Positions 1 through 64,000 of a DNA stretch of 64,000 nt are shown piece by piece. The stretch's first letter is position 1, and every line of letters begins with the position of its first letter. This DNA comes from Longimicrobiales bacterium. Lineage in GTDB: Bacteria; Gemmatimonadota; Gemmatimonadetes; Longimicrobiales; Gaopeijiaceae. The position numbers were made by a program, and so were the translations under genes. The DNA lies in the NCBI GenBank assembly GCA_965204735.1, contig OZ242008.1:2016001-2080000 (forward strand). Direction: 5' to 3'. The notes beneath the pieces are model-generated. The model searched no databases, had not been told where the DNA came from, and saw only the letters and a program-made list of their open reading frames with translations.

Positions 1-1213
<1,213 letters not shown>

Positions 1214-1384
1214 AGATCGCTTGAACAGCTCTTGCGAACACCGGACCTTCTTTCAGGTCCCTTGTTCGGAATCTGCGTTGGTTGACCCCATCGCCAAGAC
1301 CCCGGCCGAAACCGAAGACCGGCGAAAAACCGGCAGGACACAGTGCCCGCCGGCGGAGGGGCCCGCCCGCTTCTCATGACCTAG

Positions 1385-1395
1385 ACTGTCAAGAA
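1385..1395 (-). promoter_or_regulatory. boxA-like antitermination motif in the rRNA leader
   Basis: TTCTTGACAGT on the minus strand between the putative rrn promoter and the 16S start; loose match to boxA. Confidence 0.4.
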
Positions 1396-1487
1396 ACCGC
1401 GCTGGGGCTCGGGAGCCCCGGAACCGAAGCGACCCGGGAACCGCTCGTGTGGATGGAGCCGCCCCAAGGCGTCGCTGGGAAGCTTGA

Positions 1488-1516
1488 AGGGTACAACGGC
1501 CCGGCAGGGCTGTCAA
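1488..1516 (-). promoter_or_regulatory. putative sigma70 promoter of the rRNA operon
   Basis: TTGACA (1516-1511), 17-nt spacer, TACCCT (1493-1488), about 280 nt upstream of the 16S. Confidence 0.7.
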
Positions 1517-1534
1517 CGCCCTGGCCGAAGCGAA

Positions 1535-1610
1535 GGGTGGGCGACCGGATTCGAACCGGCGACCTCCGGAACCACAATCCGGCGCTCTAACCGACTGAGC
1601 TACGCCCACC
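1535..1610 (-). tRNA. tRNA-His (GTG)
   Basis: GGTGGGCGTAGCTCAGTCGGTTAGAGCGCCGGATTGTGGTTCCGGAGGTCGCCGGTTCGAATCCGGTCGCCCACCC: cloverleaf, GTG anticodon, G-1; CCA not encoded. Confidence 0.97.
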
Positions 1611-1939
1611 ATCGTCCCCCCCGGCGGCCTGGAAGTCGTCCCCCCGGCAGGCCGGAAGCGGCTTCCACGCCGGCCGAGGAAGGGCGCCCCCGACAAGCTG
1701 GCGCCGCCGAACTCCCGAACGACGAGAACGACGAACGGACCGCCGAGCCGGAAGAAGGAAGGTAGGTCATCGGCTCTGTCGCGCAAGCCCGCCAGGCTGC
1801 ACTCGCCCCGCCGAGGCCGCCGACCCGCTTGCCCCGCCGGCGCCGGCCTTCGTACTCTGCCCCTTCCCGCCCGGCCTGCTTGGAGCCCGCGCGCCGACGC
1901 GCGGCCTGGGTGCGACCCCACGACCATGGAGTGAACGGA

Positions 1940-3469
1940 ATGATCCCCCGACCCGCCCTTTCGGCCGCCGTCGCGTTCGTCGCGTTCGGATGCGCTCCCC
2001 CCGACGACGGCTTCCAAGCCGACGACGGAGCAGGCGCCCCTCTCCCCGCCGGCAGCGACGCGGCCGCCGTCGCCGCCAGGGGCGAGGCCCTGGAGATTCC
2101 CGGCGAATGGGTCGTCCCGCCCGGCGACTCCATGCTCCATCACACCGCCGGATTCGCAAAGGTCCTTTGCTCGAACGTCTTCCTCTCGGGACTGGACCCG
2201 GCGTTCGCCGCCGCCAACACGGGCTTCTTCTCGTCCCCCAGGGAACCCCGGGCGGCGGTGACCGACACGGTGGTGGACTTCGAGAACAAGCGCGTCCACC
2301 TCGCGCTGCCCGACGGAACGGTCCGTTCGGCCAAGCTCCACGGCGGGCAGGGCTGCGTCGCGCTCCCCCTTGGCGAGTCGGAGCCCTTCTACGACGCCGT
2401 GGAGATCGAGGCCGACCTGCCGGACCCGGAGACCGCTCCTTGGCCCATGGGCGACCTCCTTCCCGGCGAGCCCTTCCCCGCCGACGTGGACATGGACAAG
2501 GTGGCGCAGGCGGTGGACGCCGCCTTCGATCCGCCCGAGGCCCTCACCGCGGCGTTCGTGGTCGTCCACCGGGGACGGCTCCTGGGAGAGCGGTACCGCC
2601 AAGGGATCGACCACGCGACTCCTTTGGAGAGCTGGTCGATGGGAAAGAGCCTGACGGGGACCCTGATGGGCGTGCTGATCCAGAAGGGCGTGTACGACCT
2701 CTGGCAACCGGCCCCGGTTCCCGAGTGGCAGTCCGAGGGCGACCCCCGGCAGGCCGTGCGGATCGGCGACGTGATGCGCATGTCGTCCGGGCTGCGCTTC
2801 CGCAACCGCAGCGACCCCGGCTACGACCCCTCCGTCGGCTACCCCGACCACCTCTACGTCTACACGGGCACCGTCAACTCGTTCCAGTGGGCGGCGAGCA
2901 AGGATCTCCAATGGGAGCCGGGAACCGTCGGCCGCTACCGGAACTCGGATCCGGTGATCACCAACTACCTGATCCGCCTGGGCGTGGAGCGTCTCGGCGA
3001 GAACTACCACGAGTTCCCCCAGCGCCACCTCTTCGACAAGCTGGGCATCCGCAACCTGATTCCCGAGACCGATCCCTACGGCAACTTCCTCCTCCAGGGC
3101 TACGAGTTCGGGAGCGGGCGCGACTGGGCTCGCCTGGGCGCCCTGTACCTTGCCGACGGCGTGGCGAACGGCGAACGGCTCCTGCCGGAGGGGTACGTGG
3201 AGTACGTCTCCACCTTGGCCCCCGGGTGGGAGGCCGACGGGCGCCACCAGTACGGAGGCGGCTTCTTCTGGGTGAACCAGGCCGGGCAGTTCCCCGTTCC
3301 CGAGAGCGCGTTCTTCATGGCCGGGGCCGGAGGGCAGTACACCATCGTGGTCCCCAGCCACGACTTGGTGGTGGTGCGCCTTGGCCACTACAGCGGATCG
3401 GGTCCGGGCCGGAGCGCGCTGGACAACGCGCTGGGCATGCTGATGGAGGCGGTCCCGACGGCGGGCTGA
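1940..3469 (+). CDS. serine hydrolase, beta-lactamase class C / NylB-like, probable lipoprotein
   Basis: SMGK (SxxK) and YRN motifs, AGAGGQY C-terminal motif, N-terminal lipobox AFGC. Confidence 0.9.
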   Translation: MIPRPALSAAVAFVAFGCAPPDDGFQADDGAGAPLPAGSDAAAVAARGEALEIPGEWVVPPGDSMLHHTAGFAKVLCSNVFLSGLDPAFAAANTGFFSSPREPRAAVTDTVVDFENKRVHLALPDGTVRSAKLHGGQGCVALPLGESEPFYDAVEIEADLPDPETAPWPMGDLLPGEPFPADVDMDKVAQAVDAAFDPPEALTAAFVVVHRGRLLGERYRQGIDHATPLESWSMGKSLTGTLMGVLIQKGVYDLWQPAPVPEWQSEGDPRQAVRIGDVMRMSSGLRFRNRSDPGYDPSVGYPDHLYVYTGTVNSFQWAASKDLQWEPGTVGRYRNSDPVITNYLIRLGVERLGENYHEFPQRHLFDKLGIRNLIPETDPYGNFLLQGYEFGSGRDWARLGALYLADGVANGERLLPEGYVEYVSTLAPGWEADGRHQYGGGFFWVNQAGQFPVPESAFFMAGAGGQYTIVVPSHDLVVVRLGHYSGSGPGRSALDNALGMLMEAVPTAG

Positions 3470-3478
3470 CCGCCCGGA

Positions 3479-3552
3479 CGCGCCCGCCAGGACTCGAACC
3501 TGGGACCCTCGGCTTAGAAGGCCGATGCTCTATCCGTCTGAGCTACGGGCGC
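3479..3552 (-). tRNA. tRNA-Arg (TCT)
   Basis: GCGCCCGTAGCTCAGACGGATAGAGCATCGGCCTTCTAAGCCGAGGGTCCCAGGTTCGAGTCCTGGCGGGCGCG: cloverleaf with TCT anticodon. Confidence 0.97.
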
Positions 3553-3692
3553 ATCGCGACGTCGGAAGCTAACCGCGGAAGGCGAGGCCGTTCCAGGACG
3601 CGGGGCCGGAGAGACCGGGCGGGATGCCCGTCGCCGGAGTCCGGGCCCCTCGTCGGGCCGGGGAGGGCGCCCGCTCGCCGCTGCCAGGCGCG

Positions 3693-3776
3693 CGCCCCCG
3701 CGGGAGAGGTGGCGGCGCCAGATTGCCGCCGATCCGGCAGTTTGACAGCCGCACGCCCCCGCGGGAGAGGTGGCGG
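3693..3776. repeat. 23-bp direct repeat, two copies
   Basis: cgcccccgcgggagaggtggcgg at 3693-3715 and 3754-3776. Confidence 0.8.
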
Positions 3777-3900
3777 GCCGGGCCGGACGGCGCGACATTC
3801 CTGAAGCTTGCCGAACGCGGAATCTTCTCGGCCGCGCGGTCCCGCCCGCTGCGGCGAGCCGCCTGCAGAATCGCTCTCCGACCCGGAAGACGAGCCCGTC

Positions 3901-4101
3901 ATGCCAGACCGACGCTCCCAGTGGGAGGACACGGCCTTCTTCGTGGGCACCCTGACGCTGATCGCCGGCGGCGGGCTCGTGATCCAGGCGGGGCTGGAGC
4001 TCCCGCCCTTGCAGGCCAAGCTGGTGTGGGGCGGCGTCGGCCTCCTGTGGGGCGCAGTGCTGATCAGGGTGTGGATCTTCCGCGAGGGCAGGAGAGGCTG
4101 A
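3901..4101 (+). CDS. small hypothetical membrane protein (2 TM)
   Basis: 66 aa, two hydrophobic segments, GC3-rich codons. Confidence 0.65.
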   Translation: MPDRRSQWEDTAFFVGTLTLIAGGGLVIQAGLELPPLQAKLVWGGVGLLWGAVLIRVWIFREGRRG

Positions 4102-4131
4102 CGGACCTCTCCCGGGCGAGGCGGCGCCGGA

Positions 4132-4968
4132 CTAGGCGCCGGTCGTGCCCGTCGCTTGAAGCTTCTCGGGCTCGCCGGCGGAGGAGGAGCGGTCCGCCTT
4201 CCCCTCCAGGCTGGCCTTCAGCGCCTCCATGAGGTCGATGATCTTCGTGTCCGGCTCGGCGGCGGGCGCCACCGTGATCTGCTCGCCTTCGATCTTCCGC
4301 TCGATGAGGGCCATCACCCGCTCCCGGACCTCGTCCTTGTAGAGGGACGGGTCGAAGGAGTCGCTGCTTGCCTGGTCCACCAGCTGACGCGCCAGGGCCA
4401 GCTCCGCCTCGGCCACCTCCCCGTCCTCCCTGGGAACGTCCTCGAACGAGCGAACTTCGTCGGCGTAGAGGAGCTGTTCCATGACCAGCCCCTCTTTCTC
4501 GGGCCGAATCGCCACCAAGTACTGCTTCCCCCTCGCGGAGTAGCGCGCCACGGCCGTCTTCCCCGAGTCCAGGAGCGCGGCCGACAGCAGCCGGTACGCC
4601 CGGGCGCCCCCCGTTGCCGGGCCCAGGTAGTAGGCGCGCTGCAAGTAGAGGCGCTCGATCTCCTTGGCCGGGACGAACTCGACGATCTCGATCGAGTCAT
4701 TCGACTGGGCCTCCAGAGCCTTGAGCTCGTCGGCCTCGAAGGTCACGAACTGGTCCTTGGCGAACTCGTACCCCTTGATCATCTTCTCGCGAGGCACCAC
4801 TTCGCCGGTCTGCACGTCCACGTACTGCTGCTTGACCCTGGCTCCCGTCTCCTTGTTGATCCAATTGAAGCGCACCTTTGCCGACGACTGCCCGGTGGCG
4901 TACAGCTTCACCGGCAGGGAGACCAACCCGAAGGAGATCGTGGACGCGGCAATCGGTCGAGCGCTCAT
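4132..4968 (-). CDS. ku: NHEJ DNA end-binding protein Ku
   Basis: ISFGLVSLPVKLY, IKGYE, IEIVEFV, AYYLGP and IIDLMEALKASL motifs; adjacent to ligD. Alternative start 4980. Confidence 0.96.
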   Translation of the reverse strand: MSARPIAASTISFGLVSLPVKLYATGQSSAKVRFNWINKETGARVKQQYVDVQTGEVVPREKMIKGYEFAKDQFVTFEADELKALEAQSNDSIEIVEFVPAKEIERLYLQRAYYLGPATGGARAYRLLSAALLDSGKTAVARYSARGKQYLVAIRPEKEGLVMEQLLYADEVRSFEDVPREDGEVAEAELALARQLVDQASSDSFDPSLYKDEVRERVMALIERKIEGEQITVAPAAEPDTKIIDLMEALKASLEGKADRSSSAGEPEKLQATGTTGA

Positions 4969-4980
4969 GGGAGGAAACAT

Positions 4981-7623
4981 ATGACGGCCCAGGCGGAAGG
5001 ATCAAGGGCGGGCGCTGGACCAGGCGGGGGCGCGCCGAACGAAGCCGCGGGGCACGCCTCGGGACGCCCCGAGTCAAGCGGCCGCCTCGACAACTACAGG
5101 GCGAAGCGGTCGCCGTCGGGAACCGGCGAGCCCTTCGGCGGACGCCCGGGCGACGCGGGTCCCGGCAGCGAGGCCCTCGGGCGGCGGCTCTTCGTCGTCC
5201 AGAAGCACAGCGCCACCGCCCTCCACTGGGACTTTCGGATGGAGATGGACGGCGTGCTCGTCTCCTGGGCCGTTCCCAAGGGTCCTTCGCCGAACCAAGC
5301 CGACAAGCGCTTGGCCGTCCACGTCGAGGACCACCCGCTGGAGTACGCGAGCTTCGAGGGGGTGATCCCCAAGGGCAACTACGGGGCCGGCGCCATGATC
5401 GTGTGGGACCGGGGCACGTGGGTTCCCGTGGAGGACCCGGGCGAAGGCATGAAGAAGGGCAAGCTCCTCTTCGACCTGAACGGCTACAAGCTGCGGGGGC
5501 GGTGGACGCTGGTGCGGACGAAGGCGGGGGCCGGAAAGCACTGGCTCCTCATCAAGGAGCGCGACGCCTACGAAGACCCGGCAGGGTCCACCGGCGACTA
5601 CCCCGACGACTCGATCCTCTCGGGGCTGACCGTGGACGAGCTCGGCGAGGGGGGCGACTTCGGGGCGGAGCTGCGCGAGCGGTGCGTCGGTTGGGGGGCG
5701 GTCGCTTCCTCGGCGAGGGCGACCGAGATCGCGGTGATGACGGCCGAGAGCAGCGACCAGCCCTTTTCCCGCGAGGGATGGGTCTTCGAGATCAAGCACG
5801 ACGGCTACCGGTTGCTGGCCGACTCTTCGGGAGGAGCTGCGACCCTGGTCTCGCGCAACGGAAACGACCTGACCGCGACCTTCCCCGAGGTTGCCCGGGC
5901 GCTGCGGGGCCTGCCCTACCGCTCGCTGACGATGGACGGCGAGGTGGTGGTGGCCGACGAGACCGGAATCCCGCGCTTCGGGCTGATCCAGAAGAGGGGC
6001 CGAATTCTTCGCCAAGCCGACGCGGAACGGGCCGCGCTGCGCCTGCCCGCCACGTACTGGGCGTTCGACCTGCTGGCGTTCGAGGGACACGACCTGAGGG
6101 AGCTGCCGCTGCTGAGGCGGAAGGAGCTCTTGAGGGAGGTGCTTCCCACGGTCGGACCGCTCCGCTACTCCGACCACGTGGCCGAGCGCGGCGAGGAGAT
6201 GTTCCGCCACGTGACCGACCTGGGGCTGGAAGGCGTCGTCGGCAAGCGCGCCGACTCGACCTACGTGGCCGGCCGCAGCCGCTCGTGGCTGAAGGTGCGG
6301 CAAGTGCGTTCCGGCGACTTCGCGATTCACGGCTTCACCGAACCCAAGAGGGGGATCCGGGGCTTCGGCGCCCTCCACTTGGCAGTGCGCGGCGACGAGG
6401 GGTTCGTGTACGCAGGTCGGGTGGGAACCGGCTTCTCGGAGGCGCTCCTGCGGGAGCTGGGGGACCGCCTGCGGGCCATGCCCGAGGCGAGGCCGCCGAG
6501 GGGCGAGAAGGCGCCGAACACCGAGCGCGACCGATGGGTGGCGCCCGAGCTGGTGGCCGAAGTGGAGTTCAAGGAAGTCTCGGCGGCGGGGCTGTTGAGG
6601 GAGCCCGCCTTCGTGCGCCTGCGCGACGACAAGTCGCCGGAGGAGTGTGGCGCCGCCGAGTGGAGCCGGGCGCTGCCGGAGCCCGCGCCGCCCACCGCTT
6701 CCGCCGGATCGGAGCGGGCGGTCCGCTTCTCCAACTTGGAGAAGCCCTTCTGGCCGGACGACGGATACGCGAAGAGGGACTTGGTGGAGTACTACCGAGC
6801 GGTGGCGCCGTGGCTGCTCCCCCACTTGGCGGATCGACCGCTGGTGCTCACTCGCTACCCCGACGGGATTCACGGCAAGTCGTTCTTTCAGAAGAACGCG
6901 CCGGAGCACGCGCCGGAGTGGATTCGGCGGATCCGCGTCTACAGCGAGGGGTCGAAGCGCGAGCTCGACTACTTCGTGGCCGAGGACCTGGAGTCCCTGC
7001 TGTGGGTGGCCAACAGCGCCAGCATTCCCCTTCACGTGTGGCAGAGCCGAACTGCCGACCTGGGGCGACCGGACTACTGCGTCCTGGACCTGGACCCCAA
7101 GGAGGCGCCGTTCTCGGACGTGGCGAGGATCGCCCTCTTCCTCAAGGAAGTGTGCGACGAGATCGGACTCCCCGCGTTCGTCAAGACCAGCGGCTCCACC
7201 GGGCTCCACGTCATGATTCCCCTGGGCCGCCAAGCCACCTACGAGCAGTCCCGACGCCTGGGAAACATCCTGGCGCTGGCGGCCGTTCGGGAGCTGCCCG
7301 ACGCGGCCACCGTGGCCCGCCGTCCCGAGCAGCGCGAGGGAAAGGTCTACGTGGACTTCGTGCAGAACGGCCACGGCCGGCTGGTCGTGGCGCCCTACTG
7401 CGTGCGGCCCCTGCCCCGGGCCCCGGTGTCGACGCCCTTGGAATGGGAAGAAGTGAACGGGCGCCTAGTGATCGCCGACCACAACATCAAGACGGTGCCG
7501 GAGCGGATGGCCCGCCGAGGGACCGATCCTCTGGACGGACTGCTGGCGCTGAAGCCGGACTTGGGCCGCAGCCTCGACGGCCTTCGCGCGACCCTGCTTG
7601 CCCAGCGGTCGCCGACTCCATGA
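4981..7623 (+). CDS. ligD: DNA ligase D (phosphoesterase-ligase-polymerase)
   Basis: PE domain (FVVQKHSATALHWDFR, VEDHPLEY), ligase KHDG motif and LEGVVGK, polymerase domain (RYPDG, DLDP, KTSGSTGLH); GGAGG RBS at ~4970. Confidence 0.96.
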   Translation: MTAQAEGSRAGAGPGGGAPNEAAGHASGRPESSGRLDNYRAKRSPSGTGEPFGGRPGDAGPGSEALGRRLFVVQKHSATALHWDFRMEMDGVLVSWAVPKGPSPNQADKRLAVHVEDHPLEYASFEGVIPKGNYGAGAMIVWDRGTWVPVEDPGEGMKKGKLLFDLNGYKLRGRWTLVRTKAGAGKHWLLIKERDAYEDPAGSTGDYPDDSILSGLTVDELGEGGDFGAELRERCVGWGAVASSARATEIAVMTAESSDQPFSREGWVFEIKHDGYRLLADSSGGAATLVSRNGNDLTATFPEVARALRGLPYRSLTMDGEVVVADETGIPRFGLIQKRGRILRQADAERAALRLPATYWAFDLLAFEGHDLRELPLLRRKELLREVLPTVGPLRYSDHVAERGEEMFRHVTDLGLEGVVGKRADSTYVAGRSRSWLKVRQVRSGDFAIHGFTEPKRGIRGFGALHLAVRGDEGFVYAGRVGTGFSEALLRELGDRLRAMPEARPPRGEKAPNTERDRWVAPELVAEVEFKEVSAAGLLREPAFVRLRDDKSPEECGAAEWSRALPEPAPPTASAGSERAVRFSNLEKPFWPDDGYAKRDLVEYYRAVAPWLLPHLADRPLVLTRYPDGIHGKSFFQKNAPEHAPEWIRRIRVYSEGSKRELDYFVAEDLESLLWVANSASIPLHVWQSRTADLGRPDYCVLDLDPKEAPFSDVARIALFLKEVCDEIGLPAFVKTSGSTGLHVMIPLGRQATYEQSRRLGNILALAAVRELPDAATVARRPEQREGKVYVDFVQNGHGRLVVAPYCVRPLPRAPVSTPLEWEEVNGRLVIADHNIKTVPERMARRGTDPLDGLLALKPDLGRSLDGLRATLLAQRSPTP

Positions 7624-7678
7624 CCCGGCCGGCACGCGCGCAGTCCTTCCGTAGGGGCACGCGGCCGGTCCTGCCGGA

Positions 7679-9001
7679 TCAGGACTGATCGGACGCCGAG
7701 ATGCCGTAGCGGCGCAGGGTGTTCTCGATCGTCGGCCGCTCGAGGCGGATGCGGTCGTCGTTGAGGAGGCAGGAGAAGACGTATCCGGCGCCCAGCATCA
7801 GGATGCCAACCAGGAAGCAGTACATCACCGCCCGATCCGGGTAGGTGTCCTTGAGGTACCCGACGTACATCGGCCCCACGATCCCGGCGGCCGCCCACGC
7901 GGTCAGGATCGCTCCGTACACCGCCGACATCCGCTTGCCGCCGAAGACGTCCAGCACGAACGACGGCATGGTGGCGAAGCCGCCGCCGAAGCACAGGAGG
8001 ACGTAGCACACGAGGGCGGAGAAGACCCACGGGTTCTCCTCGGTCATGAGAAGGCCGAAGACGATCATCTGGCTGGCCAGAAGCACGCGGAAGACCTGGA
8101 CGCGGCCCAAGCGGTCCGAGAGCAGTCCCCAAAAGAGCCGTCCGACCCCGTTGAAGAGCGAGCTCACGGCGATCAGGGTGGCGCCGTAGGCGGCCAGCGT
8201 GGCCGGTTCCAGAGTCGGATCGGCGTACCCCCACACCTCCTGCAGCAGCTCGGACTGGAAGCTGATCACCGAGATGCCCGCGGCGATGTTGAAGAAGAAG
8301 ACCACCCACATGATCGCGAACTCGGACGACGCCAAGTAGCGCCGCACCGACACTTCGCGGGGACCGTAGGACTCGCTCCGGCTTCGGGACTGCGCGGCTT
8401 GCTCGACGGGCTCGCCCGGCGGATTGCTCAGCACGAGGCTGCAAGGCACCAGGATGCAGGCGAAGAGGACGCCCAGCCACATGAAGACCTTGGACAAGTC
8501 GCCGTCCGTGTACTCGACCAGGAACGGAGCGAACCCCTTGCTCAGCAGGAAGGCGCCGACGCCGAACCCCATCACCACGATCCCCGTCACCAGTCCCTTG
8601 CGGTCCGGAAACCACTTGGCCGCCGTGGCGACCGGGGTCACGTAGCCGAAGCCGATCCCCGCGCCCCCTATGGCGCCGTAGCCCAGGTAGAAGAGCGGCA
8701 CCATGTCGAGCCGAAGGGCGACGCCGGCGATGATGTAGCCGATCGAGAACATCAGGCTCCCGGCCACCGCCAGCTTGCGCGGCCCCACCCGGGGAAGCGC
8801 CGACCCCGCCCACGCCGCGGAGATGCCCAGCGAGAAGATGGCGATGCTGAACGCCATCGAGGTCTGGGAGTGGGTCCAGTTGAACTGGCGAACCAGGATG
8901 GTGCCGAAGTAGCTCCACGCGTAGACCGTGCCGAAGCAGACCTGAAGGAGCGTGCAGAAGAGGGCGACCAGGGCTCGCGAGGGCCCCCGTTTTCTCGACA
9001 T
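7679..9001 (-). CDS. MFS transporter, OFA (oxalate:formate antiporter) family
   Basis: About 12 TM; GTVYAWS, KWFPDRKGLVTG, NGVGRLFWGLLSDRLGR and FGGGFA motifs. Confidence 0.92.
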   Translation of the reverse strand: MSRKRGPSRALVALFCTLLQVCFGTVYAWSYFGTILVRQFNWTHSQTSMAFSIAIFSLGISAAWAGSALPRVGPRKLAVAGSLMFSIGYIIAGVALRLDMVPLFYLGYGAIGGAGIGFGYVTPVATAAKWFPDRKGLVTGIVVMGFGVGAFLLSKGFAPFLVEYTDGDLSKVFMWLGVLFACILVPCSLVLSNPPGEPVEQAAQSRSRSESYGPREVSVRRYLASSEFAIMWVVFFFNIAAGISVISFQSELLQEVWGYADPTLEPATLAAYGATLIAVSSLFNGVGRLFWGLLSDRLGRVQVFRVLLASQMIVFGLLMTEENPWVFSALVCYVLLCFGGGFATMPSFVLDVFGGKRMSAVYGAILTAWAAAGIVGPMYVGYLKDTYPDRAVMYCFLVGILMLGAGYVFSCLLNDDRIRLERPTIENTLRRYGISASDQS

Positions 9002-9013
9002 CGGCGTTGCCTG

Positions 9014-9766
9014 CTAGCTCGCGCTTCCCGGAGGCGCGCTCCGCCGTCCGCCCCCTTCGACGCCTCCCGCCAAGTGGACGAAGAGCCTCGCCAGCTGCCC
9101 GACTTCGTCGTCGCGCTCCAGCACCTTCTTGCCTCCGGCGCCGCCGGCGTCCGGGCGCCGGGCCAACTCCACCGCGAAGCCCAGCAGCTCGCCCAGGGGC
9201 TTGGCCGCCAAGTTGACGAACCAGATCGCGGCCAGGACGCCGATCACCAGGATGATGGAGATGAGGGCCGCCTGCTGGCCGATCGCCCGCTGGACCTTCA
9301 GCGCCACCAAGTCCGTGTCCATGCCCACGCGGACGGTGCCCGCCACGCCGGCCAAGATCGGACTGCCCACCTCCACGAAGTCGCCGATCCCGGGGAGGCT
9401 CCGCTCCATCGTCTCGGAGGTGACCTCGTTCGCGCGGATCTCGTCCCGTATCTGCTCCGGTATGCCGGGGACGAAGGTGTGGGCCAGGGCCTCGCCCGCT
9501 TCGCTGACGATGTAGATGTACCGGATGCCCTGGAGCTCGCGGTACTGGTCGATCAGCGACTGGAGGGTGGACATGTCGCGGTTCAGGAGGATGTCCACGC
9601 TGGAGTCTGCGATCGTCTTGGCGATGCTCTGGCTGTTGCTCTCGTACTCTTCCGAGAGGTGCTTGTCGACGGTGTAGATGCACAGGATCGACGTGGAGAG
9701 GACGATCAAGCCGAAGAGGGAGAAGACGCCGAAGAGGGTCTTCTGAAAGAGCTTGCGGACTTTCAC
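9014..9766 (-). CDS. membrane sensor-like protein with 2 TM and a HAMP domain, no output domain
   Basis: TM, extracytoplasmic domain, TM, then KPLGEL...RDDEVGQLARLF HAMP signature and a short tail. Confidence 0.8.
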   Translation of the reverse strand: MKVRKLFQKTLFGVFSLFGLIVLSTSILCIYTVDKHLSEEYESNSQSIAKTIADSSVDILLNRDMSTLQSLIDQYRELQGIRYIYIVSEAGEALAHTFVPGIPEQIRDEIRANEVTSETMERSLPGIGDFVEVGSPILAGVAGTVRVGMDTDLVALKVQRAIGQQAALISIILVIGVLAAIWFVNLAAKPLGELLGFAVELARRPDAGGAGGKKVLERDDEVGQLARLFVHLAGGVEGGGRRSAPPGSAS

Positions 9767-9767
9767 G

Positions 9768-11084
9768 CTAGGCCAGCCTCGCTTCCCAGTCGTCCAGAGT
9801 CACGAACCGTCCTTGGTCCACGACAGTGTAGTAGACGCGCTGCAGGCCCTGGCGACGCTCCGGTCCGAAGGAGACGCGCTCGCCCACGCCCAAGTCGTAG
9901 TCCTTGACCGAATAGACCGCCTCTTCCAGGCCGGAGCGCTGGGGGAGGTCCCCCAGTCGGTTCAGGATCTCCACCATGAGCTTCGCGTTCAGAAAGCCCT
10001 CCAAGCTCACGAAGCTGTGGGCGAAGGGCGTGTACGGCTCGTCGACGATCTCCTCCGGCACGGCGGGATCGTAGCGCTCCATGAAGTCCCGGTACTGCCT
10101 CACCGCAGGCATCGCGTCGTCCTCGTAGCTGGGCACCACTTGGGAGTTCACCAGCAGCCGCGTGTAGCGGGGCGCGTCCTCGCGGCCCTCCGACAGAAGC
10201 TGCAGGAGGTTCTCGCTTCCCACGAAGGAGAGGTTGGCGATCGGGACCCGGAGCCCCAGGTCCACGGCGTCGCGGGCGAAGGCGGCGCACGCGGCGTAGG
10301 CGCCGACGCAGATCACGGCGTCGGGCTGGGCCGACTGGAGGATCTCCACTTGACGGCGCATCGTCCCGGTGAACTTCTCTCCGCGGCTGTAGGTGGCCTC
10401 GCCCGCGATCCGTCCGCCGTGGACCGCCAGCGCTCGGCGAACCCCGGCCCACCCGCTCCGTCCGTAGGCGTCGGCCTGGTAGAAGACGGCGACGCGCCTT
10501 CGGCCGATCCGGACGAAGTTGTCCACCAGTCCAGCGGTTTCCTGCCGGTAGGAGGCCCGCAAGTTGAAGGCGAAGTCTCCGTAGGGCGGTTCCCGCTGCG
10601 GTTGGGCGCCGGTGAAGGGAAAGAAGAGGTAGACGTTTTCGTCCTGGAACTTCTTGAGCAGGGGCAGGACCCGGGTCACCGTGGGCGTTCCGACGTAGCC
10701 GAAGAGGAGGAACACCTGGTCCTCGATCATCAGCTGCACCGTGTTCTGGACCGACGGGTCGGGCTGGTATCCGTCGTCGTACATCTTCAGGACGATCTGG
10801 CGGCCCCTCACGCCGCCCGCCTGGTTGACGTGGGCGAAGTACGCCTGCGCGCCCCGGTAGAGCTCGATTCCCAACCCGCGGGATGGTCCGTTGAAGGCGG
10901 CCGAAACCCCCAGCACGATCTTGTCGTCGTCTTGGGCGAAGGGGTTGGAGCGCGCAGCGGAGCCGGCGCGGTTCGGGGCGGCGGCAAGAGGCGTCGGCGC
11001 CCTTCCCGACTTGGCCGGCAGGGCGAGCCATGGGGCCGCCGCGAGTCCTCCGACGCCGAACCGCAACATGGAACGGCGGGTCAT
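9768..11084 (-). CDS. periplasmic substrate-binding protein, LivJ/PBP1 type, Tat signal
   Basis: TRRSML twin-arginine signal; GGVRGRQIVL, DDGYQP and GYVGTPT motifs. Confidence 0.9.
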   Translation of the reverse strand: MTRRSMLRFGVGGLAAAPWLALPAKSGRAPTPLAAAPNRAGSAARSNPFAQDDDKIVLGVSAAFNGPSRGLGIELYRGAQAYFAHVNQAGGVRGRQIVLKMYDDGYQPDPSVQNTVQLMIEDQVFLLFGYVGTPTVTRVLPLLKKFQDENVYLFFPFTGAQPQREPPYGDFAFNLRASYRQETAGLVDNFVRIGRRRVAVFYQADAYGRSGWAGVRRALAVHGGRIAGEATYSRGEKFTGTMRRQVEILQSAQPDAVICVGAYAACAAFARDAVDLGLRVPIANLSFVGSENLLQLLSEGREDAPRYTRLLVNSQVVPSYEDDAMPAVRQYRDFMERYDPAVPEEIVDEPYTPFAHSFVSLEGFLNAKLMVEILNRLGDLPQRSGLEEAVYSVKDYDLGVGERVSFGPERRQGLQRVYYTVVDQGRFVTLDDWEARLA

Positions 11085-11146
11085 CGACCGCTCTCGGTCG
11101 GTGGGGAGCTTGTTGCCTTCTTTTCCGGCGGTTCCTGCTCGTGTCT

Positions 11147-13270
11147 TCATCCGCGCTCTCTTCGCTGTCGAACCGCCGAGGGCCGTGAAGGGGCGTCCGG
11201 AGTTCGAGAGGGGCCGTCGCCTTGTAAAGTAGTCCCCAAGTTTCGCTGAATCAACGCGCGCGTGTTCGGGGCTCTCCCCATGAACGCTCGGAAGAGCTCG
11301 TCCGGCTCCCGGCGGTCGCCTTGGGAGAGGACGGAATCGAGGAAGGCCCGGCCCGCGACGGGGCTCAGGACGCCCTCGTCCTCGAAGCGCGAAAAGGCGT
11401 CGGCTTCCAGCGTCTCGGACCAGAGGTACGAGTAGTAGGCGGACGCGTATCCCCCGCCGAAGAGGTGGGCGAAGGACGGGAGGACGTGGCGCTCGACGAA
11501 GCGGTCCGAGGGGACGAAGGGCCGAAGCGTCGCGGCGGCGTACTCCATGACCGGCGTCTCGGCGTCCCAGCTTCGGTGGAGCTCCAGGTCCAGGTTGGCC
11601 AGGGAGAGCTGCCGCATCTGGGACCAGCCGCCCATGAAGCGGCGAGCGGCGACCAGCCGGTCCACCGTGTCGGCAGGCAGCGGCGCGCCGGTTTCGTGGT
11701 GGCGGGCGAAGACGTCCAGGGCCTCGGCGCGCCACGTCCAGTTTTCCATGATCTGGGAGGGCACCTCGACCCAATCCCACGCCACGTTGGTTCCGCCCCG
11801 CTGGGGGATCTCCACCCGGGAGGCCACGTGGTGCAGCAGATGGCCGAACTCGTGAAAGAGGGTGCGGACTTCGCGGTGGGTGAGAAGCGACGGCCCGGCC
11901 TTGGTCGGCGGGTTGAAGTTGCCGCCGACGAACCCCAGGTGGGGATCGAAGCCTTCGCAGGCCGGGCCTCCGGCCCTGGGGTCCACGGCGCCCGCCCTGG
12001 GACCTCCGGCGATCAGGGCGTCCATCCAAGCGCCCTGCCGCTTCGTGTCGCGGGGGAACCAGTCGGCGTAGAAGGAGCCCAGGTGGCGCCCCGTGTCGTC
12101 GCGCACCTCGAAGAAGCAGACGTCCGGGTGCCAGACGGCCGGGTTGTCCGCCCGCTTCACCGAAAGGCCGAAGAGGCGGCGGGCGATCTCGAAGAGGCCG
12201 GACTGGACCTCGTCCAGGGGGAACCAGGGCCGAAGCGCCTCGTCGTCCAGGTCGAAGCGCTCCTTTCGGAGCTTCTCCATCAGGAACGACACGTCCCACG
12301 GCGCCAGGGCGCCCGCTCCGAAGCGGCGGGCGCACTGTTGGAGCTCCTGGACGTCCTGGTCGTGGAAGGGCCGGGTGGCGGCGATCAGCTCGTCCAGGAA
12401 GGTCCGGACGCGCCCGCCCGACTTGGCCATCGCCGTCTCCAAGCGGTAGCTGGGAAAGTCGTCGTACCCCAGCAGCGAGGCGATTCGCCGGCGCAGCTCC
12501 AGCATTCGGGCGATCAGGGGGCGGTTGTCCCGCTCGCCGCCGGTGCAGCGGTCCAGGTAGGCCGCGTGGACCTCCCGGCGCAGGGAGCGGTCCGAGGCGT
12601 GGCGGAGGACGGCGTCGACGCTGGGCATGTCCAGCGTGACCAGCCACCCCTCCTGGCCGCGAGCTTCGGCCAGCCGAGAGGCGCGCTCGAGGGCCGCCTC
12701 CGGCAGTCCGGCCAGCGCGTCGCGGTCGGTCACGAGCTTCTCGTACGCGGCCGTCTCCTCCAGGAGGTTCTCCTCGAAGCTCCGGCCCAGCTCCGAGAGT
12801 TCGACCCGCATCTCCTCCAGGGCCGCCTTGCGGTCGCGGGAGAGGTCGGCGCCGGCGCGACGGAACTCCCGGAGCGTCTTCTCCAGGTGGCGCCTGGGCA
12901 GGCCGGCCAGCGCCCTGCCCTCGCGCGAGGCGGCAAAGGCCTGGAGACGCCGGTGCAGCTTCTCGTGGTGGAAGAGGCGGCTCCTGAAGCGCACGACTTC
13001 GGGGAGCGCGGCGGCGTGCGCGCGGCGGAGTTCCGGCGTGGCGGCCACGTTGGCCAAGTGGGAGACCGGCGCCCAAGTGCGGGCGACCTCCTGCGCCACG
13101 GCGTCGACCCCCGCCAGCGCCGCCCCGGGCGCGGTCTCGTCCGCGGCCGCTTCGTCCAAGCGGCGGCGCGCCCACTTGAGCGTCTCGTCGACCGCGGGCG
13201 CCACGTCGCCGGGCTCGATCCGGTCGAAGGGGACGAGGAAGCCCCGATCCAGGAGGGGGTTGCCGCTCAC
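11147..13270 (-). CDS. prlC: oligopeptidase A (M3 family)
   Basis: FHEFGHLLH zinc motif, KRQGAWM, WDWVEVPSQ, GGYASAYYSYLW; GTG start overlaps upstream stop (GTGA). Confidence 0.93.
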   Translation of the reverse strand: MSGNPLLDRGFLVPFDRIEPGDVAPAVDETLKWARRRLDEAAADETAPGAALAGVDAVAQEVARTWAPVSHLANVAATPELRRAHAAALPEVVRFRSRLFHHEKLHRRLQAFAASREGRALAGLPRRHLEKTLREFRRAGADLSRDRKAALEEMRVELSELGRSFEENLLEETAAYEKLVTDRDALAGLPEAALERASRLAEARGQEGWLVTLDMPSVDAVLRHASDRSLRREVHAAYLDRCTGGERDNRPLIARMLELRRRIASLLGYDDFPSYRLETAMAKSGGRVRTFLDELIAATRPFHDQDVQELQQCARRFGAGALAPWDVSFLMEKLRKERFDLDDEALRPWFPLDEVQSGLFEIARRLFGLSVKRADNPAVWHPDVCFFEVRDDTGRHLGSFYADWFPRDTKRQGAWMDALIAGGPRAGAVDPRAGGPACEGFDPHLGFVGGNFNPPTKAGPSLLTHREVRTLFHEFGHLLHHVASRVEIPQRGGTNVAWDWVEVPSQIMENWTWRAEALDVFARHHETGAPLPADTVDRLVAARRFMGGWSQMRQLSLANLDLELHRSWDAETPVMEYAAATLRPFVPSDRFVERHVLPSFAHLFGGGYASAYYSYLWSETLEADAFSRFEDEGVLSPVAGRAFLDSVLSQGDRREPDELFRAFMGRAPNTRALIQRNLGTTLQGDGPSRTPDAPSRPSAVRQRRERG

Positions 13271-14115
13271 GGCGCCGCCGTGGCCGTCCACGCGGCGGTC
13301 TCCCGAGCCATCTCCCCCAGCACGTCCGCCTGATCGCGGCCCAGGCGCTTCGGGGTCTTGAAGGAGTGGTCGCCTCCCTCCACCACGCGCAGCGACGCCT
13401 TCGCGCCCAGCCGGTCGAGCACGGGACGGAGGAGGGCCAGGTCGGCGAGCCGGTCTCGGTCGCCTTGATGGAAGAGCATCGGACAGGGGACCCGTGCCAA
13501 GTGGTCTCCCCTGGCCGTCCCTGGACGGCCCGGCGGGTGGAGGGGAAAGCCGAAGAAGACGAGCCCGGCGACGTTGGGCAGCTGCGAGTGGAGCGGATCG
13601 GAGCTCGGCGCGGGAATCGAAGGCGCCGCTTCGCCCACGGGCGCCGGCGCGCCCGCGGCCGGCTCGGACGTCGGGGGTTCGGCCTGGCGCGCGGCCAGCT
13701 CGGAGAGCATCCGTCCGCCCATGGACTTTCCGCCTGCGAAGAGGGGCAGGTCGGCGGCGGCGTGCCGGCCCGCGACGAGGGCGGACGCCGCCACGGCGAG
13801 GAGGCGGCGGACCGGGTCGGGTCGGCGACGGCCCTCCTGAGCGTACTGGAAGTTGAAGCGGAGCACCGAGACGCCCTCTGCCACGAGGGCGGCCGAGAGG
13901 TCCTCCATGAAGGGGTGGGTCATGGGCGCTCCCGCCCCGTGGCCCAGGACCAGCAGGCACGAGGCGGGATCGGCCTTGGCGAGCAAGCCGGCAACGGGCG
14001 AGTGGCCTTCGCCGGCGACGACGAGGGCGCGCGCCGGGGCGTCGCGGGCGCTCCCGTGGGCGTCGCGGACTCGTGCCCGGGCGGCGTCGCGCCGCGTCTG
14101 GGAGCTACCAGGCAA
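13267..14115 (-). CDS. alpha/beta hydrolase (KANL3/Tex30-like)
   Basis: GHGAGA, GGKSMGGR nucleophile elbow, GFPLHPPG, QGDRD, GGDHSF; start uncertain. Confidence 0.88.
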   Translation of the reverse strand: MPGSSQTRRDAARARVRDAHGSARDAPARALVVAGEGHSPVAGLLAKADPASCLLVLGHGAGAPMTHPFMEDLSAALVAEGVSVLRFNFQYAQEGRRRPDPVRRLLAVAASALVAGRHAAADLPLFAGGKSMGGRMLSELAARQAEPPTSEPAAGAPAPVGEAAPSIPAPSSDPLHSQLPNVAGLVFFGFPLHPPGRPGTARGDHLARVPCPMLFHQGDRDRLADLALLRPVLDRLGAKASLRVVEGGDHSFKTPKRLGRDQADVLGEMARETAAWTATAAP

Positions 14116-16021
14116 TGCCGTAGTCTTCCCCGTGGTTGCTGGAGCCTCCCCACATCGTGCCCGTGCGGGGATCGAAGTAGATCGCGTTGATCGGTCCCGA
14201 AGTCCTGGACGCGAAGGTCAGGTCGTAGCCCATCTCCCGCAGCCGCGCGCGCATCCAAGAGGAAGCTTCGTCGTTGAGGAGGAGCCGTCCCGGCCGGGAC
14301 TCGTGGGCGCCGAACGAGCTCCGCATCTGGTAGCTGTTGAAGTTGGGCGCCTCGGCGGCCTCCTGCACGTTCATCCCGAACTCCACCACGTTGAGGAAGA
14401 ACTGGAGCAGGTTCTGGTCCTGGCCGTCGCCTCCCTGAACCGCAAAGGAGAGGAACGGCTTGCCGTCCTTCAGCGCCAGCGACGGCGTGAGGGTGGCGCG
14501 GGGACGCTTGCCCGGCTCCAGCACGTTGTACGGACCCGCGCGCTCGTCCAGAACGAAGCTCTGCATCCGCTGGCTCATGCCGATTCCGGTGCGGCCGGCG
14601 ATCACGGCGGGGATCCACGCCCCGGAAGGCGTCACCGACACGACCCACCCCTCCGCGTCGGCGGCTTGGATCGAAGTCGTGCCCGCGTAGAAGGCTTCCT
14701 CGAACTCGGCGCCGGAGGCGGGTTCGGTCGTCTCGGGCGTCGCCGAGGGTTCCGCATGCCAGCCCTCGACGAGGTGCAGGAACGGGTTGACCCCGTCCTG
14801 GAAGGCGTATGGGTCCCCGGGCAGGACGTCGGGGTCGTTCCGCTCCCAGTCGATCTCTTCGGCGCGCGCCCGGGCGTACTCCTTGGAGAGCAGTCCCTTC
14901 ACGGGCTCGGCCGGCGGGAAGTACGGGTCGCCGTAGTAGAAGTCGCGGTCGGCGAAGGCCAGGTTCATGGTTTGGTAGAGGGCGTGCACATAGCGGACCG
15001 AGTTGTGGCCCATCGAAGCCAACTCCATGCCCTCCAACATGTTGAGGGCCTGAAGCAGAACTGGTCCTTGAACCCAGGTCGTAAGCTTGTAGACTTCGAT
15101 GCCCTTGTAGGACGCGCTCACCGGCTCTTCCAGGTGCACCTTCCACTGCGACAGGTCTTCCAGAGTGTGAAGACCTCCCTGCTCCCGAGAGCCGCGGACG
15201 AACTCCTCGGCGACGTCGCCTCGGTAGAAGCGGTCGTACGCCGCCATGATCGCCTCGCGCCGGTCCGCGCCCCGAGCCAGCGCCTCCGCCTCGGCCTCCA
15301 CCAGCTTCTCCAGCGTTCGGGCCAAGTCGGCCTGCACGAAGAGCTCGCCGGCTTCGGGGGCGCTTCGCTCCTCGCCGTGGCGCGGCAGGAAGACCGCCTT
15401 GGAGTAGGGCCACTCGGCGATCCGCTCCTTCTCGCGCTCCATGGCGTCGGCGGCCTGCGCCTCGATCGGATAGCCCTTGGCCATGTCGATGGCAGGCGCC
15501 AGCACCTCGGCCAAGCTCAGGCGGCCCCACTCCGCCAGCATCACCATGAGGCCGCCGGGGGTTCCCGGCGTGACGGCGGCAAGGGGTCCGTAGGCCGGAG
15601 GCACGTCCATCCCCCGCTCTTCGAAGAACTCGGGCGTGGCGCCGGTGGGCGCGACCCCGAGGGCGTTGACGCCGGTCACCGTCCCGGTCCTCGGGTCGTA
15701 CACCAAGGCTTGGGTCTCGCCGCCCCAGCCCAGCACGTCCCACATGGTGGCGGTCGCGGCCAGCATGGCGGCGGCCGCGTCCACCGCGTTGCCGCCGTCG
15801 AGGAAGATCATGGCCCCGGCGGTCGCGCCCAGGGGCTTCCCGGTGATCGCGATCCACTCCTTGCCGTGGAGCACCGGCTTCTGGGTGCGCTGGGCCTGGG
15901 CGACGGACGGGTGGAGCGCTCCCGCCCCCACCGCGAAGGCGAAAGCCGGCGCGAGGGCGAAGCGGCGAAGGGCGAGGGGGCTGGACTGGTTGAAGGGGCG
16001 TCGGCTGGATCGTCTGAACAT
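14105..16021 (-). CDS. ggt: gamma-glutamyltransferase family protein
   Basis: GGNAVDAA, GTTSI autocleavage Thr, PGKRPRATLTP; signal peptide. Confidence 0.92.
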   Translation of the reverse strand: MFRRSSRRPFNQSSPLALRRFALAPAFAFAVGAGALHPSVAQAQRTQKPVLHGKEWIAITGKPLGATAGAMIFLDGGNAVDAAAAMLAATATMWDVLGWGGETQALVYDPRTGTVTGVNALGVAPTGATPEFFEERGMDVPPAYGPLAAVTPGTPGGLMVMLAEWGRLSLAEVLAPAIDMAKGYPIEAQAADAMEREKERIAEWPYSKAVFLPRHGEERSAPEAGELFVQADLARTLEKLVEAEAEALARGADRREAIMAAYDRFYRGDVAEEFVRGSREQGGLHTLEDLSQWKVHLEEPVSASYKGIEVYKLTTWVQGPVLLQALNMLEGMELASMGHNSVRYVHALYQTMNLAFADRDFYYGDPYFPPAEPVKGLLSKEYARARAEEIDWERNDPDVLPGDPYAFQDGVNPFLHLVEGWHAEPSATPETTEPASGAEFEEAFYAGTTSIQAADAEGWVVSVTPSGAWIPAVIAGRTGIGMSQRMQSFVLDERAGPYNVLEPGKRPRATLTPSLALKDGKPFLSFAVQGGDGQDQNLLQFFLNVVEFGMNVQEAAEAPNFNSYQMRSSFGAHESRPGRLLLNDEASSWMRARLREMGYDLTFASRTSGPINAIYFDPRTGTMWGGSSNHGEDYGIAW

Positions 16022-16208
16022 GATGAGGTCTTCCTTCCTCGTCGGGGCGGAAACCGGCAAGTTACCTTGGGGCTCGGAGAACGACGGACCACCGAAGTCC
16101 CGATGGCCGCGCCCGCGCGCCGGGGCCTGCCGCAAAGTCCGTCCTTTGAGCGAAGGCGCAAGGACCGGGCGGCGAGCCCGCAAGGCAACGGAGAACGCTG
16201 GGCGGGAG

Positions 16209-18641
16209 ATGGACTTCATTAGGAGCATGGTGGCGCGGGACTTGGCCACGGGGAAGCACGGCGGTCGGGTCGCAACCCGGTTTCCGCCCGAGCCCAACGG
16301 CTTCCTGCACATAGGCCACGCCAAGTCGATCTGCCTGAACTTCGGAATCGCCGCCGAGCATCCAGGCGGCCGATGCCATCTCCGGCTGGACGACACCAAC
16401 CCGGACACCGAGAAGGCCGAGTACGTGGAGGCGATGAAGCGGGACATCCGCTGGCTCGGCTTCGACTGGGGCGAGCGTCTCTACCACGCCTCGGACTACT
16501 TCGAGGAGCTCTACGGGTTCGCACTGGTCCTGGTGGAGAAGGGGCTGGCGTACGTGGACTCGTCGTCCGAGGCGGAGATCCGCGAGCGACGGGGCTCCGT
16601 GACCCGGCCGGGCGTCCACAGCCCCTACCGGGAGCGCGCAGTCGAAGAAAACCGCGAGCTGTTCGGTCGCATGAGGGCCGGCGAGTACCCCGACGGGCGC
16701 CACGTCCTTCGGGCCAAGATCGACATGGCCCATCCGAACATGGTCATGCGCGACCCGATTCTGTATCGGATCCGTCATGCGAGCCACTACCGCCACGGCG
16801 ACCGGTGGCCGATCTACCCTCTGTACGACTTCGCCCACTGCCTCTCCGACTCGCTGGAGCGGATCACCCACTCCCTGTGCACCCTGGAGTTCGACAACAA
16901 CCGGGCGATCTACGACTGGCTGCTGGAGCACGTGGACGCGCCCTCGCCTCGACCGGAGCAGACCGAGTTCGCGCCCCTCGTGCTGGAGTACGTGGTCACC
17001 AGCAAGCGCAAGCTGCGGCGGCTGGTGGAAGAAGGGCGGGTGCGGGGCTGGGACGACCCCCGGATGCCCACGCTGGCCGGGCTTCGGCGACGAGGCGTCA
17101 CGGCGGCTGCGGTCCGCTCGCTGTGCGAGATGGTGGGCGTGGCCAAGGTCAACTCCCGCGTGGACCATGGGAAGCTGGACTACGCCGTGCGGAACGACCT
17201 GAACCGGATCGCGCCCCGGGCCTTCTGCGTGCTGGAGCCGCTGAGGGTCGTCCTGACCAACTGGCCCGAAGGCAAGGAGGAATCCCTGACCGCGCCCCGC
17301 TTCCCCGCCGACGTGGCGGAGCCCGCCGGCGGAACGCCGGGCGTTCGAACGCTGCCCTTCGGCCGGGTCGTCTACATCGACCGCGACGACTTCCGCGAAG
17401 AGCCGCCGTCCGGCTTTCGCCGGCTCTCGCCGGGCCGCTGGGTGCGCCTGAAGCACGCTGGACTGATCCGGTGCGACTCGGTCGCCAACGACCCGGACAC
17501 GGGCGGAGTTGCCGAGCTCCGCTGCACCTTCGAGCCGGAAGTGGTGGACGGACGCGGGGCCCGGGACCGCGGCCGGCGCGTCGCGGGCACCGTGCACTGG
17601 GTGTCGGCGCGGCGGGCCGTCCCGGCCCAGGTCCGGCTCTACGACCGGCTCTTCACGACGCCCGACCCGCTGGCCGAGGGCGACTTCATGGACGCGCTGA
17701 ACCCGGACTCGGAGCGGGTCGCAAGCGGCGCCCTCGTCGAACCGAGCCTGGCGGACGCGCCTCCCGGGGCTCACTACCAGTTCGAGCGGCTCGGGTACTT
17801 CTTCTCCGATCCGGCGGACTCCCGGCCGGGGCGGCTGGTCTTCAACCGCACCGTGCCCCTTCGCGACGGCTGGACGAGACGGGCTGCGGAGGCGGCGCCC
17901 GGGCAGGCGGCGAGCCGCGAAGCGCACGGCCGCAGAGGCGGCGGTCGAAGGGCCGAGCCGACGCCGAGCCGACGCAACGGCGAACCGCGACGCCCAACGG
18001 CGATCTCGACGCACGCCGGGCCGACGCCGGTCGATCCGGATCGCCGGCATACGGCTGGCGAACACGCTCCGGCGACGGCGACGCCGACCGGGCCGGCGCC
18101 GCCCGAGAACCGGGCGCGGCTCGACGAGCTCGGCGCCCTGGGGGTCGCCGACGCCGCGGCCGCAAGCCTCGCCTCCTCCCCCGAGCTGGACGCCCTCTTC
18201 CGCGCCGTCCTTCCCAGCTACCCCGACGGGGCCGGCGCCGTCGCGTCGTGGGTGGTGAACGAAGTGGCCGGGCTCTCCGGCGGCCACGAAGCCGGAAGCG
18301 CGCGCCTGGAGCCCTCTGCGCTTGCAGCGCTGGTGCGGACGGTGGACGAAGGCGGCCTCTCCCGGCGCCAGGGCCGCATCGTCCTCTCGGCGCTCCTCGC
18401 CAAGGGCGGCACGTTCGAGGAGGTCCGCGCCTCGCTGGACCTCGCCGAGATCGCCGACGAGCACGTGCTGACCACGCTCCTGGACGAGATCGTCCGCGAG
18501 AACCCCGAGAAGGCCGCCGCCTACCGGAACGGACGCGCCGGCCTGCTGGGCTTCTTCGTGGGCGAGGTCATGAAGCGCACCGACGGCAAGGCGGACCCCC
18601 GCGCCGCCAGCCGGCTGGCGTCGCAACTGCTGGCCGAGTGA
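16209..18641 (+). CDS. glnS: glutaminyl-tRNA synthetase with C-terminal GatB/YqeY domain
   Basis: TRFPPEPNGFLHIGHAKS, ITHSLCTLEF, VTSKRKL, YQFERLGYF; C-terminal GLLGFFVGEVMKRTDGKADP. Confidence 0.95.
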   Translation: MDFIRSMVARDLATGKHGGRVATRFPPEPNGFLHIGHAKSICLNFGIAAEHPGGRCHLRLDDTNPDTEKAEYVEAMKRDIRWLGFDWGERLYHASDYFEELYGFALVLVEKGLAYVDSSSEAEIRERRGSVTRPGVHSPYRERAVEENRELFGRMRAGEYPDGRHVLRAKIDMAHPNMVMRDPILYRIRHASHYRHGDRWPIYPLYDFAHCLSDSLERITHSLCTLEFDNNRAIYDWLLEHVDAPSPRPEQTEFAPLVLEYVVTSKRKLRRLVEEGRVRGWDDPRMPTLAGLRRRGVTAAAVRSLCEMVGVAKVNSRVDHGKLDYAVRNDLNRIAPRAFCVLEPLRVVLTNWPEGKEESLTAPRFPADVAEPAGGTPGVRTLPFGRVVYIDRDDFREEPPSGFRRLSPGRWVRLKHAGLIRCDSVANDPDTGGVAELRCTFEPEVVDGRGARDRGRRVAGTVHWVSARRAVPAQVRLYDRLFTTPDPLAEGDFMDALNPDSERVASGALVEPSLADAPPGAHYQFERLGYFFSDPADSRPGRLVFNRTVPLRDGWTRRAAEAAPGQAASREAHGRRGGGRRAEPTPSRRNGEPRRPTAISTHAGPTPVDPDRRHTAGEHAPATATPTGPAPPENRARLDELGALGVADAAAASLASSPELDALFRAVLPSYPDGAGAVASWVVNEVAGLSGGHEAGSARLEPSALAALVRTVDEGGLSRRQGRIVLSALLAKGGTFEEVRASLDLAEIADEHVLTTLLDEIVRENPEKAAAYRNGRAGLLGFFVGEVMKRTDGKADPRAASRLASQLLAE

Positions 18642-18657
18642 GGCGACCGCCCCGGGC

Positions 18658-20478
18658 TCAGTATCCCGCCGCCGTGCCGTCCGAGTCCCTGGGGTCGGGC
18701 ACGCCCACCAGCGCTCCGGACGCTCCGTCCACGAAGATGCAGTGGGCGATCCCCTGCGATCTTCGCCACTCGACGGCGTGCCCCATGGCTTCCAGCGCCG
18801 CCGCCTGCTCGGCGGACATGTAGCCTTCCTCGAGGTAGGCCACGTTCGGCAGCCACTGGTGGTGGAGACGGCGGGCAGCCACCGCCTCCGCGGGCGAGTG
18901 CTCGAAGTCGGCCACGTTCAGCACGATCTGGAGCACCGTGTTGATGATCGTGCGCCCTCCCGGGCTCCCCACGACCGCCACGAGCCGGCCGTCGCGGGCC
19001 AGGATGGTCGGGGTCATCGACGACACCATGCGCTGCTCGGGCCGCGCCAAGTTGGGCTCGGTGCCGATCAGGCCCTGCTCGTTGGTGAGTCCGGGCCGGG
19101 CGTTGAAGTCGCCCATCTCGTTGTTGAGAAGGAACCCCGCGCCGGGCACGGTGATGAACGAACCGTACCCGCCCTCCAGGGTGTAGGTGACCGAAACGGC
19201 CATTCCCTCGCCGTCCACCACCGAGTAGTGGGTCGTCTCCATGCTTTCGGGCGCCGTGGCGGCCGCAGAGACGTCCTCGGGACTCGACGCCCCCGCCGTT
19301 CCCGCCTCCACCCCCGCCCGGAGCTCGGCGGCGTACTCCTTGCTCGTCAGGCGGTCCACCGGCACGTCGGCGAAGTCCGGATCGGCCAAGTACGTCGCCC
19401 GGTCGCGGAACGCCCGCCGCATCGACTCCACCAAGTGGTGCGCGAACTCGGGGCTGTTGTGGCCCATCGACGCCAGATCCCATCCCTCCAGCACGTTGAG
19501 CATCTCCACCAGAGCCGTGCCCCCGGAGGACGGAGGCGGCATGCTGATCACGTCCAAGCCGCGGTAGGCGCCCGTCACGGGCGCGCGCTCCTGCGCCTCG
19601 TATCGCGCCAAGTCCTCTTCGGTGATCGCTCCGCCGCCCCGCTCCATCTCTTCGGCGAGGAGCCGGGCCGTGGTTCCGGCGTAGAAGCCGTCTCGGCCCT
19701 GGTCGCGGATCCGCTCCAAGGTGGCGCCCAGATCGGCCTGCACCAGCGTGTCCCCGGGCTCGTACGGCGAGCCGTCCTTGGAGAACTGGGCGTGGGTGGC
19801 CGGGTACCGCTCGAAGCGGGGCAGCATGCGCTCGAGCGACGCGGCCAGGCGCTCGCTCACCACGAAGCCGTCCCGGGCCAGCTCGGCGGCCGGCTCGACC
19901 AGGTCGCGCCACTCCGCCGAGCCGTAGCTCTCGTGGGCCAGCGCGAACCCCGCCACCGTGCCCGGCACGCCCACGGCCAAGTGGCTGTAGTGGTGGATCT
20001 CCGACGAGTACTCGCCGTTCTCGTCCAGGAACATCTCGGGGTGAGCCGTCAGGGGCGCCTTCTCCCGGAAGTCGAAGGTCGTGGCGCGCCCGTCGGGGAA
20101 GCGGATCACCATGAAGCCGCCGCCGCCGATGTTGCCCGCCGTCGGGTGAGTCGCCGCCAGTGCGAAGCCGGTGGCGACCGCCGCGTCCACCGCGTTGCCG
20201 CCGTTGCGCAGCACCTCGGCGCCGATCTCGCTCGCGTCGGGGTACGCCGACACCACCATCCCGTTCTGGGCCTCCACCACGGCCTGGGCGGAGTTGTCTT
20301 CTTGGGCGGGCGGCGCCGCAGGGACGCAGCCGCCGAAGAGGGCCGGCGCCAGGACGGCGAGGACGGGAACGGCGGCGGACCGGAGACCGGCCCAGCGCCG
20401 GCCGGCGGGAGCCGGCGCGCGACGCCGCGAGGGGACGAGGGAGGTCGCGAGGGCGATCTGAAGCAGTGTCGGGGTCAA
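18658..20478 (-). CDS. ggt: gamma-glutamyltransferase
   Basis: GGNAVDAAVA, FDFREKAP, ETTHYSVVD, LLNNEMGDF, SSMTPT, GSPGG; TTG start with AAGGAG RBS just after the RND stop. Confidence 0.93.
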   Translation of the reverse strand: MTPTLLQIALATSLVPSRRRAPAPAGRRWAGLRSAAVPVLAVLAPALFGGCVPAAPPAQEDNSAQAVVEAQNGMVVSAYPDASEIGAEVLRNGGNAVDAAVATGFALAATHPTAGNIGGGGFMVIRFPDGRATTFDFREKAPLTAHPEMFLDENGEYSSEIHHYSHLAVGVPGTVAGFALAHESYGSAEWRDLVEPAAELARDGFVVSERLAASLERMLPRFERYPATHAQFSKDGSPYEPGDTLVQADLGATLERIRDQGRDGFYAGTTARLLAEEMERGGGAITEEDLARYEAQERAPVTGAYRGLDVISMPPPSSGGTALVEMLNVLEGWDLASMGHNSPEFAHHLVESMRRAFRDRATYLADPDFADVPVDRLTSKEYAAELRAGVEAGTAGASSPEDVSAAATAPESMETTHYSVVDGEGMAVSVTYTLEGGYGSFITVPGAGFLLNNEMGDFNARPGLTNEQGLIGTEPNLARPEQRMVSSMTPTILARDGRLVAVVGSPGGRTIINTVLQIVLNVADFEHSPAEAVAARRLHHQWLPNVAYLEEGYMSAEQAAALEAMGHAVEWRRSQGIAHCIFVDGASGALVGVPDPRDSDGTAAGY

Positions 20479-20482
20479 CGTT

Positions 20483-23400
20483 TCAGCTCCTTGTGGAGGC
20501 AACGACTGGGGATCCCTTCTCGGCAACCGGGGCCAAGCGGGGCGGCACGGCGGAGGGGAAGCCGATCTCCCCCAAGCTCGGCGGCGGCTTCACGTAGTGC
20601 CCGCGGAAGTGCACGACCAAGTCGTCCACCAAGCTGTACAGCACCGGCACCAGGACCAGGGTCAGGAACGTCGCGAAGACGATCCCGACGATCACCGCCA
20701 CTGCCATCGGGCCCCACCACGCGGCCTGCTCTCCACCCCAGTAGAACTCGGGCGCGAGGCTGGAGAAGAGACCGAAGAAGTCCAAGTTGAGGCCGATGGC
20801 CAGGGGAATCAAGCCCAGCGCCGTGGTGCAGGCCGTGAGAAGCACGGGCCGCAACCGGGTCTTGCCCCCCTGCACCAGCGCTTCCCGCCGGCCCATGCCG
20901 TCGCGCTTGCGCAGGAGGTCGATGTAGTCGATGAGCACGATGGCGTTGTTGACCACGATCCCGGCCAACGATATGACGCCCACCCCCGTCATGATGATCA
21001 CGAACGGCATCCGGAAGACCAGAAGCCCGACCAGAACGCCCACCGTGGACATGATCACCGACGAGAGGATGATCAGCGGCTTGACTACGGAGTTGAACTG
21101 CGAGACCAGGATCAGCGCGATCAGCATGAGCGCCGCCATGAAGGCGGTGAAGAGGAACGACATCGCCTCCTGCTGGTCTTCCTGCTCGCCCGTGAAGCGC
21201 ATGGAGTAGCCCAGCGGCAGCTCCTCGGAGAACCCGGCCAGCACCGTCTCCACCTGGGCCCGGACGGCGTTGCTGTTGAACCCTGCCGCGACTTCCGCGC
21301 TGATCGTCGCCACTCGGTCCATGTCCTTCCGCCTGATCGACCCGTAGCCCTGGTCCACGGCCCAATCCGCCACCGACAGGAGCGGCACCTGCTGTCCGTC
21401 CGAGAACACCGAAAGGTCGCCCAGGGCGGCCAAGTCGTCCCGGTCCTCCTGCCTCAGACGCACAATGATGTCGTACTCGTCGTTGCCCGTCCGGTACTTC
21501 GCCGCCTCGATCCCGTTGATGGCGCCCCGCACCGCGAACCCCACCTCGTTGGTGGAGAGGCCGTAGAGCCCGGCCTTCTCCCGGTCCACCGCCACGCGCA
21601 GCTCGGGCCGCGCGTCGTTCATGTCGCTCTCCAGCCCCACCAAGCGCCCGTAGACCGGGGAGGCCTCGATGACGCCGATCGCCAGGTCCGCCAGCCCTCG
21701 CAGCCGTTCCGGGTCCTCTCCCACGATCTCGATGTTCACCGGGGGTCCGCCGGGCGGTCCCTCGGTGACCTTGTCGACCTGCACTTCGGCGCCCGCCAAG
21801 TCGATTCCCACCCTTTCCTGCATCTCCTGCAGGGTGGCGAAGGGGTCGAACTGCTGTGCCCGGTACTCCACAAGGCTCAGGGTAATTCGTCCAGCCTCTG
21901 GACCCGACGGTCCGCCCCCTTCCATGAAGTTGCCCCCGCCGGTGGAGCCCACCGTGGTCACGACGGACTCGACGTCGTCGATGCCGGCGATCCCCGCCAG
22001 CTCGGCCTTGAGACGCGAGGCGTAGCCGTTGGTCACTCGCGCCGACGTGCCCACCGGCGCCTCGATGGCCACGAACATGGTGCCCGGCGGAATGTCCTCG
22101 GGGAAGTACTCGACCGGGGGCGCAAGCAGGAGGTAGGCCGCAATCGAGCCCCCCAGGGCCAGCGCCGAGATGAGCAGGATGACGAAACGGTGGGCCAGCG
22201 ACCACTTCAAGCGTCGTTCGTACCACGCCACGAACCGAGGCATCCCGCCGGCCATGAACGCCTTTCCCATTCGGTCCAGGACCTTGGCGTGAACGAGCCA
22301 GAGCCCTCCCCCCGCGACTCCGAAGAGGAGCGCCGTCAAGGGGTTGACGAGGGCGACCACCAGAAGGAAGAGCCCCGCGACGATCAGCAGGCCCAGGCGC
22401 GCGCGCCGCCTCATGGGCCGACGGGGGGCGTTCTCCGGCCTGATGAAGATGGAACAGAGGGTGGGGACGATGACCAGCGCCACGAAGAGGGAGCTGGACA
22501 GCGTGACGATCAGCGTCATGGGCAGGTACTTCATGAACTCGCCCGCCATGCCCGGCCAGAAGAGCAAGGGCGCGAAGGCCGCGAGCGTGGTGGCGGTGGC
22601 GGCGATCACCGGCGCCGCCACTTCGCCGGTGGCCTTCTTGGATGCCGTCTTTCTGTCCCAGCCCTCTTCCACGAAGCGGTAGATGTTCTCCACGACGACG
22701 ATGGCGTTGTCCACCAGCATCCCCAGGGCGAGGATGAGGGAGAAGAGCACCACCATGTTCATGGAGACGCCCATCAAGCCGAGGACCACGAAGGAGAGGA
22801 ACATCGACGTGGGGATCGACACCGCCACGAACACCGACGTGCGAAGGCCCAGCACGAAGAGCAGGACGCCCACGATCAGCACGAGCCCGGAGATGATGTT
22901 GTTCTGCAGGCTCATGACCATCTCCTCGATGTCCTCCGACTGGTCGGAGGTGATCGAGACCTCGGTGGACGGAGGGAAGAGAGGCCGCATGGCGTCGACT
23001 TCGGCTCGAACCGCCTCGGCGGTGGCGATGATGTTCTCGCCGGAGCGCTTCACCACGTCCAGCGTCACCACCGGCTTGTCCCCCAGGCGAGCGTAGGTCT
23101 CGCGCTCGGCAAAGCCGAACTCCACGTCCGCCACGTCGCGGACGTAGACGGGGCGCCCGCCCACGGTCTTCACCACCAAGTCCCGGATCAGCGTCGGGTC
23201 CTGGAACTCGCCGTCCACCCGCACCAAGTACTTCAGGCCGTTCACGTCGATGGAGCCGCCGGGCACGTTGACGTTCTCCAAGCGGATGGCGTCCAGGACG
23301 TCGTTGAACGACACGTTGTAGTACTTGAGCTTGGCCAAGTCGACGTCGACCTGCACTTCCCGTTCCAGCCCGCCGCGGAGCGCCACCCTAAGCACGGCCG

Positions 23401-23926
23401 GGATCGACTCGATCCGCTCCTGCAGGTCCTCTCCCAGCTCCTTCAGCCGGACCAGGCCGTAGCCTCCGGCCAAGTTCACCTGCATGACCGGGATCTCCGC
23501 CGCGGAGAACTCCATGATCGACGGGTCCTCGGCGTCGGCGGGCAGCTCGGGCCGCGCCAAGTCCACCTTCTCCCGAACCTTCTGCAGGGCCTCGTCCATG
23601 TTCACGTCGGACTCGAACTCGGCCACGACGGAGGAGTAGCCCTCGACGGAGGTGGAGGCGAGCTCCTTGATGTCGGAGATCGAGCTCAGCTCCTCTTCGA
23701 TCTTCCGGGTCACCAAGCTCTCCACGTCGGCCGGAGAGACGCCGGGGTAGATGGTGTTGATCGCGATGTTGGGGATCTCCACCTCGGGAAAGGACTCCTT
23801 GGGGATCGCCCGGTAGAAGAGCAGTCCGGCCACGGTGACGAAGAGAAAGAGCACGATCACCGACGTGGAGTGGTCCACCGCCAGGGAAGTGAGGCGGAAC
23901 TCCTTGAAGCTCCTTTCTTCGCTCAA
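20483..23926 (-). CDS. RND efflux permease (AcrB/AcrD/AcrF family)
   Basis: GMLVDNAIVVVENI, GIVVNNAIVLID and RLRPVLLT motifs; TTG start overlaps adaptor stop. Confidence 0.95.
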   Translation of the reverse strand: MSEERSFKEFRLTSLAVDHSTSVIVLFLFVTVAGLLFYRAIPKESFPEVEIPNIAINTIYPGVSPADVESLVTRKIEEELSSISDIKELASTSVEGYSSVVAEFESDVNMDEALQKVREKVDLARPELPADAEDPSIMEFSAAEIPVMQVNLAGGYGLVRLKELGEDLQERIESIPAVLRVALRGGLEREVQVDVDLAKLKYYNVSFNDVLDAIRLENVNVPGGSIDVNGLKYLVRVDGEFQDPTLIRDLVVKTVGGRPVYVRDVADVEFGFAERETYARLGDKPVVTLDVVKRSGENIIATAEAVRAEVDAMRPLFPPSTEVSITSDQSEDIEEMVMSLQNNIISGLVLIVGVLLFVLGLRTSVFVAVSIPTSMFLSFVVLGLMGVSMNMVVLFSLILALGMLVDNAIVVVENIYRFVEEGWDRKTASKKATGEVAAPVIAATATTLAAFAPLLFWPGMAGEFMKYLPMTLIVTLSSSLFVALVIVPTLCSIFIRPENAPRRPMRRRARLGLLIVAGLFLLVVALVNPLTALLFGVAGGGLWLVHAKVLDRMGKAFMAGGMPRFVAWYERRLKWSLAHRFVILLISALALGGSIAAYLLLAPPVEYFPEDIPPGTMFVAIEAPVGTSARVTNGYASRLKAELAGIAGIDDVESVVTTVGSTGGGNFMEGGGPSGPEAGRITLSLVEYRAQQFDPFATLQEMQERVGIDLAGAEVQVDKVTEGPPGGPPVNIEIVGEDPERLRGLADLAIGVIEASPVYGRLVGLESDMNDARPELRVAVDREKAGLYGLSTNEVGFAVRGAINGIEAAKYRTGNDEYDIIVRLRQEDRDDLAALGDLSVFSDGQQVPLLSVADWAVDQGYGSIRRKDMDRVATISAEVAAGFNSNAVRAQVETVLAGFSEELPLGYSMRFTGEQEDQQEAMSFLFTAFMAALMLIALILVSQFNSVVKPLIILSSVIMSTVGVLVGLLVFRMPFVIIMTGVGVISLAGIVVNNAIVLIDYIDLLRKRDGMGRREALVQGGKTRLRPVLLTACTTALGLIPLAIGLNLDFFGLFSSLAPEFYWGGEQAAWWGPMAVAVIVGIVFATFLTLVLVPVLYSLVDDLVVHFRGHYVKPPPSLGEIGFPSAVPPRLAPVAEKGSPVVASTRS

Positions 23927-25092
23927 CGTCGGTCCCCCCCTCCGGCCCCGGCCACGACCCGCACTCGGTCGCCCGCGGTCAAGCCCTGCTGGCCCACCAC
24001 CACCAGCCGCTCGCCCGAGTCGAGCCCGGAACCGACCACGGCCTCGTTCCCCTGCCCCGCCAAGACCTGCACCGGGCGGGCCGCGGCCACGGCGCCTTCG
24101 CCCGATCCCTCCACCACGAAGACCACGTACCCTTCCTCCATCGACACCAGCGCCTGCTGCGGCACCACGATCGCCCCTTCGATCTCCTGGCGCACGACGG
24201 TGATCTCCGCGATCATCTCGGGCTTGATTCGGCGTCCCGGGTTCGGGAGGACGAGCTCTACGGAGAAAGTGCGGTTCTCCGGGTCCACCGTGGCACCCAC
24301 GTAGGTGATCCGTCCCTCGAAGGACTCGCCGCCCAGCACGTCGAACTCGACCGAGGCCGACGTCCCGTCCACCACGTCCAGGGCGAAGCGTTCGGGCACG
24401 CCGGCGGTGATCTTGATCGAGTCCACCTGCACGATCCGGGCCACGGGAGCGCCGGGGACGACCGCCGCGCCCAGCTCCACCAGGCGCTCGTCCAAGATGC
24501 CGGCCACGGGCGCCCTCACCACGGTCCGGTTGAGTCGCTCCCGAAGCGCCTCCAAGCTGGCATGGGCCTGCGCCGCCGAGTACTTGGCCTCCAGGTAGAT
24601 CATCTCGGAGCCGACTTCGTCCTCTTCGTAGAGCTTCCTTCGCCGGTCCCACACTTCCTGGGCCATGGCCGCCTGGGCCGAGGCGTTGCGCACCTGGGCC
24701 GCGAGGATGGCGTCGTCCAGCTGCACGATGGCTTCGCCTCGGCGCACCTCCCGTCCCTGGTCGCGGACGATCCGGCGCACCACTCCGGCCTCTTCCGCCG
24801 ACACGACCACGTCCCGCATGGCCTGCGCCACGCCGGTCAGCCGCACGGTTCGGACGAACTGCCGGGACCGCACCTCCTCCACCTCCACGTTGACCACCCG
24901 GACAAGGGCCTGCACGCCGTCGTCCGCCGAAGACGCGCCCGCCTGCCCGTCTCCGCCGCAAGCCGCGAGCCCCGCAGCCGCCGCCAAGAGGAGCGCGAGG
25001 GCGCTCCGGGCGTCCGTGCCAGTCGGCGCCCGCGACCCCGCCCCAAGAGCTTCTGTGTTCACCCGGTCGTTCCCGTCGTCTGTTGTCGTCAT
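23923..25092 (-). CDS. RND periplasmic adaptor (membrane fusion protein), lipoprotein
   Basis: LAAC lipobox; VRAPVAG, VDPENRTF and IKPEM motifs; lies between TolC and AcrB homologs. Confidence 0.93.
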   Translation of the reverse strand: MTTTDDGNDRVNTEALGAGSRAPTGTDARSALALLLAAAAGLAACGGDGQAGASSADDGVQALVRVVNVEVEEVRSRQFVRTVRLTGVAQAMRDVVVSAEEAGVVRRIVRDQGREVRRGEAIVQLDDAILAAQVRNASAQAAMAQEVWDRRRKLYEEDEVGSEMIYLEAKYSAAQAHASLEALRERLNRTVVRAPVAGILDERLVELGAAVVPGAPVARIVQVDSIKITAGVPERFALDVVDGTSASVEFDVLGGESFEGRITYVGATVDPENRTFSVELVLPNPGRRIKPEMIAEITVVRQEIEGAIVVPQQALVSMEEGYVVFVVEGSGEGAVAAARPVQVLAGQGNEAVVGSGLDSGERLVVVGQQGLTAGDRVRVVAGAGGGDRR

Positions 25093-26651
25093 TGCGAGCC
25101 GGCCCGGCCCGGCCCGGCCACGTCCACCATCGGCACCTGTCCCGACGCCTGGTCGAGGCGAGCCCGCGCGGCCAAGTAGTCGTACACCGCCTCGGCGTAG
25201 TTGAACTCGCTCTGGCGAAGCGCCACCTCCGCGTCCGTCCGCTCCAGCTGGCTGCTCACGCCCTCGGCGTACTGCGCCGTCACGATCTCGTAGCCGCGAC
25301 GGGCCTGGGACACGGCCTTCCGCTGTCCGGCCGCCCTCTCCCGGGCCTCGCGCACCTGATCCACCAAGTTGCGCAGCTCGACCTCCGCCCGGTCTCGCGC
25401 GACCCGGGTCTGGATCTCGGCTTGGCGAAGGGCGGCCCGGCGCTGGCCGATCCGAGCGTTCCGGCTGAGCCCCGAGAATATGGGAACGCTCACGCGCAGG
25501 CCGATCTGCTTGGTGGAGCCGCGCTGCATGCTGGACCCGAAGAAGTCCGGCGACCCGTTCTGCTGGGCCGCCAGGCCGTAGGTGCCGAACGCCGTGACGG
25601 TGGGCAGGTACCCCGCCTGCTCGATCCGGAGCTCCGCCGTTCTAAGGTCCTCCGTAAGCTGGAGCTGACGCAGGTCGGACCGATAGGCGGACGCGCCCGG
25701 CGTCCGTGCCAAGGCGAGAGCTTCGTCCGCCGCCCAGCCGCCGTCCTCCGGCACGCCCGCGAAGGTCAGGATGTCCTGATTGGCCGGGGAGTTGCGGCCG
25801 ATCTCGTCCAGGTCGATCTCGGCCAAGTCGCCCGCCACCGTGAGCGACGACTCGGGATCCAGGTCGAGTTCGGCGGCCAAGGCCCGCCGCGCCGACACGA
25901 GCCGGTTCTCCGCGCGTCCCAGGGTCGGCTCCAGGTTCGCCAGCTCCACCTCGAGGCGCAGCACGTCGTAGGCCGCCGCCAGCCCCGCCGCCTCCATCGC
26001 GCTGGTCTCCTCCAGCGAGTGGCGCACCCGCTGCAGGGAGTTCTGCGTGAGGCGCACGTCCTCCTGCGCCAGGAGCATGTCGTAGAAGGCGATCCGCACT
26101 CGCGTCACGACCTCCTGCGTTCGGCCCCGCAGAGCCTCCTGCTGCAGTCCCCGGTACCGCCCGGCGGCTCCCAAGCCCGCGAAGACGCCGGGCGCCAGCA
26201 GGGACTGCTCCGCCTCGACGGAGAGGTTCCAGAGGTTGTCGGCCCCGAACTGGACCGGGATGAAATCGCCCTCCGAGGCGCTGGGGTCGAAGATCTGGGC
26301 CGGCAGGAAGCTGACCTGGGGCGCCACGTTCCGGGTGAAGGAGCTGGAGAAGTCGACGCTCGGGTAGAACGCGCTCCACGCCTCGGCGACTTGGCTTCGG
26401 GCGAGCGCGACCTGGTAGCCCGCGTCCAAGATGTCCCGGTTGCGCTCCAGCGCCACCGCCACCACGCGGCTGAGGGTCGCGGGGTCGTCCGCCAACCCCA
26501 GGTCGGAAGCGGTTCTGGCTTGCCGGCCCGATCCTTGGGCGCTCCCCGCCGAAGCGCCCGACGGCTCGGCCGCCGCAACCGTCGTCAAGACGGCGACGGC
26601 TGCAGCCGACAAGAGCTGCCTGGCCCGACCGCCTCCTCCATGTCCACCCAT
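25089..26651 (-). CDS. TolC-family outer membrane efflux protein
   Basis: Two OEP-like repeats (FYPSVDFS...; YLPTVTAFGTY...VSVPIFSG), YAEGVSSQLE. Confidence 0.92.
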   Translation of the reverse strand: MGGHGGGGRARQLLSAAAVAVLTTVAAAEPSGASAGSAQGSGRQARTASDLGLADDPATLSRVVAVALERNRDILDAGYQVALARSQVAEAWSAFYPSVDFSSSFTRNVAPQVSFLPAQIFDPSASEGDFIPVQFGADNLWNLSVEAEQSLLAPGVFAGLGAAGRYRGLQQEALRGRTQEVVTRVRIAFYDMLLAQEDVRLTQNSLQRVRHSLEETSAMEAAGLAAAYDVLRLEVELANLEPTLGRAENRLVSARRALAAELDLDPESSLTVAGDLAEIDLDEIGRNSPANQDILTFAGVPEDGGWAADEALALARTPGASAYRSDLRQLQLTEDLRTAELRIEQAGYLPTVTAFGTYGLAAQQNGSPDFFGSSMQRGSTKQIGLRVSVPIFSGLSRNARIGQRRAALRQAEIQTRVARDRAEVELRNLVDQVREARERAAGQRKAVSQARRGYEIVTAQYAEGVSSQLERTDAEVALRQSEFNYAEAVYDYLAARARLDQASGQVPMVDVAGPGRAGSQ

Positions 26652-26852
26652 TGCGCTTCCGTCCGTGCGGGTAATCGTCGGCTGCAGAGGCCAAATCTAA
26701 GGGATAACCGAAACAGACCAAGACGGCCGCTCCGGCGAATCGACCGCCGGCGCGGATCGACCCGACGCCGGGCGGCCTGGAGCACCGTCGCAAGCCGGCG
26801 CGGACGTGCCGCACTTGGCGACACGCTCTGGAGCGCCGTCGCAGGGGCCCGG

Positions 26853-26882
26853 TTGACGCCGGAGCCCCGCGTCGTGTACCTT
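26853..26882 (+). promoter_or_regulatory. putative sigma70 promoter of the cold-shock gene
   Basis: TTGACG-18 nt-TACCTT, giving a 5' UTR of about 105 nt, as typical for csp genes. Confidence 0.55.
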
Positions 26883-26995
26883 TCAGCATCGGCGTTGCCC
26901 ACAGAACCGGGCACGAGGCCCGGATAGCGCCGAAACGGCCTTCCGCAAGGCACTTTACGGAAGCCGTGCAACATGTAGAGCGAAGGAGCAAGAGG

Positions 26996-27217
26996 ATGCG
27001 GACCACGGGAACCGTGAAGTGGTTCAACGACGCGAAGGGCTTCGGGTTCATCAGCCCGGAGGCTGGAGAGAGGGACTGTTTCGTCCACTACTCGGCCATC
27101 GCCGGAGACGGATTCCGGAGCCTGGCCGAGGGCGAACGCGTCGAGTTCGATCTCGTCAACGGCCCGAAGGGACCGGCAGCGGAAAACGTGATCCGCGTCG
27201 AGGCGGCGATGGCCTAG
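26996..27217 (+). CDS. cspA: cold-shock protein
   Basis: [15 protein letters not shown] (RNP1), FVHYSAI (RNP2), [10 protein letters not shown]. Confidence 0.97.
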
Positions 27218-27279
27218 CCCCGCCCTGGCGGCCGCCCGCTGCTCCTGCAAGAGCCGGGCTTCCGCCAAGTCGCGGCTCG

Positions 27280-27320
27280 ACGGCCGGCGGGTTCCCCCAC
27301 CCGCCGGCCGTTGTTGCGTT
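27280..27320 (+). terminator. hairpin terminator after the csp gene
   Basis: 13-bp stem acggccggcgggt / acccgccggccgt with 6-nt loop, followed by a T-rich tract. Confidence 0.65.
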
Positions 27321-27434
27321 CAGCCGCCCGTCGGCGATCGCGACGCCAAGCCGCGACGGGTCCCCAAGCGTTCGTGGGGGGTGTCGGCGTCGGTCGGGCC
27401 GCGACGCGTCCAAGTCGCGACGGGTCCAAGCCTC

Positions 27435-27935
27435 CTAGGGCGCCTTGAAGAAGGCCGCCTGCCAGCGCTCCGAGGCCGGTCCCTCCCAGCGGCCCCCGCG
27501 AAGCTCCGCAAGCCCGGTGATGGAGTTGTCGAACACGATGGAGGCGGCCGTGGCTCCTCCCGCCCGGGCCAATCGCCGGAACTCCGGTCGGGACGCCCCT
27601 CGAACCCTGCCGGCGTCGTCCCGGTACCAAACCGTCTCGTTTCCCAGGAAGCGCACGCCGAACTCCCCCTCGGCGGCCCGAAGCGCCCGGGTCAAGTCGT
27701 CGACCGAGCAGCCGCTGGGCGGCGCGGCCTCCTGGTCCACGCCTACGATCAGAAACCTGTCGTAGCGCCACTCCCGCGCCGCTCGCAACGGCGTCCCGTG
27801 GGCCGTCCAGCGATCCAGGAAGCGGTCCACTGCCGCCAGCAGGCGGGCGGCTTCCGCTCCTCCGATCTCGCGTTCCGCCCCGAAGATCCATATCCGGGCG
27901 CTCCCGGGCAGGCGATCGAGGCCCGAGAGCCTCAC
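27435..27935 (-). CDS. conserved hypothetical protein
   Basis: RIWIFGA, WTAHG and SGCSVDD motifs; GTG start overlaps upstream TGA. Confidence 0.75.
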   Translation of the reverse strand: MRLSGLDRLPGSARIWIFGAEREIGGAEAARLLAAVDRFLDRWTAHGTPLRAAREWRYDRFLIVGVDQEAAPPSGCSVDDLTRALRAAEGEFGVRFLGNETVWYRDDAGRVRGASRPEFRRLARAGGATAASIVFDNSITGLAELRGGRWEGPASERWQAAFFKAP

Positions 27936-29095
27936 GTCGGCTTCGGGACGGCGTCTCCCGGCGTCGCGGCTTGCTCCCCTGCCGCCGCCCGGGCGTCCGT
28001 CGACGCGTCCGGGGGAGGGTTCTTGTCCAGCAGCACGGCCACCCACTTCAGGTCCCGGGTGTTTTCGGCCATGATCTTCGCGATCATCGTCAGGGGAACC
28101 GAGAGGAGGGCGCCGACCGGTCCCCACAGCCATCCCCAGAAGACCAGGGAGAGCACGACCACGAGAGTGGAGAGGCCCAGGCGCCTTCCCAGCAGGGTGG
28201 GCTCGAGCCAGTTGCCGAACACCACGTTCACCGTCAAGTAGCCCAGCCCCACGACGACGGCGCGCTGCACGTCGAAGCCGGCGATCGCCGAGCCCGCGAC
28301 GTCGAAGTCCACGAGCGCCACCACCAGCGCCGGCACCGAAGCGATCACCGAGCCTATCGTGGGCACGTAATTGAGGACGAAGGCGATCAGCCCCAGCAGC
28401 AGCGGCGAGTCCAGGCCCATCGCCCATGTCCACAGGCCCAGCACCAAGCCTGTGGCCAAGCTCACCAGCGTCTTGATGACCAAGTAGCCCTGAACCTCGT
28501 CCACGATCTTGCCCAGGCGCTCGTCGGAGGCCAGCCGATCGCCGGCCACCGCCCGCAGCTTGGCCGGGAAGACGGCGGCTTCGCCGAGGGCGAAGGCGAG
28601 GATGAGGAAGACCAGGAAGGTCGTGGTGACGAAGGACAGCGCTCTCGTGAACGTGCCTCCCGCCACGGCCAGGAGGGAGTCGTTGAGGACGCCCAGCACG
28701 CTGGTCCGGACGTTGTCCACGGCCGGTTGCAGCTCCCCCGGAAGCCACTGCTGGATCAGCCGCAGGAACGAGTTCTCGACTTGGCTGAAAAGGGCCCGTC
28801 CGTAGGCGGGGCCGAGGGCTTGGAGCTCCGCCAGCTGCTGGCTGGCCAGAAGGATCACCAAGCCGAAGACGGAAGCGACCGCCAGCACCGTGAGGGGAAT
28901 CCCCAGGTAGGTCGGAATTCTCCTCTTGCTCAGCCAGAACACGACGGGAAGGCTGATGATCGCCAGGAACGCGGCGACCGCGAAAGGCATCACGATCGGC
29001 TGGGCCAAGCGCAGCCCGTAGACCAGCACCACCATCACCGCAAGGGTGAAGAGGAGACGGAGGCCCGGAGCCTCTCCAAGCTGGCTGAAGGGCAT
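27932..29095 (-). CDS. AI-2E family transporter
   Basis: LNYVPTIGS, GNWLEP and FWGWLWGPVGALLSVPLT motifs. Confidence 0.93.
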   Translation of the reverse strand: MPFSQLGEAPGLRLLFTLAVMVVLVYGLRLAQPIVMPFAVAAFLAIISLPVVFWLSKRRIPTYLGIPLTVLAVASVFGLVILLASQQLAELQALGPAYGRALFSQVENSFLRLIQQWLPGELQPAVDNVRTSVLGVLNDSLLAVAGGTFTRALSFVTTTFLVFLILAFALGEAAVFPAKLRAVAGDRLASDERLGKIVDEVQGYLVIKTLVSLATGLVLGLWTWAMGLDSPLLLGLIAFVLNYVPTIGSVIASVPALVVALVDFDVAGSAIAGFDVQRAVVVGLGYLTVNVVFGNWLEPTLLGRRLGLSTLVVVLSLVFWGWLWGPVGALLSVPLTMIAKIMAENTRDLKWVAVLLDKNPPPDASTDARAAAGEQAATPGDAVPKPT

Positions 29096-29112
29096 TTGCG
29101 GCGCTCTCCCGG

Positions 29113-29880
29113 TCAGCAGACGATGGGAAGCAGGGGCCGGAGACGGCTGGCGGAGCCCTCGGCGTAGGAGATGGTGTAGACCCTGATCTGGCCGCACCCC
29201 CGGATCACCTCGACCCGGTACGCCTCGGTCGTGGGCAGGGACGCGAGCTCCTGCACGCCGCCGAACGCCGGCGCGTCGTCGATGAAGATGCGCGGACGCT
29301 GGGGGGTGACCCCTCTGGTGCGCATGCAGTCCCGTCCCTGGGCGAAGACGGGGCCGGAAGCGCCCACGAAGCAGGGCACGAACTCGAAGCCGGGACGGCT
29401 GTTCAAGTACTCGGCCACGCTCATGTCGGGCGCGAACCTGAGCTCGGCCTGGGGATAGGTGCTGGCGGCGAAGGGCAAGCTTCGCAGCCGGCTCTCCAGC
29501 CTGTCCACGTAGACCTCGATTCCTTCAAGCACCACGGGCTTCGGGATCAGGGCCACCTCGACGAACTGGCCTTCCCGGATGTCGAGGACCTGCTCCAGGT
29601 CCGCGTACCCGAGCCGGGCGACCGAGACCAGGCTGGGTCCGGCCGGCACGTCGGGAATGCTGAAGCGGCCCGACGCGTCCGAGACGCCCGTGACCGTCGA
29701 TCCGTCCACCCTTCGCGTCTCGGGCAGAACCACCACCGCGCCCTCCACGGGCTCCCCGCGGTAGGTGTCCACGATCTGGCCCGCGAAGACGACGGGCGCC
29801 TGGGCCTGGGCGTGGGCGAACCCCCCCATGAGAAGGGCTGCTGCCGCAACGCCCAACGTCGCCGAGGCCACGCGAACCAT
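29113..29880 (-). CDS. secreted carboxypeptidase-regulatory-like domain protein with degenerate plug-like C-terminus
   Basis: Signal peptide; GQIVD...PVEGAVV...SDASGRF...ARLGY; C-terminal RIFIDD...RVEVIRG. Confidence 0.8.
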   Translation of the reverse strand: MVRVASATLGVAAAALLMGGFAHAQAQAPVVFAGQIVDTYRGEPVEGAVVVLPETRRVDGSTVTGVSDASGRFSIPDVPAGPSLVSVARLGYADLEQVLDIREGQFVEVALIPKPVVLEGIEVYVDRLESRLRSLPFAASTYPQAELRFAPDMSVAEYLNSRPGFEFVPCFVGASGPVFAQGRDCMRTRGVTPQRPRIFIDDAPAFGGVQELASLPTTEAYRVEVIRGCGQIRVYTISYAEGSASRLRPLLPIVC

Positions 29881-29888
29881 CCTCCGGG

Positions 29889-30362
29889 TCAATCCAGCTC
29901 CCGGACCGCCTCCACGATCTCGTCGAAGGGAGGCAGCACCCCCGGGTCGTCGCTCTGCCAGCTCCAGCCGATCCGCCCCTCCCGGTCCACCACGAAGACC
30001 GAGCGCTTGGCCACGCCGCGCAGGCCGAAGAAGTCCTCCTGAAGGACCCCGTAGGCGGCGGCCGCCTCCTTGTTGAAGTCGGAGAGGACCGGAAACGGGA
30101 CGCCCATCTCCTCGGCCCACTTCTGGTTGACGAAGGGAGAGTCGATGCTGACGCCGAAGACCTCGGCGTCCAGCTCGCCCCAGGTGCTCCAGTTCTCCGA
30201 CACGTGGCAGAGCTCCTCCGTGCAGGTGCCGGAGAAGGCCAGGGGCACGAACATCAGCACCACCGGCCGGCCCCGCTGGTCCGAGAGCGTGACGGGCTTC
30301 TGGCCCAGCTCCTTCGTCAGAGAGAAGTCGGGCGCCGGCGCGCCCGCGGAAAGTTCGGTCAT
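29889..30362 (-). CDS. peroxiredoxin (AhpC/TSA, AhpE-like)
   Basis: APDFSL, PLAFSGTCTEELC, GVSIDS, RSVFVVD. Confidence 0.92.
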   Translation of the reverse strand: MTELSAGAPAPDFSLTKELGQKPVTLSDQRGRPVVLMFVPLAFSGTCTEELCHVSENWSTWGELDAEVFGVSIDSPFVNQKWAEEMGVPFPVLSDFNKEAAAAYGVLQEDFFGLRGVAKRSVFVVDREGRIGWSWQSDDPGVLPPFDEIVEAVRELD

Positions 30363-30467
30363 CCGATCTGGTCCTCCAGGGGGGCGTGTCCCACGCAAGG
30401 CGGTCGCGCGCAGTCGCCGAGGGCCGCGTCCCCGCAGGGGCCGTCTCGCCGCCGGCACGTCGTCAAG

Positions 30468-31601
30468 CTAACCGCCCATGGAAGTCGCCGCCCGCCCGCG
30501 ACCGCCCGGCCGCTGCCTTCGACGCCCGTGCCTCGTCCAGATGAGCACGGCGCCGCAGTCGTTCTGCGCGCTGAACTGAATCGGCGTGCGCGTCCCCCAG
30601 TAGACCTCGGCCAGCTCGACCCACTCCGGCGAGATCTGGTCGATGTCCACCGAGCCTTCGACGTCCGGGTTGAACTCGACTCCGTCCACCCAGACCGACA
30701 GCTCGCACCCCCGGGCGTAGACCACGGCCCGAGACGGAAAACTGAGCAGGCCTCCCTCGCGGCGAACCTCCAGCCCTGGCACGTGACGGAGAGCGTCGGA
30801 GATCCGATGCGACGCCTGCCGTTCGATCGCTTCCCGCGTGAGCACCCTGTTGGCGATCCCCCTTGCCAGCCTGTCGTACACGCCGTGGGCCTCCAGGAGG
30901 GGCAAGCGCACCTCGACGACGACCGGGGGCAGCTCGATCGCCTTCACGGCCATCCCCACCCGCACCGCCGTGGTGCGTCCCGGGTGGAGGACGACGGGCT
31001 CGGTGCGAGGCGCGTAGCCGATCATCTCCACCGTCAGGCGCGTCAGGACCGGGGCCAGGTCGTCGAAGGCGACCGCGCCGCGGGCGTCTGTGGGGCGAGT
31101 CTCGCCGGTGAGCAGCGAGACTGCCGCGCCTTCGACGGGCCGCCCCGTCTCCGAGTCGGCGACGGCGACCACGAGCCGGGACGGGGCCGCCGGGTCGTCC
31201 ACGTCGGCCCGAACCATGCGAAGGACGAAGTCGCCCGAACGACGGACGCTGAAGCCGCCCTGGAGCGGCTCGTAGCCGCTTCTGCGCACCACCAGCTCGT
31301 ACTCGCCCACCACGGCGTCGAAGGATGCCCGTCCGTCCAGGTCCGTGACGTGGCGGCCGACGACGCCGGAGAGCTCGATCACCGCGCCCGCCAGCGCCTC
31401 CCTGCTGACCGAATCGCGCACGTAGGCGGTGATCAGCACCGAATCGGCACCGCCCTCCGCGACCTGGACGCCGGCCGCCGTCGGGAGCCCGGCCGGCAGG
31501 AGCCCAGCCAGCAGGAGAGCTGCCCGAACGACGGCGAGTCCCGGGCTCCGTCGGTCCCGCACGCGACGGCGCCGGGCCGGCACAACCGAGTCTCCCAGCA
31601 T
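30468..31601 (-). CDS. secreted protein with two carboxypeptidase-regulatory-like domains and a TonB plug domain, no barrel
   Basis: Signal peptide, two beta-sandwich repeats, DALRHVPGL...VWVDG...AEVYWG...CGAVLIWTR; AGGAGG RBS. Confidence 0.82.
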   Translation of the reverse strand: MLGDSVVPARRRRVRDRRSPGLAVVRAALLLAGLLPAGLPTAAGVQVAEGGADSVLITAYVRDSVSREALAGAVIELSGVVGRHVTDLDGRASFDAVVGEYELVVRRSGYEPLQGGFSVRRSGDFVLRMVRADVDDPAAPSRLVVAVADSETGRPVEGAAVSLLTGETRPTDARGAVAFDDLAPVLTRLTVEMIGYAPRTEPVVLHPGRTTAVRVGMAVKAIELPPVVVEVRLPLLEAHGVYDRLARGIANRVLTREAIERQASHRISDALRHVPGLEVRREGGLLSFPSRAVVYARGCELSVWVDGVEFNPDVEGSVDIDQISPEWVELAEVYWGTRTPIQFSAQNDCGAVLIWTRHGRRRQRPGGRGRAATSMGG

Positions 31602-31604
31602 ATC

Positions 31605-31856
31605 GACCTCCTTGCGGCTCCTCGGACCTCCTTGCGGCTCCTCGCATGATAGGGGAGGAACGACGGGCCGCGCCACCGTCGGAGTCCCCGTAGGGACGCC
31701 GGAGTCCCCGCAGCGACGCCGTCAAGCTGCCGGGACCCGCACCGCCGGGACCCGCACCGACCCGCTGCCGGGCACCCGCACCGCCAGGACCCCCACGGAC
31801 CCGCTGCCGGACACCCGCACCAGGACCCCCACGGACCCGCTGCCGGACACCCGCGC
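31605..31856. repeat. cluster of short tandem duplications in a divergent intergenic region
   Basis: gacctccttgcggctcctcg x2 (31605-31644); cggagtccccgYagSgacgc x2 (31680-31719); 34-bp caggacccccacggacccgctgccggacacccgc x2 (31785-31854) plus partial copies from ~31731. Confidence 0.9.
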
Positions 31857-32009
31857 GGGTTGTACGAGCGGCCCACTGTTGTACCAGCGGCCCGATCTCT
31901 GTATACTGGAAGGAAGCGAACGTGGTTCCGGCGGTGCGCCGCGCGTGTCTTCCCTAGCCGGGCGCTTGGCGCGCCTCGGGGCCGACGGACTTTTCCGGAG
32001 GACGCCCGT

Positions 32010-34481
32010 ATGAGCAAGTACGCCTTGGCGCTGGCGGCGGCGGGCGTCGTCGGCATCGGCTTCGCCAGGCCCGCTCCCCAGGGAGGCCCGTCAGGGCCGG
32101 CGAGCGTGTCGTCCTGGGCCGACGAACCCGTGGCGAACGAGGTCGTCGAGGAGTACTGCCTGCGCTGCCACAGCGAGCGGCGGCAGGTCGGCGGCTTGGT
32201 GCTCGAAGGCTTCGACGTCGCCGAGGTCGAGGGGCGGCGCCCGACGGTCGAGAAGATGATCAGGAAGCTTCGGGCCGGGATGATGCCGCCCCGGGGAGTT
32301 CGTCGGCCCGAGGCGGACGTGCTCTCGGCGATGGCCGTGGAGCTGGAGGCCGAGATGGACCGGATCGCGGCCGAGAACCCCGATCCGGGCCGGCGCACCT
32401 TCCAGCGCCTCAACCGCGCCGAGTACGCCGCGGCGGTCAAGCACCTGCTGGGAATCGACGTGGACGTGGGCGCCTTCCTCCCGCTGGACACCAAGAGCGC
32501 CAACTTCGACAACATCGCCGACGTGCAGATGCCGTCGGCGACGGTCATGGAGGGCTACCTGCGGGCCGCGGGCCGGATCAGCCGCCTGGCGCTGGGCGAC
32601 CCGGAAGCCGAGGTGGGCTCGACGATCTACCGCATTCCCCGCGTGGCTTCGCAGAAGGAGCGCGCGGAAGGCGCCCCGGTCGGGACGCGAGGCGGACTCT
32701 CGGTGGTGCACAACTTCCCCGCCGACGGCAAGTACGTCTTCCACGTCATGCCCTACGCCGCCGTCGAGGGAGAGGTCTTCGGCCGCACCTTCGGCTTCGA
32801 GCAGATGGAGGTCTCGATCGACGGCGCCCGGACGGCGCTCCTGGACGTGGACCGCTGGATGTCCGAGTCCGAGCCCACGGGCCTCAACATCCGGAGCGAC
32901 TCGATCTACGTGACCGCCGGACCCAAGCGGGTGTCGGTGGCGTTCGTCCGCCAGTTCGAGGGGGTCGTGGACGACCTGATCCGGCCGATCGACCACACGC
33001 TGGCCGACGGGCAGATCGGGATCGGCCTGGGCGTCACGACCCAACAGCACCTTCAGCGCGTCACGATCCTGGGACCCTTCGGCGTCACGGGCGTCTCCGA
33101 CACCCCGGCGCGGCGCTCGATCTTCACCTGTCGGCCCACGGCGCCGGAGGAGGAAGAGCCCTGCGCCCGCGAGATCGTCGAGCGGCTCGCGTCGCGGGCG
33201 TACCGGCGCCCGGCCGTCGCAAGCGACGTGGAGGGCCTCTTGGGCTTCTATCGGAAGGGAGCGGCCGACGGCGGCTTCGAGGCCGGAGTCCGCACCGCCC
33301 TTCAGGCCGTGCTGGCCAGTCCCCACTTCGTCTTCCGCCTGGAGAAGCAGCCCGAGGGGGCCGAAGGAGCGTACAAGATCGCGGACTTGGACTTGGCGTC
33401 GCGCCTTTCGTTCTTCTTGTGGGGGGCGCCGCCCGACGAGGCGCTGATGGAAGTCGCCCGGACGGGAGCGCTCTCGGAGCCCGCCGAGCTGGAGCGTCAA
33501 GCACGTCGAATGCTCGGCGACCCGAGGGCCGAAGCGCTCTCCACCCGCTTCGCCGCCCAATGGCTTCGCCTGCAGGACCTGGAGAAGATCCACCCCGACG
33601 CCCTGACCTACCCCTACTTCGACGAGACGCTGGCCGACGCCATGCACCGGGAGACGGAGCTCTTCTTCCACCACCTGGTGAAGGACGACCGGCCCGTCAC
33701 CGAGATGCTCACCGCGGACTACACCTTCGTGAACGAGCGGCTGGCCCGGCACTACGGGATCGCCGGCGTCACCGGCCCCGACTTCCGGCGGGTCTCCCAC
33801 TCCGCCGGCCACCGACGGGGGCTGCTGGGCCACGCCAGCATCCTGACGCTCACCTCCCACCCGGACCGGACCTCGCCCGTGCTGCGGGGCAAGTGGGTCC
33901 TGGAAGTCTTCCTGGGCGCGCCGCCGCCGCCGCCGCCACCGGACATTCCCGCCTTCGAGGAAACGGCCGCGGCCGAGGAAGGGCGCTTCCTGACGGTGCG
34001 GGAGCGAATGGAGATGCACCGGGCCAACCCGGCGTGCAACTCGTGCCACTCGGCGATCGACCCGCTTGGGCTGGCGATGGAGAACTTCGACGTGACCGGC
34101 GCGTGGCGGATCCGGGACGGGGGCAACCCCGTGGACCCGGTGGGCGTGATGTACGACGGCGTGGAGCTGGCCGGGCCCGACGATCTTCGCGAAGCCCTGC
34201 TCCGCTACCGGGAAGTGTTCTACCGCACCTTCGCCGAGAACCTCATGGCCTACGCCCTGGGGCGGCGCGTAGAGTACTTCGACATGCCCACGATCCGACA
34301 GATCACCCAGGACGCGTCGGCCAACGACTACCGGATGTCGTCGTTCGTGCTGGGCGTGGCGACGAGTCCGGCGTTCCGCATGGCCAGGGCCTCGGCCTCG
34401 GCCGAGGAGCAAGCCGGAGTCGGTCCCGATCCCCGGTCCCACGGCCTTCCTTTCCCGAGCTCTCTGCCCCAACAACCGTAG
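32010..34481 (+). CDS. DUF1592-family (DUF1587/1595/1592/1588/1585) c-type cytochrome-like protein
   Basis: CLRCH and CNSCH CxxCH motifs; RLNRAEY, LASRLSFFLW, RTSPVLRGKWVL, IDPLGLAMENFD. Confidence 0.9.
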   Translation: MSKYALALAAAGVVGIGFARPAPQGGPSGPASVSSWADEPVANEVVEEYCLRCHSERRQVGGLVLEGFDVAEVEGRRPTVEKMIRKLRAGMMPPRGVRRPEADVLSAMAVELEAEMDRIAAENPDPGRRTFQRLNRAEYAAAVKHLLGIDVDVGAFLPLDTKSANFDNIADVQMPSATVMEGYLRAAGRISRLALGDPEAEVGSTIYRIPRVASQKERAEGAPVGTRGGLSVVHNFPADGKYVFHVMPYAAVEGEVFGRTFGFEQMEVSIDGARTALLDVDRWMSESEPTGLNIRSDSIYVTAGPKRVSVAFVRQFEGVVDDLIRPIDHTLADGQIGIGLGVTTQQHLQRVTILGPFGVTGVSDTPARRSIFTCRPTAPEEEEPCAREIVERLASRAYRRPAVASDVEGLLGFYRKGAADGGFEAGVRTALQAVLASPHFVFRLEKQPEGAEGAYKIADLDLASRLSFFLWGAPPDEALMEVARTGALSEPAELERQARRMLGDPRAEALSTRFAAQWLRLQDLEKIHPDALTYPYFDETLADAMHRETELFFHHLVKDDRPVTEMLTADYTFVNERLARHYGIAGVTGPDFRRVSHSAGHRRGLLGHASILTLTSHPDRTSPVLRGKWVLEVFLGAPPPPPPPDIPAFEETAAAEEGRFLTVRERMEMHRANPACNSCHSAIDPLGLAMENFDVTGAWRIRDGGNPVDPVGVMYDGVELAGPDDLREALLRYREVFYRTFAENLMAYALGRRVEYFDMPTIRQITQDASANDYRMSSFVLGVATSPAFRMARASASAEEQAGVGPDPRSHGLPFPSSLPQQP

Positions 34482-34504
34482 CCACCACCCACGAGGCACC
34501 CTCG

Positions 34505-35893
34505 ATGGAAATCCTCACCGGCAAGCACGTCTCCCGTCGCGCCATGCTCAAGGGCGCCAGCGCGGCCATCGGCCTTCCCCTTCTCGACGCCATGATCCCG
34601 GCGGGGCGCCGCTGGGCGACCACGGAAGCCGGAAGGGCCGCCGGCAGCACGCGCCTGGTGTGCATCGAGCAGGTGCACGGCGCCGCGGGCTGCAACGACT
34701 GGGGCGCGTCCCAAAACCTGTGGGCGCCGGCCGCGACGGGGAGGGAGTTCGACCTGTCGCCGACCAGCCTCAAGCCGCTCGAGCCGTTCAGGGACTACCT
34801 GACGATCGTCAGCGACACCGACGCCCGGATGGCCGACGCCTACGCGCCCAGCGAGATCGGCGGCGACCACTTCCGCACCAGCGCGGTCTTCCTGACCCAG
34901 GCGCACCCGAAGCAGACCGAGGGCTCGGACGTCCACGTGGGCACCTCGCTCGACCAGATGTACGTGCAGCGGTTCGGCCAGGAGACGCCGATTCCCTCGC
35001 TGCAGCTGTCGATCGAGAACGTGGACCAGGCCGGCGGATGCGCCTACGGCTACGCCTGCGTCTACACCGACACGATCAGCTGGGCGTCCCCCACGCAGCC
35101 CTTGCCGATGATCCGCGACCCCCGGGCCGTCTTCGAGCAGCTCTTCGGCGCCGGAGGGACCGCCGAGCAGCGGGCGGAGCGCCTGGACACGGACCGGAGC
35201 ATCCTGGACTGGGTGATGGGCGAGATGTCGTCGCTCCGGCGCCAGCTGGCGCCCGCCGACGCGCACCGGCTGGACCAGTACGCCGGCAACATCCGGGAGC
35301 TGGAGCAGCGCATCCAGCGGATCGAAGCGCAGAACGCCAGCGGCGAAGAGCGGCAGATCCCCGAGGCGCCGGTGGGCGTGCCCGACTCCTTCGAGGAGCA
35401 CGTGAAGCTGATGTTCGACCTGCAGGTCCTGGCCTTCCAGTCGGACGTCACGCGGGTCTTCTCGTTGAAGCTGGGCCGCGACGCCTCGCCCCGGGTCTAC
35501 CCCGAGTCCGGCGTCGACACGCCCTTCCACGCGGCGTCCCACCACGGCGGCCGCGAGGAGCGGGTGCGGGAGTTCGCGAAGATCAACGAGTACCACGTGT
35601 CGATGGTCCCCTACTTCCTGGAGAAGCTTCAGAACTCGGTCGAGGGCGACGGGAGCCTGCTGGACAAGACGATGGTCGTGTACGGCTCGGCCATGGCGGA
35701 CAGCAACCTCCACAACCACGCCCGCTGCCCCCTCTTCCTGGTGGGCGGCGCCAACGGCGCGCTGGAGGGAGGCCGGCACATCCGGGCCACGCCGGGCACG
35801 CCCATGGCCAACGTCATGCTCGCCATGCTCCACAAGCTGGGCGCGACCGACGTGGAGAAGTTCGGGAACAGCACCGGCCACTTCGCCTTCTAG
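34505..35893 (+). CDS. DUF1552 (HXXSHH) protein
   Basis: SRRAMLKG...LPLLDAM N-terminus, HAASHH motif; canonical partner of DUF1592. Confidence 0.9.
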   Translation: MEILTGKHVSRRAMLKGASAAIGLPLLDAMIPAGRRWATTEAGRAAGSTRLVCIEQVHGAAGCNDWGASQNLWAPAATGREFDLSPTSLKPLEPFRDYLTIVSDTDARMADAYAPSEIGGDHFRTSAVFLTQAHPKQTEGSDVHVGTSLDQMYVQRFGQETPIPSLQLSIENVDQAGGCAYGYACVYTDTISWASPTQPLPMIRDPRAVFEQLFGAGGTAEQRAERLDTDRSILDWVMGEMSSLRRQLAPADAHRLDQYAGNIRELEQRIQRIEAQNASGEERQIPEAPVGVPDSFEEHVKLMFDLQVLAFQSDVTRVFSLKLGRDASPRVYPESGVDTPFHAASHHGGREERVREFAKINEYHVSMVPYFLEKLQNSVEGDGSLLDKTMVVYGSAMADSNLHNHARCPLFLVGGANGALEGGRHIRATPGTPMANVMLAMLHKLGATDVEKFGNSTGHFAF

Positions 35894-35906
35894 CCGGAGG
35901 CAGCAG

Positions 35907-37820
35907 ATGAGGAAGACGACCGCAGACGGGTTTCGCACCGCGTTTCGGCTCGCGGCGTTGGTCGGAGCCGTGGTCGGGACGGCGGCGCTCTCGGCGCCGG
36001 TTGCCGATTCCCCGGTCGCCGACGCTGCGGAGCGGGGCGACGTGGAGGCGGTGCGCACGCTGCTGCGCCAAGGCGCCGACGTGAACGCGGCCCAGAACGA
36101 CGGCATGACCGCGCTCCACTGGGCGGCGTCCCGCAACGACGTCGAGATCGCGCGCGCCCTGCTCTACGCCGGCGCCACGGTCCGGGCCGCGACCCGCCTG
36201 GGCGGGTACACGCCGCTGCACTTGGCCAGCCGGGCGGGGCATGTGGAAGTAGCCGAGCTTCTCTTGGAGACGGGCGCCGACCCGAACGTGTTCACGGCCA
36301 CCGGCGTCACGGCCATGCACTTCGCCGCCGAAGCCGACGCGGCCGAGGTGGTGGAAGCCTTGGCGGCCCGAGGCGGCGACGCGAACGCACGGGACGGGTT
36401 CTCGGAGCGCACGCCTCTCATGTTCGCCGCGGCGCGGGGCGCGGACGGAGCTGTCGGGGCGCTGCTCGACGCGGGCGCCGACCCGTCGCTGGCGACCCGG
36501 GTCAAGGACTACGAGGCGCTGGACCAGAGCCTCCGCGCCGAGCAGCGGCAGCGGGCGCGGGTGCGGGCGGCGGCCGAGGAACCGGAGGAACCGGAGCAGC
36601 AGCCGGAGGCGCCGGGAGCGCAGTCCGAACCGCCACCGGGAGCGCCGCAGCAACCCGGTGCGCAGCGACAAGCTCCCGGGGCGCCCCAGCCGGCTGCTCC
36701 CGCTCGCCCGCAAGCGGATCCGGCGAAGCCGTCCCAGGGGCAGGCCGCCGAGACCGTGGAGCCCGAACTGCCGCCGGAGCCCCCGGTCAAGGCCCTCACC
36801 TCGGCCCAGCAGATCGGGAAGCAGGGCGGCTTCACGGCGCTCCACTACGCGGCGCGGGAGGGCTACCGCTCCACGGCGGCGCTGCTGGCCGACAGAGGCG
36901 CAGAGATCGACCAGCCCACGGAGGGCGACGGTTCTTCCCCCATGCTGGTGGCCGTCGTCAACGGCAACTACGACTTGGCGCGGGACCTGCTGGAGCGAGG
37001 CGCAGACCCGAATCAGGTCAGCGACGACGGCGCCGGCCCCCTCTTCGCCACGCTGAACATCGAGTGGTCGCTGCGGACCTGGTATCCCCAGCCCCAGGCG
37101 TTTCGCCAGCAGGAGACCGGGTACCTCGACTTCATGAGGCTGCTGCTGGAGGCCGGGGCGGACCCGAACCAGCGGACCACCACCCACATCTGGTACGCCG
37201 CCTACAACGCCGGGCGGATGGGCGTGGACTTCACGGGCGCGACGCCCTTCTGGCGCGCCGCCTACGCGACGGACGTGGACGCGATGCGCCTGCTGGTCGA
37301 GCACGGCGCCGACCCCGAGATCTGGACGATGCGGCTTCCCGACCGACGCCGCTTCCGCGACCCCAACTTCCCCGACACCCGGCCCGAAGATGCTCCCCTG
37401 GACCCGTCGGGGTTGCCGCCCGTCCCGGTGGGCGGCCCGGCGGTGCATCCGCTGCACGCGGCCTCCGGCGTCGGCTTTGGCACGTCGCGGGTCGCGCAAC
37501 AGCACCGTGCCGTGCCCGACGGCTGGCTGCCGGCCGTGCGGTACTTGATCGAGGAGGTGGGCGTGGACCCGAACCTTCGCGACAAGGACGGCTACAACGC
37601 GATCCACCACTCGGCGGCCCGGGGCGACAACGAGACGATCCTGTACTTGGTCTCCCAGGGCGCCGACGTCCACGCGATCAGCCGGCGGGGCCAGACCACG
37701 GCCGACTTGGCCAACAGCCCCGAGCAGCGCGCCCAGCCCCATCCGGCGACGGTGGCGTTGCTGGAGAAGCTCGGCTCCCGCAACAGCCATGAGTGCCGGT
37801 CGTGCGGGGGGAGCCTCTAG
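35907..37820 (+). CDS. secreted ankyrin repeat protein
   Basis: Multiple G-x-TALH/TPLH...GADPN repeats, signal peptide, P/Q/E-rich linker, terminal CRSC. Confidence 0.92.
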   Translation: MRKTTADGFRTAFRLAALVGAVVGTAALSAPVADSPVADAAERGDVEAVRTLLRQGADVNAAQNDGMTALHWAASRNDVEIARALLYAGATVRAATRLGGYTPLHLASRAGHVEVAELLLETGADPNVFTATGVTAMHFAAEADAAEVVEALAARGGDANARDGFSERTPLMFAAARGADGAVGALLDAGADPSLATRVKDYEALDQSLRAEQRQRARVRAAAEEPEEPEQQPEAPGAQSEPPPGAPQQPGAQRQAPGAPQPAAPARPQADPAKPSQGQAAETVEPELPPEPPVKALTSAQQIGKQGGFTALHYAAREGYRSTAALLADRGAEIDQPTEGDGSSPMLVAVVNGNYDLARDLLERGADPNQVSDDGAGPLFATLNIEWSLRTWYPQPQAFRQQETGYLDFMRLLLEAGADPNQRTTTHIWYAAYNAGRMGVDFTGATPFWRAAYATDVDAMRLLVEHGADPEIWTMRLPDRRRFRDPNFPDTRPEDAPLDPSGLPPVPVGGPAVHPLHAASGVGFGTSRVAQQHRAVPDGWLPAVRYLIEEVGVDPNLRDKDGYNAIHHSAARGDNETILYLVSQGADVHAISRRGQTTADLANSPEQRAQPHPATVALLEKLGSRNSHECRSCGGSL

Positions 37821-37822
37821 CG

Positions 37823-38365
37823 ATGGCCGGCGTCTATCGCTTGAGCGCAGCGGTGGTTGTAGTCGCGGTTGCGGCTGCGCTTCCGGCCTTCCCCGCCCCG
37901 GCGGCCGCCCAGGACACGGAGTGGAACCGCTACACGCTGGAGGGGCTGGAGGGCGTGCACGTCCGGGCCGAGACCAACGAGGCGTGCCAGGGCGCCGGCT
38001 TGTCGGCCGAGTCCGTTCGAGCCGACTCCGAGGCCGCGCTGAGCGAAGCCGGCGTGCCGTTGCTGACCCGCGAGGAGATGCTGGCCGCGCCGGGCCTCCC
38101 GGAGCTCCGCGTCACCTTCGAGTGCGGCGGCGGGGTTGCGGGCGTGGTGGGCTACTCCGTTTCCGTCCGGGTCCAGCAGGCCACCCAGATGATCCGCGAC
38201 ACCCAGATCACCCACTCGGAGGCGGTGACCTGGTACGCGACCGCGGTGGGCGTTTCCGAGGCTGCGGGCACGGCTGCGGCCATGGGGACCGCGCTGGGTG
38301 CGAAGCTGGCGGAGTTCGCCGAAGCCTTCGAGGCGGCGAACGCGGAGGAGGAGGGTTCCGGCTAG
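37823..38365 (+). CDS. hypothetical secreted protein
   Basis: Signal peptide ending AAAQ, host-like codon usage, 2 nt after the ankyrin gene stop. Confidence 0.75.
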   Translation: MAGVYRLSAAVVVVAVAAALPAFPAPAAAQDTEWNRYTLEGLEGVHVRAETNEACQGAGLSAESVRADSEAALSEAGVPLLTREEMLAAPGLPELRVTFECGGGVAGVVGYSVSVRVQQATQMIRDTQITHSEAVTWYATAVGVSEAAGTAAAMGTALGAKLAEFAEAFEAANAEEEGSG

Positions 38366-40170
38366 TCGGTTGGCGACGACGGCGCCTGGTCCCACAGGCG
38401 CCACCTTTCCATCGCCCAAGACGCGAGCCGCTCCGTCCTCTCGACCAAGGCAGCCTTGTCGAATGTGCCTCCGTACCTCGGACAACTTGCGAATTTTCTG
38501 ACACTGACATAGCAAGATGCTTTGTACAACTCCGTTGCCGCCATCTTCTCCTGCGGACTCTTGTGGCCACACCTTGAGTTCATCCTGCTTGTCAGTGGAA
38601 GGATGTTGCCAAGTCGGTCGACGTGTTCCCAGTATTCGTACTGGTCGGCGAATCCGTAGCTAGTCACATCAAACAGGTCGGGGTCGGAAGGCAAGATGTG
38701 CTCTCTAGTAATCTTCTTCCGAACCAATTCTCTCAGTTGGTCCAAGGTATGCGGCCTGCCTTGGCGGTACTCGTCGTACCTTATCACCAGGTGACCCAGT
38801 CCGGCGTCGCCGAATGTCGAGGCGGTCAAGACTTCCCGTAGAACATGCTCAGGCATGAACTTTAGTGAAATCCACCTAAGCCAGTTTCCGATACTTGGTG
38901 CCTCCATGGTTCGTGACTTATGCGACAGCTTCCCAATGTCCGCAGCCGAGCTGCTCCTCCCTATCTTGTACACCCGCATGTCGCAGACCTCCAGGCATTT
39001 TAGCAAATCCGGCCCGTCATCAATGAATGCCTTCTCCAGAATTCTTCGCTGATGAAGACGGATCAAGAGTGGATACAGCCTTGCGGAGAAGCCGAGCACG
39101 ACAAATAGCCTATACAGCCTTGCGTCGGTCTCGATCCGTTCCACCAATTCTCGGAACGCCCGAAAAAACTCGCAGAGATCGTGAGTATAGTCATCGATAA
39201 ACGACTTGAGAGTGCTACCGTCGTCGCGATGCTTGAGCATCGTCTGTTTCAGAAGTCCGTCAAGCACGGTGCGGTCAGAAACCTTGTACTCCCCACCACC
39301 TATAATTGCAACCTCTGGATGGTCGTAGGCAAGGTAGTGGTATCGAAGAACCTCATCCTCCAAAAAGTTGGCTGCGTATATGTGATCTACTCGGTACTCT
39401 TCATTCCGAACGAGTTCCTTTATGCGGTCAAAGGCAACAAAGCATTCTCCAAACCGCCGATTGATCGCCTCGTCCAGCTCGCCGTCCAGGTAGCGATTGG
39501 AGTAATAGATCAGCAGGGCCTTCGCCTTGTCCATTGCAGACAGCGCCAGGCCTCGGTCGTTGATCGTCTGGAACATGCGGATGGCACGGCCTGTGTCGTT
39601 GGCGCTGAACTGGATGACCTCCATTCTTGTGATGGTCTGGATCCACCGCCGCACCCGGTCGTCGCCACCATCCTCATGCAGAGATTGGGCCCGGTCACAT
39701 GCGATTTGATAAGCGTCACGAAGTCGTCGCCTGCCACCGGTGAGCTCGAACGGGTCGCCATCCGCAGTTTGTCGCCGGATCCGGCGGACGGGGCGGCAAT
39801 CATCGTCGCTCAGCAGCTTGGCCACGAAATCGTTGTTGGCTCCAAAGTGCAGCCTAAGGTCGTCCGTGAACATGCCTTTGATCAAGATGGCAGCAAACTT
39901 TCCTTGCTCGGGTTTCGGTAGTTGCTTCAGGAGTGCGCTTACGACCAGGACGAGCGTCGTGAGCCGCTGCTGACCATCGACGACCTCGAATGGTCCGTCG
40001 TCTTCCGCTCGCGATAGTACAAACGTCCCCAGGTAGTGCGAGAGTTTGCCCTGCACAGCCTCGTCGATATCGTTGAGCAAGTCGTCGACCTGGGTGCGTC
40101 CCCAGGAGTAGTCGCGTTGATACGACGGTATCCTGAACGTCTTGTCGGCCAGGAACTCCAGGAGCTTCAT
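38362..40170 (-). CDS. GmrSD-like protein (DUF262 + DUF1524/HNH)
   Basis: IPSYQRDYSW, VVDGQQRLTTL, FQTINDRG; C-terminal EHILP...RLGNILPL...N; lower GC than flanks. Confidence 0.9.
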   Translation of the reverse strand: MKLLEFLADKTFRIPSYQRDYSWGRTQVDDLLNDIDEAVQGKLSHYLGTFVLSRAEDDGPFEVVDGQQRLTTLVLVVSALLKQLPKPEQGKFAAILIKGMFTDDLRLHFGANNDFVAKLLSDDDCRPVRRIRRQTADGDPFELTGGRRRLRDAYQIACDRAQSLHEDGGDDRVRRWIQTITRMEVIQFSANDTGRAIRMFQTINDRGLALSAMDKAKALLIYYSNRYLDGELDEAINRRFGECFVAFDRIKELVRNEEYRVDHIYAANFLEDEVLRYHYLAYDHPEVAIIGGGEYKVSDRTVLDGLLKQTMLKHRDDGSTLKSFIDDYTHDLCEFFRAFRELVERIETDARLYRLFVVLGFSARLYPLLIRLHQRRILEKAFIDDGPDLLKCLEVCDMRVYKIGRSSSAADIGKLSHKSRTMEAPSIGNWLRWISLKFMPEHVLREVLTASTFGDAGLGHLVIRYDEYRQGRPHTLDQLRELVRKKITREHILPSDPDLFDVTSYGFADQYEYWEHVDRLGNILPLTSRMNSRCGHKSPQEKMAATELYKASCYVSVRKFASCPRYGGTFDKAALVERTERLASWAMERWRLWDQAPSSPTD

Positions 40171-40185
40171 CCCGGGTCGCCCCTG

Positions 40186-42525
40186 CTACCCGCCGAACAC
40201 GTTCAGCTGGCGGGTGAACTTCAGGAAGACCGAACGGCCTACGGGTCCCTTGATCCCTTCGATTCCGTGGACGTTGTTGAAGACGACGAAGAGGCCCGTG
40301 CCGGCGGTGTTGAGCCAGCCGAAGCGGATGTTGGCCGACCACTGGTCGATCTGGTTCGAGTACTGGATCAGCGACTGGACGTATATCCTCGGCGTGAAGA
40401 AGTAGCCCAGGTTGACGCCCGCCAGGGTGGTGGTGAAGTCGCCCTGGGGCAGGTGCACGTCGTTGTAGGCCACGCGGAACGTCGCGCTGGAGCGCGCGCC
40501 GCGACGGATCGTCACGTCGCCGCTGGTGGTTCGCTTGCTGCCGGAGAGGAAGCCGCCCCAGTTGAAGCGCGTGCTCAGGGAGAGCGCCCGGGACCGGTCG
40601 GTGAAGAACACGATCTGGGATTCCCATCCGCTGTAGTCGCCTTCGGGCACCACCACGTCGGTTCCGGGTATCCCGAAGGATTCGTACAGGCCCTCGGTGA
40701 CGTAGTTGGCGCCGGTGTGGAGTTCCATCCCCGAAGGCCAAGCCCAATGGCTGTCGATGTGCCAGCGCGACGACTCGTTGAAGCCGCGCGCCACCCCGTC
40801 CCTGATCGTCCGGTACGTGAAGTAGGAGACGTGCGGGCGCACCTCCCGGAGGAAGCTGGAGGGACGCCAGTACCACATGCCGAAGAACTGGTAGTAGCGG
40901 TGGCCGTTGCGGGGCAGGAAACCGACCTCCGGGTTGAAGTTCTCGCCGATCTCGCGAGCAGTCGCGTTGGCGCGCCAGTTGCGGCTCGACCAGCCTGCCG
41001 TCACGTCCCAGGCCATGTCGGCGCCGTCCAGGCTGGGCGTCTCGGTGCGGGCCAGGAAGGAAGAGACGGTGAACTGGTCGCCCAGGCCGAGGCGGCCGTC
41101 CACCGCGTAGGTGCGGTTGTAGTCGCCGTCCACGTTGCTGCCGCGGTTCACGAAGATGCCGCCGATGCGCGAGCGGCTGGGCAGCTCCTTGGCCACGCGA
41201 GCGACGGAGTAGTGGTTCTCCGGGTCGCCGGCCACGTCGGTGCCCGTGCGGATGTGCAGGAGGCCCAGGTTGAGCCCGGCGGTTCGGCCCGAGAGGCGGC
41301 CCCCGCCCTTGATCGGAACCGGTTGTCCGCCCGAGATGCCTATCCTGCGGCTGAAGAAGAGGTCGGCGCCTCCTCCCCCTACGGCGAAGAAGCCCGCGTT
41401 CTCCAGGAAGAAGGGGCGCTTTTCGGGGAAGAGGAGCGAGAAGCGAGTCAGGTTCACCTGCTGGTCGTCCACCTCCACTTGGGCGAAGTCGGTGTTGACG
41501 GTCATGTCGAGCGTCAGGCCCTGGGTGACTTGAACCTTGGTCTCGCCGCCGAACTCGGCACTCTGGTCGAACCCGCCCTGGTCGGCGTCCCGGTAGTCGC
41601 GCACCGTCGAGCCCAGCACGTAGGGCGTGATCGTTCCGGAGAGGCGGAACGGCGGCTCGACTCCGGTCAGCTGCCCCGCGAAGTCCAAGCGGTAGAGGTT
41701 GAACTCCCGAGGCACCGCGGACCAGAAGTCCTCTTCGTTGAGACGGCGGATGCGACGAGAGACGTTGAAGCCCCACGTGTCGGTCTCGGAGCCGTAGCGG
41801 AGGGTGCTGAAGGGGATTCGGAACTCGGCGTACCAGCCGTCTTCGTCGCGAGAGGTGGCGACGGTCCAGCTGCCGTCCCAGTTCTTGTTGAAGCCGCCCC
41901 CCGCCCCGGCCTGGAAGCGCCGTTGCCGGTTTCCGCCGCCGCCCAGGAAGAAGCCGCCGCCGCTTCCCGCCGACGCCACCTGCCCGTCGTACTCGATGCC
42001 CGCGGGCGTGGTGCCGAAGACGAAGCCGTTCTGCTGGTCGTTGAAGGTGTCGAAGATCATGAGCACGGCGTCGGCGTCGCTGATCTCGTAGTCGCGGATC
42101 GACTCGCCGGGGACTATGGCGTCGGCTCGGGAGTCGTAGGCCCACACGGCCACGTAGACGGCCTCGTCGTCGAAGAGGATGCGCACCTCGGTCCGCTCCG
42201 AGGCGGGCTGGCCGTCGGCCGGCTCGCGCTGCACGAAGTCGGTCAGAGGGGCGGCCGCCAGCCACGCCTGGTCGTCGGGCACGCCGTCGACGACCGGGGG
42301 CGCGGCGGTGCGGGCGGCGACGGCCGTGCCGGGCTCGTCGTCGGCGGTGGCGCGCTCGCCGGCGGGGGTCGGGTCGGCGAGGGCCTCCTGGGCACGGGCG
42401 GCGCCGGCCGCGGGAAGCAGGGTCGCGATCGCCAGAAGAAGGGCCGTTGGCACCAGCGGAGTCGTCGCGAAAGTCGCGAACACACTTCTGGTCGGGGATG
42501 TGGGCCGCGTCACGCGGTCGTTCAA
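40186..42525 (-). CDS. DUF5916 / CBM9-like domain outer-membrane protein
   Basis: PVVDG, WYAEFRIPFSTLRY, TVNTDFAQVEVD, FPEKRPFFLE, LFFSRRIG; TTG start with AAGGAGAGG RBS. Confidence 0.88.
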   Translation of the reverse strand: MNDRVTRPTSPTRSVFATFATTPLVPTALLLAIATLLPAAGAARAQEALADPTPAGERATADDEPGTAVAARTAAPPVVDGVPDDQAWLAAAPLTDFVQREPADGQPASERTEVRILFDDEAVYVAVWAYDSRADAIVPGESIRDYEISDADAVLMIFDTFNDQQNGFVFGTTPAGIEYDGQVASAGSGGGFFLGGGGNRQRRFQAGAGGGFNKNWDGSWTVATSRDEDGWYAEFRIPFSTLRYGSETDTWGFNVSRRIRRLNEEDFWSAVPREFNLYRLDFAGQLTGVEPPFRLSGTITPYVLGSTVRDYRDADQGGFDQSAEFGGETKVQVTQGLTLDMTVNTDFAQVEVDDQQVNLTRFSLLFPEKRPFFLENAGFFAVGGGGADLFFSRRIGISGGQPVPIKGGGRLSGRTAGLNLGLLHIRTGTDVAGDPENHYSVARVAKELPSRSRIGGIFVNRGSNVDGDYNRTYAVDGRLGLGDQFTVSSFLARTETPSLDGADMAWDVTAGWSSRNWRANATAREIGENFNPEVGFLPRNGHRYYQFFGMWYWRPSSFLREVRPHVSYFTYRTIRDGVARGFNESSRWHIDSHWAWPSGMELHTGANYVTEGLYESFGIPGTDVVVPEGDYSGWESQIVFFTDRSRALSLSTRFNWGGFLSGSKRTTSGDVTIRRGARSSATFRVAYNDVHLPQGDFTTTLAGVNLGYFFTPRIYVQSLIQYSNQIDQWSANIRFGWLNTAGTGLFVVFNNVHGIEGIKGPVGRSVFLKFTRQLNVFGG

Positions 42526-42635
42526 GTAGGGCCTCTCCTTGCGGTTGGTCCTGCTCTCGCGTTCGGGATGGTAGGCGCGCAAGAGCCGCCGGTCAAGCGC
42601 AGAGACGCGGCTTCCCCGCCGGCGCGTTTCGCCAT

Positions 42636-45581
42636 TCAGCCGACCGGCCTGCCGTGGCGGTCCAGCATGATCGGCGCTCCCAAGCCCAGCGACGAGAGGC
42701 GAGCCGCTTGGGTGTCGGCGTCGCCCACCACGAGCCATACCATGCCGGCCGGGTCGAGGTGCCGGGCCGCCAGCTCGCGGACGCGCTCCACCGTCATCTC
42801 GCGGACGATCCGTTCGCGCTGCAGCACGTAGTCGGGCTCGAAGCCGTAGACGCTGACGGCGCGGACCACGCCGAGCTTGGCGCCCAGGGTCTCGAAGGCC
42901 CGGGCGTTGGCGCGGAGCAGGAAGCCCTGGGTGGTCTCCAGGTCCTGGGCGTCGAACTCGGGTCCGTGGCGCTCGACGATCTCCTTGATCAGCTCCAGCG
43001 ACTCCAGGGTGACGTTGGAGCGCACCGAGGAGCGGATCGAGAAGGGGCCGGGCAGGTCGGTGCCCTGGAAGCCGGAGCCGATCCCGTAGGTGTACCCCTT
43101 CCCTTCCCGCAGCTCCAGGGTCAGCTCGGACGCGAAGCCGCCGCCGCCCAGGCGGAAGTTCATGACGGTGGCCGGGTAGTAGGCGTCGTCGGTCTGGGCC
43201 AGCGCGAGGCGGCCGATCGCCAGCACCGACTGGCTGGAGCCGGGGACGTCGACGAAGTAGACGCCGGCGCGGTCCGGAGACCACATGGGCGGCGGCGGGA
43301 AGTCGGGGGCGGGGGCGGGCGTCCAGCGCTCGGCCAAGCGGGCGAGAGGGGCCGTCGCTTCCTCCTGGGAGACGGCCCCGGCGACGTGGAAGGCCGCCAG
43401 CGAGGGCACGAGGGCCGTCCGGTGGTACGCCCTCAGATCGTCCAGGGTGACGGCGGCCACCGACTCCAGGGTGCCCGCGGCGGGCTCGGCCAGGACCTGG
43501 TTGCCGTAGAGCAGTCGAGCGAAGGCGCGGGCGGCGATGCCGTTGGGGCTCGCTTCCTGTCGCCGGATGCCGTTCTCCACCCGCTGGCGGGCGAGGGCGA
43601 AGCGCTCCGGGTCGAAGCGGGGCTCCAGCAGGACTTCTTCCACCAAGGCGATCGTCTCGGCGTAGTTGCGGGCCAGCACGCTGCCGGAGACGGTGAAGCT
43701 CTGGGAGCCGGAGGACACGCTGATCGAGGCGCCCAGGAGGTCGATGGCGTTCTCCAGCTCCTCGGGGGTGCGATGGGCGGTGCCTTCCAGCATCGTCTCG
43801 GCCAGCAGGTTGGCGACGCCGAGGCGGGTCGGGTCTTCCAGGAGCAGGCCGCCGCGGAAGCGCAGCTCGAAGGCGACGACGGGGATCTCGCGGTCCTCGA
43901 TGCCGAGGGCGGGAACTCCGGTCGAGGCGGCGGACGAGGCGCCGGCAGCGGGGGGCGGTTGGCTGGCGGTCGAGGCGGGCTCGCCGGGGACGCCCACGAC
44001 GGTCCGCCAAACTTCGGGCGCCCGCAGCGTGGGGGACGGGCCGAAGGGAGGCTCGATCGAGCGGTCGAAGGCGCCCTGGGGAGTGCGCTCCTCGCCTCGG
44101 ACCACCGTGAACTCGGCTTCGGCGCCCTGGACGATCGGCTCCTCGACCACTTCGGCGCGCTGGGACCCGTCAATGGCCAGCGGGGCCTCGCCTCTGGGGA
44201 CGAAGCTCGTCGCCACGTAGGGCTTGCCGGCGACATAGGTCTCGTACACGCGCATCACGTCGGCCTCGGTGACGGCCAGGGTCCGGCGCAGGTCCTCCGC
44301 CGCGTACCCGGGGTCGTCGGCGAAGATCGCGTACTGGGCCAGCTGGAACGCCTTGCCGAGCACGCTCGAGAGCCGCTGGTAGAACGCGGTCTCCGTCCCC
44401 GCCTTCACCCGCCTCAGCTCGGCCTCGGGGACGCCTTCCTCCTCGAAGCGACGGAACGCCGTCTCGACCGCTGCCCGCACGTCGTCCAGGTCGGTTCCGG
44501 CGAAGGCGCCGGCCTGCAGGGTGAAGCGGCCCGCCAGCTCCTGCGAGGCGTTGAAGGCGGACACCGACGGCGCGAGCTGCTCTTCCTCCACCAGGACCCT
44601 GTGCATGGGGGTGGACTTGCCGTCGGTCAGGAGGGCGGCCAGCGCCGCCAGCGGGTAGGAGTCGGGGTGGTAGAGGGGGACGGTGGGCCACGCCATGGTC
44701 AGACGGGGCAGGCGGGCGAAGTTGTCCTCGTGGAAGAGGAGCCGGGTCTCGGCGAGCTCGACGGCGGGCGGGTCCAGCGTCGGCGGCGTCTCGCGGGCCG
44801 GTATCTCGCCGAAGTACTTCTCGATCCACTCCCGGGTCCGTCCCACGTCGACGTCGCCGGCCACCACCAGCGTCGCGTTGTTGGGGCCGTACCAGAGGGC
44901 GTGGAACTCCTTGGCGTCGGCGAGGGTCGCAGCGTCCAGGTCCGCCAGCGAGCCGATCACCTGCCACCGGTAGGGGTGCCCTTCGGGGTACAGCGCTTGG
45001 TCCACGACGAAGTTGGTGTGGCCGTAGGGTCGGTTGTCCACGCCCTGGCGCTTCTCGTTCTTGACGACCTGCTTCTCCTTGGCGACCACCGATTCGGTGA
45101 CGGTGTTGATGAAGAATCCCAGCTTGTCGGCCTCGGCCCACAGCGCCTTCTCCAGCCCGTCGATCGGCACCACTTCGAAGTAGTTGGTGCGGTCGCGGCT
45201 CGTGGAGCCGTTGGTGGAGCTGCCGATGCGGGTCATGAGGCGGTCGAGTCCGCCGGCGCCCAGGTTCTCCGAGTCCAGGAAGAAGAGGTGCTCGAAGAGG
45301 TGGGCGAACCCGGTGCGCCCCTCGATCTCGCGGGCCGAGCCCACGTGGAAGGTCATCGCCACGGCGGCCACCGGGTCGGAGCGGTCCACGTGGAGGACGA
45401 CTTCCAGTCCGTTGTCCAGCTCGTAGCGCTCGAAGTCGATGGAGACCGGAGCGTCGCCGCGGGGAGAGAGGTCGCAGGCGGCGGCCAGTAGGGGGAAGAG
45501 GAGGCTGGAGGCGGCCCGGCCGGTGCGAACCAGTGGGCCGGGCCAGGAGGTGGCGCGGGAACGGGAGCGGCGTGCGGTCAT
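42636..45581 (-). CDS. M16 family zinc peptidase (fused halves), lipoprotein
   Basis: GFAHLFEH (HxxEH), RTNYFE, LREGKGYTYG; lipobox AAAC. Confidence 0.93.
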   Translation of the reverse strand: MTARRSRSRATSWPGPLVRTGRAASSLLFPLLAAACDLSPRGDAPVSIDFERYELDNGLEVVLHVDRSDPVAAVAMTFHVGSAREIEGRTGFAHLFEHLFFLDSENLGAGGLDRLMTRIGSSTNGSTSRDRTNYFEVVPIDGLEKALWAEADKLGFFINTVTESVVAKEKQVVKNEKRQGVDNRPYGHTNFVVDQALYPEGHPYRWQVIGSLADLDAATLADAKEFHALWYGPNNATLVVAGDVDVGRTREWIEKYFGEIPARETPPTLDPPAVELAETRLLFHEDNFARLPRLTMAWPTVPLYHPDSYPLAALAALLTDGKSTPMHRVLVEEEQLAPSVSAFNASQELAGRFTLQAGAFAGTDLDDVRAAVETAFRRFEEEGVPEAELRRVKAGTETAFYQRLSSVLGKAFQLAQYAIFADDPGYAAEDLRRTLAVTEADVMRVYETYVAGKPYVATSFVPRGEAPLAIDGSQRAEVVEEPIVQGAEAEFTVVRGEERTPQGAFDRSIEPPFGPSPTLRAPEVWRTVVGVPGEPASTASQPPPAAGASSAASTGVPALGIEDREIPVVAFELRFRGGLLLEDPTRLGVANLLAETMLEGTAHRTPEELENAIDLLGASISVSSGSQSFTVSGSVLARNYAETIALVEEVLLEPRFDPERFALARQRVENGIRRQEASPNGIAARAFARLLYGNQVLAEPAAGTLESVAAVTLDDLRAYHRTALVPSLAAFHVAGAVSQEEATAPLARLAERWTPAPAPDFPPPPMWSPDRAGVYFVDVPGSSQSVLAIGRLALAQTDDAYYPATVMNFRLGGGGFASELTLELREGKGYTYGIGSGFQGTDLPGPFSIRSSVRSNVTLESLELIKEIVERHGPEFDAQDLETTQGFLLRANARAFETLGAKLGVVRAVSVYGFEPDYVLQRERIVREMTVERVRELAARHLDPAGMVWLVVGDADTQAARLSSLGLGAPIMLDRHGRPVG

Positions 45582-45724
45582 GACGGCTTTCTCCGGCGTG
45601 TGTCGGCTGGCTGGCGAGTCCCGTGAATGAAAGGTACCAACTCGGTCCCATCCAGCCATGTAGACGCCCATCGGCGGTCGCAATGGTTAAGGACCAGCCC
45701 ACCTTGCACACATACGGACCGGAG

Positions 45725-46843
45725 ATGGAGAAGTTGCCCGACCGAACATCTTCCCCGGAGGAAGTCCGCCGCAAGGCGATCCATCAGCCCAAGGACAAGA
45801 ACGCCAAGGAGTTCTACGGCGACCCCGCCATGACGCGGGAGTTCCTCGACAAGCACCTCCCGCGCGATCTGCTGCCCAAGGTCGACGTTTCAAGAGTCGT
45901 CAAGGCGTCGACGGAGTACATCGATCCCAAGTTCCGGACCGCCCGCTACGTGGACTTGGTGTGGAGGGTGCCCTTCCGCGAATCCTGGCTCTACCTCCTC
46001 GTCCTCTTCGAGGCCCAGTCCACCGTGGACTGGCAGATGCCGGTCCGGATCCTCCTCGAGGTGGCTCTCTTGTACCAGGAGGCTCTCAAGGACCCGCAGG
46101 TACAGAGGAAGAAGCGGCTGCCGCCGGTGCTGCCGATCGTCGTCCACGTGGGAACGGAGCCGTGGAACGTGCCCACCAGCCTCGAGGCGCTCCTGCCGAA
46201 CGAGGCGGCCTCCTTCCTGCCCTTCGCCCTGGGCGGCAGGTTCCTGCTGGTGTCGGAGGCCGATGAGGCGAGGACGCTGGAGCGGGCGGACACTCCCCGG
46301 ACGGCGGCGCTAAAGTTGCGCTACGCGCGGAACCGTCGAGAGTTTCAGGAGGCGCTGGAGACATTGCAGCAGCTGTTGCCCGAGGACAGCCCGTCGCGAC
46401 AGGCCCTGGTCGCGTGGGTGCGGAGTTCGCTGATCGACTACGGAGCCGAGGAGGAATACATGGCGGAGTTGCGGAAGCTGGAGGACCTGGGGCGCCCAGT
46501 AGTGGAGGCGTTCTGGGCCACCGAGTGGCGGGAGGCACGGCAGATGGGTCGGGAGGAAGGCCGCGAGGAGGGACGGGAGGAAGGCCGCGAGGAGGGACGG
46601 GAGGAGGGCCGCAAGGAGGGTCTCCGGGAAGGCGAGGCGCTGGCGCGACATCGGCTGCGGGCAGTGCTGGTGCGCCAAGCGCGGCAGAAGTTCGGGGCAG
46701 AGACGGCGGAGGCGATCGAGGCGGTCTTGGAGAGCGTGTCGGACGGGGAGCGCGTCGACGAAGGAGCCGACTTGGTTGTCGACTCCGACAGCGGCCGCGA
46801 CCTGCTGCCCCGGGCAGCCGGCGACGATCCCGGCTCGGGCTAG
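45725..46843 (+). CDS. Rpn/YhgA-like PD-(D/E)XK nuclease
   Basis: RYVDLVW...YLLVLFEAQSTVDWQMPVR...LPPVLPIV...W; C-terminal (GREE)n repeats and RQARQKFG. Confidence 0.9.
   Translation: MEKLPDRTSSPEEVRRKAIHQPKDKNAKEFYGDPAMTREFLDKHLPRDLLPKVDVSRVVKASTEYIDPKFRTARYVDLVWRVPFRESWLYLLVLFEAQSTVDWQMPVRILLEVALLYQEALKDPQVQRKKRLPPVLPIVVHVGTEPWNVPTSLEALLPNEAASFLPFALGGRFLLVSEADEARTLERADTPRTAALKLRYARNRREFQEALETLQQLLPEDSPSRQALVAWVRSSLIDYGAEEEYMAELRKLEDLGRPVVEAFWATEWREARQMGREEGREEGREEGREEGREEGRKEGLREGEALARHRLRAVLVRQARQKFGAETAEAIEAVLESVSDGERVDEGADLVVDSDSGRDLLPRAAGDDPGSG
46547..46632 (+). repeat. 12-bp coding tandem repeat (GREE)n in Rpn
   Basis: About seven degenerate GGNCGNGAGGAR units. Confidence 0.9.
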
Positions 46844-46920
46844 CACTGGCCCGGCTCAGGGCCGCCTGGACCGTGGGCCGGCCGCTCGCCCGACGACGGC
46901 CTGCGACCATGTCCCACAGC

Positions 46921-48123
46921 CTACCTGACCGCCGGCAGGATTCGTTCTTGGAAAGCCGTCCAGCTGGAGAGCTCGGGCTGGTCGTGGAGGGTCCAGCCGT
47001 TGAAGACCGAGATCAGGTCGTGCTCGGGGGAGACGTGGAGGAACTGGCCGCCGTAGCCGTTGGCGGCGTAGACGACGGGCTCGCCGTCGCGGTGGACGGG
47101 GACCCACCACTGGTAGCCGTAGCCGGTGTCGGGGCGGTCGTTGTCGGGGGCGACGTCGGGAACGACGGGAGACGTTGAGGCCCGCACCCACGCTTCCGAG
47201 ACGATCTGCCGGCCGTTCCACCGGCCGCCGCGCAGCATGAGGTAGCCGATCCGGGCCAGGTCGTGCGGCGCCAGGTAGAGTCCCCCTTCGGTGTCGGCCT
47301 CGCCGTCGGGGGTGACCTTCCAGTAGTGCTCGTCGATCCCGATGGGGCGGAAGAGCCGCTCCGCCGCCCATTCGTCCATCCTCGTGCCCGTGGCTTCGCG
47401 GACGATCTTGCCCAGCAGGACGCTCACGCCGTCGTTGTAGTCGAAGCGGGTTCCGGGCTCTTCCGCCATGGGGCGGCCGGCGGCGTAGGCGATCCACTCG
47501 TCGCTGGCCTCGAGGACCACCGTGGGGTGGGTGGCGTCGTCGTAGGTCTGGCCGGGGGCCGCCCACTCGATCCCGCTGCGCATGGTGAGGAAGTCCTCCA
47601 GCGTCGCGGCGTCGCGCCTCGGATCCGACGTGTCGGGCTGGTAGGCCTGCAGGTAGGGCCACGCCGGGGACTCGACGCCGGGCAGGTGGCCCTCGTCCAC
47701 GGCGATGCCGAACGCCACGGACGTCACGCTCTTGGTGACGGATTGAAGGGTGTGGAGGTCGGTGTCGCGGTAGAACGGGTGCCAAGCGGGGTGGTCGTAG
47801 TTGTACTGGTGGGCGGTGGTGTCCTCTTGGGCTGCGAGGAGCTCGGCGTAGCGTTCGGCGTGGTCCCAGCGGCGGTCGGCGACGACGCGACCGTTGCGGA
47901 TGAGGAGGAAGTGGTCGATCAGGCCGTAGCGCCCGGCGTCGATGTCGGCCAGGAGGGAGTCGATGGCGGCGGGGTCCAGGCCTTCGGCTTCGGGGGTGGA
48001 GACGGGCCACTCGGCGCCGGGCCATTGGGCGGCGGGCTGCTGGGCTGGTGGGCGGCAGGCGAGGGTCGTTGGGGCGAGGGCGAGCGAGCAGGCGAGCGCG
48101 GAGGGGACCAAGTTGCGGGTCAC
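46921..48123 (-). CDS. serine hydrolase, beta-lactamase class C-like lipoprotein
   Basis: QSVTKS, YND, GYGYQWW and ANGYGGQ motifs; TLAC lipobox. Confidence 0.9.
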   Translation of the reverse strand: MTRNLVPSALACSLALAPTTLACRPPAQQPAAQWPGAEWPVSTPEAEGLDPAAIDSLLADIDAGRYGLIDHFLLIRNGRVVADRRWDHAERYAELLAAQEDTTAHQYNYDHPAWHPFYRDTDLHTLQSVTKSVTSVAFGIAVDEGHLPGVESPAWPYLQAYQPDTSDPRRDAATLEDFLTMRSGIEWAAPGQTYDDATHPTVVLEASDEWIAYAAGRPMAEEPGTRFDYNDGVSVLLGKIVREATGTRMDEWAAERLFRPIGIDEHYWKVTPDGEADTEGGLYLAPHDLARIGYLMLRGGRWNGRQIVSEAWVRASTSPVVPDVAPDNDRPDTGYGYQWWVPVHRDGEPVVYAANGYGGQFLHVSPEHDLISVFNGWTLHDQPELSSWTAFQERILPAVR

Positions 48124-48125
48124 GA

Positions 48126-48539
48126 CTAGCGGCGGGCGTCCAGTACGCGGACATGGCCTTGAAGGCCGTAGGCGAGGATGGCTCTGTCGGCGGTCACGAG
48201 CGGCACGCCAAGGTGTCGCGCCGTGGCGACGATGAAGCGGTCCGCGGGATCGGCGCCAAGGTCTCCCGGCAGGCCCACGCTTGCCACGGCGATGGAGGGG
48301 TCGATGGGGATCAAGCGCAATCCGGGCAGAGCGAGAGCTTCGTCCAGCCAAGCGGCGACGTCGCGCCCCAGCCGGAGACGGCCCTTTTCCGCCAGCAGGG
48401 CAACTTCCCACGGCGTGATCGCCGAAAGGCCGACGCCTCCGGCGCGCGCGGCTTGGTTGACCCGATCGCGCGCAGTTGCTCCCAGTCGCCTGCTGCCGTC
48501 CACAACCCACACGAGCACATGGGTGTCGAGGACGATCAA
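48126..48539 (-). CDS. vapC: PIN-domain (VapC) toxin
   Basis: IVLDTHVLVW, SAITPWEV, DPADRFIVATA, LVTAD; TTG start overlaps antitoxin stop. Confidence 0.92.
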   Translation of the reverse strand: MIVLDTHVLVWVVDGSRRLGATARDRVNQAARAGGVGLSAITPWEVALLAEKGRLRLGRDVAAWLDEALALPGLRLIPIDPSIAVASVGLPGDLGADPADRFIVATARHLGVPLVTADRAILAYGLQGHVRVLDARR

Positions 48540-48778
48540 CGAAGCGCGGTCCAATCGGCCGGGTCGGCGGCGGGCTCGAACGGATCGTCGTAGCCGAGCA
48601 CCGATCCCCGCATGGCTCCGACCAAGAGCGGACTCCCGGCGTCGGCCGGCGCCGGCGACACGACGGCGACGGGCCGTCCGTGCCTCGTGACGACGACCGA
48701 CTCCCCGTCCCGGTTGATCTGCTTGATGACCCGAAGGCAGGTCGCCTTGAATGCCGCGGCTCCGATGGTCTTGCTCAT
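48536..48778 (-). CDS. Phd/YefM family antitoxin
   Basis: IGAAAFKATCLRVI...VVVTRHGRPVA; directly upstream of the PIN toxin. Confidence 0.92.
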   Translation of the reverse strand: MSKTIGAAAFKATCLRVIKQINRDGESVVVTRHGRPVAVVSPAPADAGSPLLVGAMRGSVLGYDDPFEPAADPADWTALR

Positions 48779-48824
48779 CTTCGGGTTGACCTCGCGTTCG
48801 CAGGAACGAAAAATGGACACGATA

Positions 48825-48854
48825 AAGGTACGTAACGTTTCCGTCGAAGGTCAA
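48825..48854 (-). promoter_or_regulatory. putative sigma70 promoter of the TA operon
   Basis: TTGACC-18 nt-TACCTT, same pattern as the csp and rrn candidate promoters. Confidence 0.55.
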
Positions 48855-49021
48855 TGGGGGCGTCGACCTGGGCCGCGCAGGACGACCGGCGAGAGGGGGC
48901 GCGGCAGCCGCGCGGCAGTATGGGAAGTGCGCCGTCGCTCGGTCGACCATAGCTTTACGGGACTCGCGTGCGTCCGCACGCCGCCGACCGCATCGCTTCC
49001 AGAAGGAGTTCGACCCGAAAG

Positions 49022-49669
49022 ATGAAGATCCGACACGCGTTCCCGTCCCCCGCCCTTCTCCCGTCCCTGGTCGCGCTGGCCAGCTTTGGCTGGGCGTGCG
49101 CCCCGGCCGCCGAGGAAGCCTCCGAAGCCGGAGAGGCCTACGGCGAGGCGGGATCGTCCGCCGACGAGCACCCCGCCCCGCCGTCCGTCTTCGCCGAGAT
49201 CGAGACCGATCTGGCCACCGTGGAGGAGAAGCTGGTGGGGTTGGCGGAGGCCATGAGCGAGGAGCACTACGGCTGGCGGCCCATGGAGGGCGTGCGCTCG
49301 ACCGGGGAGCTGTTCATGCACGTCACGGCGGACAACTACCTGCTGCCGGCGATGGCGGGAACTCCGGTGCCGGAGCACACCGAGATCGTGGCCACCGACT
49401 ACCAGTCGGTCCTAGCGTTCGAGGCCAGCATCACCGACCGGCAGGCGATCATCGACGAGATGAAGGCTTCGTTCGTCCACCTGCGGGAAGCGCTGACCGC
49501 CGTCGACCCCGCCATGGCGGGCCACGAGCTGGAGTTCTTCGGCCGGACCTCCACCGTCCAGGGGCTGTGGTTCCTGACCACCGTCCACCTCCACGAGCAC
49601 CTGGGCAACGGGATCACCTACGCCCGGGCGAACGAGGTGGTGCCGCCGTGGAGTCGGGGGGAGGGGTGA
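49022..49669 (+). CDS. DinB-family protein, probable lipoprotein
   Basis: WRPMEGVRSTGELFMH...HLHEHLG...YAR...VPPWS; signal ending GWAC. Confidence 0.85.
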   Translation: MKIRHAFPSPALLPSLVALASFGWACAPAAEEASEAGEAYGEAGSSADEHPAPPSVFAEIETDLATVEEKLVGLAEAMSEEHYGWRPMEGVRSTGELFMHVTADNYLLPAMAGTPVPEHTEIVATDYQSVLAFEASITDRQAIIDEMKASFVHLREALTAVDPAMAGHELEFFGRTSTVQGLWFLTTVHLHEHLGNGITYARANEVVPPWSRGEG

Positions 49670-49760
49670 GGGTGGCAGCCTGACAGCGCCCTACGGCTTG
49701 GCCGGCCGTCTGAAGCAACGCCGGTGAGCTCGCCGGATCCGGGTGTCTCGAAGGGTGCAA

Positions 49761-49815
49761 CGAACCCGTCCCCAGGAGTTGCCCAGTTTCTGCCGACACA
49801 CCGGGGACGGGTTCG
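49761..49815. repeat. 13-bp perfect inverted repeat
   Basis: cgaacccgtcccc (49761-49773) and ggggacgggttcg (49803-49815). Confidence 0.85.
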
Positions 49816-50886
49816 CCACATCCAGTATCAGATCAGAATTCCACCGCGTTCCGCGGGAGGAGAGGATCTTGGGCCGTTCCCTGCGCCGTAGCGGAGCATC
49901 AACCTCATACGCAGCGGCAACGGTTCCATCGGGTATCCGTTCGGATATCTGCTCACCTTCTTTCCTTTCTTTTTAGGAATATCTTGTCTATTTTCATATT
50001 GAAAAACTGATTATTTGATAACATATGGAGTCGTACGCTAGCGTCCATTTTTTCCTTTCGTCGAAATGGATGGTTGTTATTGTCTTGACATCCAGACTGC
50101 TTTACAGCTCGATTACTAGTTCGATTCAGCCATGATTGCTCTTGTATCTTCAGAATTCTTTACCACAAACACACGACACAGTAACGAAACATCCAAACCC
50201 TACTACTACTACATCATCGCTCCAGATACTCTACTCTACTCTTGTGGAACTCGTGTCGTTCTCAGCGCGTCGTCTGACACAGCGTCTACTACTCGGTGAC
50301 TTCTACCTCCCCTTCTGGCCAACCTACCTCTCCGCTACGGGACTGCCGGCGCAACGCGGGTCTCCGGTGCGACCGTACCTGAATCATGACCTCCTACGCT
50401 CGCTCTGTCAACCCCCCGGCATCCACGCCATTGCCAAGCGTTCGGTAGGGCCGCAACCTGGGAGGGCGAGGTGCGAGGGTCGGACGTCTCGGGGCTCGTG
50501 TGCGAACTACGACTATCGGCGACGATAGGATTCAATTCGACCGCAGTGGAGGCCGGGACCATGGACGCAGTGAAGGCCGGGATCATGGAATCCTCGCGGC
50601 ACCCGTCAATCAGTTCCGAGGCGCGGGGCTCTCGGGAGAACCACGAGGCCATTCCCTCCTCCGTTCGCCAACCGTCGGAACGGACCGGAGCCGTGGGATG
50701 CGGTGAACACTCCCACCGGCAACGTGTTCGGCGCGCTCACGGTGAGCGTCCGTCGCTTCGGGTCGGCTCGGCGGTCCAGGGAGCCGCGGGTCCTGGCCCT
50801 GCACCTCCCCGGTCGCCCGGGCAACCGGTTCTTCTGGCCCTGGACCAGCCAGACGGTTGCCACCGTGGAGCGGCAGGAGACGTGAG

Positions 50887-53499
50887 GTGAGGGGCAAGCA
50901 AGCCGTCCTGCCCTGGGGGAAGCACGACGAGGAGTTGGGGCAATATCATCGGTTGGAGCACCACTGCGCGGACGTGGCCGCCTGCTTCGAGGCGTTGCTG
51001 GACGATCGCGTGCTGCTGGATCGCTTTCGGAAGGCGGCTGTACAGGCGGACGCCCTCGGCGACGTAACGCGGGCGCGGTTGACGGTCCTGGCGTTCCTGC
51101 ACGACTTCGGCAAGCTGAACGCAGGCTTTCAGTTCAAGCTCGAGTCCGACAGGACCGGGCTCCCGCCCAGAGCAGGGCACATCCGTGAGGCTTTCTGGTG
51201 TTTGGAGCGGCCAGGATACATGACGGCCTTGGGACTGGACGAGATGGCCCAGGCGTGGGGCTGCGGCCCCTTCGAACAGCTCCTGCGGGCGTCCTTGGCA
51301 CACCACGGAAGGCCGGCTGTCCGATACGACGGCAACCCCCCAGCCCTCTGGAGAGAAACCAACGGCTACAACCCCCTGGACGCCGCAAGAATGCTGGGCG
51401 AGAAGTGCCGATCCTGGTTTCCCACTGCCTTCACGGACGGACCGGAGTTGCCGGACGCTCCTCAGCTGGCTCACCTCTTCGCGGGGACGGTGGGCGTCGC
51501 GGACCAGATCGGATCGAACGAGCGGAGCTTCCCGTACGAGCCCATCCGCGACCCGACCTACATCGAGCGTGCCCGAGAGCTGGCCCAGAAGGCCGTGTCG
51601 GAACGGGGATTCGGCCGGGACGGCCGGTCCTCGCGGCTGGCGACGATCGATGTGGGCGCACTGTTCGGCTACGACAGGCCCCGACCACTCCAAACGGCGA
51701 CGCTCGATGCATCCCTCGACCAGAGACTCTTGATCCTCGAGAGCGAGACGGGTTCGGGCAAGACGGAGGCAGCCATTCTTCGCTTTGCCGCCCTCTGGAG
51801 TGCTCGCCGAGTGGACGGTCTCTACTTCGCGGTGCCCACACGGGCGGCGGCGAAGCAGCTGCACCGGCGGGTCCACGAGGCCCTGTTGCGCCTCTTTGGG
51901 GATCGATCGTGGAACGAGACGGTGCTTGCAATACCGGGATACCGGATCGTCGTCGGGACCACGGAGGGACGCCGGAAGGGCAGGTTTGAGGTCCAATGGC
52001 GAGACACGCCCGACGAGGAGACGCTTCGGGCCAGGTGGGCGGCGGAGGCGGCCCGCAAGTTCCTCTGCGCTACCTCTGCCGTTGGGACGGTCGACCAGGC
52101 CCTGCTGGCTGGGCTTCAAGTCAAATGGGCGCACTATCGAGGCGCGGCCCTTGCTCGCAGTCTGTTGGTGGTGGACGAAGTGCACGCGAGCGACGCCTAC
52201 ATGACGGAAGTGTTGCGGGGTGTCGTGCGGGACCACTTGGCCGTCGGTGGGCACGCCCTGTTGATGTCGGCGACGCTGGGTTCGGTGGCTCGCGTGGACC
52301 TGACGAGTGCGTCTACTGGGCGAAGGCGAGTTCGCCCGCCGGCGCGGTCGGAGGCCGAGCGGTATCCGTACCCCGCCCTGACACTCGCCGGCAACGAGAA
52401 GCCCCCGGTCGTCGACGCCATCGAAGACTGCGGCGTGGAGAAGTCGGTATCGGTGTCAGCTGCTCCCTTCTTGGACGATCCGGGCCGAATCGCTGTCGAG
52501 GCGTTGAGTCGTGCCCGGGACGGCGCCAAGGTCCTCGTCGTCCGCAACACGGTCAGGAGCGCGGTGCAGGTCTACGACGCGATTCGGACTCAGGGCGGAG
52601 GACATCTCCTGCTCCAAGTCGGCGGTCGGGAGGCGGTTCATCACAGCCGCTTTGCGGCAGAGGACCGGGAACGCCTCGACGAGGCTGTCGAAGGCTCGCT
52701 GGGGAAGTCGCGCCCCACCGGAGGGCGCGTGGTAGTTGGCACGCAGACCCTCGAGCAGTCCCTGGACATCGACGCCGACTACTTGATCTCCGACCTGTGC
52801 CCCATGGATGTCCTGCTCCAACGGATCGGTCGCTTGCACCGCCACTCCGAGAACAGGGACCGGCCCGACTCGTGTTCGACGGCCCAGTGTCTGGTGCTGA
52901 CGCCGGCAGAGGGCCTTGAGTCGGGCCTGGACGGACGCTTGACCCGATATGGCCTGGGGGCCGCGAGAGGCATAGGCGTGTATCGCAATCTGCTGGTCCT
53001 CGAAGCGACTCGCCGACAGATCGGGAGCGGCGCGGACTGGAGAATTCCCGCAATGAACCGGCAACTGGTCGAACGGGCCACGCACCCGGAGGTGGAGGAC
53101 GAACTGGCGAAGAGCCTCGGTAACCGCTGGATCACGAACGAGCAGGAGGAGTTCGGGCGCAGGGCTCAGGAGAGGCGGGTCGCCTGCGAGAACGCCCTGG
53201 ACCGGCACCAGCGGTTCGACGATGCCTTGGCCTTCCCGGGGACGGACGAGAAGATCGCTACGCGACTCGGAGAGGATGCCTGCCGGATCCGCTTGCCGGA
53301 TTCCGCCATCGGTCCGTTCGGGACCCGGGTTCGGACGTTTAGCCTTCCGGCCCACTTCTTCCGGGGCGGAGCGAGCCTGCCCAGCCGGGAGGAGGTGGAA
53401 CAGGCTTTGGTAACGGAGGTGGACGGGGTGCTGGTCCTTCGGGTGGGAGATCGTTCCTTCAGCTATGATCGTTGCGGAATCCGTCGGATCCGGCGCTGA
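50887..53499 (+). CDS. cas3: CRISPR-associated HD nuclease/helicase Cas3
   Basis: HCADV, HDFGK, AHHG, ETGSGKT, DEVH, SAT, QRIGRLHRH. Confidence 0.97.
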   Translation: MRGKQAVLPWGKHDEELGQYHRLEHHCADVAACFEALLDDRVLLDRFRKAAVQADALGDVTRARLTVLAFLHDFGKLNAGFQFKLESDRTGLPPRAGHIREAFWCLERPGYMTALGLDEMAQAWGCGPFEQLLRASLAHHGRPAVRYDGNPPALWRETNGYNPLDAARMLGEKCRSWFPTAFTDGPELPDAPQLAHLFAGTVGVADQIGSNERSFPYEPIRDPTYIERARELAQKAVSERGFGRDGRSSRLATIDVGALFGYDRPRPLQTATLDASLDQRLLILESETGSGKTEAAILRFAALWSARRVDGLYFAVPTRAAAKQLHRRVHEALLRLFGDRSWNETVLAIPGYRIVVGTTEGRRKGRFEVQWRDTPDEETLRARWAAEAARKFLCATSAVGTVDQALLAGLQVKWAHYRGAALARSLLVVDEVHASDAYMTEVLRGVVRDHLAVGGHALLMSATLGSVARVDLTSASTGRRRVRPPARSEAERYPYPALTLAGNEKPPVVDAIEDCGVEKSVSVSAAPFLDDPGRIAVEALSRARDGAKVLVVRNTVRSAVQVYDAIRTQGGGHLLLQVGGREAVHHSRFAAEDRERLDEAVEGSLGKSRPTGGRVVVGTQTLEQSLDIDADYLISDLCPMDVLLQRIGRLHRHSENRDRPDSCSTAQCLVLTPAEGLESGLDGRLTRYGLGAARGIGVYRNLLVLEATRRQIGSGADWRIPAMNRQLVERATHPEVEDELAKSLGNRWITNEQEEFGRRAQERRVACENALDRHQRFDDALAFPGTDEKIATRLGEDACRIRLPDSAIGPFGTRVRTFSLPAHFFRGGASLPSREEVEQALVTEVDGVLVLRVGDRSFSYDRCGIRRIRR

Positions 53500-53533
53500 G
53501 GTCATCCCCAGGACGCTTTTAGCCAAGTGTCTA

Positions 53534-53594
53534 AAGGTGTGGTTTGCAGCGTCTGGGGTGTGGGGTTGACCTCTGCGAGCCGGTTCGCTATGGA
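53534..53594 (+). promoter_or_regulatory. putative cascade-operon promoter with adjacent AAG-PAM self-target site
   Basis: TTGACC at 53566-53571 with a weak -10 (TATGGA, 53589-53594, 17-nt spacing); AAG at 53534-53536 followed by a sequence matching the mini-array spacer. Confidence 0.65.
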
Positions 53595-53776
53595 TTCTTC
53601 ATCCGTTTCGGTCCCATAAACCACAGGGGGGAGAACAAGAGATGATCGGCGAAACGAAAACGAAGATACCTGACGGAATCCGATTCCAGGTCGGGCTGGA
53701 AGGTGCCTATCGTGGGCTGGGCTTTCGAGCCGGACTGGGCGCGGAAGTCGTCCGCCATGACAGCGACAGGCCACGG

Positions 53777-53863
53777 CGCACTCCGGAAGGGCCGGAGATA
53801 ATCCCGTGTGGTGTGCCGCGTCTGGGGTCGAAGAGCCTCCTTCCCCGCCGGAGCGGGGGCACC
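53777..53863 (+). ncRNA. single-spacer mini-CRISPR (CreR/CreA-like crRNA-like regulatory RNA)
   Basis: Degenerate repeat 1 (ctccgg-aaggg-ccggag hairpin + ATAATCCC handle), 32-nt spacer 53806-53837, degenerate repeat 2 tccttccccgccggagcgggggcacc; spacer matches 53537-53559 at 21/23. Confidence 0.8.
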
Positions 53864-53882
53864 GTCGCCACTGGCGGCGACC

Positions 53883-55472
53883 ATGAATGACCTTCTCCGC
53901 GACCCGCTGATTCGGGTTCGGCTGGACACGGGCGTCGTCGAGGGGATGTCGTTGCCCGCCATCTATGCGGCCCTGGTAGAGGACCGGGTGGCCGCCTTCC
54001 CCGCTCTGCGGCCGCACCAACGCCACGGGTGGCACGCGTTCTTGGCCCAGCTTGCCGTGGTCGCCCTTCATTGGGCAGGACGCCGGCCACCCCCGAACGA
54101 GGCGGAATCGTGGCGAGCCCTGCTTCGGAGCTTGACCTCGGAGTGGGAGGCGGACGAGCCGTGGCAGCTGGTCGTGGAGAACCCGACGCGGCCCGCCTTC
54201 ATGCAGACGCCAGCACCCGAAGGGCTGGAAGCATACCGGAAACGGAGGGAAACGCCCGACGATTTGGACCTGTTGGTCACGTCCAAGAACCACGACCTCA
54301 AGCAGCAGGTCGCCGAGTGGGCGAGTCCAGAGGACTGGATCATGGCCCTGATCAGCCTCCAGACGATGGCTGGCTTCGGGGGCGCGGGGAACTACGGCAT
54401 CGCTCGGATGAACGGAGGGTACTCGTCGCGACCGTGCCTGGGGCTCGCCCCCAGTGGAGGAGGACTTGGGGCTCACGTGTTCTTCGATGTCGACAGGATG
54501 CTCCAGCACCGGGACCGCCTCCTGGAGGACTTTCACCACTATTACCAACCCGAAAATGGGCTGGCTCTGCTCTGGGCCGAGCCCTGGGACGGCAAGACCG
54601 CCCTCCGGCTGAAAGACCTCGACCCCTATTTCCTCGAAGTCTGCCGCAGAGTCCGACTGGTGTGGGAGGGTGGCCGCATGGTGGCCCGAACTGCGACCTC
54701 AACCACGGCGCGGGTCGCCGCCAAGACAGCCAACGGCAACCTGGGTGACTTCTGGACACCAATTCGGCGGGAAGACTCAGCGGCTCTCTCCGTCTCGGTT
54801 GTAGGGTTCCGATACGACCGCCTGGCAGACTTGATTCTCAGGAACCCCAAGCTCTTCAAGCTCCCAGCAGCCATGAAGGTCCCGGCCGGAGACGGGAATT
54901 CGTGCGCTCAATGGAAGTTGGTCGCCCGGGGGATGGCGTCCGGCCAGGGAAAGACCGAGGGCTACCATGAGCGGACTGGCGTCGTCCTCGCCGGCCGAAC
55001 GGCAAGAGCACTCATCGGCGGGGACACCAGCGTGACGCTCGCGAAGATCGCGGAAGACTTGATCAAGGAAATCGCCGAAGTCCAAAAGGCCCTTCGGTTC
55101 GGCGTCGCGACCGCCGCCAGTGGAGGCAAGGAGGCAAGCGAGATCACGAAAGCGGATCGGGAACAGGCATATCCCTTCGGTCGTCGGCTTGACGGCATCG
55201 CCGACGCATGGTTCTTTTCGGAGCTTCAAGATCGGTACCTCGCCACCGACGGCGAGCGGCCCGCCGTCCGGGCTAGGTTCGCCAGGTACCTCATAGCCAC
55301 AGCAAGGAAGTTGCTGAACGAAGCAGTTGATGCCGTGCCGGGCTCCACGATCCACCGTCACCGGGCGCGTGCCAGGGCGTTCCGCAGCTTCGAAGGCCAG
55401 TTGCGGCGCCTGGGCAGCCAGTTCGGAGATCAGCCCGAGATACTCGAACACAAGGAGGAAACCCATGACTGA
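53883..55472 (+). CDS. casA: type I-E Cascade large subunit Cas8e/Cse1
   Basis: NDLLRDPLI start, PAFMQ and YFLEVCRRVRL motifs; first gene of the cascade operon. Confidence 0.88.
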   Translation: MNDLLRDPLIRVRLDTGVVEGMSLPAIYAALVEDRVAAFPALRPHQRHGWHAFLAQLAVVALHWAGRRPPPNEAESWRALLRSLTSEWEADEPWQLVVENPTRPAFMQTPAPEGLEAYRKRRETPDDLDLLVTSKNHDLKQQVAEWASPEDWIMALISLQTMAGFGGAGNYGIARMNGGYSSRPCLGLAPSGGGLGAHVFFDVDRMLQHRDRLLEDFHHYYQPENGLALLWAEPWDGKTALRLKDLDPYFLEVCRRVRLVWEGGRMVARTATSTTARVAAKTANGNLGDFWTPIRREDSAALSVSVVGFRYDRLADLILRNPKLFKLPAAMKVPAGDGNSCAQWKLVARGMASGQGKTEGYHERTGVVLAGRTARALIGGDTSVTLAKIAEDLIKEIAEVQKALRFGVATAASGGKEASEITKADREQAYPFGRRLDGIADAWFFSELQDRYLATDGERPAVRARFARYLIATARKLLNEAVDAVPGSTIHRHRARARAFRSFEGQLRRLGSQFGDQPEILEHKEETHD

Positions 55473-56004
55473 CCCTGCTTCCATGCCGCTGGAGCGAATC
55501 GTTCCTAGGGTGGCGCAGAGAATCGCACGCCTCGGTCCCGGCCCTGCCGCGGCCTTGCGACGCAGTCCAAAGAAAGGGTCCGGTACGGCGGCATACTGGC
55601 AGCTGGTGGCGCAGTTGGAGCAGGACGGGCTGCGGGGTGAGAGTGAAGCCTGGAAGACGATCATCCAATCGATAGCCGTTCTGACCCCTCGCGGCCAAGA
55701 TCCCAAGAAGCAGTCGAGCCATGACCGGACCGTGCCGATGGGCGTGGCGCTTCTTGACGCCGGACTATCCGAACTTCGGTTGGCGCATCTGCTGAACGCT
55801 CGGACCGATGCGCGCCGGCGACTGATCGTTCGCACCTGCCGCAGGCTGGCATCCTCTGGACATCACCGCTTCGACCTGACGACGCTGGCTCGCTTCGTGC
55901 TGTACCAGAACAGCGACAAGCCTGCTCAGGACATCGCCAGAGAGTACTACCGCGCCGAGGCCCGGCAATCCACCCCACACCGGCAAGAGGAAACTTCGAC
56001 ATGA
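55465..56004 (+). CDS. casB: type I-E small subunit Cas11/Cse2
   Basis: GPAAALRR, SELRLAHLL, IAREYY; size and position between cas8e and cas7. Confidence 0.88.
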   Translation: MTDPASMPLERIVPRVAQRIARLGPGPAAALRRSPKKGSGTAAYWQLVAQLEQDGLRGESEAWKTIIQSIAVLTPRGQDPKKQSSHDRTVPMGVALLDAGLSELRLAHLLNARTDARRRLIVRTCRRLASSGHHRFDLTTLARFVLYQNSDKPAQDIAREYYRAEARQSTPHRQEETST

Positions 56005-57143
56005 GCGACACCCGGTTCCTTCAGATCCACACGCTCCATGGCTACTCGGCAGCCCTGCTCAACCGCGACGACGCCGGACACGCCAAGCGAATGAACTACG
56101 GCGGTGCGATCCGGACGCGCATCTCGTCCCAGTGTCTGAAGCGACACTGGCGCGTGGCAGACAGCTCGGACGCACTTGACAGGATCGATGGTGCCGTAGC
56201 TGCCGTCCGCTCCAGGGAAACGGTGACGCGGAGGGTCATCCAACCGCTCCGCGACCACCACGACGGCCCGGTGGTCGACGCGATAGAGGGAGAGTTTCAG
56301 AAGGCAGTATACGGCGAGAAGGGGGACCACAGGTCCAATCGCCAGCCGCTGCTCTTGGGCGATCCCGAGATCGACTACCTGGCTAGGGAAGCGCAACGGC
56401 TTGCGGAAGAGCACGCCGGCGACTCCACGGCCGCGGGCAAGGCCGCGAAGGCGTGGGTCAAGGATTCCAGGGCGAACCTGAAGGCCCTTCGCGAGAGCAC
56501 GACGTTGCCCGGCGGGCTCGTCTCGGCCCTCTTCGGTCGCATGGTCACCTCCGACCCGGAGGCGAACATCGACGCGGCTGTTCATGTGGCGCACGCGTTC
56601 ACCGTCCATGCCGAGGAGAGCGATAGCGACTACTTCACGGTCGTGGACGACTTGGCACGGGTCGAGGACGATCCCGGTGCGGACCACATCGGCGAGACGG
56701 AGCTGACCTCCGGCATCTTCTATGGCTATGTGGTGGTCGACCGGGCCATGCTGTTGGCCAACCTCGGTGGTGACGAAGCCATGGCCGGAACCGTAACGGA
56801 GCGGCTCGTTCACCTGATCGCCACGGTATCGCCGGGCGCCAAGCTAGGCTCCACGGCACCATACGGCTACGCGTTGTGGATTCTGATCGAGGCCGGAGAG
56901 CGCCAGCCACGTAGCTTGGCTGAGGCGTTTCGGAGACCGTCCCGACCAACGATGAAGCACGCCGAGAAGGCGGCTCGAGATCACCTCGCATCGGTCGACG
57001 CGGCGTTCGGCGCTGATGAGAGCCGGCGCTGGATGAGTGTCTCGGGACACGCAGATGTGCCGAAAGGCGAGAGGCTGTCGCTTCCCGACCTTGCCGTCTG
57101 GGCGGGCGGACAGATCGCGGATGCGACGCGGGACAACCGCTAG
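56001..57143 (+). CDS. casC: type I-E backbone Cas7/Cse4
   Basis: LNRDDAGHAK, RTRISSQCLKR, ALFGRM, VAHAFTVH, DYFTVVDD. Confidence 0.97.
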   Translation: MSDTRFLQIHTLHGYSAALLNRDDAGHAKRMNYGGAIRTRISSQCLKRHWRVADSSDALDRIDGAVAAVRSRETVTRRVIQPLRDHHDGPVVDAIEGEFQKAVYGEKGDHRSNRQPLLLGDPEIDYLAREAQRLAEEHAGDSTAAGKAAKAWVKDSRANLKALRESTTLPGGLVSALFGRMVTSDPEANIDAAVHVAHAFTVHAEESDSDYFTVVDDLARVEDDPGADHIGETELTSGIFYGYVVVDRAMLLANLGGDEAMAGTVTERLVHLIATVSPGAKLGSTAPYGYALWILIEAGERQPRSLAEAFRRPSRPTMKHAEKAARDHLASVDAAFGADESRRWMSVSGHADVPKGERLSLPDLAVWAGGQIADATRDNR

Positions 57144-57887
57144 ATGCGTTGGATGCATCTGCGCCTCGTCGGTCCAATGGCGTCGTTCGGCGGCGAGTCC
57201 GTCGACGCCCGTGGGGTCATTCGCGACTTCCCTGCCCTGTCGATGATGACGGGGTTGCTGGCAAATGCCCTGGGATGGACTCGGGCGATGGCCGACGAGC
57301 ACCAGGGCCTCCAAGATCGTCTCGTCTTCGGAGTTCTTTGGGAAGACGACGGAACCCTTCGTCGGATGACCGACTATCAGACGGCGGCGCTGCGCAAGGA
57401 CGATCGAGCGTGGACCACCCGCGGCTCCGTCTTTTCTAGGGACGGCGGGCCGAAGACCTACGACGGGTCGCACCAGCGCTATCGCGACTATCACGCCGAC
57501 CTGCGCATGTCCGTCGTGGCGCGCCTCGAACCCGAGGCCGACGATCCAACTCTGGACCAGCTTGCCGAAGCCGTTGCCCGGCCGGTCCGCCCGTTGTTCA
57601 TTGGGCGCAAGTGTTGCTTGCCGGCCGGTCCAGTGTTCTCTGGGTTCGTCGAGGCCGGCGACGTCTGCGCGGCCCTTGAGAAGTGCACGCCTGCAGACGG
57701 TCCGCCCGACATGGAGTACCGGGCGTTTTGGCCTTGGTCGGCGGAACATCAGGATCGGACGGTGACGGACGGCACTCGGGACGTGACTGTTCGAGACGTG
57801 ACGGACGAACGAAGCTGGCGCACTGGGCTCCATGGTGGCTCCAGACGCATCTGCGAGGGTAGGATCAAGGCGCGTGGAGGAAATTGA
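57144..57887 (+). CDS. casD: type I-E Cas5
   Basis: LRLVGPMASFG, GLLANALG, DYQT, PLFIGRKCCLP. Confidence 0.95.
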   Translation: MRWMHLRLVGPMASFGGESVDARGVIRDFPALSMMTGLLANALGWTRAMADEHQGLQDRLVFGVLWEDDGTLRRMTDYQTAALRKDDRAWTTRGSVFSRDGGPKTYDGSHQRYRDYHADLRMSVVARLEPEADDPTLDQLAEAVARPVRPLFIGRKCCLPAGPVFSGFVEAGDVCAALEKCTPADGPPDMEYRAFWPWSAEHQDRTVTDGTRDVTVRDVTDERSWRTGLHGGSRRICEGRIKARGGN

Positions 57888-57888
57888 A

Positions 57889-58680
57889 ATGGGCACGCAT
57901 ATGGTTAGCGCACCGATCAACGTCCACGCTCTGATGAAGTGGGCGGCGGGCCAGCGCGGACTCATGCGACGAGGAACGTTCGACGACGGATGGGCGCTGC
58001 ATGTGCTCTTGTCGGGCATGTTCGGAAAAGGGGCACTGCAACCATTCAGAATGTTCTGGTCCGACCGACGCCGCACCGGCACGCTCTATGGGTACGCGTC
58101 CGACGACGGGCGTGTCCTTCGTGAGACGGCCACCACGGTCGCACCTCCAGAATTCTGTTCAATCATTCGACCCGTAGAGATTCGCACCAAGCTGATGCCC
58201 CCAGCCTTTCGGCCCGGCCAGTTGCTGGGTTTCGATTTGCGAGCGCGCCCGGTTCGCCGAGTCTACGAGGACATTCGAGATGCCAAGCACAACAAGGTGG
58301 TGAAGAAGGGATCCGAGGTGGATGCGTATTGGCTGGATAAGCTTCGGAGCTCAAGGGGCGATGCTGCCGCCTCGCCCTCACTTCCTTCAGGAGGCGTTGC
58401 CCAACGTGAACACTGTTACCGAGAGTGGCTGGTTGCCCGACTGTCGAGCGCAGCCCAGGTGAAGGTGTGTCGACTCACGTCCTTCCGACGCGTCAAAGCC
58501 CTGCGGGGGCCAACGGTTGTGGAGGGTCCCGACGCCATCCTTCAGGGCGAGCTGGAGATTGGAGACCCTGTGCGGTTTGCGCAGGCGTTGCGACAGGGCG
58601 TTGGTAGACACAAGGCTTATGGCTACGGGATGCTTCTCCTTCGTCCCGCAAACCGGCGTCAGAGAAATGCAGGCACGTAG
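57889..58680 (+). CDS. casE: type I-E Cas6e/Cse3 endoribonuclease
   Basis: FDLRARP and C-terminal G-loop GVGRHKAYGYGMLLL. Confidence 0.95.
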   Translation: MGTHMVSAPINVHALMKWAAGQRGLMRRGTFDDGWALHVLLSGMFGKGALQPFRMFWSDRRRTGTLYGYASDDGRVLRETATTVAPPEFCSIIRPVEIRTKLMPPAFRPGQLLGFDLRARPVRRVYEDIRDAKHNKVVKKGSEVDAYWLDKLRSSRGDAAASPSLPSGGVAQREHCYREWLVARLSSAAQVKVCRLTSFRRVKALRGPTVVEGPDAILQGELEIGDPVRFAQALRQGVGRHKAYGYGMLLLRPANRRQRNAGT

Positions 58681-58740
58681 TTGGTTCCGCCGCATTGCTT
58701 GGTAGCGGCCGGAGCCGGCGTAGCGTAGGGCCATCTCCGA

Positions 58741-59631
58741 GTGTTGCTGGGTCGGCTGGGGCTTGATACCGCACGAATTCCCCATACAGATCGCGCCGGG
58801 CTCTTGTGGCTTGCACGTGGAAGCCTGACAGCGAAGGACGGCACCCTTACGTTTTCTCGGCGAGCCCGCAAGACTCCCGACGACCCACTGAGTCCTGGTG
58901 TCTTCGCAGTTCCGTTCCAAAGCGTGTCTATGATCCTGCTTGGCCCCGGTTCTACCGTGAGTCACGACGCCCTCAGGCTCTTGGGGCGACACGGGACCGC
59001 GCTAGCGGCGGTCGGCGAGGACGGGGTTCGGCTGTATACGGCCCCGCCGTTAGTAGTGGCTCGGCGATCGGAGCTTGCCAGGCGACAGGCAGTGGCCTGG
59101 AGCGACATTGATACTCGTGTGGCACTGGCTAGACGCATGTACGCATGGCGTCTTGGGGAAGTTGTTCCGCATAGGAGCATAGCGGCGTTGCGCGGCATCG
59201 AGGGAGCACGGATGCGCGAGAGCTATAGGCTCATTGCTTTGCGGGTTGGAATCGAATGGAAGGGGCGCCGCTACGACCGGTCACGGCCGACGGCGGCGGA
59301 CTTGCCTAACCAAGCTCTGAACCATGCGGCGACCGCCGTGGAGGCGGCGGCAGCGATTGCGGTTACGGCTACCGCGACGATACCTCAGCTTGGATTCGTG
59401 CACGAGCATCCAAGTCAGTCTTTCGTCCTGGACATTGCTGACTTGTTCCGGGACTCGGTGACGATCCCCGTTGCGTTCAAGGCCGCGAAGAAGGTCGATG
59501 CCCAGCCGGCACTGAGCATTGAGCGCGTGACGCGCCGGGGAGTAGGGCGGACGCTCGCGAAGAGCCAGACGATTCCGAAGATGATTGCTCGAATCAAGGA
59601 CCTCTTGGCGTCCACGGAGCTACCCAGCTGA
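58741..59631 (+). CDS. cas1: Cas1 (type I-E)
   Basis: LGPGSTVSH, LRGIEGAR, NQAL, LGFVH, SFVLDIADL. Confidence 0.97.
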   Translation: MLLGRLGLDTARIPHTDRAGLLWLARGSLTAKDGTLTFSRRARKTPDDPLSPGVFAVPFQSVSMILLGPGSTVSHDALRLLGRHGTALAAVGEDGVRLYTAPPLVVARRSELARRQAVAWSDIDTRVALARRMYAWRLGEVVPHRSIAALRGIEGARMRESYRLIALRVGIEWKGRRYDRSRPTAADLPNQALNHAATAVEAAAAIAVTATATIPQLGFVHEHPSQSFVLDIADLFRDSVTIPVAFKAAKKVDAQPALSIERVTRRGVGRTLAKSQTIPKMIARIKDLLASTELPS

Positions 59632-59924
59632 TGGCCATGACGGTGGTCGTGACGAGAGACGTGGAAGCCCGCTACCGTGGCTTCTTGGCGTCCGCGATGC
59701 TCGAGATCGCTCCGGGAGTCTACGTCGCGCCGACGCTGTCGAAGGCCGTCCGGGACCGCATCTGGGATGTCATGGAAAAGTGGTACACATTCTTGGGCCG
59801 AGGCTCGGTGTCAATGGCGTGGCGAGACAGTGCGATGCCCGGTGGACTCAGCCTGCTGTTCCTGGGCGAGCCGCCAAAGGAGATTTGCAACGCCGACGGC
59901 GTTCTGCTGGTGAAGAGGCTGTAG
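59631..59924 (+). CDS. cas2: Cas2 (type I-E)
   Basis: MTVVVTRDVEARYRGFL...LEIAPGVYV...RDRIW...DGVLLV. Confidence 0.95.
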   Translation: MAMTVVVTRDVEARYRGFLASAMLEIAPGVYVAPTLSKAVRDRIWDVMEKWYTFLGRGSVSMAWRDSAMPGGLSLLFLGEPPKEICNADGVLLVKRL

Positions 59925-59980
59925 TAGGGGGGCTCATTTCTGGCTGATGTATATAGAGGAACGTGACAGCACTGTAAAGA
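59925..59980 (+). promoter_or_regulatory. CRISPR leader (short, AT-richer)
   Basis: 56 nt between the cas2 stop and the first repeat; contains gatgtatataga. Confidence 0.7.
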
Positions 59981-62900
59981 GGCTTCCCCGTGTGGGCGGG
60001 GATAGACCACTTGAATGTGATCTCGACGAGCTTGCGGTCGCGGCTTCCCCGTGTGGGCGGGGATAGACCGCTGCACGCCTCCGGGCTGCCCGAGTAGACC
60101 GGGGCTTCCCCGTGTGGGCGGGGATAGACCGTTGTCGCCGTGGCGGATCATCGCGTCACCACCGGCTTCCCCGTGTGGGCGGGGATAGACCGCCCAAGTC
60201 GTCGGGCTGGTTGGGACAGCCGTTGGCTTCCCCGTGTGGGCGGGGATAGACCCGCCCGCCGCCTGGCCAAGGCGCGCGCGCGATGGGCTTCCCCGTGTGG
60301 GCGGGGATAGACCTCCGTCGTGGGTGGGACAGGGCATCGCCCACGAGGCTTCCCCGTGTGGGCGGGGATAGACCCAGCCAGTCCTCCGCCACATCGGCAA
60401 TCGCGGTGGCTTCCCCGTGTGGGCGGGGATAGACCCATGCAAAGGCGCGGATCAATGTCTTCCCCCTGGGCTTCCCCGTGTGGGCGGGGATAGACCGCGT
60501 GGCGCGATGCGGAGAGCATCGGCATCCACGGCTTCCCCGTGTGGGCGGGGATAGACCTGATCGAGTACCCTGTGACCGCGCGCGGCACGAGGCTTCCCCG
60601 TGTGGGCGGGGATAGACCGGCGTCGGACATGGACGAGGACGGCTGGGGCCGGGCTTCCCCGTGTGGGCGGGGATAGACCCAGGCCGTCGGGCATCGCTTC
60701 AGGCCAGGCAGCGGCTTCCCCGTGTGGGCGGGGATAGACCTGGACCCCGTGGACCGGCAGGAGGCGAACATCGGGCTTCCCCGTGTGGGCGGGGATAGAC
60801 CGTAGCGCGCGCTGAACCGTGCGGCCGCGACGGCGGCTTCCCCGTGTGGGCGGGGATAGACCCCAGCGTCGCGCCAGGCTCACGGCGCGGCTCGTGGCTT
60901 CCCCGTGTGGGCGGGGATAGACCCAAGGCGCGACCGACGGCGGCGCCGATGAGTTCGGCTTCCCCGTGTGGGCGGGGATAGACCGAGGACGAGATGACTG
61001 GACGGACCGAGACCCTGGGCTTCCCCGTGTGGGCGGGGATAGACCGCGGATCGCGTCACGCAGCGACCGCCGCACCGTGGCTTCCCCGTGTGGGCGGGGA
61101 TAGACCGGGACCCCCGACGGACCCCCGACGGGTCGGCGAGGCTTCCCCGTGTGGGCGGGGATAGACCCCGTGCGCGGGCGTGCGATCCGGACGCGGCGTA
61201 GGCTTCCCCGTGTGGGCGGGGATAGACCGTCGACGGGCGTGCAGACCTCGAGCTCTGCCCCGGCTTCCCCGTGTGGGCGGGGATAGACCGCGGTGAAGGC
61301 GGCAAGCGGGCGGGCGTACATCGGCTTCCCCGTGTGGGCGGGGATAGACCGCTCGCCTACGGGCTGACGTTCAGCGCCGCCGAGGCTTCCCCGTGTGGGC
61401 GGGGATAGACCGTGCCAGCCCTTCTTGTCCACCAGCCGCGCGCGGGCTTCCCCGTGTGGGCGGGGATAGACCCTGGAGCTTCCAACTGCGCGGCTGTCTC
61501 GCGCTCGGCTTCCCCGTGTGGGCGGGGATAGACCCTCGGTCGTGTCGCGGTGCAGGTCGTTCGGGTTGGCTTCCCCGTGTGGGCGGGGATAGACCTCCGA
61601 CCGGGCCGCGCATCTACGATCCGGACACGGCTTCCCCGTGTGGGCGGGGATAGACCGCAGGCGGCCATCGACAAGTTCGGCGCCGACGTGGCTTCCCCGT
61701 GTGGGCGGGGATAGACCGAAGACCTGGCAGTGCCCGTCGGACCGGCGGATGGCTTCCCCGTGTGGGCGGGGATAGACCCCGGCCGTTGCCGAAGCGGAAG
61801 TCGCGGGCCATGGCTTCCCCGTGTGGGCGGGGATAGACCGCGAACCAGCCAGCTGGGCATGGGGCAGTCGGTGGCTTCCCCGTGTGGGCGGGGATAGACC
61901 CTTCATCCGTCGGCGCGTGATCCGCGACCGCGAGGCTTCCCCGTGTGGGCGGGGATAGACCGCTGACCAAGGCGATGGCGACGGCGATCCGGGAGGCTTC
62001 CCCGTGTGGGCGGGGATAGACCCCCGCCTGCTCGGCGCATCGCGGAGCACGGGCCGGCTTCCCCGTGTGGGCGGGGATAGACCGTCCGTAGATCGCTGCT
62101 GCTGTGGTACCGGTACGGCTTCCCCGTGTGGGCGGGGATAGACCGTCCGTAGATCGCTGCTGCTGTGGTACCGGTACGGCTTCCCCGTGTGGGCGGGGAT
62201 AGACCCGTCCCCGGCCGAGACCGGGGCACAGGAGAGCGGGCTTCCCCGTGTGGGCGGGGATAGACCGCTTCAGATGCGCGGCGGGCGGACCGGCCCGTCG
62301 GCTTCCCCGTGTGGGCGGGGATAGACCCCAACGGAGCAGGGACTGACGGACCAGCAGGAGGGCTTCCCCGTGTGGGCGGGGATAGACCGTAGGCGGGGAA
62401 CGCCTTGGCTGCGCACCGCCGGGCTTCCCCGTGTGGGCGGGGATAGACCGCCGGGGAGGCCCGGCGTCCTCGATCCCCGACCGGCTTCCCCGTGTGGGCG
62501 GGGATAGACCCAGCGCGTCGTGGGCCTCGACCTTGGCCCAGTCGGCTTCCCCGTGTGGGCGGGGATAGACCGTAGGCGCGCCGGGGTACGCCGTGGGCGC
62601 GTGCGGCTTCCCCGTGTGGGCGGGGATAGACCCATGGAAGATGCGCCCATAAAGCTTATTGCTTGGGCTTCCCCGTGTGGGCGGGGATAGACCCGATTCG
62701 GGTCATGATGACGGACGCTCGGACCAGGCTTCCCCGTGTGGGCGGGGATAGACCATAACTCGTTTTCCTCGCCGCCGCCGCGAGACCGGCTTCCCCGTGT
62801 GGGCGGGGATAGACCCTTCGTGGGCATCACGCTTCGGTCTCCGCTGACGGCTTCCCCGTGTGGGCGGGGATAGACCCCACATCGTCATATGGGGGCCGGC

Positions 62901-63593
62901 TCCTGACGCGGCTTCCCCGTGTGGGCGGGGATAGACCTGCAGTGGGCGGCACGGGCGCGCTGAGCTACGAGGCTTCCCCGTGTGGGCGGGGATAGACACC
63001 ACGTCCCCGGCGGCAGCCTCGATGCGCACGAGGCTTCCCCGTGTGGGCGGGGATAGACCCGAGACGAACCACGCGGGCCACAGACCCCACTCGGCTTCCC
63101 CGTGTGGGCGGGGATAGACCCGGCCCGACGTGGGCGCGACGGTCGAGGTGGACGGCTTCCCCGTGTGGGCGGGGATAGACCCGCGATTCGCCTTCTACCT
63201 GGCGGCCGGCGGTCGGCTTCCCCGTGTGGGCGGGGATAGACCCTTGGCGTCCGTCGCCCGCTCGCCCCGCTTGGCGGCTTCCCCGTGTGGGCGGGGATAG
63301 ACCCTGGTCATCCCAGAGGTCGAGCCCCCGGCAAGAGGCTTCCCCGTGTGGGCGGGGATTGTTACCGGCCACTGAAAATTGCACACTTCTGGCCGTCGAA
63401 AATTGCACACTTCCGGCTCCTGACGAAGCGGTGGCGCGAGCCCCTTGGGCTGCCGTCCTCTTCGACCAGATGCGGGCGGTCGTCGTGAGCCATGGGCGAG
63501 CGACCCGGCTTCCGTGTGGGCGGGGATAGACCCGAGGGCATGCTGGACACCGAGGCTGCGGCCCGGGCTTCCCCGTGTGGGCGGGGATAGACC
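59981..63593 (+). CRISPR. type I-E CRISPR array, about 58 repeats
   Basis: 28-nt repeat GGCTTCCCCGTGTGGGCGGGGATAGACC, 61-nt period (one 62). Truncated copy at 63337, 26-nt variant at 63507, last copy 63566-63593. Hairpin CCCCGT/GCGGGG with a G-U pair; same orientation as the E. coli I-E repeat. Confidence 0.99.
63360..63506. mobile_element. IS21-family terminal remnant inserted into a CRISPR repeat
   Basis: Begins TGT; ggccNNNgaaaattgcacacttc repeated at 63367-63389 and 63391-63413; interrupts the repeat after 23 nt; no transposase present. Confidence 0.75.
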
Positions 63594-63715
63594 GTTGGCC
63601 GACGCCGCCGTGACGGCCGGGGTCGTCCGCCTCATGGGGGAGGAAGGGACCGAAGGCAGCGAGCCGGCACCGCAGGGCGATCACCACGGTGCGGGACGCC
63701 GACGCCCCCCCCCCC

Positions 63716-63826
63716 CCTAGCAGGAGACCATCTGCGGGCCGAACCCTCCGACTCAAGTCGATGCCCACCCAGCGCCGCCCAAGCTCCTGCCTAGCAGGAG
63801 ACCATCTGCGGGCCGAACCCTCCGAC
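63716..63826. repeat. 37-bp direct repeat, two copies separated by 37 bp
   Basis: cctagcaggagaccatctgcgggccgaaccctccgac at 63716-63752 and 63790-63826, starting within the end of a C13 run (63705-63717). Confidence 0.9.
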
Positions 63827-64000
63827 ACCACCACTGGAGCGATGTCACCGGAGAGGGTTATAGTAGTAGCAGGCACTCTAGCTTCCTCGCCCCTCACCCC
63901 GGCACTTCAGACGGCGGCAATGGACACCCGGCAAGTCTATCGATACGCGTTCGGCCCCAGCCGTTGTGCCTATCAGTGGCAGGTTGCACTTGCGTCCAAC

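Follow-up and report, generated by a model that had tools for sequence, protein, structure and literature searches.

The type I-E CreR of Salmonella enterica is experimentally established, and its relief by competing crRNAs or by anti-CRISPRs has been shown (10.1101/2023.03.10.532045). It is a mini-CRISPR of two degenerate repeats close to the first gene of cascade, with an 8-nt handle on repeat one and a 3' handle on repeat two, and its guide partially matches (15 consecutive bases) an AAG-flanked site at the cascade promoter. The class is known, as the original prediction for the locus described here allowed, and it is common: regulatory mini-arrays lie between cas3 and cas8 in about 19% of bacterial I-E loci (10.1101/2023.03.03.530964). 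In the I-B creTA operon of Halobacterium hubeiense, a promoter, a cargo and a two-repeat self-repressing guide share one transcript, the cargo, CreT, being a six-codon RNA toxin that is encoded upstream of creA and separate from it (PMC8501985). The I-E CreT/CreA pair of Citrobacter rodentium places a translated 96-bp toxin ORF in the cas3-casA gap, under a guide-targeted promoter, with the target overlapping the UP element and the guide upstream on the opposite strand; toxicity was shown there (PMC12055562). Acinetobacter I-F CreP is likewise a small translated gap ORF under a guide-targeted promoter, its product a KilAC-domain protein of demonstrated toxicity (10.1101/2024.01.05.574328). In CRISIS (crlRNA-supervised I-C defence operons) the guide, with mismatches at positions 6 and 12, lies inside the cas operon that it represses, but as a single repeat unit (SRU) between genes, and the cargo consists of full defence systems (10.1101/2024.12.27.630466). 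A guide within its own repressed transcript thus has precedents in H. hubeiense creTA (PMC8501985) and in the SRU of the Nezha-cas operon (10.1101/2024.12.27.630466).

The window, meaning the whole 64,000-nt stretch of Longimicrobiales bacterium DNA that was analysed, holds a complete type I-E set (cas3, cas8e, cas11, cas7, cas5, cas6e, cas1 and cas2) and an array with a 61-nt period. With the queries used, no second such type I-E locus was found in the organism's own genome. The cas3-cas8e gap is 383 nt long (cas3 ends at 53499 and cas8e starts at 53883). The features of the locus, all on the plus strand, are as follows.

50857-53499, plus strand: cas3 (HD nuclease-helicase), given as the longest ORF, its true start not fixed
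53534-53536, plus strand: PAM, AAG
53537-53559, plus strand: guide target, 21/23 matched (mismatches at 8 and 12); 53568 is the last base of the full 32-nt site
53566-53594, plus strand: candidate sigma-70-type promoter TTGACC-17-TATGGA (inferred), -35 at 53566-53571, -10 imperfect
53628-53633, plus strand: Shine-Dalgarno-like GGGGAG of the leader ORF, read from the sequence
53642-53890, plus strand: 82-codon leader ORF that ends with an 8-nt overlap with the start of cas8e; either a translated leader or a candidate CreT-like peptide
53781-53805, plus strand: pseudo-repeat 1, with a 6-bp hairpin CTCCGG/CCGGAG (53781-53797) and the 8-nt 5' handle ATAATCCC (53798-53805)
53806-53837, plus strand: guide spacer, 32 nt
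53838-53865, plus strand: pseudo-repeat 2, 6-bp stem at 53843-53858; 16 of 28 bases equal the array repeat (direct reading)
53863-53879, plus strand: hairpin over the degenerate cas8e Shine-Dalgarno sequence (GGCGG), predicted fold
53883-55472, plus strand: cas8e (Cse1)
55327-59924, plus strand: cas11, cas7, cas5, cas6e, cas1 and cas2
59981-63593, plus strand: CRISPR array with a period of 61 nt and 55 exact copies of the repeat

After the 28 nt of each array repeat comes a base that varies, being G in 24 of the 55 copies, C in 24, T in 5 and A in 2. Array spacers find only partial matches of 16-25 nt in the organism's own genome, from which a PAM is not derivable; spacer 11 (60619-60650) partially matches many sites there, at up to 23/24 nt, and these are probably a repeated coding motif. 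Two identical spacers stand side by side at 62084-62176. The end of the array is interrupted (63304-63593), the repeat being broken by a stretch of tandem AAAATTGCACACTT motifs that looks like an insertion-sequence end, with degenerate units after it. Upstream of cas3 lie a PIN-domain ORF (48126-48950, minus strand) and a DinB_2 ORF (48968-49669, plus strand). A relative of the stretch was found on a 2.8-kb contig from a sponge metagenome run.

The original prediction placed a mini-CRISPR with two diverged repeats in the cas3-cas8e gap, with the handle-then-spacer geometry of the array; both statements hold, and all of its coordinates check. The C that ends the guide's handle is normal, because the last base of the array repeat is variable. 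Like Salmonella CreR, the module has two degenerate repeats, an 8-nt 5' handle on the first and a hairpin on the second, and a partial match to an AAG-flanked site, here by the putative cascade promoter (10.1101/2023.03.10.532045). Unlike it, the window's match is 21/23, its guide lies on the sense strand downstream of the target, and the guide is nested in an ORF. It shares with the surveyed I-E mini-arrays the same gap, a PAM-flanked target at a promoter (in the window a candidate one) and sixth-position mismatches, but those examined in the survey run opposite to cas3 and have the target downstream (10.1101/2023.03.03.530964).

The pseudo-repeat 1 hairpin forms with a pair probability of 0.97-1.00 in all contexts folded. 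The stem of pseudo-repeat 2 depends on context: folded alone it has a probability of 1.0, and within the mature guide 0.8, but this drops to 0.22 with the whole leader and to 0.00 with 53770-53890. Since 15 of 51 genuine units of the array score below 0.2 too, the poor fold of pseudo-repeat 2 is a caveat and not a refutation. Cas6e cleaves at the stem base, and from this behaviour a cut is predicted after 53858, which would release a 61-nt RNA (53798-53858). An Rfam search of the gap returned a single match at chance level. Viral contigs were scanned by exact pattern for the guide and for pseudo-repeat 1, and no phage copy of either turned up.

That the spacer should match 53537-53559 with AAG directly upstream, and lose its pairing distally, is borne out. 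Over the full 32 nt, mismatches fall at 8, 12, 24-27 and 29-32, so that the PAM-flanked match is partial and PAM-proximal; mismatch 8 lies within what we take to be the seed. Target and spacer form a same-strand direct repeat, 269 nt apart. Elsewhere in the 4.14-Mb genome a 23-nt site has 5 mismatches at best (18/23 at most), and the sites at this level lack an A-rich PAM; a genome search with PAM plus seed returns the target site only, and none of 300 shuffled gaps contained an equally good match; with a unique site and 0/300 shuffles, the spacer-target match is not due to chance. The further claim that the target extends into the TTGACC box stands for the unpaired distal end, which overlaps it, but not for the paired part, which stops at 53559 and leaves six bases before the box.

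The promoter is the weakest element of the proposed module. TTGACC-17-TATGGA is the top-scoring promoter candidate in the gap and begins 6 nt beyond the paired part of the target; its -10, at 17-bp spacing, lacks the final T, and a consensus promoter scan called no sites at all, the candidate included. T occupies that -10 position in 57% of the TTGAC-17-TA sites of the organism's own genome. In most related loci a TTG-17/18-TAnnnT-like site either overlaps the target or lies shortly before it. At the level of sequence, every CreR/CreA feature tested is present in the module, with the promoter as a candidate.

The prediction had named spacer-target conservation in related loci as a check. Related loci were gathered from collections of genomes and metagenomes through the similarity of their Cas8e, and a pair was counted when a handle was followed by a spacer with at least 13/18 matches elsewhere in the gap, by plain identity and with the PAM not a criterion. 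Left out before counting were duplicates (L002, L011, L015, L016, L017, L043, L047, L071 and L073), L014, distant Cas8e loci without an adjacent cas3 match (L029-L037, L039 and L040) and gaps shorter than about 150 nt, which left 40 gaps for examination. A spacer-target pair is present in 26 of these; the other 14 contain no qualifying pair. All 26 targets carry an adenine-led PAM: AAT in 13, AAC in 11, AAG in one (the window) and AGG in one. Of 103 mismatches, 61 lie at position 6, 12 or 18, against 17 expected; for 12 de-duplicated spacers the figure is 26 of 41. The related loci being kin and not independent, p-values of this tally overstate the significance. These three positions are the ones left unpaired in Cascade, as is stated for 6 and 12 (10.1101/2023.03.03.530964; 10.1101/2024.12.27.630466). 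Pairs that differ in sequence therefore recur with the PAM and the 6-nt mismatch period, as the prediction had called for. In the two strain relatives the sole spacer change listed is at position 18; one strain-relative contig keeps a 21-nt target island with both flanks replaced, although sides as short as these are uncertain.

The pairs come in three geometries: the guide downstream of the target on the sense strand, which is the window's layout; the guide upstream on the reverse strand, in a Caldilineaceae family and matching the published survey form (10.1101/2023.03.03.530964); and the guide upstream on the sense strand (L006, L010 and L038). Spacers in the 14 loci with the window's layout are either 19-20 or 31-33 nt long. 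A Cas7 subunit accounts for 6 nt, and the step of about 12 nt suits two such subunits as well as the reading frame that is taken up below. The module is dispensable, since L003 and several sister loci have lost it. The 136-nt gap of L003 (same genus, 9864-10001) keeps pseudo-repeat 2 and the last ~14 bases of the spacer, and is without the ORF, pseudo-repeat 1 and the seed; the sister loci L013, L041 and L042 have also lost the module, and several are without a gap. In another locus (L044) the gap before cas8e has more repeat-like hairpins after the second pseudo-repeat, as if extra mini-array units were present.

The original prediction treated the region between the promoter and cas8e as a 5' leader. 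Guides in such a position have precedents, as noted, but the description is incomplete: a conserved open frame crosses the whole mini-array. The Shine-Dalgarno-led ORF at 53642-53890 begins past the candidate promoter and runs across the two pseudo-repeats with the spacer between them before it stops at the start of cas8e. This arrangement of a putative cargo gene under a guide-targeted promoter is that of CreTA and, with a small ORF in the cas3-cascade gap, that of C. rodentium (PMC12055562). It departs from H. hubeiense, where creT and creA are separate, in that the 82-codon frame contains the guide and enters cas8e (PMC8501985). An open frame, with ATG or GTG above pseudo-repeat 1, is kept in 13 of the 14 window-layout loci, with its stop 1-17 nt into cas8e; the exception is L004, where the stop is within the spacer. 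At least 60 codons led by a Shine-Dalgarno sequence are found in 9 of the 14, a test that shuffles pass at a rate of 1-8.5% each (8.5% for the window's own gap), but 13 of the 14 belong to one Cas8e clade in a quick tree, so that these ORF counts are not independent.

Seven of the 14 loci have this frame in common and begin it at -223, -229, -235 or -241; L025 preserves it despite a 12-nt insertion. Two groups of relatives have no stops in the ORF frame versus 1-13 in each other frame, and the synonymous share in the two groups is highest in the ORF frame among the three forward frames (0.23 versus 0.12-0.15). In neutral simulations, four such ORFs stay stop-free in 0.05-1.25% of runs. Five homologues of the window peptide cover its full length at 65-84% identity, residues 13-40 forming a conserved core, and a beta-hairpin is predicted at residues 12-37 with modest confidence (mean pLDDT 62.9, 6 sequences). 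Selection at the protein level is weak: dN/dS is 0.45-0.64 for the ORF versus 0.19-0.25 for cas8e in relatives with ORFs outside the window's own ORF family, and 7 of the 10 changes listed for the window's ORF are, by direct reading, non-synonymous. A Pfam search of the ORF found no domain, and no known toxin domain was found; an ESM Atlas search gave a best score of 0.76 and no lead, Foldseek with the ORF model nothing at E 0.001, an ORF-alignment profile search of 1.84 billion representatives only 2 matches, and a search of three other genomes of the genus with the ORF alignment none. A complex prediction for ORF residues 5-50 with Cas8e scored 0.01, which speaks neither for nor against a contact. 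Rare codons are scattered over the 82 codons, none adjacent to another; the tRNA-sequestering haloarchaeal CreT, in contrast, has consecutive rare codons and a stem-loop. We nevertheless consider it probable that the leader ORF is translated. Many relatives carry their own Shine-Dalgarno sequence before cas8e (two have GGAGG at that place, C53875A), and translational coupling is therefore not needed in those relatives.

In other lineages the same slot is occupied differently. Six loci of the Caldilineaceae family have a Shine-Dalgarno-led ORF of 76-77 codons between the promoter and cas8e, ending on the cas8e start, with the guide on the reverse strand in five and not located in one. Its products form a protein family (L051, L056 and L059-L062; for example L059:1272-1499, plus strand) with 13 database matches and no Pfam domain. 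L057 and L070 have an additional type of slot ORF, and the gap of L072 has a short ORF that by eye resembles a ribbon-helix-helix antitoxin, upstream of a reverse-strand mini-array. Profile-profile comparison of three ORF groups confined homology to the repeat-derived part. In three loci of a Terriglobia order the slot, which there lies between the targeted promoter and the mini-CRISPR, contains a tRNA gene preceded by a long inverted repeat; the three genes are the following.

L004:9723-9796, plus strand: slot tRNA gene
L046:1227-1297, plus strand: slot tRNA gene
L044:3385-3455, minus strand: slot tRNA gene

ARAGORN gives them the alanine anticodons TGC, TGC and AGC, in the order TGC, TGC, AGC for the three, and Rfam scores the L046 gene at 55.8 bits. 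Their acceptor stem has no G3-U70 and ends in U, a look that we take to be Cys-like, and the slot tRNA is a candidate for a mis-decoding tRNA cargo repressed by CRISPR. Since unrelated 76-77-codon ORFs or a tRNA gene can fill it, the slot carries changing cargo, as would be expected of a CreTA-like module that combines cargo and guide.

The sequences themselves show the parts, the uniqueness of the target, its covariation with the spacer and the conservation of the open frame; the working of the module is reasoned from the known systems. A promoter behind cas3 would give a single transcript carrying the small ORF with its nested mini-CRISPR, followed by cas8e-cas11-cas7-cas5-cas6e. Cas6e would cut both pseudo-repeats and release the 61-nt crRNA-like RNA, and Cascade with this guide would bind, through about 23 bp, the site that follows AAG and lies shortly before the -35 box. 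R-loop locking governs Cas3 recruitment; with such short pairing the R-loop would not lock, Cas3 would not be called, and the promoter would be dampened. The result would be negative feedback, relieved wherever Cascade is taken up by competing crRNAs or disabled by an anti-CRISPR. By analogy with those systems, we think it likely that the guide is a CreR/CreA-type repressor of the cascade promoter, with processing, binding and repression as known there. Because the pseudo-repeats lie within the ORF, Cas6e processing would also cut the coding region, if the ORF is translated: making the guide would destroy the ORF message, leave a stop-less 5' piece and end translational coupling into cas8e, whose remaining message in the window would have only its degenerate, hairpin-covered Shine-Dalgarno sequence. 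Whether that cut has a regulatory role is close to an even question, and we lean slightly against it.

How much of this belongs to the guide and how much to the ORF is where the readings part. A local duplication without function, or a decayed array remnant, might have been suspected from a 23-nt match whose two copies form a same-strand direct repeat at a distance of 269 nt, and from pseudo-repeats that are far from the array repeat; it leaves unexplained a PAM at every target and mismatches at 6, 12 and 18 across differing sequences in both principal geometries, and is largely refuted and very improbable. The original prediction, in which the guide alone matters, would make the open frame incidental or vestigial; it draws on the high G+C content that favours open frames (as the shuffles of the window's gap attest), on the single clade of the same-layout loci, on an ORF dN/dS not far below 1, and on L004, which has the same layout and no read-through frame. 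Against it stand the keeping of the frame in diverged loci whose peptides are unrelated and differ in length by multiples of 3, and the rarity with which neutral simulations keep all four ORFs open; we consider it unlikely in this bare form, though a serious contender.

No better, in our judgement, are the prospects of CreTA-type addiction, in which an 82-aa toxin would be kept in check twice, through repression of the promoter by Cascade and cleavage of the message by Cas6e, and freed when Cascade or Cas6e is lost or inhibited. The position of the ORF between targeted promoter and guide, as that of creT in H. hubeiense (PMC8501985), the toxin ORF in the C. rodentium gap (PMC12055562), the varying slot cargo (six Caldilineaceae-family ORFs, three Terriglobia-order tRNA genes) and the conserved beta-hairpin core all speak for it. 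The peptide, however, has neither a known toxin domain nor a rare-codon run, selection on it is weak, the three ORF groups are without detectable homology outside their repeat-derived part, and the module is easily lost in sister loci. That the peptide is toxic, which rests on the analogy with C. rodentium CreT and on the cargo pattern, is accordingly a tentative and rather doubtful proposal. The fullest version is more speculative still: one stretch of DNA would encode a small beta-hairpin peptide toxin together with its silencing RNA, two Cas6e cuts would destroy the message, uncouple cas8e and yield the guide that shuts the promoter, so that Cas6e and Cascade would be sensed separately, with unrelated peptides or a tRNA in the slot elsewhere. 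The module, with a guide that likely represses the cascade promoter, may nonetheless be CreTA-like, cargo plus guide, and not a standalone CreR.

The regulatory class is known and common; this clade's own contribution is to embed the guide in a conserved frame whose stop lies at the start of cas8e. In the open-access text searched we found no guide nested in a coding frame; the survey supplements, which lie outside that scope, may list such loci. For this I-E clade, the 26 pairs reveal the PAM (AAN) and the 6-nt mismatch period in the absence of any phage match. If the ORF is translated, crRNA processing gains a second job, control of a message, and uncharacterised, poorly conserved small cargoes become candidate CRISPR-repressed toxins.
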